Shown here: one piece after another, positions 1 through 64,000 of the stretch
How positions within the stretch are numbered: the first letter of the stretch is position 1
How the letters are laid out: each line of letters begins with the position of its first letter
Assembly: GCA_051362555.1 (NCBI GenBank)
Contig: CM120642.1
Location: forward strand, 30,690,001-30,754,000
DNA from: Lingula anatina
Lineage: Eukaryota; Animalia; Brachiopoda
Reading direction: 5' to 3'
DNA length: 64,000 bases
The notes under the pieces: generated by a model
What the model saw: the letters and a program-made list of their open reading frames with translations, nothing else
Database searches by the model: none
What the model was told of the DNA's origin: nothing
Position numbers and translations under genes: made by a program

Positions 1-14
1 TAAAAATTACTTAA

Positions 15-273
15 AGGTATAACAAGTGTTCGTTTTGACAAAAAGGGATTTTTTTGTGATAATATCTCAAGAGAATATTCTTAAGAGATTATTACGGAGG
101 CATAAACATCTACGAATTAATTAAGGTCCACATGGTTTGATGACAAGCACAGATTCCAGAATAATTGCGATTACCGCTGTTTTTGTGGTAAAATGGAATA
201 TAGGCCTATTATATGAGTTCTTTACGATGTTTTTATTGTGAAGTATGAATCTCATACGAACAGTTGTTACCCC
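15..273. mobile_element. Non-autonomous DNA transposon, Kolobok-like (TTAA flanks); diverged inverted copy of the element at 41368-41704
   Basis: Flanked by TTAA at 11-14 and 274-277. Imperfect terminal inverted repeats (aggtataacaagtgttcgt / acgaacagttgttacccc). The interior is the reverse complement of the 41368 element, e.g. tttttgtggtaaaa vs ttttaccacaaaaa and tttttattgtgaa vs ttcacaataaaaa. Confidence 0.65.
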
Positions 274-351
274 TTAAAACCTTATACAGTAGAATACCCC
301 ATACTGTTTTAATTCGAATTTTAAACCACCATAGGCTTTTTTAATTCCCAG

Positions 352-3300
352 GCATTCAAAAAGGGGATGTACAGCTCAAAATATCTTTGGATAAAAGCGC
401 CCAGTCCTGTCTTGAACATGTGGGAGTTCTACGGCCGCGGGGATGTCCCGAGTGACTGCACGGCGCAGGAAGTGGTGTCCAGCATGGAAGGCGATGTTCA
501 CCTGTGGGTGCAGGATCTTCTCGATCTGGATGCAGAACCAGAGTTGAAAGACACGGTGTCGGGACGGGTAATTGTGATAGTTTTCTCTTCGACGACTATT
601 TACATGATTGACATCAGTCTGGCTAACATGTGCCTTTAAGTTAAAAAGTTTTAAAATAGTAAATAAAGTAAATAAATGAATAAATATTGTACGGTGTAGG
701 CTCCACATAGATCTACCAGTTTCGACCAATATGCGTTTTTCATTTCAAAATCCAGAGTTGAAACAATGCGCATAGCCATATTCAGTGCAACATGTCGCTT
801 CTCACCTGACACATCAAACGCAATTTTACCTACTCGCATACCATTGCTCGACCCGTCCCTGCACTCGTATTCGATGTTTTAATCCATTTTAATCTAATGG
901 TTTAGTACTTACTAAATAGCCAGTTATTTAGAACGCCATGTCTTTCTCTTCATTTCAGAAGGAACTAACAACGTCAGTGCCAGTACTTTTATTTTATTTG
1001 AGAGGTTATGTAATTTTTAAGGTCTGAAGTGGGGAAAAATTACTGGCTTTGCAGGATATATAGACGTTAAAAACATGACTTTGGGGAATTTATAAGCGTG
1101 TCCAATATACCTTTTAGTACAGTTTGAATATAATGGATAGTACATGTATAATGAATGAAACATATATTACGATATTTTACTGTTATAGGATGCAAAGGCA
1201 TTTGTAGACGACATAAGGTCCAGCACACCTTTCGGCTTCCGTGACGCCATCCTGACGCAGAGTTACGACGCAATATGGTCCATAGCGCTGGCTTTGAATA
1301 ATTCTCTGCCAGCGTTACCAGGGAATCCCGGGACCAAAATGGAACGGCTGTACGGCCGCGGTGCCTCCGAGATTATCAGCAGTGAGATGAAGAAAATGAA
1401 GTTTACTGGTCTGTCGGTAAGTTGAACACTGTGCTCATGGTATCTTTTATATACTGCCGGTATCATACGCTTGTCAACGGTAAGGCGACGGTTTTCTTAA
1501 TGCTCTGATGCATACTGGTGACGCCTGTGTGTGGGTTTTAAGGCGGTTTGATACGGTATAGGACTTTTTTCTTTTAAGTTCGTGGGAATGAACATTGTCA
1601 CAATTTGAGATAATGCTGGCACATCAAAAGTACATCAGGGTGAATTTGCTAATTTTAGCTGATGACGTGAGAGCAGCGTTTTTGGGTAAAACTTTAATAT
1701 AGCTTTCAGATAGATCTCTCTCACCTGAACAGCTGCAGCTAACAACAAGCTATTTTGCCAAGAGTCACTTTTGAGAGTCATATCGGCATTTATGTTTTAT
1801 CGAACCCACCTGACGTAAAAAAAATTTCCTCCAAGTCTAATTATGTCATATCTTGTGGCAAAACGTCGATTTTTCTCAAACGGATGTCAAGTTGATCTTA
1901 AAGTGCATAAATGTGTATTAGCTGGCCAATATAACGGATTCCTGTTATATCGATTCAGCACTAGAGAACAATCAAAGATTAGCGATGTCATTTTATCGAA
2001 TTTTGTATAGAAATGCTGGAGTGCTGGATCTACAAATTAAAATTCGAGAACTAGCGTTTACCCTGGCTGATTCCCTTTAACACATTATTTTAACTATAGG
2101 GTCATGTGGCATTCAAAGCATCTGGAGACCGAGAAGGTGACATCGTGATACAACAGGTCATCAGTAAGTACTTCAATGAAACGTTTTGTCACACCAGTTT
2201 TCGTAATAATATCTAACGCAGTTACATCGGAGAGCGAGCACTATCTCTCATAAATTACAAACCAGCCAAATGATCAGCCACTTAATGCAGCATGGCTTTA
2301 AGAAGCTAGCGTGAGAATTATGGAATCTAAATATTGACAGTCTGAACCTGTATTAATAGATTTAGACATTATTTACTCAATATGTTCATGTAGCATTTGA
2401 TACAACTGGAGGTCGGGAAGGTGACATCGTGATACAACAGGTTATCAGTTACTACTTACTTGAAGAAGCTGATTGACGTGAGAATTTTGAAATCTCAACC
2501 TTGGCAGTCTCAACCTGACTTCAGATTATCCTTTAAAAATTAGAGACCCAAAATTTGATCTTCGGGAGACATTTCACCAATTTAACTCTGTAGAAAAGAC
2601 CACTTTTGCGCCAAAGTCCTCTACTCTATAAACACGCCTTCAGCCAGCAATGATACATATAAAACAACGATAGATAATGCAGTTATTTTCCTCAATCATA
2701 GAGCTCTAGTATTGAAATTGTTGTTTATGTAATGTTAGTAGTTGACAGCCACGAGTGAATGAGGAGCGGGGGTGTTTTGTAGAGTAGATGAGTTGTTTGA
2801 CATGCTCTTATGGTAGGTTATACAACTGCGTGTAATGTAAACAGAAAGAAAGCCGCTAGAGATTGCATGAGGTAGAGATAAAAATGGAAAGAAAGGGGCG
2901 CGGGAACCAACTGGAAAGTAGTTGATAAATAAAATGAAAGATTATAACAGAGTAACAGCAAAACATAAAGACAACAACTTCGTCACATAATTTACTACCA
3001 TTTTTTCAATAACTTAGATAGCCTCATTCCCTGGTGAAGGTGCGCTGACTAGACATCTAAATATTGGAGTTTCAATACTAGCTGCTAATGAAGAAAAAAA
3101 ACACTGCTTTATTCTTGGTGCATATCATTTTTCAATTTCTTTTCTGAAATGATAAATGATATCTTCATTTACAGACGGCACTATTGAGAGTCACATCGCA
3201 GTGTCTCACGAAGAGAATGGAGAAAGAACTCTCATATTTGAAATGTCCGACAAAGAGATATGGCAGTCTAAAGGTGAGTGATAAGATTATACACTGAAGA

Positions 3301-4016
3301 AAACCTAGCATCGTGGGCAAAGTTAAATATCACGCCAAAGCACACAATCCATGAGGGTGCTCTGTCAGTTTAAGGGTGGAAGGAACATTATTCTCTACGT
3401 TAGCTAACGAAAACAAAAACCGTCCGTGGGACGGTTGGCTAGGGGTTTAAGGGTTTCTGTCCTCACTACCAGACTAACAGGAACGGAAAGTAGTTTTTCC
3501 AATAATATCAAAGTGTAAGATAGCTAAAAACTAGATTAAAAAAAAAAATGTCCATCAGGAGTTCTTTTGTCATCTGGTCGTCTAGTTGAGGGCAAGGTGT
3601 GAGTATGATACATACGCTTTATTGCACACATTTTACATCAACCACTGACCGTTTTGACTGTTTTGAGATGTATGTATACCAAACGGTGGCAATTAGGCCC
3701 TATCTGTATTGGAGGTTTTTTGTGCATTCATACCCTTGTAGGCCATACCTTCTTATTCAACATTAAATATTTAAAAACATTTAGATATTAAAAGTAATTT
3801 TGTCATTTGCAAATATTAGCCTGAGAATCGGGGTATTGAAAAGAATGGTCATTGTCCAGTGTGTGATTCCATTTTCCCGCCATTAAAATTTCAGGTGGAG
3901 TGAAGCCTGTGGACCTAGTCACAGGATCCGGAGGCGCACTACTTCCCACAAGGCTCTGCGTAGTTGCTCTGGCTACCAGTTCTTTGCTCACCGTCATGGC
4001 AGCGGTTCTACCCTGA
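352..4016 (+). CDS. GABA-B-receptor-like Venus flytrap (ANF_receptor) protein, 3' exons only; ends in a hydrophobic GPI-signal-like tail, no 7TM
   Basis: Phase-consistent GT-AG exons 352-567, 1189-1416, 2100-2163, 3175-3273, 3895-4016. They translate AFKKGMYSSKYLWI...DCTAQEVVSSMEG...TVSGR / ...SYDAIWSIALALNNS...FTGLS / GHVAFKASGDREGDIVIQQVI / ...EIWQSK / GGVKPVDLVTGSGGALLPTRLCVVALATSSLLTVMAAVLP*. YDAIWxxALALN and FxGxSGxVxFxxxGDR are GABA-B ectodomain hallmarks. The 5' exons lie upstream of the window. Confidence 0.85.
2384..2447 (+). pseudogene. Degenerate tandem duplicate of exon 2100-2163
   Basis: Reads VHVAFDTTGGREGDIVIQQVI vs GHVAFKASGDREGDIVIQQVI. The acceptor AG is lost (tat|g instead of tag|g) and the donor is weakened (gttact vs gtaagt). 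Flanking intron is also duplicated (2297-2350 vs 2461-2518). Confidence 0.7.
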
Positions 4017-4618
4017 AACCAGTCTATTAGTTAGATCTAGGCCTACTGGCATGAACTATCTTAGTTACTGATGCTTACCGCTAATATTACAATGATTCTC
4101 TAAATGTGTTTGACATTAATTTGCTCACTACCGTTTTGTACAAAATATACTTATTCATATGGTGAGACTGTAAATTAGACAGGTGTTGTGTTTTGTTTTA
4201 GGATATATAGTTATCCCATCTTTTACGTATGCAAAAGCCCAAGTTTTTTTATAAAATAGACAAAAAAAATTACACAGCAAATACTTCTTCTGTTTGCAAA
4301 CCAGAACGCTAGATCTACACCCCTATTATCAATGACGTGATACAATATCAAAATGTGAGCAAACATATAACTGAACATGCTAGATATAGGCCTATTCTTA
4401 TGGATGATGTGTATTTTTTTCTTTTTTTCTTTTTTTTCACTGAAATCAGAATAGGATTTTCAGTTGCCTCTTGTTTATCATTTTCACTTTCAGTACTTGT
4501 CATGCGTTTAAATCAAAGGCGTAATAACCTACTCTAGACGTTCGGGTGTTTAGTTAATCGTGTAATACTTAATACTTAATTCAAATTAGACCAGTTTAAA
4601 AGTATGCCTACATATTCG

Positions 4619-6070
4619 TTAATAATAATTCGTACCTTTTAATATATCGTTCAGTTCATCACTCTCAGAAGCTCCACAGAACTGCTGCAAATGTTCCAAT
4701 CTCTTCTTTGCTCTGGCTTCAAGCTCTGTCATTTTATTTCTGTGAGCGATGTCTTGTGCGGCATGAGCATATTGTCGTGAACGTTCGTACCTTCGTTGCC
4801 TGAAGCAAAGATCACTCAGCGCCAATTTGTAGTAAGGTTCCAAAAGGCCTGGAACGCCATAATCTGAATTTTCAACCTTATGGAGAAGATTCTCCGCCGC
4901 TTTTATGTCCTCAAAACTACTTGGAATATTCCGCATTGTTACACTGTCACAGCTAAGATGGAGAAGCGCTTTGCGAATGGACGTGTTATTATACCCGTGG
5001 GGACCGTCAATGCCCTCCTCGGCGGAAAAGTCTTCTAGAGCGTGGTTAAAACAATTGTGACACTCATCTTCGAGTATTTTGAAAGTCTCTGGGTTCTCAC
5101 TTTGGTCTGTCTCCCACAGTTTACGTGCTCTGTATAAACCTACGCACATATTTATCCAACCAGCCGTTCTTCCTTTAAGTAACTGCTCAGAAACTCGCAC
5201 TGCTCTCAAAGCAGAATTCACGAAATCTTCTTTCAAATCGGGCGTTGCTCTTACGGTATAGTGTAAAGCGGGAATCATTTTACTTATCTCGAAATAATTC
5301 CGGTCAGATGTGTGAGGTATTATACCGTCCATTGTGTCCAGCAGCATTTTTGCTTTTTCAACTTCATCGTGGTATAAGCTATCTTCAATTTGAAGATATA
5401 TCAAATAAAACTGAACATCTGGCTTAGCTAATTTTGGGAATGCAGCCGCGGGAGCGTTCAGCCATTGTGTCGTCTTTTCCACCAAATTGTTCAATTTAAT
5501 CCTTTCTCTTTGAGCTAGCAACTTACTTCCTTCATCATATATTTTCAAGATGAGAGCGTGCTCTTTGCGTTGAAAGGTCACGGAAATTCCCGGAACCAGG
5601 AACATTGTTGGCGCGAAAACTAGTGAGGTCTTACCAGCCAACTCTACCTCTCTAAGCGACGGCAACTTTGTTTTGTCGCGGATTAGAGTCGCCAAACGTC
5701 CATGGAAATCTTCATGCGTAAAACGGAGATAAGTAAATGATTTGAGTGAGATTGGCAAATCCTTTATTTTTATGTTCAAAATAACAGGAATTATCCATTC
5801 CCATGATTCACCTCTAGTTCCCAGCACGGTGTAAACAGTCATCGTGTATAGCTGAGAGGTTAGAAAGTTTTTAGAAACAAAGACGACCATTTTTTTGGAA
5901 TTCATAATTGCACGTTCAATATTTTGTAATTCTGACATCCCCGGTATGAAATCCCGTTTTCTGAACACACACGTGATACCGTCCCTTTCTAAATATTCCA
6001 ACACGTCGATCACCAAATCCTCGTCTTCCTCGCAGTAGTGGAGGAATGCGTCATACTTTGTCTCGGCCAT
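4619..6070 (-). CDS. Intronless TIR-domain protein with a C-terminal alpha-helical (TPR-like) domain, 483 aa
   Basis: N-terminal YDAFLHY, RDFIPG (BB loop), IERAIMNSKKMVVFVSKNFL, IIPVIL and LPISLKSFTYL are classic TIR motifs. An in-frame TGA lies just upstream of the ATG. The C-terminal about 310 aa consist of amphipathic helices (LALSDLCFRQRRYERSRQYAHAAQDIA). Confidence 0.9.
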   Translation of the reverse strand: MAETKYDAFLHYCEEDEDLVIDVLEYLERDGITCVFRKRDFIPGMSELQNIERAIMNSKKMVVFVSKNFLTSQLYTMTVYTVLGTRGESWEWIIPVILNIKIKDLPISLKSFTYLRFTHEDFHGRLATLIRDKTKLPSLREVELAGKTSLVFAPTMFLVPGISVTFQRKEHALILKIYDEGSKLLAQRERIKLNNLVEKTTQWLNAPAAAFPKLAKPDVQFYLIYLQIEDSLYHDEVEKAKMLLDTMDGIIPHTSDRNYFEISKMIPALHYTVRATPDLKEDFVNSALRAVRVSEQLLKGRTAGWINMCVGLYRARKLWETDQSENPETFKILEDECHNCFNHALEDFSAEEGIDGPHGYNNTSIRKALLHLSCDSVTMRNIPSSFEDIKAAENLLHKVENSDYGVPGLLEPYYKLALSDLCFRQRRYERSRQYAHAAQDIAHRNKMTELEARAKKRLEHLQQFCGASESDELNDILKGTNYY

Positions 6071-7499
6071 GCCACTTCAGGTGAATGTTCTTCCGCTAAT
6101 GTCTTAATTGCCTATATGATGTATTGTCCTCTGCTCGCACTTAACTGGCGGAAGTTGAGGCCTCCCCATCGCAAGCACTGTCATCAAGCAAACGCGGATT
6201 TCAGAGGTTAAGAAGCAGGTGTCTATTTCACGACGACCATGTCATTAAGTGCACTGTAGAATGATCCTCCAAATGCACTGATACTGAATGCCTCTTAGCC
6301 ATGTTTTGTTGTGTCACGATCAGCTATTTTCCCCAAACACTTTCTTCCGGTCTTGGAATGTTTAGGGCAAGAAGCCTTGCGATGAGGGGCCGTTGTTTTC
6401 TTTGCTGTATCGACATGCGACAAGTACGTGGTATCGAAGAACAAATACAATGATCAGCTCCCCGAGATAATGATTCGAACCCTCTCACTGCCTAGTTTTT
6501 TGATGAACGCGATTAATGCCAATTTAACACCCTTATATGTGCTTTTCACTTCGCACTTAGCTTGAGTAAAGTGGTTTATCGTAACTCAGGTTAACGCCTA
6601 AGTAAGCAGTATTCATTCACCAATACAGCGCACACATGCTTATTTAATGATTGTCATAATCAATAAGAAAAAATCCCAGTTTCGATACTAGTGTTACTAG
6701 TATTGTATGAAGGTTTGAACTGGTGCCAACTAATAAAATAATAGACAGGTGACGCAGTCCTTTCTACATTAATTACTTATGAAAATATCTATTGCTAGAC
6801 CTTACCAAGACGGTGTGAATGGGCCATTCAAAATAACTTTCGAATCGCGAAGTGTTAACACTATCATATGTACGGATTATGGCAAATATAATTGACATGC
6901 GTTGATTATTTTTGAGCTGATAGTTGTCTTAACTTAATCAATATCATGGTTCTACAGCCGAGGTGATGCTGTATAGTACTGAAGGCCAAGAAGCACGACA
7001 AAATCGCTTAAAGAACCTGTGATTTAACTATCACGGAATTGTAAACTTTGACATAAAACTTTAACGTACGTACGACGCAATATAACAAGTGAGAAAGCTT
7101 AAAATCTGAACTGTTAGTTGTTCGGATGGTATGACCTTGTATTTACGCATTTGTCGTTTATTTACTGGATTCTTTTTAACACTGCATTTCAGAATCCCGA
7201 GGTATAGATCCGTGGGATTGATCACGGTCAATAAATGAGAAGTCCTTCAATGGTAATACAAAGTGATAACGACAAATCACAACTTTAAGCAGCTGACAAA
7301 TTTTATTCGAATATGTTGCATACAATGAAGTGATAAAGTACAAATATCGCACTGCAAAAAAGTACAATACAACCGTCACGACTGCAACGGAACGACGCCT
7401 ACTTGGGTTCATCTAAAACTACTAGGTATGGAGGTATGTAGGACTATAGGAACTTTGCAGCACACGGGTTTTAGTTTTTCACTATGCCGCCATTGAAAA

Positions 7500-7676
7500 C
7501 AGGTGCGACAGGAATGGTACAGTGTAGGTAGTCCGCTAGGAACCGTAGTCCGTTGCCCTTTACTTTGTACGGGTGACACTCGACCCACATTTTCACGCCG
7601 TTTCTAACCCTAACTTGTGCTTATCACTTGGGGACCCCCAAATTTCATTCCTGGGACTACCATTCTTGTCACACTG
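7500..7676. mobile_element. Short TIR element (MITE), same family as 42899-43214
   Basis: Inverted ends caggtgcgacaggaatggta / taccattcttgtcacactg. Shares gtccgctaggaaccgta...ttactttgtac and ctaacc with the 42899 copy. Confidence 0.6.
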
Positions 7677-9542
7677 GCAATCCTTAACTGCAGAAGTCGC
7701 TTCCCGACAATGACTGTTTTTCAGTTCTTCTAACACATAATTTGACTACTTACGGTATACCTATCACATTACATATGCTGAACAATGTATTTATCTCGTA
7801 GAGTTGTGGCAAAATAAGTCGATAAAATAAAAATGAACTTTAAAAATTCCACAATAATTTGATACTTTTGATAGTCTAGATCGTGCGTTTTGTTTCTACT
7901 GCGCATACCAAAGAACGTGAAGACCTGCTAATCACAACCGTATTTTTCAGATAATTGAATTTTCATCTTACCACTTATCGGGATACATTTGCCCAAAAAA
8001 AGAACTCGTATCAATAAATGACATGGGTGTTGTGAATGCAGTGTCATTTTCTATGGATAATGTCCTTCAGTGAATTTTTACGTGTACGATGGGAAGCATG
8101 CGTTGAGAAACTGATATTTTTGACAAGTTTAAATCTGACCGATCAACATAAAGGCTTACATATACTGTCTGCTTTTACTAATCAAATGGATGGTTTTTAC
8201 ATGCCATATATTAGACCCAGGGCGTCTTAGCAACATGGTGTATTTGACAACATCTTTTATCGTTCAGAGGCGAAACGTTCATAGGCGATACAATAAATTT
8301 CATAGCTGTTAGCCAGTAAAAAGAAGTTTCAATAACATTTACATTCCAATGATGAATTCCAACATATTATTTGCCACAAGCGCGTTTTTAAATTGTCAGT
8401 TAACGTAATTTCCATAGTACAAAATTTAAAGCTTATAATATAAATATTGGTTTGCTGCACAATATACATTTACAAAACATGTACTATGTAATTCACAAAA
8501 CAGAGATACATTGCAATATTACACAATATTGAATGGCTACCTGACGTATGAATAGAATAATATCTCAGAGATGGAGTTATCTTTGGGACTAACGAGTTAA
8601 AATGTCACATTAAAATGTCACAGGCTATCATCTTCCTTATGTTGTTAATTTCTTAATGAACCCATTATTTCTATTTCTTTGCTTTTTACTTTGCATCTGA
8701 ACCATGTAAAAACTAAAACAATGTCTTTCATGCCTCCGAAAATTGTTCTCAAGCAAATAACCATGACAGTAGTACACGTTGTTCTAGTCTTGCTTCAAAA
8801 GTATAAGTACTTGTAAAATATAACCTATTCAACCCTAGTTAAAAAAAAAACCTTTCAAAACAAATTTCTGTTTCTTAACAAATCTAAATTTAAATACTTT
8901 TAAAGACTAATTATCAAAATTTTGCATCGACCTGCATAACTTTTCTTTGGAGATATTGTGTAATGAAACACTGGCAGTAAAAAGATATGTTAGTCTTACA
9001 TTCTGCAAGTGTAGCAGACAAGCAAGATGAGAAAACAAGGGAAAGGAATGAAAATTGATGTATGACATGATAGACATCAAATGCTTTAGCACAGTCAACC
9101 AACCAACAAACAACATCCTCCATTGAAAAACGACTGCAAATAAGGCCTGCTCTGCATTGCCAGTCTACAAACTGCCTATTTTTTTCCATATATATATAAT
9201 GTAATGTAACAGACACTGATGGATTAGCATGCTTACAACTACAGATATATTGTAGACCAAGCCATATACAGGAGTTTCCACGACTGTTATGATATCTCAA
9301 ACAACTTACGCACTTTATATCTAAATCTAGGTAGCACGGCTAACAGCATGGCAAAAATGAAAACAATTACAATACAATTTACTGTAAAGAATAAAAAAAA
9401 AAATGAGAGGTCAGAGTTATTACTACATACAAAGACACCATATGTATTCCATCTATAAATGCTCTAAATAAGCTAGGATTTCCAACCCTATAAAAACACT
9501 TTTATGAAGATGTAGAACTCCTCGTTTGGTTATTGTTGTTGT

Positions 9543-9722
9543 TTACAAAGTGACAACAGGGAAGTCGCCCAGGTCCTCGTCGCTGACTCCACTGCTGAAG
9601 TTTTTAGGATGTTTTACCTTCTGAATCAAGATCGACATGGAGGTGAGGTCGCCATCAGCCTTCTGAAGCTCTGAGATATCCTGCGCATAGCGGTTCTGGA
9701 AATCTAGCTTATTCTCGATAAT
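9543..9722 (-). CDS. DDAH: DDAH alternative terminal exon 5c (Ser at the nucleophile position)
   Basis: Acceptor ttttcccttttcataaag, phase 0. IIENKLDFQNRYAQDISELQKADGDLTSMSILIQKVKHPKNFSSGVSDEDLGDFPVVTL*. Ser codon at 9641-9639. Confidence 0.85.
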   Translation of the reverse strand: MIENKLDFQNRYAQDISELQKADGDLTSMSILIQKVKHPKNFSSGVSDEDLGDFPVVTL

Positions 9723-10427
9723 CTTTATGAAAAGGGAAAAGAAAAAATAGTGTTGTAAGAAAAAAACTCTTGTTGATGAAGTTAAATATGCTGATAAATG
9801 TAAAATAGATTTTCGTAAATTAAAACAAGAAACTTTGAAGAACTGCTGTCTTAATCTTATAAAGTTATATTAAATACTATCTTAATATATCTAATTAATT
9901 CATCAAGACTTCCAAAGACCTAAATATTACAAATAACATAACTTGAAGGTCTAATAATTTACTACAGTCAAATATGGAACATTACACATGTGGAGAGGGG
10001 GGGGGGGGGGGGGCACAATAAATAGAATGCAAAAAAGAAAATGGTTACCAGCAGGTTATTCAACCAAAATACTTATGGCCCAAAATAAATCAGACTCGGG
10101 GGGAAAATTCCTTTCACCATAAAATAATTACGCTCAAAAATTGACCAAAGCAAGCAAGTCAACCCACATTTCAAAGCTTTAAATAGTTGTTTAAATAAAA
10201 AAAAGCAATCCATTTGTTTCAATAAAAACAGGTTAAATCAAGATTTCCATTGCACAACACACTGCTTACTTCCTATACCAAAACACTCATCCAAAAACCA
10301 AATAAAAAGCATGCTAATGAAATGGCACACGTTCAACACTATACCACACAAATTCATCTCTTCCAAACTCTTCTTTAGTGCATTCTTTACCACAAACTGA
10401 TATCCAAGAACTCATTCCACTCACACA

Positions 10428-10461
<34 letters not shown>

Positions 10462-13400
10462 AATGTTCACACAAACAGAACAAAAGACATGTCAGCTGTC
10501 ACTCTGCCCTCAAAGCATTGAAAACCTGAAAAGTAACTCAAGACAAGAAGTGCAGAACAGCCTTGAGAACGGCTTGCAAGTGCTTGATGGTGTCTGCCCA
10601 GTAACATGCCAGAAAATAAATACACAATTACTGGCAATTCCAGTAACTCAGAACAATAAAAAATAAAACATTTATATAGTTATTTTGCAATTCAAAAAAT
10701 ATTCGATGGAGATCTGGAAGAATGTATATAATTCTTATAAGAATTTAAGATGAAAAAAAAAAAATTAAGAGAATGACATCGTACAATCAGCCTTGACCAG
10801 ACAACAGGGGTTGATGATGATGGTAAAACATCTGGATAAATAACATACATGGATACTTAGGTCTGTGTAGATGCAAAATGTTTGGGATTCTTTTGTTTAT
10901 TGACTAAGATGCAGAGACCAGTCAAGTAACCATCAGCTTTCTGCATCTCGCTAATGTCAGAAACAGTGTGGTGCTCGGGATCAAACTTGGCCTCAAGACT
11001 CTGGAAAGAATGGGCACAGACAAACACACTAAAACAAGCAAGTATATGTACTGCTATGTTAACATACTGCCAAAGAAAAACATGGGTTTAAATAAATCTC
11101 AGAATCCACGATCGAACAGTTTCTACAGTAAATGTGATAGATATATTTGGATACTAAAAACGTGCATTAGTTTTTACAGATCTAAACTACTAAACTGGAG
11201 CAAGTACTTTATCTACTGTAAGCATGTGATGAATAATTTTCCTGCAATCATTTTATTGAATATGTCATGACTTTGCTTGAAAACAGTAACAATATTGACT
11301 GAGTCAATCAGTCTTAACTGCAAGACAGCTTAGTGCCTCAGGATCAGCCAACAACACTGACAACAGAGGGAAAAGAGCAGCAAGGGACTTTGTAATCTGT
11401 ATGTCTGTCTTATTTTTCCTAACCAGTATGTTCAGGAAACCATTATTTACCACAACATCGACTACACAATACACATTAAATTTATATAAGTTTCTTGACA
11501 GGTGCTGCAATGGGATAAAGCTGGGTTGAAGAATGGGAATGTAGACAATAGCAGTTGTTGTTTCTTCATACATGCAATCTTTTTGAAAGTAACAATGTAA
11601 TTTCAACAAGTGAAATTAATACACCCTTGAAGAGTTACATAAATGAAGATACAGATGCAGCACAAGAGGAAAAAGCACAGAGGCATGGTACTGTGTGCCA
11701 GGGTGGCTGACAAGGGTCTTTCTGAAGAATTTTAGAATTGCCTTGACCATTGCTGTTGAAGATGATATGGAAGAATGATATGCATTAAAAAATTGACTTT
11801 AGAAGCCTCCATGAAATTAACATGGAAAACAAAAATTGCAGTGAATGTGTGTAGATAATTTGCTTCGATTTCTGCAGGTTCAGCACCCACCCACATATAA
11901 ATTCCCCAGAGAGGGCATCTGACAAAAGCACTGAAGAGAACACAGAGATGCTGTTAACATATACGCATTGGTACACTAACACACAATACATTCAACAAGG
12001 TACTACCCTCCTGAACTAGCTATCTCTCTTTTTTACTCTCATACAGGCAACTCAAATAATATTTTTAAAAAAGTGTAAAAATTAATAAAATGATTTAAAA
12101 AAAAATCATCAATGTAAAAAAGAAGTCACTCTTAATGTGAAGTATTTTCTACTCTTTGGTTATGTAACAGTTTCTTCCTGGTCAATCCACATCACATAGC
12201 ATACCTTTTAAGTTACAACTAAGAGCCAACTAGCACCAGTAATGCTATTCTTGAACGCTGGTTTGAAAAGATTTGGGATTCTTCATTCTTGTGATTAAAA
12301 TACTGAGACAGGTCAAACTGCCGTCTGCTTTCCCTATTTCACTTATGTCGCACACCATGCGGTTATCTATTTTGTGTTCAAGAATCTGCAAAAATTGAAG
12401 CATGAAAGGACCATGCTAGATGGGTAAACATGTGCTGCCACCTATGCTTGTGTTGCTGCCAGGGTTTGGAGGGCATAAGAAATAAGAAACTTGTTTGGAA
12501 AAAAGCTGTCAATTATCTATCGTGGTACTGAATGGAGCCTTGCTATTTGTTTTCTCTCATCTTTCTGCGTTGATTTTTCATTACTGATTTTTAATTTTTG
12601 AAAAATGTGGAATTAACACAACCCAAGCTGCCAAGTCTGAATGGATACTTTTTGTCAATCAATAATTAAACACACAATCTGAAACAGATAAAGGCATGGA
12701 TTGGTTAACCATTCTCTGTCAGTGTGTGTGTGCGTGTGTGTGTGCGTGTGTATGTGGGTCTGGTAACAGATGTATTACATGCAAAACCTGATTTTTAACA
12801 TGCAAAGGCAATCTCTGTGACTTGGCAACTGGGAACAAATACTACTTGATTCAAGACGCCACATCAAATTATCCAAATTTTGCAATGACATGTGGCTAAT
12901 AGGATCATTTGGCAGTTTTCTAAAATCATTTATTACATCTATCTTAGTTATTTTTTACTTAGCTATTCTCATTCCTAAATTGAAAATGTAACAAATTTCA
13001 AATCAGTGTCAATTATACATTACCAATGAAAACATAGCTTGGTGGGGCAATTATCAACTTCCTAAATTGACACATTTTATGGACATGGGAAACTGAAGGG
13101 TAGCTAGTTTTTACATTGGGTCCATTTTTTCCACATTTCTAGACATACTCCAGATGAGGAGGTGGCTGGAAAGAACTTGTTGCTGTTCACACACCAAAAC
13201 TGCATTTAAAATATGGACTGGGGGTAGATCTTTTTTCATCATTAAAATGTTATCATTTATTTTGAGAACATCAATCATCCAATTACGAATTTGAATTTGG
13301 TTTTTGTTAAATCTACACCTCATAAAAAGCCACAAGCAGCAAGGCCCCTACACCAAGCAAATGATAGTAAGTAAAAGCAGACTCATAGCACAAGCAAGTA

Positions 13401-16400
13401 GCACCCACATGTATAATCACAACAATTATATACAATATAGACTACACATATACATAGTACACTATGAAATAACAAAAAATTTCAATATAAAAAATACATT
13501 ACACCATATAAAGCATTTTGAGGTAGCAAAGCAATTCAAGACTTAATAAGTTACTACAAACAGCTTATCATATGGCAAACATATTTACATATGCAAAGAT
13601 GAAAAACAGTCAGCAAAGATGAGAATATTTATCAACAACCACGAGAAATGACTGTAATAAGGAAGCTCCCTGGTACATCTCAACAAGCACAATATTCAGG
13701 GTCACAACTAACACAATGTTATATTTAAGCACTTGTTACAGAGACCAAAATGGTTGCAGGCTAATTCCATGGTTTAACAGAGCTCATTCTATCTGCATCA
13801 GAAAACTTCAATCAGGAACCTTTCTTTCATAAAACTGGATCGTAATTCAGTATTTTTCAGCAAAACAGCAATGTAATTATCAGATATTCTTGTAACTGAA
13901 ACTACAACTGACAATTTAACAGATTTGATCAAAATATGCAGTATGAACATACAAAACAAGGAACAAAATTGTGAGTCAACAACCACCAAACTTCTCAAAG
14001 TATCCAAAAAGGTTTCCATTGATGCTAAAACTCAAAATGCCATTGCTAGAACAAGCTCTGTTCAACGATTTCAAACCTGCAGTTGAACTCACAGGAAAAC
14101 TCTTGGGGATGGTCGTGTCAGGAAGGTGGACACGCATTCCGTTGGCGTACAGCATGTTGGCGGCCTCCTCCTCCTCCACAGTCAGGATCATGTAGGAGTA
14201 AGTCACCTGCTCCTGAACTCTCTGTAACACATACAACTTATTTATGGACTTGTTAACTCTAAACTTCTCTTACATTGTAATAAATATTGCTTTTTTACCG
14301 AACGATTAATAATTCTGAGATAATCTGGTAATTGATTTTTTTAATGTGACAATGGTAACTACTGATAATTTCAAAGAACAGATTCATAATGAACATACAA
14401 CACAATTATACCCCATCTTTTTTTCATTTTAGAACTGAAGGGTTGGGTTGGTTGGTCTGGAAATAATTTTTACCACTTAGCAAAACCTTCAAACTCAACA
14501 CAACTTGCCACTAAAAATCTCTGATTCTTTTTCATGCATTGAAAACAAACTACCATCTTGGGCTATAAAAATGTGATCACCTTCAGTACTTTCTGTGCAG
14601 CTGGGGACCTGCTAACTGCAATAAGCTCTGGCCCTGCCATGCTCATGAGGCTCTTCAGGTGGAGAGCCCCCTCCACACGCACCATGCAGGTGGCATACTC
14701 TGGGAAAGCTTTGGCTATGGCCTGGGCACCCTCTTGGTTGGTTCTGCCAGAAAGACCAACCACGATCTCCTTGCCTGGAAAAGGATATTAGGACAAAAGG
14801 TAAACATTATGGCTGCGTTAAGATTAAAAGTTATCGGTCCAGCAGGATCAATCTATCTCGGGGTGAATTCTCACTAAGGCGCAGTCAATGTAATAAGCTT
14901 AATTGTCTGACATGCTCCTTCACAAAGGCAGCATCATGGACCACAAACAACCCCACCCCCCCTGACTTTACCCAAGTACTTTAAGTTGCAAAGGCAGCGT
15001 GTCAGACGATCAAGCTGATTACATCGATTCCTATAATCAAGCCATGTTGAAAATTGTTGAAACCCCTTGACCACAGCCTGAGCATTCTCTGTAAGCCAGT
15101 TTCATATAACTGGACAACAATTTTCTTGCCTGGAGAGAAACAGTGAAAAGAAAATATAAATCTCTCTTTGCTTAAGCTTCATTATTGGCCCTAAATATAT
15201 TTGTAAATATATATTACTGTAGCAGCCCCCTAACTGTCACAGAATTATCTTAAAATGTATCAGCATCTTTCTGACAGAATTCTTTCCCTTTTTTTACCCA
15301 ATGAAACTTTCTTTTTATAAAGTTGGCCACTTTACTTCACTATCTCAAAACTTTAAAGTTAAAACAAATCTGGAAAGTTAAAACAGTGGCCATCACATTC
15401 TTTTCTCAAACAGAACATTTTAAGCATCTGGCGTGACATTAAAATTGAGTTAATCTACCAATGTGCTGTTCCATATACAGCATTTTTAACAATAATGACT
15501 GCTATCTCAAATAACATATCAGTTAAAAATGTATTTTGCCTGAGTTGAACTCTTTGATATTCAGTATATTCATACCATAGGCAGATGTCTTTCCCATCCC
15601 CATCCCCCACACTGTCCATACCAATCTAAGAGACAGCCAACAACAGTTGTGTAGGCTGCACTTGTAATGCCTGTAAAAACCTTGCGGAAGGCTATAAAGT
15701 AATATATTGGGCAACAGCAGAGCAATTGGTTCACTAACAGCCAGCAAGTCTGAAGATACAAGATGCACCTATTCTGTTGTCTAGGAAGTGCCAATGCCAC
15801 TGTGTCAAGTGTATCTAAGTTATTACGCCAAAAATGTCTTTTTTTTTTAGATATACATGTGCCTGTACTACAGTGTCTGCTGTACATACATAACATTGTA
15901 CTAGTAATTTTGTTATAGAGCACATGTCCTTGTTTAAGATGTGTCTATAACACTGCCTCAGTTGTTTCTGGGATTATTATCAGGATAGTTTTTTTTTTTA
16001 TTTTGTTATTAATTAGCATATATGCCCCTTGTTTCAGTTGTGTCTGTATTATCATTTCAGTTTTCCAGGCCTAGAAATTTCAAAAATAACACAAATAGGA
16101 CAAGATGGGACATCCAGTAGACTCTCACCTGTCCATAACACATCTCCTCCATCTATTGTTGCTTTGTCATTGTCCACTTCCACTATCTTCAGTCCTAGCT
16201 CCTTCCTCAGTGTCTGCCGGATCACTGCAACCTAAAACACACACCAAAAAGTGCTCTGTTATTACTGGCTTGCGAAAATGTTTTGGTCCTTCCACAAGTT
16301 TCACAATAAAATTTTGATATTTCAATTAAAAATTATTAATATTAATATGGCCTTATTTATGATTTTAGTTAAAACTATATATATATAGTTGTTGTTCAAT

Positions 16401-18706
16401 TATGCAGCACCCTACAAAAATATTTCTCAAATGTATCAATTACTTGACTGGGTAATTTTAACAGACCACCCTCATACAGTACTTGCTCTCATTCCCAACA
16501 GCCCCACCCAGCCATAACTCTCCACTCCCTAGGGGTTCAATATGTACTACATCTCCATAGGCAGTCTATCACTTCAACACTTATCTTCTCTAAGCACAGA
16601 CAATATTAACCATCAGCCATAACATCCTCACGCCACACTCTAATACTCTGTGTTATAATCACCTCCAACATCATCATCATCATGCATACAAATGTGAACA
16701 AGGAACATTACATCAATTGAGGTCAATACATATGCACAGGCATGGCCTGTGAGTTACCAAGATGGGCCCTGCTTGTGGATATCACAAATTCGCATTTTAT
16801 GGAACAGGGGAAAGAATCAATAGTTATTCAGTGTAATATTCACTGCAGCTGTATGTTGTTGTTGTTGATGGCATTGTTGTTGTACATTGATGATTATAAC
16901 CAAGAGTATAGATAATATACTGTGTTGATTATTTAAATTTCACTTTAAAGCAAAAAAAAAAAAAAAAAGATTATAAAGTGGCAATAAGTTATTGATTTTT
17001 ACACAAGTTCTATAGTGGAAGTAAATCATCTTCACCATTAAATAACAACTTCATATGCAAGGGTAGAATAGAATATGACAGTAAACAGAACCCATACAAA
17101 CCGCAAGAATCACTGTTTTCCTTATATAATCCACAATGTCAATCCAGATTCCACACATGTATAGTAATTCACAACCAATACATATCACCTCCCCTTGCTT
17201 GTTTGTTAAACATGTCAAACAAGTCTGATTAGAAAAACATTATCTGCTGCCATCCAATTTTCAAAAACACCATTTGTTTTTCATGCAAATTGCTGTGCTT
17301 TCACTTCTTGTGCGTATTTGACAAAGTGAAATTGATGAAGTCAGTACAATGCACACTCTGCGAACTGACAAGTACAACATTTTCAAATCAGTTTCTCCAG
17401 GCTTTCCGTGTATTTTATCAAGCAAAGTGAATGAATCACCCAGCATGCTATCTAGTTTTCCCAGACATGGGAGTACTTTGGTGTGTGTTCCATTGCAACA
17501 GAAGTGGTAATAAATCAGTATATATGAGTATTTATATATAACTGGACGACTCACGTACACCTCGGTATATCTATAATATACTAAAATCAGGTGCACCTAA
17601 ATCACTTACACACTTTCTGCACAATTTCTGATATTCTAGAATGACTTACTGATAGGAACTATTGCTTAGAATAACACACGTTACTTGTAGTGAAAATATA
17701 CACAGGGATTTATATTCAAATACATACATATACATTTTTCTTTAGCTACAGCTGAAAACAGAGTTGAAAGTGGATTTTCTTCAAAAATAAACTTTCTTTT
17801 TCAGCAACTGGTGGAAATTTCATAAGAAAGCTCAAAAGCCTTCAACATATATCCTCAGAGTAAATGCATACACAGTGCATCCCATAATATTCCAAAAATG
17901 GTTCCAGCTGAGCAATCAGGAGTCACTGCCCAAAACTGTGACTGCCATTTTGGAATCCCTTCAACCAGGTATCCGCTCTTGTTCACCACATCTGAATGGA
18001 CCTGTCACCTCCAAATGCTGAATATGCCCAACTTACTACATCAGATATGATGAACATGCTGCTGTATTAACCTTTTTAACCTTTAGGAAGACAAGTCTTA
18101 GCAGCAATATATATCCATCAATCTGATTGCCTATCATTTGTCTGGCATAACACTGATATGATCATTCCAATGATATTTTATCTTTCAGCTATAAATCTTC
18201 TAAATCAGAGACCATTCCAAGAAAAAAGAATTCCTGGAAATAATATAGCAATCATTGCTCAGTTTAATATAGCAATTCAAGTATAACTATGATCCAGAAG
18301 GGGTTTTCCTGTTTTACTAATAAAGCAATGGTACATATCTCAAACATTCCTACCCCATCCAAGTGCACACACACAAAAAAACCCTAACCTATTTACCTGA
18401 TCCAAATTATTCATTAGGCATCCAAGTGGACCAAAATAACCAGCTGATCATATGTCTGCTATGTGAAAAGACTCACTTCTCCGGCATATCTTTTAGGGCT
18501 CATTGCTAATGAACTATCCTTCTACATATATATCGAACCAACTCTGCAGGACATGTTAATCTGTTAATCTGGTTGCATTCAGCGCATTTTCATGCAGTTG
18601 GATCGATCTACACAGAACGATAATTTCATTAGGAGTGAGCCCAAGCTGATTGCTTTTTTTTTAGGTGACAAGTTTTTTCATCAGCTACATATACATATAA
18701 TGTATG

Positions 18707-18770
<64 letters not shown>

Positions 18771-20521
18771 ACGTCTGGAAATTATTTCATACTTTTTGTG
18801 AACAAACACTTATAATCATGCAATTTTATAATTTCATAACCTGCTTACTGATCAAACTCTTAATTTATCTCTGCACACTGCCACAGTAATAAGATTGATC
18901 CAAGTATGTACTAGTACTACTTTCTAAGATCTCGACTTTCACATTTCAGGAATCCTCCAAGTAACGTAACTCAATATCACATAACAGATTGGAGAATTTT
19001 GCAATTTTGTTACTTAGACATTACACTGATGGGCATCTGTGCTAAACATAGATCTATGAGGTAATTTTCATATCAGCTTAGACTAATGCATGTACTGCAT
19101 TATAGCAATCTTGGTAAAAAAAAAAAAATACTGGTTACAGTACACAGACTTAGAAACAACATTTAATTTAGACGCATTAATCAGTGTATGTGTTTGACCT
19201 CATAGATCACAGAAAATGGTTCACCGAAATAGTATCTACTACTGCCACTTGGCTGAAACAGCTGACCATGATTTCTGTTTATCCTGTGGGTCACACAGCT
19301 AGATTAAAATTCTTTTACATAGATCGAGAGCCGATTGGGAACGCAGTCCTGGGATAATGCTAATGGCTGTCACAGGGCCTATAAACTCTCCAACAAAGAG
19401 GCTATGCTTCTTCCTCCTTCAGTTTTTTCTTAACCACCTACAGTAACTCAAAAAGTTGGGAATGGATTTTGAAAAAAATTAGGGATTGGTCAGAAATCTT
19501 ATAATCAAGTAGATTTGGGTAGTGATCTATTTACCAATAAGAACTGAGTTCCCTTGACAGAGGTATGTGCTCTCTCTTTTCTCGATTTTTAAATTTTCTT
19601 CTGTAAGCACTACAAGGAGGGAAAACATGTTTTTTCTCTGCTGTTTTGAATCCTGTAGGAGGTAAAAGCTTCAAATTATCCTGCATTATTTCCAACTCCA
19701 ACAAATTGCATTTGTCATTTATAATGAAATGTACTTGCCAGCCTTGTGTAGGTATACCACAACTGGGGAGAGCTTGCCACCAGCGACTGGTATTCAACTG
19801 AGGAGGTGGCACAGCCAGCTTCCAACTACTAGCTTGCAAATTGATTTTGGCTTAAAGAAAGGGAATATTAGTAGATTTGCCCTCTCTCTTTTCAAAATTC
19901 ACGTCTTTACCACTGATCATTAAAAAAAAGGGGAAAACAAAAACCCATGTGAAATAATAATGTTCATTATGAAAAATTCGGAATGTGATGAGGTGCAACC
20001 ACACGTCAAAACTGATTTTCATGGTATTTTGTTGGTATTCCCCTCCCTTCACTTTCTGTTTTGTCTTCCATTATATTTTAATTTACATCAACTATTAAGT
20101 GTCCTCAATCCAGAGTTAACAGGTACCTCCAGAAAGACTTTCTCCCCCTGAAGACCACATCAATTCGTAATAAAAAAGATGTTTTTCAGTTCCCTATACT
20201 TAGACCAGCCCAATCAATGCAACTTGACAGCCTAACTGTGGTTTACTGCATCTAACCTGACATATTATCAGATCCCTCTGGTCTCCCTACTTCCTTCCTG
20301 CTGTGTTAATGTTGCTCCTAGGCCAAGCTTTCCTAACAGTATGCTTTTAGACCACATTCCATTAACAGTCCAGTTGGAACAGCCTCCTAGTGACAGCCTG
20401 CATCACAATGCATCCCCCCCTTCCTTTTTTTGGGCCACAGACAGCGCATGACTTATTTCCCTACTGCAAAGAAAACCGATTCCTTTGTATAAAATTCACG
20501 TTACCGTTTGTTTGTGCATGT

Positions 20522-20558
<37 letters not shown>

Positions 20559-23500
20559 GTAGGTGGGGGTGGGTTCAAAAGAAAAACATTTCCTGAGATG
20601 ATTAATATCCCAGTAATTTTTCAACTCAAAATAACATTTTATCTTGTTCTGATAAAGGCTTTAAATTCAATCAATGAGTCACTGAGCATTAGGATTATTT
20701 ATTAGATTAACAAAAACTGCAATGTGGGTTTCACTTTCTCTTCCTTTTTTTTCCTTGAAATGTTATCCCCCCAAATAAGCGTAATGTAAGACCTAATCAT
20801 GTCAGCTAAGTGCCTACACACGTAAAACCTGCCACAGTCAATTCATATAAGAATCCTTTATTAAACAAGGAAAAAAATCTAAACAAGATATCTTGACCTC
20901 ATGCTATGAACAACAACTGTTTTTTAGCACAGGAACATATTAGATTGACTCCAGGGTAACACGGCTGGCCCATAAACTTGGTCAATCAAGAATAAAATGA
21001 TAACCAATTTTAATAATTACATCTTTCTTTTCAGTTGATTTTCATAATGTTATTATGATTTATTAGCCTTATCCCATAATTATCTTTACTTTCCCCTGTG
21101 TCGAGTTTCCTGGTGACTACCTTCCCCACAAAAATTTTCATGTAATTATCAAGCAGAGCTCTATTCCTGTAGTATTATAAAATGATAAATCAAATCCATC
21201 AAAGCACAGATAAATCAAAGTATGGACCATAAGGTATAATATCTAACAACAAGCCAACACTGTGGTCTCACCCTGGCCACATTCAGAACAGTGGACTAAC
21301 TAGTCCTAGGGTCAAACATGGGTCCAACTACAGAGCTTGCCTTCTAATCCCCTAATAGACAATGAATAGATTCCAAGTGGGGAAGTATTCCAGTGGGTTG
21401 GCCATATTCGACCCTCGGACAAGTTCGTTCACTGTTCTGAAAGCGACCCCTGACACCTTTCACCAAGTTATGGCTCTGATGACCTGGTCGTCTCATTCAT
21501 TGTCACACTGCTTGGAATTGTCCCCAGTGTCCAAATCCCATTGAATTTTACCTCACAAGTTCTAGTATTTGATTCACTTCATATTCTTGATTCTAATGGA
21601 TGAATAAGAACATTTGTTCATTCAAACATGGTCAATGCTCACTGTTATGATGCATTCCTCCTAAACACAATGCTTGTAATTCTTCCAAACCATTTATCAA
21701 GTTACAAAATTATTTCATTCCCCAGACACTTTTAGCATACGTCAACCTTAAGTATTTAGCTTTCCCCACAATACGTTGGTCTTTGAGGGATTACAATAAC
21801 AAAGCCTTGATCTTAGTGTGGCTAAAAAGACAGATGGTTAGGACTGAAGTCATCCATAAATGAGATTAGGAAAAAGTGCACATATTGCTGACTGTAAACC
21901 AATAAACCTACGGAAAGATAAACAGTTTCTGATGAATCTCAGACATTGATAATTTCAAGCAGTTAAAACTTAAATCTCAATCTTCATTGTGTCAGCACAT
22001 CAAACGGTCATCTTTTTTAAAAATCATACCAGTATATAGTATGCACATTAAAGGCAAAGTGAAATGAATTCTCCAGACAGAACTGCACTTGACCATGACA
22101 TTAGTGCTGATGAGATCATGAGCAATATAAAAAAATTGAAAAATGGCAAATCAACAGGGGAAGACAAGGTAACCAACGAAATGATAAAATCAGGGAAGGA
22201 TTATCTTATAGATGTAATTGTAAAATTGTTCAATATCATATACAAAAGTGCTAAGTACCCATCAATATGGAACAAGGCATATATAGTCCCTATCCACAAA
22301 TCTGGTGATGAATCAAATGTTAACAACTACAGGGGAATATCTATTACAAGCTGCCTCGGAAAGCTGTACAACTCGGTCCTGTTAAACAGAATTCAAGCAC
22401 ACGCATCCCAACAAGGGATACCCCTACCTCATCAAACTGGGTTTAAACATGGTCATGGTACTTCAGATAATATCTTTATATTTAAGTCCATTATTACAAA
22501 ATTTATGAAAGGAAAGAAAAAATTATACACATGTTTCATTGACTTTTCAAAAGCATTCGATAGTGTTTGGAGGAACGGACTACTGTTCAAGCTAAGTACT
22601 CTAGGAATAAGAGGACTTATGTACAAAAACATTAAAAGCATGTATGAAAACTCCCAAGCATGTGTTAAGACAAGTAGTGGTATATCCCCGGCCTTTAATA
22701 CAACACTAGGTGTAAAACAAGGTGACACATTGAGCCCATTTCTTTTTAATATTTTTATTGACGACCTTCTTAGATCAATTGATAGCGAAAGTGCTGCAAG
22801 TCCAGATATAAATGGAATACCAATACAAGGTTTACTCTATGCTGATGACCTCATCCTTATGTCCAAGACCCCCAATGGGCTAAGGCAAAGTTTGGAAGTA
22901 GTAGAAAATTTCTGTAACAAGTGGAGACTGACTGTAAATGTCACCAAAACTAAAGTAGTTATTTTCAACTCAAAATCAAAAGCTCACAGTGAAAAATTTT
23001 TCCTGTATGGAAAACCAATCCAAGAGGTCAACAAATACATGTATCTAGGTCTCCTTCTAAATCGATCAGGAAGCTTTACAGAAACCAAAAATAATCTCCT
23101 ACAACGTGCTACAAAGGCATTCTTCAGTCTGTCCAAGTCTCTTCCACTTCAGAGTAATGTTAACACATCCTTAAAAGAGAAATTATTTGATACCCTCATT
23201 TCCCCAATCCTTACATATTGCTCAGAGATATGGGGCTACTCGGTGTCAACGGATAACTGCCCTACAGAAAAGTTGCACTTAAAATTTTGCAAACAAATCC
23301 TTGGCCTCCATCAAAACGTATCAAACTATGGTGTATACACTGAACTTGGCCGCCTTCCCCTCTATACCAAAATACAGTTTGCATCTGTCAAACTATGGTG
23401 TAAAATTATTCAAATGTCTGATGCTACACTAATGAAACAAGCATACATACAAGAGATAAATAGTTACAAGTTGCTGACACCCTATGTCCCACCCGCAGTC

Positions 23501-36133: not shown

Positions 36134-36609
36134 ATGTATAGCAACACTATGAGTAGAAAACATCCATACAACATAACAACTTTACAACGTGTAGGCAGTA
36201 GAGGGAGTGGAGATACCCGACCACGCCCTGGGGGAACCAGGTTGGTTTACCCCCAATATTCACAGCCGGACCCTTTCAGAGAGGAATATTATCCCGATGA
36301 GCCGTATAGAACGATGCTCGTCAATAGTGGCAGCCACCCCGGACCTGGGGTTGTTTATTACACCATGGACATAGGAAAGCCGGGATCTGATCACTTGGGA
36401 TTGAAATCTAGACAATTCTCGGGAGAAAACGGAAAGCCAAACGGCAGTTACACTTTTAGAGAAAGGAGGAGGAGTATCAGCACGTCCGAGAAACAAGAGT
36501 CTCGATCGTGTTGCTGCTGTTGCAGAATGTTGGCGTGGACTATCTTTCTCGCCGTGGCCTTAGTCTGTGTTACTGTGGCGTTGGTTGTCGTGTGCACACT
36601 TAGTTATTC
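36134..36609 (+). CDS. Alternative first coding exon B of the cupin gene: shorter cytoplasmic region, CCCCC string, TM helix
   Basis: Start at ATG 36134 or the in-frame ATG at 36071. Ends RERRRS...SRSCCCCCRMLAWTIFLAVALVCVTVALVVVCTLSY then tc|GTAAGT, a phase-2 donor in frame with exon 37355. Confidence 0.75.
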
Positions 36610-37354
36610 GTAAGTAAACCCCATCAGAGGGTTATAGAGGTTATCCCCTTTAAATTGGCAAAATATTCAGAATAGGCGTAACTTCGAACACATACAATTT
36701 CATACACGCACTGCTCCCTCGACAGCAATTAAAAAAAGAAAAGAAACCGAAAAGTATTAATTTCAAGCATAGTCGCTGCAAATAATCCCTTTTATATCCT
36801 CTAAGTAAAACCAAGGTCTTACACCCAAGGTATATGTATGGCACCATGGTGATAGATTTATAATCAACATAACCAAACACGCACACGCGCGCCTATTTAG
36901 AACTTGTGTATTTCGTACTGTGCAGTCGCCCATTATAAACAACGCGGCTCGAGGAATGCACGCGGATTTATTTTGGGAATACATTTGAAATATAGAGAAA
37001 GTAAACTGCGTGAATTCTTTTCCTGGCCTGTTATTGGCTTGGTAACAGCAGGGGTGTGCAGCCGATTAATAGGGCTCTTTTACATACACCTGAACGCGCA
37101 AAACAATTACTTCACTAATCTATTTTGAACTATTTTCTTATCCTCAGGTATTTGCAGGTGACAAATTAAAGGTCAAAATGTCACAAGACAAAAGTTTGCA
37201 TCCCTTTTCTAACAATAACATTGCCATTGCTATTTATATACTGTTTTGTGTATTATTGTAATTCTTTTTTTTCGTCGTCAAGACAAAAAACGATATGCAT
37301 TGATGCTGTTGTTTATCACGCCCTTTTTTAGAATTTTTTTCTGTTTTATTACAG

Positions 37355-38432
37355 AAAGATAAACGGTGTCACAACTTCTAAAGATTTAATAGACTCTTTG
37401 GGACTGGAAGAAATTCCAAATAAAGGTGGTTGGTTTAAGGCAACATGGCGGGCGACAGCAAAAATGTCGTCTGCTGGGGACGAGAAGGCCACTGGAAGCG
37501 CCACCTATTATATGCTACGAGACAGGGATATAACAGAATGGCGGCGTCTTAGTTCAGATGAGGTGTGGTTTCATCACTGCGGAGATAACGTCGTGGTAAT
37601 GTCTAATTAAATAGTCTTTCAGTTCACACATAAAGACCTGACAGATTGTCAATATTTTCGTGAAATATTCATTTAGAAGTAAAAAAAAGTACACTTTACA
37701 GGACTATGTAAACAATAATAACTTTTGTGAGTTTTGACGCTTTTAGAGCTCATATCCCTTTCTTCCAGCATGCACTCGACGTCGTTTTAGCGTCGATATT
37801 TCGTTAATCGACGGGTAACGTGCATGCTGGGTTGCTTCTTTAAAGTATTTATAATGTTTTCGATATGCAGATTCACACACTGTCTCACTCCACTGTGAAC
37901 AAGCATACCACATACATACTTGGGGACCACGCAGTGGACACGCGTGCGCAGTTCCAAATGCCGATTTCAAGATACACGTGGTTTGCTGCTGAACTCGTTA
38001 ATAAGGATAGTGGGTCTTACGCTCTGATGAGTGTTGTTTCATCTCCAGGTAAAAAAAGTGCCGCAATGCATTTGATAGAACTACACTGTGCCATTACTTT
38101 ATTTCTTTGGTTCGATATTGTTGATTAAACATACTGGTCCCGTCACACAAGCACAGGTAACTTTCAACAGGCGAGCTCCCACAGAAATATTTTGTACTTA
38201 ATTTGATAGTATACTTCACAATATTTGATGTAACACGTAGTCCACATCATAGCATATTGATGTATGTATTTTTCCGTTTTTGGAATCAGTGCTTCAACAA
38301 TTTTGATATATCAATAATTCATTTTCAGGTTACGATCCCCAGGAGGTTGTCTACGGTAACAGGACTTACTTGTCCACTCTTTTCCCAGATACAGAGAGTC
38401 AGACATTTATACGAAAACTCACTCGGAACTAG
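37355..38432 (+). CDS. DUF985 / Cupin_5 family domain (shared exons of a type II membrane protein)
   Basis: Exons 37355-37595, 37871-38048 and 38329-38432 give ...DLIDSLGLEEIPNKGGWFKATWR...GSATYYML...EWRRLSSDEVWFHHCGD...LG...FQMPISRYTWFAAEL...YALMSVVSSPGYDPQEV...LSTLFPD...FIRKLTRN*. This follows the DUF985 pattern LGLxPHPEGG...STAIYYLL...WHRLxSDExWHFHxG...WQAA...V.PGF. Confidence 0.85.
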
Positions 38433-39003
38433 CAAAAAAAAAAATTTAAAATAGGTTGTAAAAAGTGAACAAATGGATTGTCATCAGATTCATTTGCGAA
38501 CTGAAGACTTATCTTCTTGCGATGTCACGTCCATGTTGTGATATTAGCAGAATAATGCCTCACTCAGAAAAAACTTATATTTGGTGAATACGTATGTGCT
38601 GGAACTGCGTGTCTCGTATTTACTATGGAAATACACGCAACATGATTTAAAAACGAAACAGTAACGTTCTTATTTCATGGTTTACGGAAAAAATCGTGAT
38701 GACAAAAACATTTTAAGAGCATAATGTTGTTTTCCTTGACAACACAGATGCTACACTTAATGTATAGAATATTTTAAGTAATTAAAATTACTTCTGACCA
38801 GGACTTGTGTATGGTGTCCTTCACTATATTAGGAAAAATTATTATGCGTACAGCATGGTATTTTATAATAGCTACACTTAGCCAAAAAATGAGCTTCGTG
38901 AAGAAATGTGAACAACACTTGCTTGAAAGTTATTACATTTTATTAGCAGTACCACCTTCGATACAGAATGGGACACTTATACCAAATAATTAAATTTAAA
39001 AAA

Positions 39004-40839
39004 TCAACCGATGAAAGTAGTAGCTGACTTGAAGTCAACTGGGCGAACTTTCATGTTGACTTTTTTCAAGGAGTAGTTGTGGCCTTTAAATGCGTACCAG
39101 TTTACGCCGTCAGCAGAGTAGCTATGAGCTCCAAGGTGGTACAGACCGTTCAGATTGGACGCATGGCAAGCCTTATACCACCAGGCGCCTTTATACCGGA
39201 CGGCACAGTTTGAGGAATATTTATCATTATCTTTGTCTTTCGTTGTGAAGGCGTATCCATTATGGCTCGATAACGAGTCGCCTAGAATAAAATAGATTCA
39301 AAGTTTAATGCTTTACATGAAATTTCTATTCAAGAAAATTAACGAGTCACCCGTGCAGACCTAAAAGATGCAAAGGAAGTGCGTTTTCATCAAGCCATAA
39401 AAATTTCAACAGTTTGGCGTACAAGTTGACGAACTATCTTATTATTATTATCTTACCTGCAGTTCCCTTGTAGACTCCCACTACTAACTTGTAGTTTTCC
39501 TTCTCGGATCCGATGGCAAAGTAGTCGTACTGGGCGTAAGCTTTGCTCCCTGCAACGTCTTCCATATCAACACGGAGTTCGTAGCGTCTTGCGTTGGTCA
39601 TTTGGTACAGGTATTCATTTCCTTGTAAGGCAATTGGACATATGTACTGTAAGGTTAAGGTGCCTCATAGGAATAGGCATGCTTTCAAATTACCTCAAAA
39701 TAAGCGAAAGCGCCATGGCCGTGCATGTATCTTTGGCAAAGGCGACATGTTTGCGTCGCTACGTTTGCTTTGAGAAGCTTCAAAATTGAAAACTTGCAGC
39801 AAGGCCCTTAATGGGTTACTGTATATGAATTCTTAAAAACAGTAGGCAATTCATTAGCTAATGCCGTCCCTTTACTTTTGCCGAAATCAAAATCAAGTTG
39901 AGAAAACAGCGCATGGTTGACCCTTTGTACAAAACCCCACTTTGCTTGTACAATCCAGAGACATTCAATTATCTCTATTACGGCTGAATCCATGCAATAA
40001 GCAGATATCGAGGTGCACAAGAAAAGAGAATAGGTTCATGTGCCTGAACAACTTACCGAGCCAGAATTCTGTGTTGAGATTTCCAAACCCGTGTTTATAT
40101 GCCTCCCAGCCGCGGAAGAAGTTAACAGTGCCGTCCATGCGTCTTTGGAACACCTGGCAATCAAATGAAGTTTCTATTTGGTTTTAATGCCGCACTTATA
40201 TATTTGTAAGGATATGAAGACGCAAATTTAGATTTTATCTACTCTCAGTCCGCAGCAAAGTACAGCCCATAAGGAAACTTGCTACAATTAAAAAAGGAAG
40301 GTGTTTTACATAAAAGCGCCAAGATGTCAATCCATGGTACGTCTCATTGAATCATTTGACAGTTAATAAAAGTTGATCGGGCTAAATGCCGTGTACCCGC
40401 CCAGTTTATTCAAAATCAGACAAAATCTACGAAGTATAACTAAATTTATGTCGCTCATAATACGTTGATTGTATGAAGCAGCATGTAATTACCGTCCATC
40501 CCCCGCCGTCCGTTTCCATGTCGCAGTAGACGTCGAGAGAAGTACCGTTAGAGGGCGTAATGGTGTATACACCGCTCACTTTAGCTCCATCCTGGTACAG
40601 CTCAGCGCAGTCCCTGCCTTTTGCTACTTTCGAAATAATAAGCGATCGAGAAGACATTCAGTGAGCATTCATTTAGTATACAAACGAGTAATAAGCGACA
40701 GTAAATACAGTAACGTACCAGTATATTAATTGTTAGAACCAGTTTCCAGCACAAAACAAATAATATTCACATGCAAAAAAAAAAAAAAAGAATGTAGTGG
40801 TTAAAGTGTAATCTAGTGTAAGTTGTAATGTACGTTTGA

Positions 40840-40928
<89 letters not shown>

Positions 40929-42125
40929 CGAAATTAGCTATGCGTGTCTACAAGTATTCAGAAATGTAGTGAAAACCGAAGCTCAGCAAGGAAACAGATA
41001 AAAAGGCTTGAACCATTGTGTTTAAGGGACCATTCCTACAGATATTTGGATAGATCTATCTCCCTGGGAGTCTCACTAAATTGCTGTCAACTTGACGGGC
41101 TTAAATGTCTGTCACGCCTAGTAAAGCTGTAAGGGGGTAATTATCTTTACCCCTAGCTGATTCGGTAGGCGTGACAGACATTTAGAAGCCTCTTGAGCTG
41201 ATAGCAATTTAGCGTGAAAACCCCAAGGAATTAGGTCGATCCAGATGGATCGATGTAAGTATGGGAACCCAGTCTAATACTCGCATAATAATTATATTTT
41301 TATTCATAATAGTAGTACCAGCATCCCAAATTGCGCTGATTTCGGTTGAATTAAACATATAGTTTAAAGGGATAATAACTCTTTGTATGAGATCTGTATT
41401 TCACAATAAAAACATTGTGAACAACTCATAGAAATATAATATATTCTGTTTTACCACAAAAACGGCAGTTATAGCTATTATTCTGATATCTGAGCTTGTC
41501 TTTAGACCACGTGACCGCCATTGATGGCTATACTCTGTTAAAATCTCTTAAGAGATTTTAACAAAAAACCAAACTTTTTAGAAAAAAACCAGGGACTAAC
41601 TTTGAATGTAAAAATGGATTCATTAACCATTGGTAAGTATGGGAAAATTGTTGCTTACTCCAGGAAAATTCATTTTTTGACCGAAACAAAGAGTTATTAT
41701 CCCTTTAAGCAAATGTGATAAGTCACAATATTAATTGTCTTTCTTGTCGAGATATATACTTGTATGTAGCTACATAGCTAATCTTAGCTTGCGGAACCTA
41801 CCGTCTTGTTTGCCAGCGATAATGGCGCTATATTGGCTTGCCAAAGTTTCCAATCTGTTTTCCAATATCAACAGTCTAGAGTCACATTCCTGACTACATG
41901 TTGGTTCTTGGCGTCTGATAAAATCAGTGGTTACCATTTATGTAATAATTTAGAGGCTAGCGAGAAATTTATCAAAATACATGTAATAAAAATCTGGTGC
42001 GTTATTAAATACAAATATATTAGTACACTTATAAAGAACCTCACTTACGTATAAAATCCCTCTGCTTGTGTTGATCCAAAATGGTAAACCAAACAGAGCA
42101 AAACGAGAAAAGCCATTCTACTCAT
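39004..42125 (-). CDS. Secreted fibrinogen C-terminal-domain (FReD) lectin, ficolin/tachylectin-5/MFAP4-like
   Basis: Exons 42125-42049 (signal peptide [21 protein letters not shown]), 41914-41802 (CxxxC plus short coiled coil), 40626-40493 (RDCAEL...[12 protein letters not shown]), 40153-40057 (VFQRRMDG...EFWLG), 39621-39457 and 39281-39004 (FTTKDKDND...NCA...[15 protein letters not shown]...MKVRP). All phases are consistent. Confidence 0.95.
40845..40928. repeat. (TA)n followed by poly(T)
   Basis: Read directly from the sequence. Confidence 0.9.
41030..41270. mobile_element. Palindromic foldback MITE; related copy at 59371-59580
   Basis: Perfect 19 bp stem taaatgtctgtcacgccta (41102-41120) / taggcgtgacagacattta (41166-41184) inside longer imperfect arms. 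gatctatc..gggagtctcac and ttaggtcgatcca are shared with the 59371 copy. Confidence 0.65.
41368..41704. mobile_element. Kolobok-like non-autonomous DNA transposon
   Basis: Perfect 19 bp TIR agggataataactctttgt / acaaagagttattatccct, flanked by TTAA at 41364-41367 and 41705-41708. Confidence 0.8.
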
Positions 42126-42160
42126 TTTGCTCCAGAATGTGTCTGATGCGTTACGTCGTG

Positions 42161-42169
42161 TTTTATATA
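42161..42169 (-). promoter_or_regulatory. TATA box of the FReD gene
   Basis: TATATAAAA on the minus strand about 40 nt upstream of the ATG, with an Inr-like TCAGAC about 25 nt downstream. Confidence 0.5.
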
Positions 42170-42898
42170 CCAGTAGCACGGGGACCAGTGGCTCACTCTT
42201 ATTTTGGGTATGTGAACATAGCAGGTTTCAGAGATACATAACAGTCGTTAATACCCAGTCCACGACTACCGACTAAAATCCCGAATAATACAGCATTAAC
42301 CCTGTATCCAGTTACTTCTTGGGAAATAAGTTTCTTTTGAAAGATTCGCCCTTTTTACATAAACATAATAAATAACAAGGGGGGAAAAGCGTCTTTTCCA
42401 TAATTTTAATGTAAACTTAAAAATCCATCATGTTTACAGCGTTTGCCAGTTTACCGTCACTTTCACATTCTGGTATATATGACGGTTTCATTAGTGCAAT
42501 TTACCTCTATATGGTGTTTAAAATGCATACTCCAGAACCACACAAACTTAGTAATGAATAAAAATTGTTCTCAAAGCCCCACAGCAAAAAAAGTGCAAAC
42601 ACTGCCAAAATGAAATCGAAGACGAGCTACGCTTTCAACTTGACTGTAAGAAATATATAAAGGAGCGAGAAGGCATGGTGAACTCCCTTTGAAACACAAA
42701 GAAAGAAAATTATGATATGGTAGACAGAGATCAGAATGATAAAGCTCTAAGAGCAGTATCTCGATTATGACATTAGCAAAAAGCACCCATCACACTCTTG
42801 AACTTGCATATACTGACAGACAGGTATCTTTGATATTTAATTATTTATCTCAACATTATTCCCTTCCCCATAATATGTAAACAAACAGTAGCATAACA

Positions 42899-43214
42899 CA
42901 AGTGTGACAGTAATGTTGTCCGCTAGGAACCGTAATCTGTTCCCCATTACTTTGTACAGTGGACATTCGTCCTATATGGTAACCCCAATACTCCGACTAA
43001 CCCCAACCTGTACTACTCATGTGGGAGCCCGAACTACCACCTCCAGACCCCGTAACTCGAAACATCGCGTATTGAGAATAGCGTTGTCACATAGATAGAG
43101 GCTACAATGTACTATATGGGGCGAGTATGGGCGAGTTATGGAATTGAGACGCTTGCGCTCGGTCACAATGCTGTCGAGTTACGGGGCCCATGACTATCAT
43201 TCTTGTCACACCTG
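42899..43214. mobile_element. Short TIR element (MITE), same family as 7500-7676
   Basis: Ends caagtgtgacagtaatgttgtc / gactatcattcttgtcacacctg. Internal sequence is shared with the 7500 copy. Confidence 0.6.
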
Positions 43215-43738
43215 CAGCCATGATCGAATCATGATCGATAGGCGTGGGCTCAAATAATTATTTCAGTACTTATTCCAGATAGAACGTTTTTATCACTTGG
43301 ACTTATTTCAACCAAGTATTGTAATGTGGCATAAATTTAAATAAGTTTCACATTTAACAGTCTATAGAAAATCAGAAGCTTTATCGAAACTTTGGCACAT
43401 ATTTCTTACGCTCACATAAATTTCAACCCACATTGGAACACGGCGACATTCCAAAATTCATGGGGGTACAGCAAAAAAAGATCGAACGAGTGTTTTCATT
43501 GGGCATACACGCGGTTTCCTCGATTACCATCTTGTCTTGCTTTTCTCCATCTTTTACTTAGTCTGTGATAGAAATGCCCCATTCTTTCTTTATTTTAATT
43601 TTCTTTCTTATTTTGAATCATCACAAGGAGTCACACTTCCAAGGGCAAAGAGAATCAACTACAACCAATTGTTCTTTCACATTTACAAGTTTATTTCACC
43701 TTTTCAAGAATATTATTCACAGAATTGCAAGAAAGAGT

Positions 43739-46134
43739 TTATTCTTTCACAGCGTACTTCCTCATGGGCCAAAGTCTCTCTTTTCTCTGTTGCTTCTTTG
43801 TTTTCAACTTCAGTTCCCTCGATGTCAACTGACGACGAATGGCTCGCGTCTGTCTTTTACGCAAGTCCTTGGGCTTGAACTTCTTGTTTTTGTAAAATTT
43901 GCGCAGGTTTTCCTTCTGTGTTTGGTTGATGACTGTCAGGACTCTGGCGATGGACTTGCGCACGACACGACTGCAAAGAAAAAGCAATTCATTATGCACT
44001 CCGTTTTAAATCAGAACATTATATCAAAATTGGTCTCAGCTTTGTTGACATACGTTTTGTACACAATCATCCCAACAATGATGTATTTGGCAACAGTGAG
44101 CTTATTTAATTTATTATTACCTTGAAAAGTTAATAGCCAAAATGGTTTTTCGTACAAGAAATGTGTTCAGTTTGAAAGGCTTTTTCTCGTCACTGTTCTT
44201 TCAGAGACTCTACCCGCACGAAAATGCAGTAGTATCGAAGTAGCAAAAAAGCATTAACGCAGTAGTGGTGTGGAGCATATTTGCAGTAGAAATGCAGCAT
44301 AGCCTACTGCAATTCTACTCCAAAAAGTACATAGGTTTGTACAGAGAGGAGCATTAATGCAGTAGATTAGCAGCATGATAGAAGCATGTTTCAAATATGC
44401 TAATTAGCTCCCAAATCGAAGCAGATTTGAAGCATGTTTGCAGTATGATTGCAGTAGTCTACTGCGGTTTGCAGTATGATTGCAGTAGTCTACTGCGCTG
44501 GAGTATCTACTGCGTTTTCTTGCGGGTAGTCCGTGTTAACCTTTCTTTCATCATAACACAGAGCACTTGGGTCAGTAAAGATATGACTCAATTCATGAGT
44601 GGAAATCGGATAAATAGAGCAAATATACAGGCATCCAACAAAAATTCCAACTAGGGCTCAGTTTTTCCATACATTACATTAATGAACAAAAGGAAACTTG
44701 ATCAGCCAGCATCAAGTCAAAGCAGTACATGGACATAAAATGAGGAAAATGGCTAAAATACTCACATCTTGGAAAGCTTTGAAGCAGCACCACCCGTGAC
44801 CTTGGCCACTCTCAGCTGGGACAACTCCTAAAATCAAACCACACACAAGTTAAAACAACAACAACACTTTCTTTTAGGTGGATACCAATATATATATTTA
44901 CACATAAACTGCCTGTTCAGCTATAGAGGTTTTTCTCTTCACTAAATCATTCAGAGACTCTAGTCCAAGAAACCATCTATTTCATCATTACCAGCAACAG
45001 ATACACATAATCAAGTACAGAGAATAATTCTGATACATTTGATCTTTTAAGTTAAAATGGCACTGATGAGTAGTTTTACTGCTTTCAAATAGTACAGGGT
45101 GCCTGTGATAGTTTTCAGGCGCTTACCAAAATAGGCTCGAATAAAAAAGCCTCTGTTAATGTGATAAAACATATATCAAATACAACTTGAGTGTGTCTGT
45201 CATAGCACTTGTCAGTGCAGATATGCATTACCATTGGGTTCAACAATGAAGTAGCACAGAAAAAACTGAACTGGAAACATGGAGTAGCCAGATTTTTATC
45301 TTTTCTATCTTATGGTATTTTTCATGGTTTGAAGAAGCCAAGGAACTTACAGTTTTCAAGTCATCAAGCTGCTTCATCAAGTCTTCCTTCTTTTTACCAC
45401 GCAGCTCGCGGGCCTTCACATTTGCCTGATTCGGCTGAAATGAAATCAAGTGATACAAAATAATGCATAACTGGAGACATTCGTTAGAAGCAAAGAAAGC
45501 ATCAACTGCTATACATATTATTCAAACTGAATCGTGATGTCTGTATTTGTGGGGTCAGATTGCCTCACTGTAACGCCCTGATATTATGTATATTATTACC
45601 ATCCAAACTGGCAGAGGGAGGCTTTACTGGGCAATGGGGTGAGAGGCAGACACTGCATGCCACTGCAACTGGAAAGCAATGCCTTCACTTTCTCCATAAC
45701 CTTGGAAGTTTAAGGTTTGAGGTTTTCTAAACAATTACACATAGTTATGAATATTCTAGACCTACAACTGGTATAAGAACACTGTGGGGGCGAACATTCT
45801 ACAAGGTAAGACAATTCTTTTGAAATATAAGAACATGTTGCACATCAGTCCTATCGATCCAAAGAGCATTTGTATCACCACAGTTTGTCTGGCAAGCGAA
45901 AGTTCATCATATGTGCAACAAATACGCGCAAGATTGTTCACTTTCAATGAAAGCCGAAGTAGGGTTCATCGCCAACACAGGTCGTATAATTTAGTTTATT
46001 AGGCTAGCACGTAATGATAAGGCATTAAACGAACACCAAGAACCATCTACTAATCATCTTTTAACTGAGAAGTACAGATGTTAAGAAATAGGTCTGATAT
46101 TCAGGGATTTTTAAATTGCATTGAGCCTTACCAT
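43739..46134 (-). CDS. RPL35: 60S ribosomal protein L35 (uL29), 123 aa
   Basis: Exons 46134-46132 (ATG), 45425-45351 ([25 protein letters not shown]), 44827-44766 ([20 protein letters not shown]) and 43970-43739 ([27 protein letters not shown]...RKYAVKE*). Confidence 0.98.
44162..44560 (-). ncRNA. Box C/D snoRNA, SNORD52/snR78-like copy 2, interrupted by a MITE in its guide
   Basis: C box ATGATGA 44554-44548, guide ggacta[MITE]gagtct, D' CTGA 44204-44201, C' GTGACGA 44193-44187, D CTGA 44170-44167, terminal stem tgtgt/acaca. Located in RPL35 intron 3. Confidence 0.75.
44213..44526. mobile_element. 314 bp MITE with TA target-site duplication
   Basis: TIR cccgcacgaaaatgcagtag / ctactgcgttttcttgcggg (18 of 20 match). 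TA at 44211-44212 and 44527-44528. Internal tandem tttgcagtatgattgcagtagtctactgcg twice. Confidence 0.85.
44913..44993 (-). ncRNA. Box C/D snoRNA, SNORD52/snR78-like copy 1 (intact)
   Basis: C box ATGATGA 44988-44982, guide GGACTAGAGTC-T before D' CTGA 44954-44951, C' GTGAAGA, D CTGA 44920-44917. The guide is antisense to the conserved LSU rRNA segment GACUCUAGUC. The D'+5 rule gives the U equivalent to human 28S Um3904 / yeast Um2421 (numbering recalled). Located in RPL35 intron 2. Confidence 0.8.
45836..45920 (-). ncRNA. Box C/D snoRNA in RPL35 intron 1
   Basis: 10 bp terminal stem tgttgcacat/atgtgcaaca, C box ATGATGA 45910-45904, D box CTGA 45848-45845. The guide GGATCGATAGG is antisense to LSU rRNA CCUAUCGAUCC. 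Confidence 0.8.
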
Positions 46135-46473
46135 GATGACCCAGTGGTGATGTCGGTCTAAGAGACCGAGAACGAGGCTTTAGGATCGGACGTTCGTTAT
46201 CGTCCGGCAAGAATAGTATATTGTAAAAATGTTATTAATGCATGTGTTTTTGAGATATGTTGGTTATTTACTGTATAAAATATCGATATAAAGCAATAGA
46301 TTATAAAATAAGATACATAAATTTCATAAACAAGGAAATGAAAATAAAATAAAGCGTGTGGTAAAAATCATGGTAATATGATCAAACTGAGGCTTGAGAT
46401 ATTTTTCTTCCGGAAAGTCGAGGGGTGTGGGGACCGGCGAAATTTTCTTTAATTTTATAAATATTTATCAAAG
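46135..46473. promoter_or_regulatory. Compact bidirectional promoter region between RPL35 and ARPC5
   Basis: The divergent start codons are only about 340 bp apart. A pyrimidine tract (ctcgttctcggtctctt) at the RPL35 5' end is TOP/TCT-like. TATCGATA (DRE-like) at 46281-46288 and TTCCGGAA (ETS-like) at about 46408-46415. Confidence 0.6.
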
Positions 46474-48026
46474 ATGTCGAAAAACACAGCAGACAATAAG
46501 TTCAGGAAAATTGATGTCGACCAGTATAATGAGGATAACTATCAAGATGAAGTCGCTGATGATGGGCAGGACATGGGACCAAATGAACAAGAAGTCTCAA
46601 GTTTCCTTAGTCAGTATCCTTCCTTGTTAGTGTTTTTGCCGGACGCTGACAGTGTCACTCGGTGTCCGTCAGACAGTGTATCTGTTAAATCTTCAGGTGT
46701 CTGCCAAATATTTAGCTTGTTTGATTCACATTCAAGTTTCATTATTTTTTAAATTAAATTTAAAGAAAAATCCACCAAGTTGTTGTGATCATAACCCAGT
46801 GGTATTATATTATTGACAAGAGTTGTATGATTTCCCTAACCAATTATCAGAGGAAAGAATTTAGAGGCACTGCAAGCAGTCCTTAGTAACCCCCCTGTGG
46901 AGACAAAGAACCAAGCTGCCAAAGTAAGATTGTTCTTATTCCTGCAAATATTAAATATATGCTAGACTAGATATTTTTGTTACACATATTTGAGTGTATT
47001 GCAATTTGTAATTTTACTTGGCCAGTAAGGTCAATTAAATAACACATTTTTAGTTTTGATTAATGGTTTCTCTATGAAATCTTTTGAAAATGTTAAAAGT
47101 GACAAGCTCTGAAGGAGATAAATAGGTGATGCCATACTTATCATATTACTGTACTTCTTAACTTAAATATGTTATCCTCCTGCTCATATTAGTTACATGA
47201 CATAAATATACAAGGCACCATCTTATTAATAGGTGCTTGTTTTTGATTTTGCAGGATAGAGCACTGCAGCTAGTGATGAGGGTGCTGCTTTCATTTAAAG
47301 TAGCTGACATTGATAAAGGTGTTAATGCCCTAGACTCACAGACCTTAGATGTTCTTATGAAATATATCTACAGAGGATTTGAAAACCCAAGTGAAGGAAG
47401 CAGTGCACAGTTGCTAACATGGCATGAAAAAGTAGGTTATAACATTTAGAGAAAATATTGTGAATCAAGATATAAAAACCACGTTAATCTAAATTCTATG
47501 TTTTCTCACTACTATGGCTGTCACTTATTTTTTTTACCTTTTTCTTCAATTTTAGCTCTTAATATCTTTAAATTTTATAAAGCATATAAAAAAAGACGAC
47601 ATATCAGAAGATAATTTTTGGAGAGGGATACCATTAAAATTTTCTGTTTTCCACACATTTTGATCAACTAACAATCCAACTTTCCCTCCCTTCACTCACT
47701 TGAAATGAAAATAAATTCTCAGCAAAGTGATCTTTTTCCAAAATAAGTACCTTTTCACCTGCTAAAATTGACCATGATAGTAGGTTAAGAAAAAAAAAAA
47801 GGTTTAGAAAAAAATATATTGTCTTTATTAGTATACACTATCTGTGTTTACTTTTATCAGCAAAACAACTGACAGCATTCCCCATCTGGCCGTTGGTCTC
47901 CACTGGTACAAACACACAGAGTAATGAATGTGCGTTTCTGTCTCACTATAACATTTCTTTCAGGTCTTTGAGATAGGAGGCTATGGATGCATAATGCGTG
48001 TCCTGACGCAAAGGAAGAAAGTTTGA
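46474..48026 (+). CDS. ARPC5: Actin-related protein 2/3 complex subunit 5 (p16-Arc), 150 aa
   Basis: Exons 46474-46613 (MSKNTADNKFRKIDVDQYNEDNY...), 46851-46923 (GKNLEALQAVLSNPPVETKNQAAK), 47255-47431 (...DVLMKYIYRGFE...LLTWHEK) and 47964-48026 (VFEIGGYGCIMRVLTQRKKV*). Confidence 0.97.
46614..46850 (+). other. U12-type (minor spliceosome) GT-AG intron 1 of ARPC5
   Basis: 5' site GTATCCTT. Branch point TTCCCTAAC (46832-46840) lies 10 nt before the end of the intron, and there is no polypyrimidine tract. Confidence 0.88.
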
Positions 48027-49275
48027 ATGTATGCCACTGCCTATAGGTGGCAGCATTTAAGGTGCTGACATCTATTGGAGAATGTGAGCAATGATGTGAT
48101 ATTTACAAATGCTGTATTTCCTCAGTAATTTTAAATGTACTTGACTTCTACAGGGTACTGTAACTTGACTGCCTTCTTTACATCTGAATCAAAGAGGAGA
48201 GACACAATGTCCTTTGGTCAAGGATGGTACTGAAAGAACCATTCTCAGAACTTCACAGGAAAAAAAAAATAGAAGAGCAGTTCAGCATTTGTTGATGTCG
48301 CATTCTTGCTAGGCATGTGCATGATATGTTCAGTGTGATTGATGTATTTATTTTCCACATAGTATCATGGTTATTTGATTGTTGTCCACTTTTGAAGATA
48401 TGATTTAGCTCTCAGGGTGACAGTGGATTCTCAGTTTGCTGAGAGTGGATACATGTACATAAAGTATATCATTCTGACAACAGATTCAGTTTTTAACCTT
48501 ACTAGGCTAATGAAAGGATTGAATGGCTGGGGGCGTGTCATCTTTTCTATCTCAGATTTTTATCATCTTATCTCTGATGGAAATGCTCTGCTGGGTTTAT
48601 TTGGTTTATTTCAGTAGCTTTTTTCAGATGGCTTGGTTTTGTACATTGCTTCACATTATATAACCTTTCGGGCTCTGAGCAGTAAACCTAATTTGCAAAT
48701 AAAAATTGTTGAGAATATAAGCTCAAAGTAGTATGTGTATATCACAGCAGAATTAAGTATAACAACTTTTAGGGAATAACATTTTCCTTAAGGTAGTTGC
48801 TGCCATGTCTAAGAATGATTCCAGTTGAGTACAACATACAATGTACATGTGTAACATGTCAATATATATGTTTGTTACTTGTTAATATTCACATCTCCTC
48901 TTAATATGCTTTTCTAGAGTGATTGTTCTGGTCATCCAGGGTGACATGTTTGTTTGAAATTCAGCATTTATGTTACTTAAACATGTACCATTTGTCTGTG
49001 CGTGCGAGTGTGTGTGTGTGTTGGGGGGGGGGGGGCTGCTTGAAATGTGAGTTTTGGTAGGGTTGAAGGTCGTATATATGTAAGTGACAGATATACGATG
49101 AGAATAGAATTTCAAGAAGAGAGTGAGATGTGTAAGTGCTTATTTCATTAGAACTGGATATCTATATTTATATCTCATACTTTTTTCTTCACTCTGACTT
49201 GTTTCTTGTGACTTTCCCTGAAAAAGGATTAAAGTAAATGTGAAAGATAATTCAGCTTCAAAGCTGAAAGAAAAA

Positions 49276-49277
<2 letters not shown>

Positions 49278-49317
<40 letters not shown>
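49278..49317. repeat. (AC)n microsatellite
   Basis: Read directly from the sequence. Confidence 0.9.
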
Positions 49318-49319
<2 letters not shown>

Positions 49320-52300
49320 TCAGTTTGGACGTATGGAAGAATTTATCACTGACAGTCAGTTTGTTTTTGTGTGAAGCATGTATTATAGCTGTGATGATTT
49401 GGCTCAAGTTTCAAGTTTGTCATTGTTGTTCCTCATAATCCTGCATGTGTTTTTTGGTTTGTTATGCCAGTTTGTCAGGTTTGTCAGTTTATTGTGTTCT
49501 GCATTGTGCTAAGTCAGGTTGCATGAGTGTCATAGTGGTGTCACAGGCAAACAGGTGTGTTTTCACATTGATTGAAGCTCTGCCATGTGTGAGGAGTTCC
49601 CAAGTAATCCTGTTCACACTATTTCTGTCTCAATCAGACTATAGCTGTGTACACATCTAGACAGGTTCTGACAACTTATATGGATACTATCTGCATTTGA
49701 AATGCCCCCAAAGTAATATTTTCTGTCTACATGTCCTGCAAATCTTTCCCCTATTCATACCTTAAAACTGATAAAACCTGTAAGTACCTGATGTCAATAT
49801 TTCCTTCTGCAATATACAGGATGCCATTGGGGTTTAAAAGAGAAACATTTAAAGCAATTAATTAAAAATGAATATAAGACTTTTCGAAATCGAAATTTCC
49901 TTCACTTTCTCTTACTCCCAAATCATTGCATGACCCATCCCTAGCTTGTAAGTACAATAATAATATATTGAAACCAGACCACTTTGTAATAATTCTAGAC
50001 TTAGGCTTTTTTTTTTTAATCTCAGCAGTTACTTTGTTTCTCTTTTCACAAATTTAGTATTTTCATTTTCTGAACATAATATTTTACACTACTGAAAAAT
50101 GTTTTTTTTTTTTAATTCCCCTTTTTGTTTTATATTACAAATTTGACTGCTAAGCAATGATTCAGAAATATATCTATGTTTTTTTGGTAGATTTAACATG
50201 CATTTTCAGATAAGAGATATTGTTCACATCATTTGCTTGTGGAAGCAGTTTGTATATTGCAAAAATCATCCTTTGGTTATACAATTTTAAGTGGTTGGCT
50301 ATTCATGCCAGCCAGCAGAAAATGTTTACAGGCTAAATCTAACTGTGTTTGTAAGCTTTTTATTGTTGTTTTTGACTGCACAGATAAATGTTTGTTTGAT
50401 GTAGTTTATGATTTTGTGCCAAGTTTTGTTGTTTATGAATGAAGAATGTTCTGAATGAATCATTAACACATGAATTTTGATGTTTCATTTCAGGTTTAAA
50501 AACTTTTGAAAATTTTTAATGAGTTACAAATAGGTGGAATTTGCTTCATTTTTTAAAATGAACTAAGTTACATGACAGAAAAAGAGAGAAGTAAAATCAA
50601 TGTTAACCCAATGTTTATGTTGAGGGCATATGGCATGATAATTTTTTATGGTCAATAATTTATTTTCAGAGCTTTAAGAAAGGAGGCCTTGGATGTATTG
50701 TACGTGTACTCACTGATAGAAAGATGGTTTAGTGAAGCATACAGGTGGCAGCACATACCAATCACAATGAAATCTCTGCCAAGACAGTCTTGTTTCTCAT
50801 CTTACGAGTCAAAAGGGAGGCTTGTGACTTAGATATACCCTGATACTGGTTCCCGATAGTGGATGATATATCTTGTTGGATTACTGATGCAGTAGTCAGT
50901 TTAGAGTGGCCTGCATTAGCCAAATGGCTGATGTCAATATCTGTCATTTTTTATGTGCAAATAGAAAAAAAAAACATTACTTTTACATTCATAAAAACGT
51001 GGCAGTGATACAGTATGCTGTAACTTTTTCATTATTAATTTGGAGGTAAATTTTGATTAACTGAATTTTCTTTAAATTTCAATGTTTATTCAATACAATT
51101 TAAGACTGAAGCAGATTGAGGCACTCCTGAAAGTGCCATCAGATTAAATGAATTATAATAATATGTTTATGATGAAGTTGTACATTTTTATGAAGTATGT
51201 TCATAATAAAACATTTTAAATAACTGGTTTTGATTAACTATGGTCAGTGTTTTAGAGAATTCACCAAGTCAGCACTTGAAGCTTGGTGACCCACATTCAA
51301 GTGGAGGGTGTGGAGTTTTCACCCCACCCAAACATTGGTCAAAATTCTCTTTGTTGTCATTAACAGGCAAACTTTTTCTTTTCCTATGAAGAGAAGGGAC
51401 AAAAATCTTGATCTTTAAATTTTGTTCTGTTGTGTCATTTGGATTACATACAGGAGAGGACAAAAACCACTGAACTTTTAAGTACTTTTTATTTTTCATG
51501 ATCACAAAAAAGTAACAAGTATTGCATATATTTGAGTCATATATATTACACTAGTAGAAACTCAGTTCACATGTTAATAACTGAAAAAGAAAAACTTAAT
51601 CATGCATAACATAGCCTTTGAACAAGCAAAATCTAGGGCGTAACAGGTATACTGACCAAATTCTTTTCCAAAGTATAAAATATAAATATATGGTTACCAA
51701 ACTGAGCAAAACAGTTTTTCTATAAAAAAAAATAAATATTGTCTGCTCAAGTTGTCTATTGTGAAAACCCTTTAAGCCATAGACATCGAATTAGTAATAA
51801 AACCCAACTAAAAGGTTTTTATCTCTGTTGTTGAAAATTTAATACTCGGTGCAATAATGAACTGGCTTGCTGTATGAAAAGATACCATTAAGAGTATTTT
51901 GTATTTTTATTTCAAAATTAATCTTAATCATCTCTTGAGTATTTAAGGCACACCTCATCGAGACCAGAATTTCTTCTTACCTCTACCAGGGTCTCAGATT
52001 GATTTTTCGCTAGATATTCATAGGTATGCCCCTGGCTAATTTGTGACACGAATCTCTCCCACAACAGAAAAGTGCACATAATTTATCTGCTCCCCTAACA
52101 GAGGGTAAAACTTCCTCCATTATTAAAGTATTATACCATATCTACACTACTACTACTGTAACAGCAGTATCCACACAACTGGTCTGTAGACTACCCTCTA
52201 CACAGAATGAGTCCTATTCACAGATATTTCACTGGCTATCAGTCTGCACTTTCCTGTACTGTGAGAATTTTTGAAAGAAAGAGAAAGTCATTCTCAAGCT

Positions 52301-52706
52301 AGCCCCGGGTAGAGTATACATAGATCCAGTGCAGCTATCCTTGCATGCCAGTCAGTGTTTAAATCCAGATGTAATTCCGACCAATAAAAATATATCTGAT
52401 TAATCAAAAGCACTGACAATGTGTTAAATTATGTTTAACTAGTGCTCTTTAAAGACATGTACTGCAGTAAGTATAACAAATTGTAAAACCATAAATTAAC
52501 ATATATATATTATTGCACATACTGCAAGGTCAACAGCAAATTGTGCAATTTAAAATTCATTAAAAAGTATTCAAGTTCTAATATCAGAAAATCTGTGACC
52601 TAACAGTTCTGTCCTCTATCCATTATAATGTGCTGTAGCTTCCTGTGGCAGTAATTTCACTGTGCATAGATCTTGTAATGTTGACTTGTTTACAGTTCAT
52701 TGAGAC

Positions 52707-55440
52707 TCAGAAATCCCCAGACTCAAAATCACCACAGCTGTTTAAGATGGACTCAACTGGCGTTGAAGGTGGACTCACATTGATAGGGAGGCGCAGAGTA
52801 CTGAGGGGATCAGACACATAACCTGCAAAAATATTCATCATAATAATACGTAACCTAGCTTGACTCAAACAAGAGGCAACAAGTGGTGTAGGTCATAGGG
52901 ATACAAATCTTTATTTATGTCCCCCTTAATGGGGACCTCAGACTGATTGGTGACCCTTTTACTAACAAGTGAACTTCACCATACTTAAGGGCATTTCATG
53001 ACTTTAATAAACAAGCTAATTCACTTACGTTATTATTTTTCAATGATTTAAGTCTAGTTTCTATACACATGCCTTTCACTGAATGAATTAATTCAACAAA
53101 CCACGGTATCTTACTAATAAGTATATATTTGGATAAGGGTATTAAATTTTACTAAAAGCTTTACACCTACCGTTATTATCTATTTGTGGAAATGGTAACC
53201 GTCTTCTGACCTCATCCAGTGGAACCCCACTGTAATATACAGGCATAAATACTGTGAGTGTGTGGAGAGGTATATTTCAATTCACATTCATAACTAAAAA
53301 TCAGGCTTCCACCTGTCTCTGCATTTTTTTTCCATTATTCATCTGTGACACTTGTCATCATTATAATTGATATTAATTTCCTGTTAAGACACTATGACTT
53401 CTGATCTCTATAAGCCTACAATATTGTGACCAGGTTTTTATTTTACTTATAACTACATGTACTTATCTTCTCCTTACATCCCTTCTTACATACACACACC
53501 TACACACACAAAAACACACACACACACATGCACTCACACACATACATATCTTCACGCACATCCATATCACCTACATGCATGCGCACACATGCACACACAC
53601 TTTCCCCCTAATATTTCACCTATTTCTAGAGGCTTCCAGCTCCCAGTGTGTCCTCATAGCCAACACCCTCCCAGTTAGAGGAGGCGTGCTCCTCCCTTCC
53701 TCTTCCTCCTCCTCTGCATCAGATGTCTGAGATGATATGCTACTAGAGTGGGTTGTAGAGTAAAAGAACGTTGTGGGCTCCTCAGCTCCCTCTACAGTGG
53801 AGTTCAGAGACTTTTTGTACTCCTCAAGGTCAACGACAATCTCTGAGAATTCTGGACGTTCCTGAAAATTCATTTCAATACATTTTGATACTCCAAATTC
53901 AGCTAATTAAACTCTTAGGGGATTTCTAAACAGATTCAAAGACTGACCAATGACTACTGTTTATTTTTCAAATAATAATTTGTAATTATTTTATGTCCAT
54001 TTTCAAATCTGAATACCTCAGGGTTGGACTGCCAGGCTTTCTGTAGTAATGCCACTATAGGTTTAGGGAAGGTAATAGCCAGAGGCGGCCGTGTACTCCT
54101 GTATGCCATGTCTGCAGCAGCCGCAGCTAGAAGAAAAAAAACTCATTGGATATGCATCAGCAATTTTCAAGTTTATACATACTTTATTATACATTATAAA
54201 TGTTTACATGTAAACATCATATTTACCCAGTAGCTTAATTATATAAAGTCAGCCAACAGCTGATTCAATTTTTTCTTTACAGTAACTTGCTTTGTTACTT
54301 GAGAACTTGAGTTTATTTGAATCACTATAATTCTACAAATACAAAACAAGGTAACTGCAGTTTTAATTACCAGGTTTAAGGTGACCAAATGGGAGTTCCC
54401 CAGACAGCAGTTCCCACAGACACAGGGCATAGCTGAACACATCTGCCTTGACACTATACTTGGTACACTGGGTGAAGATCTCAGGGGCCATCCAACGGAG
54501 ATTCTGAGTGAAAATAAAACATAATATAAATAGACTATTTTAAATCATTTAATTAAATATGCAAAAATGCAAGTCCTTAAAGTTGTGTGGAAATGCTGTT
54601 TATACTTGTCAAACAAGTATTATTTTGATGTAAAATAAGTATCAAATATTCATATGGTGCATAATTCCCATTTCTTTTTATCTTACATCATTTATTAAAT
54701 AAATAATTGCATGCCCTCAATCAGTAATTCTGAAGATAACGTACCCCTGGTTGTTTGGTCATATTGTCTTCTTCCAAACAGCGAAGGAAGCGAGATTCTG
54801 AAATATATAAGTGACAACATGATGCTATTTTCAAACACATCAAATAACAAGAAGATATTATGGTATGAAGACCTTTTTAAAACCAATACCAAACAAACTC
54901 AGCCATCCATATTTTCTGCAAATAAAAACTAATAACTTCTAAAATGTCTGTCTTAGTTGGACTGATCCCCTTCAACCAAATTGCAATTCTTCTTATGAAC
55001 ACCTGTATAACTTGTGTTGAGGATTAAAATAACAGGTCGTTTAATATGTTTGTTCTATGATGCAATCTGGGCCTTGACCAGTTTAGGTCAATCTTTTTGT
55101 ATGTATTCACAATTACTGTGCTCACAATCAAAAATAAACCATAATTAAAAAGTGGGAGTTAATCAAACGCTCGGGTCAATTTCTATGTATGAATATATCA
55201 TAACCACGTTTATAATCAAAAGTGGACGGAAATTTAAAAAGTGGTAGTTTTAAACTAAAATTTCTAGTGTACTGCACCTCCAAAGTCCGCCACCACTGCA
55301 CGTCCATTTTCATTGAGCAGTATGTTGTGGCTGTTCAGATCTCTGTGGATGATGGGTTGTGGCAGATTATGGAGATATGCCATCCCTTTAGCCACGTCCA
55401 GACTGATGGTCAGCTTGAACTGTAGGTCTAGTAATCTGGT

Positions 55441-55492
<52 letters not shown>

Positions 55493-55909
55493 TCATGTAC
55501 AGTAAGCACTTTCAAATTTATACACCTAAGAATTACCCCATCTTTTCACTAAAAATATTTATTTCTATGAAAACACGACACATTCTTGAATATAATTCTG
55601 GAGGCACTATTGTCAACCATACTAAGATGATAGAATGTAATTTGGATACTACTAAACACCAAAGCATTTTAATTCAAATATCCCTTACCTCTTCTGTTCG
55701 TGGAGGATGCTAAATAAAGATCCTCCACTGACAAACTCAGTAACAATGGCAAATTGCTGAAACCAAACACAACATGTTCTACGTATTTTGATGATATTTA
55801 GGTCAATATAAAATAAGTAAATTAAATATGAATATCTTTATTTAATGTATTCTAATAACGGATCTCATACATGTATATATTTCCATCAATATCAATCTTA
55901 AATAACTAT

Positions 55910-55967
<58 letters not shown>

Positions 55968-58900
55968 TTGGTCTTTTTTTGACTCTTTATTACTTAAAAG
56001 CATGACCTATTTACATATACACATCAAAATACACGGTCTTGTGAAAAAATGTGAACCCCCTGGTGTGGCACGGGCTTTACAATTATTCCCAGTACTCACT
56101 CACTTCACAAGAAAGTCCCACCTTTATGCCTATCAAATCTGTAACCATAAAACAGAACAGTGATCAGCCACTTACACTAGGGTCATCCAGACATGCTCCT
56201 ACAAAGTTGACCACATGTGGACTGTGCAGTTTGGCCAGTATGGAGACTTCCCTGCAGAACATGTCCACATCTGACTTGGCACTGAAGGAATTGGCACGGT
56301 ACCTAGAAAACCAAACACGTATGTGACAACGTAGAATGATAACTTAGAACAATTTTTTTTTGGAAATAAGTGATCAAGTGTTGTTTTTTTTTTTTTTTTT
56401 TGTTTTGTAGTTGTAGTTGTTTTGTTATTTGTTTCAATTCACTCACTTTTCTCCATCTAACAAAACCTATAAATGGTCATCATGAAAATTGCATCTTTAT
56501 TTCTTGAATTTCAAGAAAAAAAATCTAAATTCTACAAACTTATTGTTACTTAAAGCAAGCAGTCTTTCAGAGGAGCGGAATACTATGGCCCATATAAAAA
56601 AATAACCTCTAATGGCAAGATTGAGTTGTCATTAAACCGCACCCCACACTAATTCATCCTAGAATTTCTAAAACCTCACCTTTTAACAGCTACCGTCTTT
56701 CCTGCGTACTTTCCCTTGCAGACTTTCCCAAAGGAACCACTACCTATGGTCTCCTGAAACTCCAGGTCTAGGATATCAATGTGGAAGTGGTGGGGAAGAT
56801 TGACACGTAAGTGGAGAATATCTATCTTTTCTAAAAACAGAAGGAGAGTGAGAGAAGGGTAATCAAAATTTGTACTTAAGCAGTTAAACATGCTTTTTTT
56901 CTGAAAAAGAGTAATCTGCAGTCTTGTCTCGCACACATGATTATAGGCATCTGCAACAAGTGTAAGATTTTCTCTGCAATTATCACTATGCTATGTAAGA
57001 CTACTCAAAATTCTATTAGAAACTACCCATGCAGATAAAAAATAAGCAATTGTGGACAATATAAAATCTAATTAGTTTTGTAGTAGGTTGAATAGTTTCA
57101 AAGAGATATAAAACTTGATAAAAGCAGGAATTGAACTAAAGTGAACTGCCTTTTTCACATGTTTAAACCTGTTGATTGCAATGGCAGTTGACAATGAACA
57201 CCATCTCCATAATGATACACTCACCTCTAGTAATACTTTTCAGTTTGCCCAGTGGTGAGGGAACGGAAACGTAGGAGCCATCACCACCGGGGTGAGTGTA
57301 GTCACCACATGCAGACTCATCCTGAGGACGCTTGTGGTGCTTTAGCAGAGTGACTATAGAATCATGACCTATGGAATATAAATAAATATTGGATACCATA
57401 TCCATAAATCAATTTCAGTCATTGTTTGGTTATTTATATGTTAGTTTCAGTACAGGAATCTTTTTCAAGAAAACATGACAGTCACTGCCAATCATTTGGA
57501 CAAAGAAATTGTTCCGACAACTGAACAACAAAACATATTGTTTCCCCATAATACATCGATCTATTTCATTGACATGTTTCTATCCAAGCAAATTCATAAA
57601 GTATTGGGGGCTTTTCACTTTATTGTGTAAGTCAATCAAAAATAAAGCATTACAGTGACTGAAGAATATGAGCAAGAGCAGCTTTTGAGGTTAGAAAAAA
57701 GCTTAAACATTCTGAAAAAAAAATCATAGTCACAAAGTCACCAGAATACAACTGCTTCATTAAATACCACGTCTCACATTTTAGAGCCAGTAGAACATTC
57801 CCTCTTGACATTATTACCTCTTTCATAAGCCCACATAAGACATGTCTGCTCTTCCTTCTTCTCGCTGTCGCCATTTTGTTCACTGACAGAGGCCACCAGA
57901 TTCATGTCTGCTCCACTGTCCAATAGAAACTGGACTAGACGAAGGTGACCATGGTAACAGGCACTATGGAGGGCTGGAATTTATGTCAACTGGTCATCAG
58001 TGGTCAGACAGAAACTCTCAAATGTAGTCAACAACAGCATATTTTTAAAAAAATATCTGAGTATTTCAGAAATATATTTTATGGCATGCTCTTACTCACA
58101 TAACTGTCCAGGAGAAAAATTTAGTGAGTCAGATTTAAAAAACCCTTTCACATTTTTTCAATAACCTTAGTACTTAAAAAAAATTAATACATGCAATGTC
58201 CCCCTTACCTGTGTGTCCATCTCTGCCCTGATAGTTAATGTTCACCACATTCTGCTCCAGTAAAAATTTCACCAGGTCCAAACTTTTCCCAAATGTGCAG
58301 GCACTAGAAAACAAACACTTCACAATTTTTTTCATCGTTTATTTATCACAATTAAATCATTTTGAACAAGATAAATTTATTTTTCTCTCATGTATTACAA
58401 TAAAGAAAAATTTGTAAAATTTGACCAAGTGTTCCATATCCCAATATTCTGGAAAAATTTATCAAATTAAAAAAAAATACTAATCTGTCTAAATCCTGTT
58501 TCTATTCACACCCCCCCCCCCAAAAAAAAATGTAATTGTAATTAGAATGCAAGAAAGGAGGGAAATATGTTATCTGTCACTCCATTTTTATCAAATCTTT
58601 AAAAAACAGTAACTTTCGAAAACCTGTTTCAAACACAAAAAGGAAGACAAATCTGAATAATGGCATCAAGGTTAGCACTCACCTGTGGAGGGGTGTTTCA
58701 CTGAATATGTTTTCAATTGTCAAACTCTCTGTCCCTGTTTCCTTTATGAGATGTTTCACTACCTCTACCTTGCCGCTGTAACAAGCCCTGGAGTACAAAT
58801 TGGTAACTGATAACTCCAAAGTCTTCATAAAGCACAAACACAATCAAATTAAATCTATCAAAAATGGTGTTGTTTGTTGTTTGTGTTATTTTTTTCAAAA

Positions 58901-61900
58901 GAATCTGTCAATGTACATGATTCTGATTAAACCATACTGGATAAGTTGTGACACTACCCCTTCCCTGAATATCAGTCTAATGCAATCTCACCTCTGTTTC
59001 ACTCTTGAGACAGACTTTCAAATACATAATTCATTACAACACTTCAAATTTTCCATATATTATATACATTTATAGTTATTGAAAAAAAAAACATTCCTTC
59101 TAACAACAGGCTAGTATGCTTCTTTTAACTTCTTTCTGTGGGGAATACTACCACTAAAGTGTTGTTTTGGGAAAGACATCAACTCTAAGGCTGCACTCAG
59201 AACAGTGGAATAACGAATCCACGATTCAAATATGGCAACCCACTAAAAAGCTTGTCGTCTCATCCACTAATGGACACTGAATAGATTCTCCATGGGGAAG
59301 TATTCAAGTGGCTCCACTGTTAGTCCACTGTTCTGAATGAGGCCCAAGAACAAATCACACCACTGTCTAAGGGTCTATTCCCACAACTTTAGATCGATCT
59401 ATCACCGCGGGGAGTCTCACCAGACTACCGTCAGATAATCCCCCTTAAGGGTTCCCCTGCCCACTACAAGCCGTAAGGGGCAATTAACTTTCGTGTCCGC
59501 CCGGCTGACAGCTATTCAGCGCGAACCCCCAGGGAGTTAGGTCGATCCAAAGTTGGTCGATCTAATCTATGGAAATGGGGTGTAAGCCATCTACTCACAG
59601 ATGTAGCGGGGTGTCTCCGTATATACTACTACCATGGGGTTCGGCCTGGTGCTGAAGTAAGTAGTGCAGTATTGCTAGGTGACCAGATTTACAGCAGAAA
59701 TGGACTGGACGGTGCTGCTCATCATCCATTACATTTACTGGAACGAACAGAATTAATGTAAATGTGACAAAAAATTTGAACAAAATAAATCTATTCCATT
59801 TAGTTCAAAGATGCATTGTTCTTTTTTGTTTGCTTGTTTGTTGTTTTTTTTCTTTTCAAGAATAAATAGGTATGCAGCAACAAGAACCTTTATAAAATGT
59901 TGGATCATTTTTATCCATTTGCAATAAACATCCTATGTGCTGCAAGTACAGGTATTTTATAAGAAGCGTCACATATGATAACCCACTATCACAAGAAGCT
60001 AGCTCTAACTTAAAAAATTAAAAGTATTTTAATAGTTTTATTGCTTTCTCACAAACTGCTTTCAGGCATGTTCTATGTGAATTGTCACAGAAGGCAAAAT
60101 CTTCATGCTAAACAAAGTACACCCCACTGTGACCATAATTTCACTTGGTCGACTCTAAGTGTCAATATCTCGTACCATCAGCTTTCTGGCCTGGTCTCCC
60201 CTCCACCAGAAACTGTGTAATCCTGAGGTAACCCTTACTGCAGGCCAGGTGAATAGGACGGTCTCCCACTCCCCCACTGATGTTAATGTCCGCCCCATGC
60301 TGGATTAGATCTTCTACAACCTGAATGTGAAACATGTATGGACTGTATGAAGCATGGGTACTTGGGATGACTTGTGGTAACTCTAAGTAGAATTCTTGGG
60401 ATTCTACACAGTTTTATTATTTTTTCTATTCATTGGTTGGAATATCTTTTTACCAATCAGACATACAAACTATGAGGTAGCTTAAAAAAGACAAAGCATT
60501 TGATACTGCACTTCTATCAAGTATTGTACAAATCCTAGGTGACAACAAAAAAAGCTAACACGTGTCACTATTAAGGTACTTTAAAAGAACAATAAAGCAA
60601 TACTTCCTACCTTTTCATGTCCAAAGTAACAAGCTATATGAAGTGGTGAAAACTTCACACCATCAGCTGCATTGACGTCTGCCCCTTGGTTAAGTAATAA
60701 CTTGACAACCTGACACAAAACACCAAATGTCACCACATAACCAAGAAAACACAACACAGAGGTGTATTTATCTATTTATGCTAAACTTACTCGATTTTCA
60801 ACCCATAAATGATAAGACTTTTAGCTCTTTTTGAATGCAATTTGACCATAAATATATATGCAATACCACATGAAAAATAATCTTTTAATAAAATGGCTTG
60901 AATTAGCAATTATTACTTATCATTTAGAAAGTCTGACAAATTAGTGCACACCTGAAGTGCAACTCTGAAAATGAGGAAAAATATCATTTTAGAAAAATAA
61001 AGGATTAAACTTTATATGGCTTCACTCTGCCAAATTATAATTATTCAGTACCACTTACTTCATCATGGCCGCACATGACTGCTATGTGCAGTGCTGTAAT
61101 ATCACTGTAGCCAGTCTGGGCAAGATCTGCTTCTCCCTCCAGCAAACTCTGAATTAGGTCAACATCACCCTGGGAGAAAACACAATAGGATAAATTTATT
61201 GTACTCTGATATTTTATTAGGTCAACATCACCCTGAGAGAATTGTGTTGAATTCTTATCTTGATCATACTATTAACCAAAACCATATATAAATTTAACTT
61301 TTATCAAAATTAAACTTATATCAAAATGCAGTGTGTTCTCTGTTTGTTTATTTGTACTTTTCAATTCTTTTTTCAAATCTAAGTCTAAGAGCTGCCTAGG
61401 AGATAACTGATGAATAAAGACTTTATACACACCCTGTAACAAGCAAGGTGCAGAGGAGAGTATCCATTCTTGCTGAGGGCAGTGGGCTTGCTTCCCTTCT
61501 TAAGAAGACACTTAATGTGGTCTTTATTAGAGCCTGAAGAAAAAAAGGGTAAAAATAAATGTTTGTATAATCATAAATATACATCTACCTGATTAATGCT
61601 TTCAATCTTCTGATCAATCAAATGTTATGTTTTATACTTATGTTCAAATCCTTGAAATTATGCGACATCTATTTTATTACAGAAGATGGAAGTCATTATG
61701 TATTACCCTGTATATAATTGTTGTATATCTGTAGTGGTGCTTAATTACAGAATCCATTAGCAGTTATCACAGTAGGCCCAAAATATGTATACAGTTAGCA
61801 GTGAAACTTATGTTGACATGTTTAAACACTACATAGAGCAATTAAAAGTTCTACCTGTGGCAATGCAGCCAATGTGTAACAGTGACAAAGAGCTGTCTTT

Positions 61901-62513
61901 CTCTACATTGTCTTCATTCAGGAGTTCATTCACCTTACTGGTATCACCTCGGCTAAAACAGTACAAAATGTTTGATTAAGTTACATGTAGTAAGAGATGA
62001 ACTGAATATATATGAGCTGTACAGTAATAAAGCTACTTTAAAGAAATTATATGAAAATAATTTCTTTTGATCTTCAAATTATTATCAATGACAAAAATAC
62101 CAAAGAAGAAGATAACCAAAGGCCTTAATAAATACACAGGATGCCACTGGTTTGAACAATATTTGTCATTGCCATCAATTAACAAGCTAGACTGATATCA
62201 ATAAATATCTATAAATATAGCATGCTCCAAGCACCTGCAGGCTTGCTGTAACTCAGTCCATTCTGCATCTCGTATCCTCAAGTCTTCTATCAATCGGGAT
62301 CTCAACACAGCATAACTCTCACTGATCTTCTTCTTTAACTCATCTGAAACAAAAAGATGTCTACATGTATATATACTCCAGATTTTACTTCAGAGATTGA
62401 AAACAAGAGTGCTAATCAACACATGAAACTTTGCGTTAAGGGTATTTTGGTAAAAATAAAGCAAATTTATTACCCCCACAAGACACAGTAGGTCTTGACT
62501 TATAGTTCCCCAT
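52707..62513 (-). CDS. TNNI3K: Ankyrin-repeat serine/threonine kinase TNNI3K, 22 coding exons
   Basis: Exons 62513-62474 (MGNYKSRP), 62343-62235, 61952-61855, 61533-61433, 61169-61059, 60709-60611, 60320-60176, 59737-59599, 58787-58683, 58303-58209, 57973-57818, 57368-57225 ([15 protein letters not shown]), 56830-56680 ([12 protein letters not shown]), 56302-56176, 55756-55689, 55435-55278 ([11 protein letters not shown]), 54797-54745, 54503-54371 (NLRWMAPE), 54126-54017, 53861-53620, 53229-53171 and 52822-52707 (GYVSDP...*). Confidence 0.96.
55441..55491. repeat. (AAT)n microsatellite abutting a TNNI3K splice acceptor
   Basis: Read directly from the sequence. The acceptor AG is at 55437-55436 on the minus strand. 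Confidence 0.95.
55912..55961. repeat. (AT)n microsatellite
   Basis: Read directly from the sequence. Confidence 0.95.
59189..59345. mobile_element. MITE, same family as 21275-21448
   Basis: TIRs ggctgcactcagaacagtgga / tccactgttctgaatgaggcc. Confidence 0.6.
59371..59580. mobile_element. Foldback MITE related to 41030-41270
   Basis: Shared gatctatc..gggagtctcac, gtaagggg.aatta and ttaggtcgatcca..gatcgat motifs in the same order. Confidence 0.55.
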
Positions 62514-63597
62514 CACTACTCCATGTACATGTTCCTCTACCACACATTATCTTCTAATCTTCTATATCACATGTCTGGTGCCTGCCAAGTCAAGCATGCA
62601 GTCTAGCTGTTATCAGCTAGAAAAGAAAAATGAAGAATATAACTACATGATAACATGACCCATTTATGGATTTTGTTCCAGTTTTTTTTCTGTCTGTGCA
62701 CATGGGAGCAGTCGTAAGCATAAAATATTCGCTTGCCCCGACCCCCCCCCCCCCCCTCCCCAGAGCCACCCCACCTTTTAACCACCCACTCGATACCTGC
62801 AATTTGAACCCACCATTGCTGGGGAACTGCCATAGGAGATATGTGGTCATGAAGTAGCAGTTACCCTATGTCTATAGGTCAACAAGCTACAACTCAGCCT
62901 CACAAAAATGTGGTTCATGGAGAAAAAAATGTGTTTTCCTTTACATTGTAGTACATGTACTTTACATACTGGCTCACACTAACTAGTAACTTGAAAGCCA
63001 TGTAGAATTGTCGATTCATTGGTTTTCTCGTCTACTCGTACTGAATATCTGATAATTATGAATCAAACATCCGTTGCCTAAGGTATTCACATAACTTTGT
63101 TTGAGGTAGGTAACCAAAAAATTCAGAAATACCAAAATATGTACCTCCTCCATAGTTGCAGCCGAGCAAGCATGGGCGCCGCCATATTTCCAAGACGCAC
63201 TCAACGACTAAACCAGACGAAATGTTCCACTTATAGGATTTACACTGAGTTTCGCCTTGGACATAATGACCAAGCCCAAATCTATCCATGAATTTGCTGG
63301 TTAACCTGAAATAATGGCATTTTTAAATATAAAAAAATATATTATTATCTTGTAGCTAAGGAAAGATCTCGTAATTTTTCAATTAAAATAGGCCTACATA
63401 TAGGCTAGTTAATTTAATCTAAGCTTACGTTACTTTCCGTCTGTTTTTTTTTTTTTTTTTTTTTTATTGTAGGGGATTGTAAGGGACGACAACTTTGTTA
63501 GAACATAAGGGTCTGTCTGATTATGAAAATGCAGGAGCACATTAAGGAGGGGTGATACCGGGCACTTTTCCCCCATAACCTCCCCCCACCCCACCCC

Positions 63598-63598
<1 letters not shown>

Positions 63599-63633
<35 letters not shown>
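63599..63633. repeat. (AC)n microsatellite
   Basis: Read directly from the sequence. Confidence 0.9.
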
Positions 63634-63635
<2 letters not shown>

Positions 63636-64000
63636 AGTGAAAAGTGATACAGCCAACCTATCTTAATCCTAGACAAAATCAAATAGATGTATAGAGATTT
63701 TTTTTCATTCCTTGTCCTACATGTAGGCCCTACTGGTATACATCCTAGTAAAATTACCACGATTTATTACTTTATAGACAAAGAGCGAGGCTTTTTTCTG
63801 TTTGTCCTCAGCTCTCCACATTGATAAAATTCGGTCCCGCCAATGAAATAAATAAATAAAATTTGGTTCATCTAGATTACACGTATAAAAGATTTTAGAT
63901 GATTTTTTTCTTTCTCTCTTGGTAAGGTCTATGTCAATGAATTTGTAAATGGACCATATAAAGATTTCCGCTGTGATTGAAAAAGAAAGAATTAAATATT

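What the first reader, a model, noticed from the sequence alone, without database searches (positions are those of the whole stretch)
9543..12385. DDAH with three tandem alternative last exons that swap the catalytic nucleophile (Cys / Gly / Ser): a candidate splice-controlled enzyme vs pseudo-enzyme switch
Seen: after shared exon 4 (phase-0 donor at 14092) come three homologous exons, none listed in the ORF track. Each has a good acceptor, phase 0, an intact frame and its own stop. 5a reads DISEIGKADGSLT-C-LSILI, 5b reads DISEMQKADGYLT-G-LCILV, and 5c reads DISELQKADGDLT-S-MSILI. Their DNA is strongly diverged while DISE, KADG, LT, IL and K.PK are kept, which suggests purifying selection on all three. 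Established: the DDAH nucleophile is the Cys in DGxxxC (Pseudomonas DGGVSC249MS, human DDAH1 DGLLTCCS). Vertebrate DDAH2 has Ser there and Cys two residues later (GLSSLC) and has been reported not to hydrolyse ADMA; exon 5b has the same Cys at +2. Inference: one gene makes an active DDAH and two probably inactive forms that keep the FVED, DGGD and HLKS residues and differ in their C-tails. They could act as methylarginine binders, decoys or scaffolds in NO regulation, reproducing the DDAH1/DDAH2 split by exon duplication rather than gene duplication.
Basis: partly seen in the sequence, partly recalled or inferred. Interest (0 to 1): 0.92.

Follow-up and report, generated by a model that had tools for sequence, protein, structure and literature searches.

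The report
Splicing swaps an enzyme's catalytic residue
A lamp-shell (Lingula) gene for the methylarginine-degrading enzyme DDAH splices in one of three duplicated end exons, only one of which carries the catalytic cysteine, so one gene likely makes an active enzyme in some samples and a more abundant, likely inactive look-alike in others.

Summary
The three homologous exons are real, in frame and under purifying selection. RNA reads join exon 4 to each: 5c (Ser) 394, 5a (Cys) 18, 5b (Gly) 9 of 421 junction reads in 8 runs. All three runs of one study show only the Cys path; the other five are almost all Ser.

One correction: 5a and 5b are not true last exons. They are stop-bearing cassettes that splice on into 5c, 40 and 8 bases after their stop, so 5c supplies a shared 3' UTR.

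The same layout exists beyond Lingula. Thirteen mollusc species swap two homologous end exons at this boundary, 5c's acidic tail matches their long-tailed exon, and an annelid-like contig pair shows cassette-then-terminal joining. Of 78 named spiralian DDAH proteins from 45 genera, only Lingula 5a has the catalytic Cys.

Best reading: a splice switch between an active DDAH and a dominant pseudoenzyme (0.7). Activity, ligand binding, tissue and any role in nitric-oxide control are untested. RefSeq already lists the 5a and 5c proteins, both named DDAH1-like; my ten literature searches found no description of the switch.

The parts
31219..31524 (-). DDAH exon 1, coding part (ATG to FVED motif, E79 D80, R99)
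   Evidence: Pfam DDAH_eukar E 4.9e-6; loose read ends at 16233 carry exon 1 sequence
16129..16231 (-). exon 2 (DGGD, catalytic D132)
   Evidence: exon 2-3 joint in 4 of 4 runs
14581..14774 (-). exon 3 (HLKS, catalytic H175)
   Evidence: joints
14093..14221 (-). exon 4, last shared exon, phase-0 donor
   Evidence: joints
12205..12385 (-). exon 5a: stop-bearing cassette, coding 12385-12245, Cys270 codon 12310-12308, donor 40 nt after the stop
   Evidence: exon 4 to 5a 18 reads (X1 6, X2 4, X6 8); 5a to 5c 24 reads (X1 13, X2 6, X3 5)
10849..11000 (-). exon 5b: stop-bearing cassette, coding 11000-10857, Gly272 codon 10919-10917, donor 8 nt after the stop
   Evidence: exon 4 to 5b 9 reads (X4 2, X5 4, X7 3); 5b to 5c 8 reads (X4 3, X5 1, X7 4)
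7290..9722 (-). exon 5c: terminal exon, coding 9722-9543, Ser272 codon 9641-9639, no Cys in its peptide; about 2.25 kb 3' UTR shared by the isoforms (3' end approximate)
   Evidence: exon 4 to 5c 394 reads in X4-X8; depth continuous to about 7310; AATAAA at 7307
9561..9593 (-). conserved acidic tail motif of 5c (residues 288-298), low-confidence region in the model
   Evidence: matches the long-tailed exon of 13 mollusc species, 0 of 20000 under each of two nulls; pLDDT under 50 at 284-298

Best explanation
One Lingula DDAH gene joins exon 4 to one of three duplicated end exons, and because only 5a carries the catalytic cysteine the splice choice likely switches the product between an active methylarginine hydrolase (5a) and predicted inactive pseudoenzymes (5c, the main form; 5b, rare). 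Shown: 5a and 5b are cassettes with their own stop that splice on into 5c, which then serves as 3' UTR; skipping both makes 5c coding. Inferred: stops 40 and 8 bases before the last junction fall inside the 50-base limit and so should escape junction-dependent decay; the Ser form keeps the binding pocket (D74, E79, D80, R99, D132, R147, H175) like the engineered Cys-to-Ser mutants, so it would bind methylarginine or a partner without cutting it and act through its conserved acidic tail; a tissue- or stage-specific splicing factor would turn hydrolysis on by including 5a.
For: Junction reads for all three exons and for 5a-5c and 5b-5c. Study P1 runs X1-X3: exon 4 to 5a 10 reads, 5a to 5c 24, exon 4 to 5c 0; runs X4-X8: 394 to 5c, 9 to 5b, 8 to 5a. 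5a aligns LTC to the LTC of human DDAH1. With the 5a protein the wild-type structures score above the Cys-to-Ser mutants (3i2e 217.6 v 3p8p 213; 3rhy 106 v 1h70 101.9); with the 5c protein the order flips (3p8p 218.4 v 216.1; 1h70 103.8 v 101.4; mutant names). The 5c model keeps the DDAH fold (pLDDT 89, TM 0.84, rmsd 1.6). PMC10256801 (passages): the first Cys is the nucleophile, Cys-to-Ser abolishes catalysis in the Pseudomonas enzyme while ADMA still binds equivalently. Purifying selection on all three exons. The Lingula shared body keeps E79 D80 D132 H175 and has a short branch (0.16), whereas only 31 of 78 spiralian proteins keep all four, as expected if one isoform still needs catalysis. 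50-nt rule: PMC4359369 (passages).
Against: No activity or binding data for any isoform. In 13 mollusc species pairs and the L001/L002 pair both alternative exons lack the Cys, so this exon swap can be kept for reasons unrelated to catalysis. Human DDAH2 binds ADMA only unstably, so the ligand-trap step is uncertain. P1 counts are small (34 informative reads), tissue and stage are unknown, study and biology are confounded, and X7/X8 reads are 90-99% alike to the window (another population). X6 has 8 exon 4-5a reads but no 5a-5c read, so 5a may sometimes end otherwise. 5b rests on 17 reads in 3 of 8 runs.
Confidence: 0.7

Rival explanations
1. The switch is about C-terminal tails and surfaces, not catalysis. 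Spiralian DDAH became a non-catalytic protein long ago; alternative end exons change partners or location, and the Cys in 5a is a relic or a one-step reversion with little activity.
For: 77 of 78 named spiralian proteins lack the Cys; molluscs and an annelid-like animal swap two Cys-less exons at the same boundary; the 5c tail is conserved with molluscs; Ser TCN to Cys TGY is one base change.
Against: Lingula 5a keeps the whole KADG.LTC loop and the shared body keeps all catalytic and binding residues on a short branch, unlike many Cys-less relatives that lost E79 or H175.
Confidence: 0.17
2. The Ser form is an enzyme with other chemistry or substrate (Ser nucleophile, or another guanidino compound), so the switch changes specificity rather than turning catalysis off.
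For: Ser is the commonest residue at this position in spiralians (39 of 78) and in 11 of 12 insect genera sampled, often with His and Asp intact.
Against: Engineered Cys-to-Ser DDAH and Ser-bearing DDAH2 are inactive on ADMA (PMC10256801); the position drifts to R, N, K, A, G in relatives, which fits loss of catalysis.
Confidence: 0.08
3. 5a and 5b inclusion is unproductive splicing that only lowers the level of the 5c protein (decay or noise), and their reading frames are leftovers.
For: They are minor overall (27 of 421 reads); in X1, where 5a is used, the exon 2-3 joint has 12 reads per 1766 million letters against 89-92 per 1138-1658 million in X4, X5, X7.
Against: Both frames are under purifying selection with saturated synonymous sites; stops lie under 50 nt from the last junction; 5a is the only form seen in three runs.
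Confidence: 0.05

Closest known systems
Vertebrate DDAH1 / Pseudomonas DDAH
   Same: Fold (TM 0.84), 44-47% identity, FVED, DGGD, HLKS motifs; isoform 5a has the full Cys-His-Asp triad.
   Different: Here the nucleophile exon is triplicated and the commonest product has Ser. Lingula activity is not shown.
Vertebrate DDAH2 (PMC10256801, passages)
   Same: Ser274 at the nucleophile position, no ADMA hydrolysis; 5c has Ser, 5b has the +2 Cys.
   Different: DDAH2 is a separate gene; here the forms come from one gene by splicing. No DDAH2 sequence was in my trees, so orthology was not tested; the +2 Cys is common in animal DDAHs.
Homologous mutually exclusive exons (PKM1/2 type; PMC7954323, passages; snail TEP2, PMC7016707, passages)
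   Same: Tandem duplicated exons used one at a time; that survey lists 9 events affecting catalytic-site residues, e.g. fly CG42249.
   Different: The exons here carry their own stops and chain into the terminal copy; DDAH does not occur in that paper's main text (0 hits).
Trypanosome RESC5 (PMC9980740, passages)
   Same: DDAH-fold pseudoenzyme that lost the Cys but keeps most binding residues and works in a complex.
   Different: Lost both Cys and His, 16% identity to the Lingula model, separate gene. That paper states DDAH is absent from molluscs, annelids, rotifers and sponges, which contradict.
RefSeq Lingula anatina XP_023930485, XP_013388282 (X1), XP_013388283 (X2)
   Same: The 5c and 5a proteins are already predicted.
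   Different: Both are named DDAH1-like; no 5b protein among the 3 of 3 cluster members read; the names do not mention the nucleophile swap.

Membership tests
DDAH (dimethylargininase) | Pentein propeller fold and sequence homology | tested here: met
   Pfam PF19420; phmmer E 1e-63 to human DDAH1; Foldseek TM 0.84
DDAH (dimethylargininase) | Catalytic Cys-His-Asp triad, isoform 5a | tested here: met
   C270, H175, D132 align to the human triad
DDAH (dimethylargininase) | Catalytic Cys, isoforms 5b and 5c | tested here: not met
   G272 and S272; 5c peptide has no Cys at all
DDAH (dimethylargininase) | Hydrolyses ADMA or L-NMMA to citrulline | not testable with these tools
   needs an assay
Alternative last exons (separate poly(A) sites) | Each exon ends the transcript, with no downstream donor | tested here: not met
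   5a-5c 24 reads, 5b-5c 8 reads; X6 is the one unclear run
Homologous mutually exclusive exons | Tandem exons of common origin, same phase | tested here: met
Homologous mutually exclusive exons | Only one copy is coding per transcript | tested here: met
   each has a stop, so the first included copy is the coding one; no 5a-5b joint listed in 8 runs. The terminal copy is still present as UTR, unlike textbook cases
DDAH2 | Ser at the nucleophile plus Cys at +2 | tested here: not met
   5c has Ser but no +2 Cys; 5b has +2 Cys but Gly
DDAH2 | Orthology to vertebrate DDAH2 | not tested
   no DDAH2 sequence among the proteins used for the trees
Pseudoenzyme | Measured lack of catalysis with a retained non-catalytic role | not testable with these tools
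   predicted from sequence only

The most novel reading that the evidence does not exclude
Lingula preserves the ancestral state of a spiralian DDAH cassette system: a catalytic end exon and a pseudo-catalytic terminal exon with an acidic tail have sat side by side since before brachiopods and molluscs split. Molluscs, annelids, nemerteans and flatworms lost the catalytic copy and kept only pseudoenzymes, so most spiralians have no active DDAH from this gene, while Lingula still toggles methylarginine hydrolysis on and off by tissue- or stage-specific splicing. This gives a one-gene, same-body control for what inactive DDAH proteins such as human DDAH2 do.
Probability: 0.35. Interest if true: 0.8.

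Novelty: new variant of a known kind. Interest (0 to 1): 0.63.

Why it matters
Pseudoenzymes usually arise by gene duplication; here enzyme and predicted pseudoenzyme share 244 residues and differ by one spliced exon, with read evidence of near all-or-none switching between sample groups. What inactive DDAH2 does is an open question (PMC10256801), and the three isoforms are a natural matched set to test it. The survey also suggests that most spiralian and insect proteins annotated as DDAH1-like lack the nucleophile, which matters for how invertebrates clear methylarginines and for database annotation.

Tried and rejected
No whole genome is held for this window, and no animal genomes were searchable, so exon arrays in relatives are read from annotated isoform proteins, not DNA. 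The run index listed no RNA holder; 9 raw-read runs came by species label and 8 of 9 were laid, 6-26% of each. A fourth exon copy in the window: none. Flanking-intron similarity between copies: none above E 0.09. Pfam on the three exons alone: no DDAH hit; PDB search with the 5c peptide alone gave only two chance hits, E 0.5. Trees of the end exons are too short to date the duplications: the three Lingula exons group at 94/87 and 94/96 (not starred), and forcing 5c with the mollusc long exons is not rejected (p-AU 0.136). The +2 Cys as a DDAH2 signature: rejected. The non-canonical X7 joint 12612-15980 was set aside as a likely intronic repeat. Earlier scan findings: none. Ten paper searches found no description of this switch; 'DDAH' with 'pseudoenzyme' gave 0 papers. 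The library lacks most subscription papers and no supplements were read.

Full report
Observation. The window holds a minus-strand DDAH gene with four shared exons (31524-31219, 16231-16129, 14774-14581, 14221-14093; 244 residues, phase 0 at the end) followed by three homologous exons at 12385, 11000 and 9722, each open in phase 0 with its own stop. They are 51-52% identical by tblastn (E 3e-12 to 4e-9) and no further copy lies in the window. Codon comparison gives dN 0.39-0.53 with saturated synonymous sites; 11 of 23, 18 of 25 and 13 of 22 identical residues use different codons. The exon 1 peptide matches at 100% a 303-aa protein that NCBI names DDAH1-like from Lingula anatina, which is the exon 1-4 plus 5c product.

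The swapped residue is the nucleophile. The 5a protein aligns its LTC with the LTC of human DDAH1, with FVED, DGGD and HLKS in register. PMC10256801 (passages read) gives the triad as Cys273, His172, Asp126, names the first of the two cysteines as nucleophile, and reports that Cys-to-Ser abolishes catalysis in the Pseudomonas enzyme while ADMA still forms an equivalent interaction. As an independent check, the 5a protein scores wild-type structures above Cys-to-Ser mutants and the 5c protein reverses that order for both the human and the bacterial pair (mutant names). The codons are TGT, GGT and TCC. The 5c model is a confident DDAH fold (mean pLDDT 89.3; TM 0.84, rmsd 1.6 to DDAH1) with a low-confidence tail at 284-298.

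RNA evidence. Eight of nine listed raw-read runs were laid, 6-26% of each. Exon 4 to 5c: X4 107, X5 116, X6 26, X7 71, X8 74 (54 plus 20 shifted by a letter difference at the exon end), and 0 in X1, X2, X3. Exon 4 to 5a: X1 6, X2 4, X6 8, others 0. Exon 4 to 5b: X4 2, X5 4, X7 3, X1 0; not listed, where up to two reads per run could fall under the listing threshold. Totals: 394, 18 and 9 of 421. Counts are reads, and mates may count twice. New here: joints from 12205 to 9722 (X1 13, X2 6, X3 5) and from 10849 to 9722 (X4 3, X5 1, X7 4), with canonical ends. So 5a and 5b are cassettes whose donors lie 40 and 8 bases after their stops, and 5c becomes 3' UTR when either is included; depth runs on to about 7310, where an AATAAA lies. 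Both distances are under the 50-nt limit for junction-dependent decay as stated in PMC4359369 (passages); that Lingula obeys this rule is inferred. All three runs of study P1 show only the Cys path and the five runs of P2 and P3 are almost all Ser (Fisher p 1e-15 on reads; this overstates the case because reads are not independent). Against over-reading: tissue and stage are unknown, study and biology are confounded, P1 expression is about tenfold lower in X1, X7 and X8 come from a more divergent population, and X6 shows 5a acceptor use without a 5a-5c read.

Relatives. RefSeq has a second Lingula copy, one residue different in the shared part, with isoforms X1 (5c) and X2 (5a); no 5b protein is among the 3 of 3 members read. 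Annotated isoform pairs from chiton, gastropods and bivalves diverge at the same boundary into a short exon ending near IISTLP and a long exon with an acidic tail (13 species pairs used). Fused gene models from Batillaria, Magallana, Biomphalaria and Mytilus coruscus place the short exon first and the long one last, as in Lingula. The 5c tail matches the mollusc long tails column by column (0 of 20000 in each of two nulls; the motif was chosen after viewing the alignment), and 5c is the top scorer of 22 peptides against the mollusc long-exon profile (44.4 bits; Owenia, without the tail, 44.3; 5b 33.8; 5a 20.7). Among 80 metagenome loci, one pair of transcript-like contigs, L001 and L002, about 74% identical to Capitella in protein, shows the same logic: L002 carries one end exon, a stop, 36 bases, then the second homologous exon, which L001 joins directly; an assembly artefact is not excluded. 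In all these animals both exons lack the Cys. Of 78 named spiralian proteins from 45 genera only Lingula 5a has it (S 39, R 13, N 12, K 6, A 4, G 3, C 1); unnamed proteins and partial or fused models were left out of this count, and the searches list only their best 120, so a distant Cys-bearing paralog is not excluded. Among 37 proteins of other animals 17 have Cys; none of 12 insect genera does. A tree of the shared body puts Lingula with bryozoans, annelids, nemerteans and flatworms on a short branch (0.16), molluscs as their own clade in an open fork. End-exon trees group the three Lingula exons without starred support and do not reject 5c with the mollusc long exons (p-AU 0.136), so whether the duplications are shared or parallel is open.

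Mechanism. Shown: three spliced, selected exons; cassette-into-terminal joining; strong differences between sample groups; Cys only in 5a. Inferred: skipping both cassettes gives an abundant Ser pseudoenzyme with an intact pocket and a conserved tail; including 5a gives an active hydrolase; 5b is a rare third form. I put this at 0.7. The main rival (0.17) is that the swap is about tails and the Cys is incidental, since molluscs and the annelid-like animal keep the swap with no Cys at all. A role in nitric-oxide control follows only from vertebrate DDAH biology and was not tested.

Comparison and novelty. Homologous mutually exclusive exons that change catalytic residues are a known class (PMC7954323, passages: 9 events, DDAH not mentioned in the main text), tandem exon arrays are known in mollusc TEP genes (PMC7016707, passages), and DDAH-fold pseudoenzymes are known (DDAH2; RESC5, PMC9980740, passages). 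I found no paper on a DDAH splice switch or on Cys-less invertebrate DDAHs in ten searches (other papers seen as listings only; no supplements read; most subscription journals are not in the library). The RESC5 paper even reports DDAH absent from molluscs and annelids, which contradict. The role of D74, R99 and R147 as binding residues is recalled, not from a call. Verdict: real, new variant of a known kind, interest 0.63.

Noticed in passing
P0017, P0047, P0048, P0018 (Lineus); P0083, P0150 (Owenia): These DDAH isoform sets swap a homologous exon 4 as well; Lineus shows all four combinations of two exon 4 and two end-exon versions.
   Followed up: partly
P0081 residues 232-308 (millipede Chamberlinius), P0086: The gene model holds two end-exon homologs in tandem; the second has the Cys, the first is cut before the nucleophile and resembles the Ser-type spider exon. 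A Cys/non-Cys exon pair may exist in myriapods too.
   Followed up: partly
P0377 (Ptychodera) and P0368 (Glandiceps): Two hemichordates with very similar end exons differ at the nucleophile (Cys v Ser).
   Followed up: no
insect DDAH1-like proteins: None of 12 insect genera sampled has the nucleophile Cys (11 Ser, 1 Ala), while all 8 crustacean genera do; several Ser forms have a Cys at +1 whose role is unknown.
   Followed up: partly
P0045, P0046 versus the window: A second Lingula copy on a 572-kb contig differs by one residue in the shared part; likely an allelic duplicate of the assembly.
   Followed up: no
window 4619-6076 (-): Single long ORF with an N-terminal TIR domain (Pfam E 2e-14) just downstream of the DDAH gene.
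   Followed up: partly
window 22052-24106 (+): 684-aa ORF in DDAH intron 1, antisense, with a YADD motif; looks like a LINE reverse transcriptase (label recalled).
   Followed up: no
window 12612-15980: Non-canonical joint with extra letters in run X7 only; probably a repeated intronic element.
   Followed up: no
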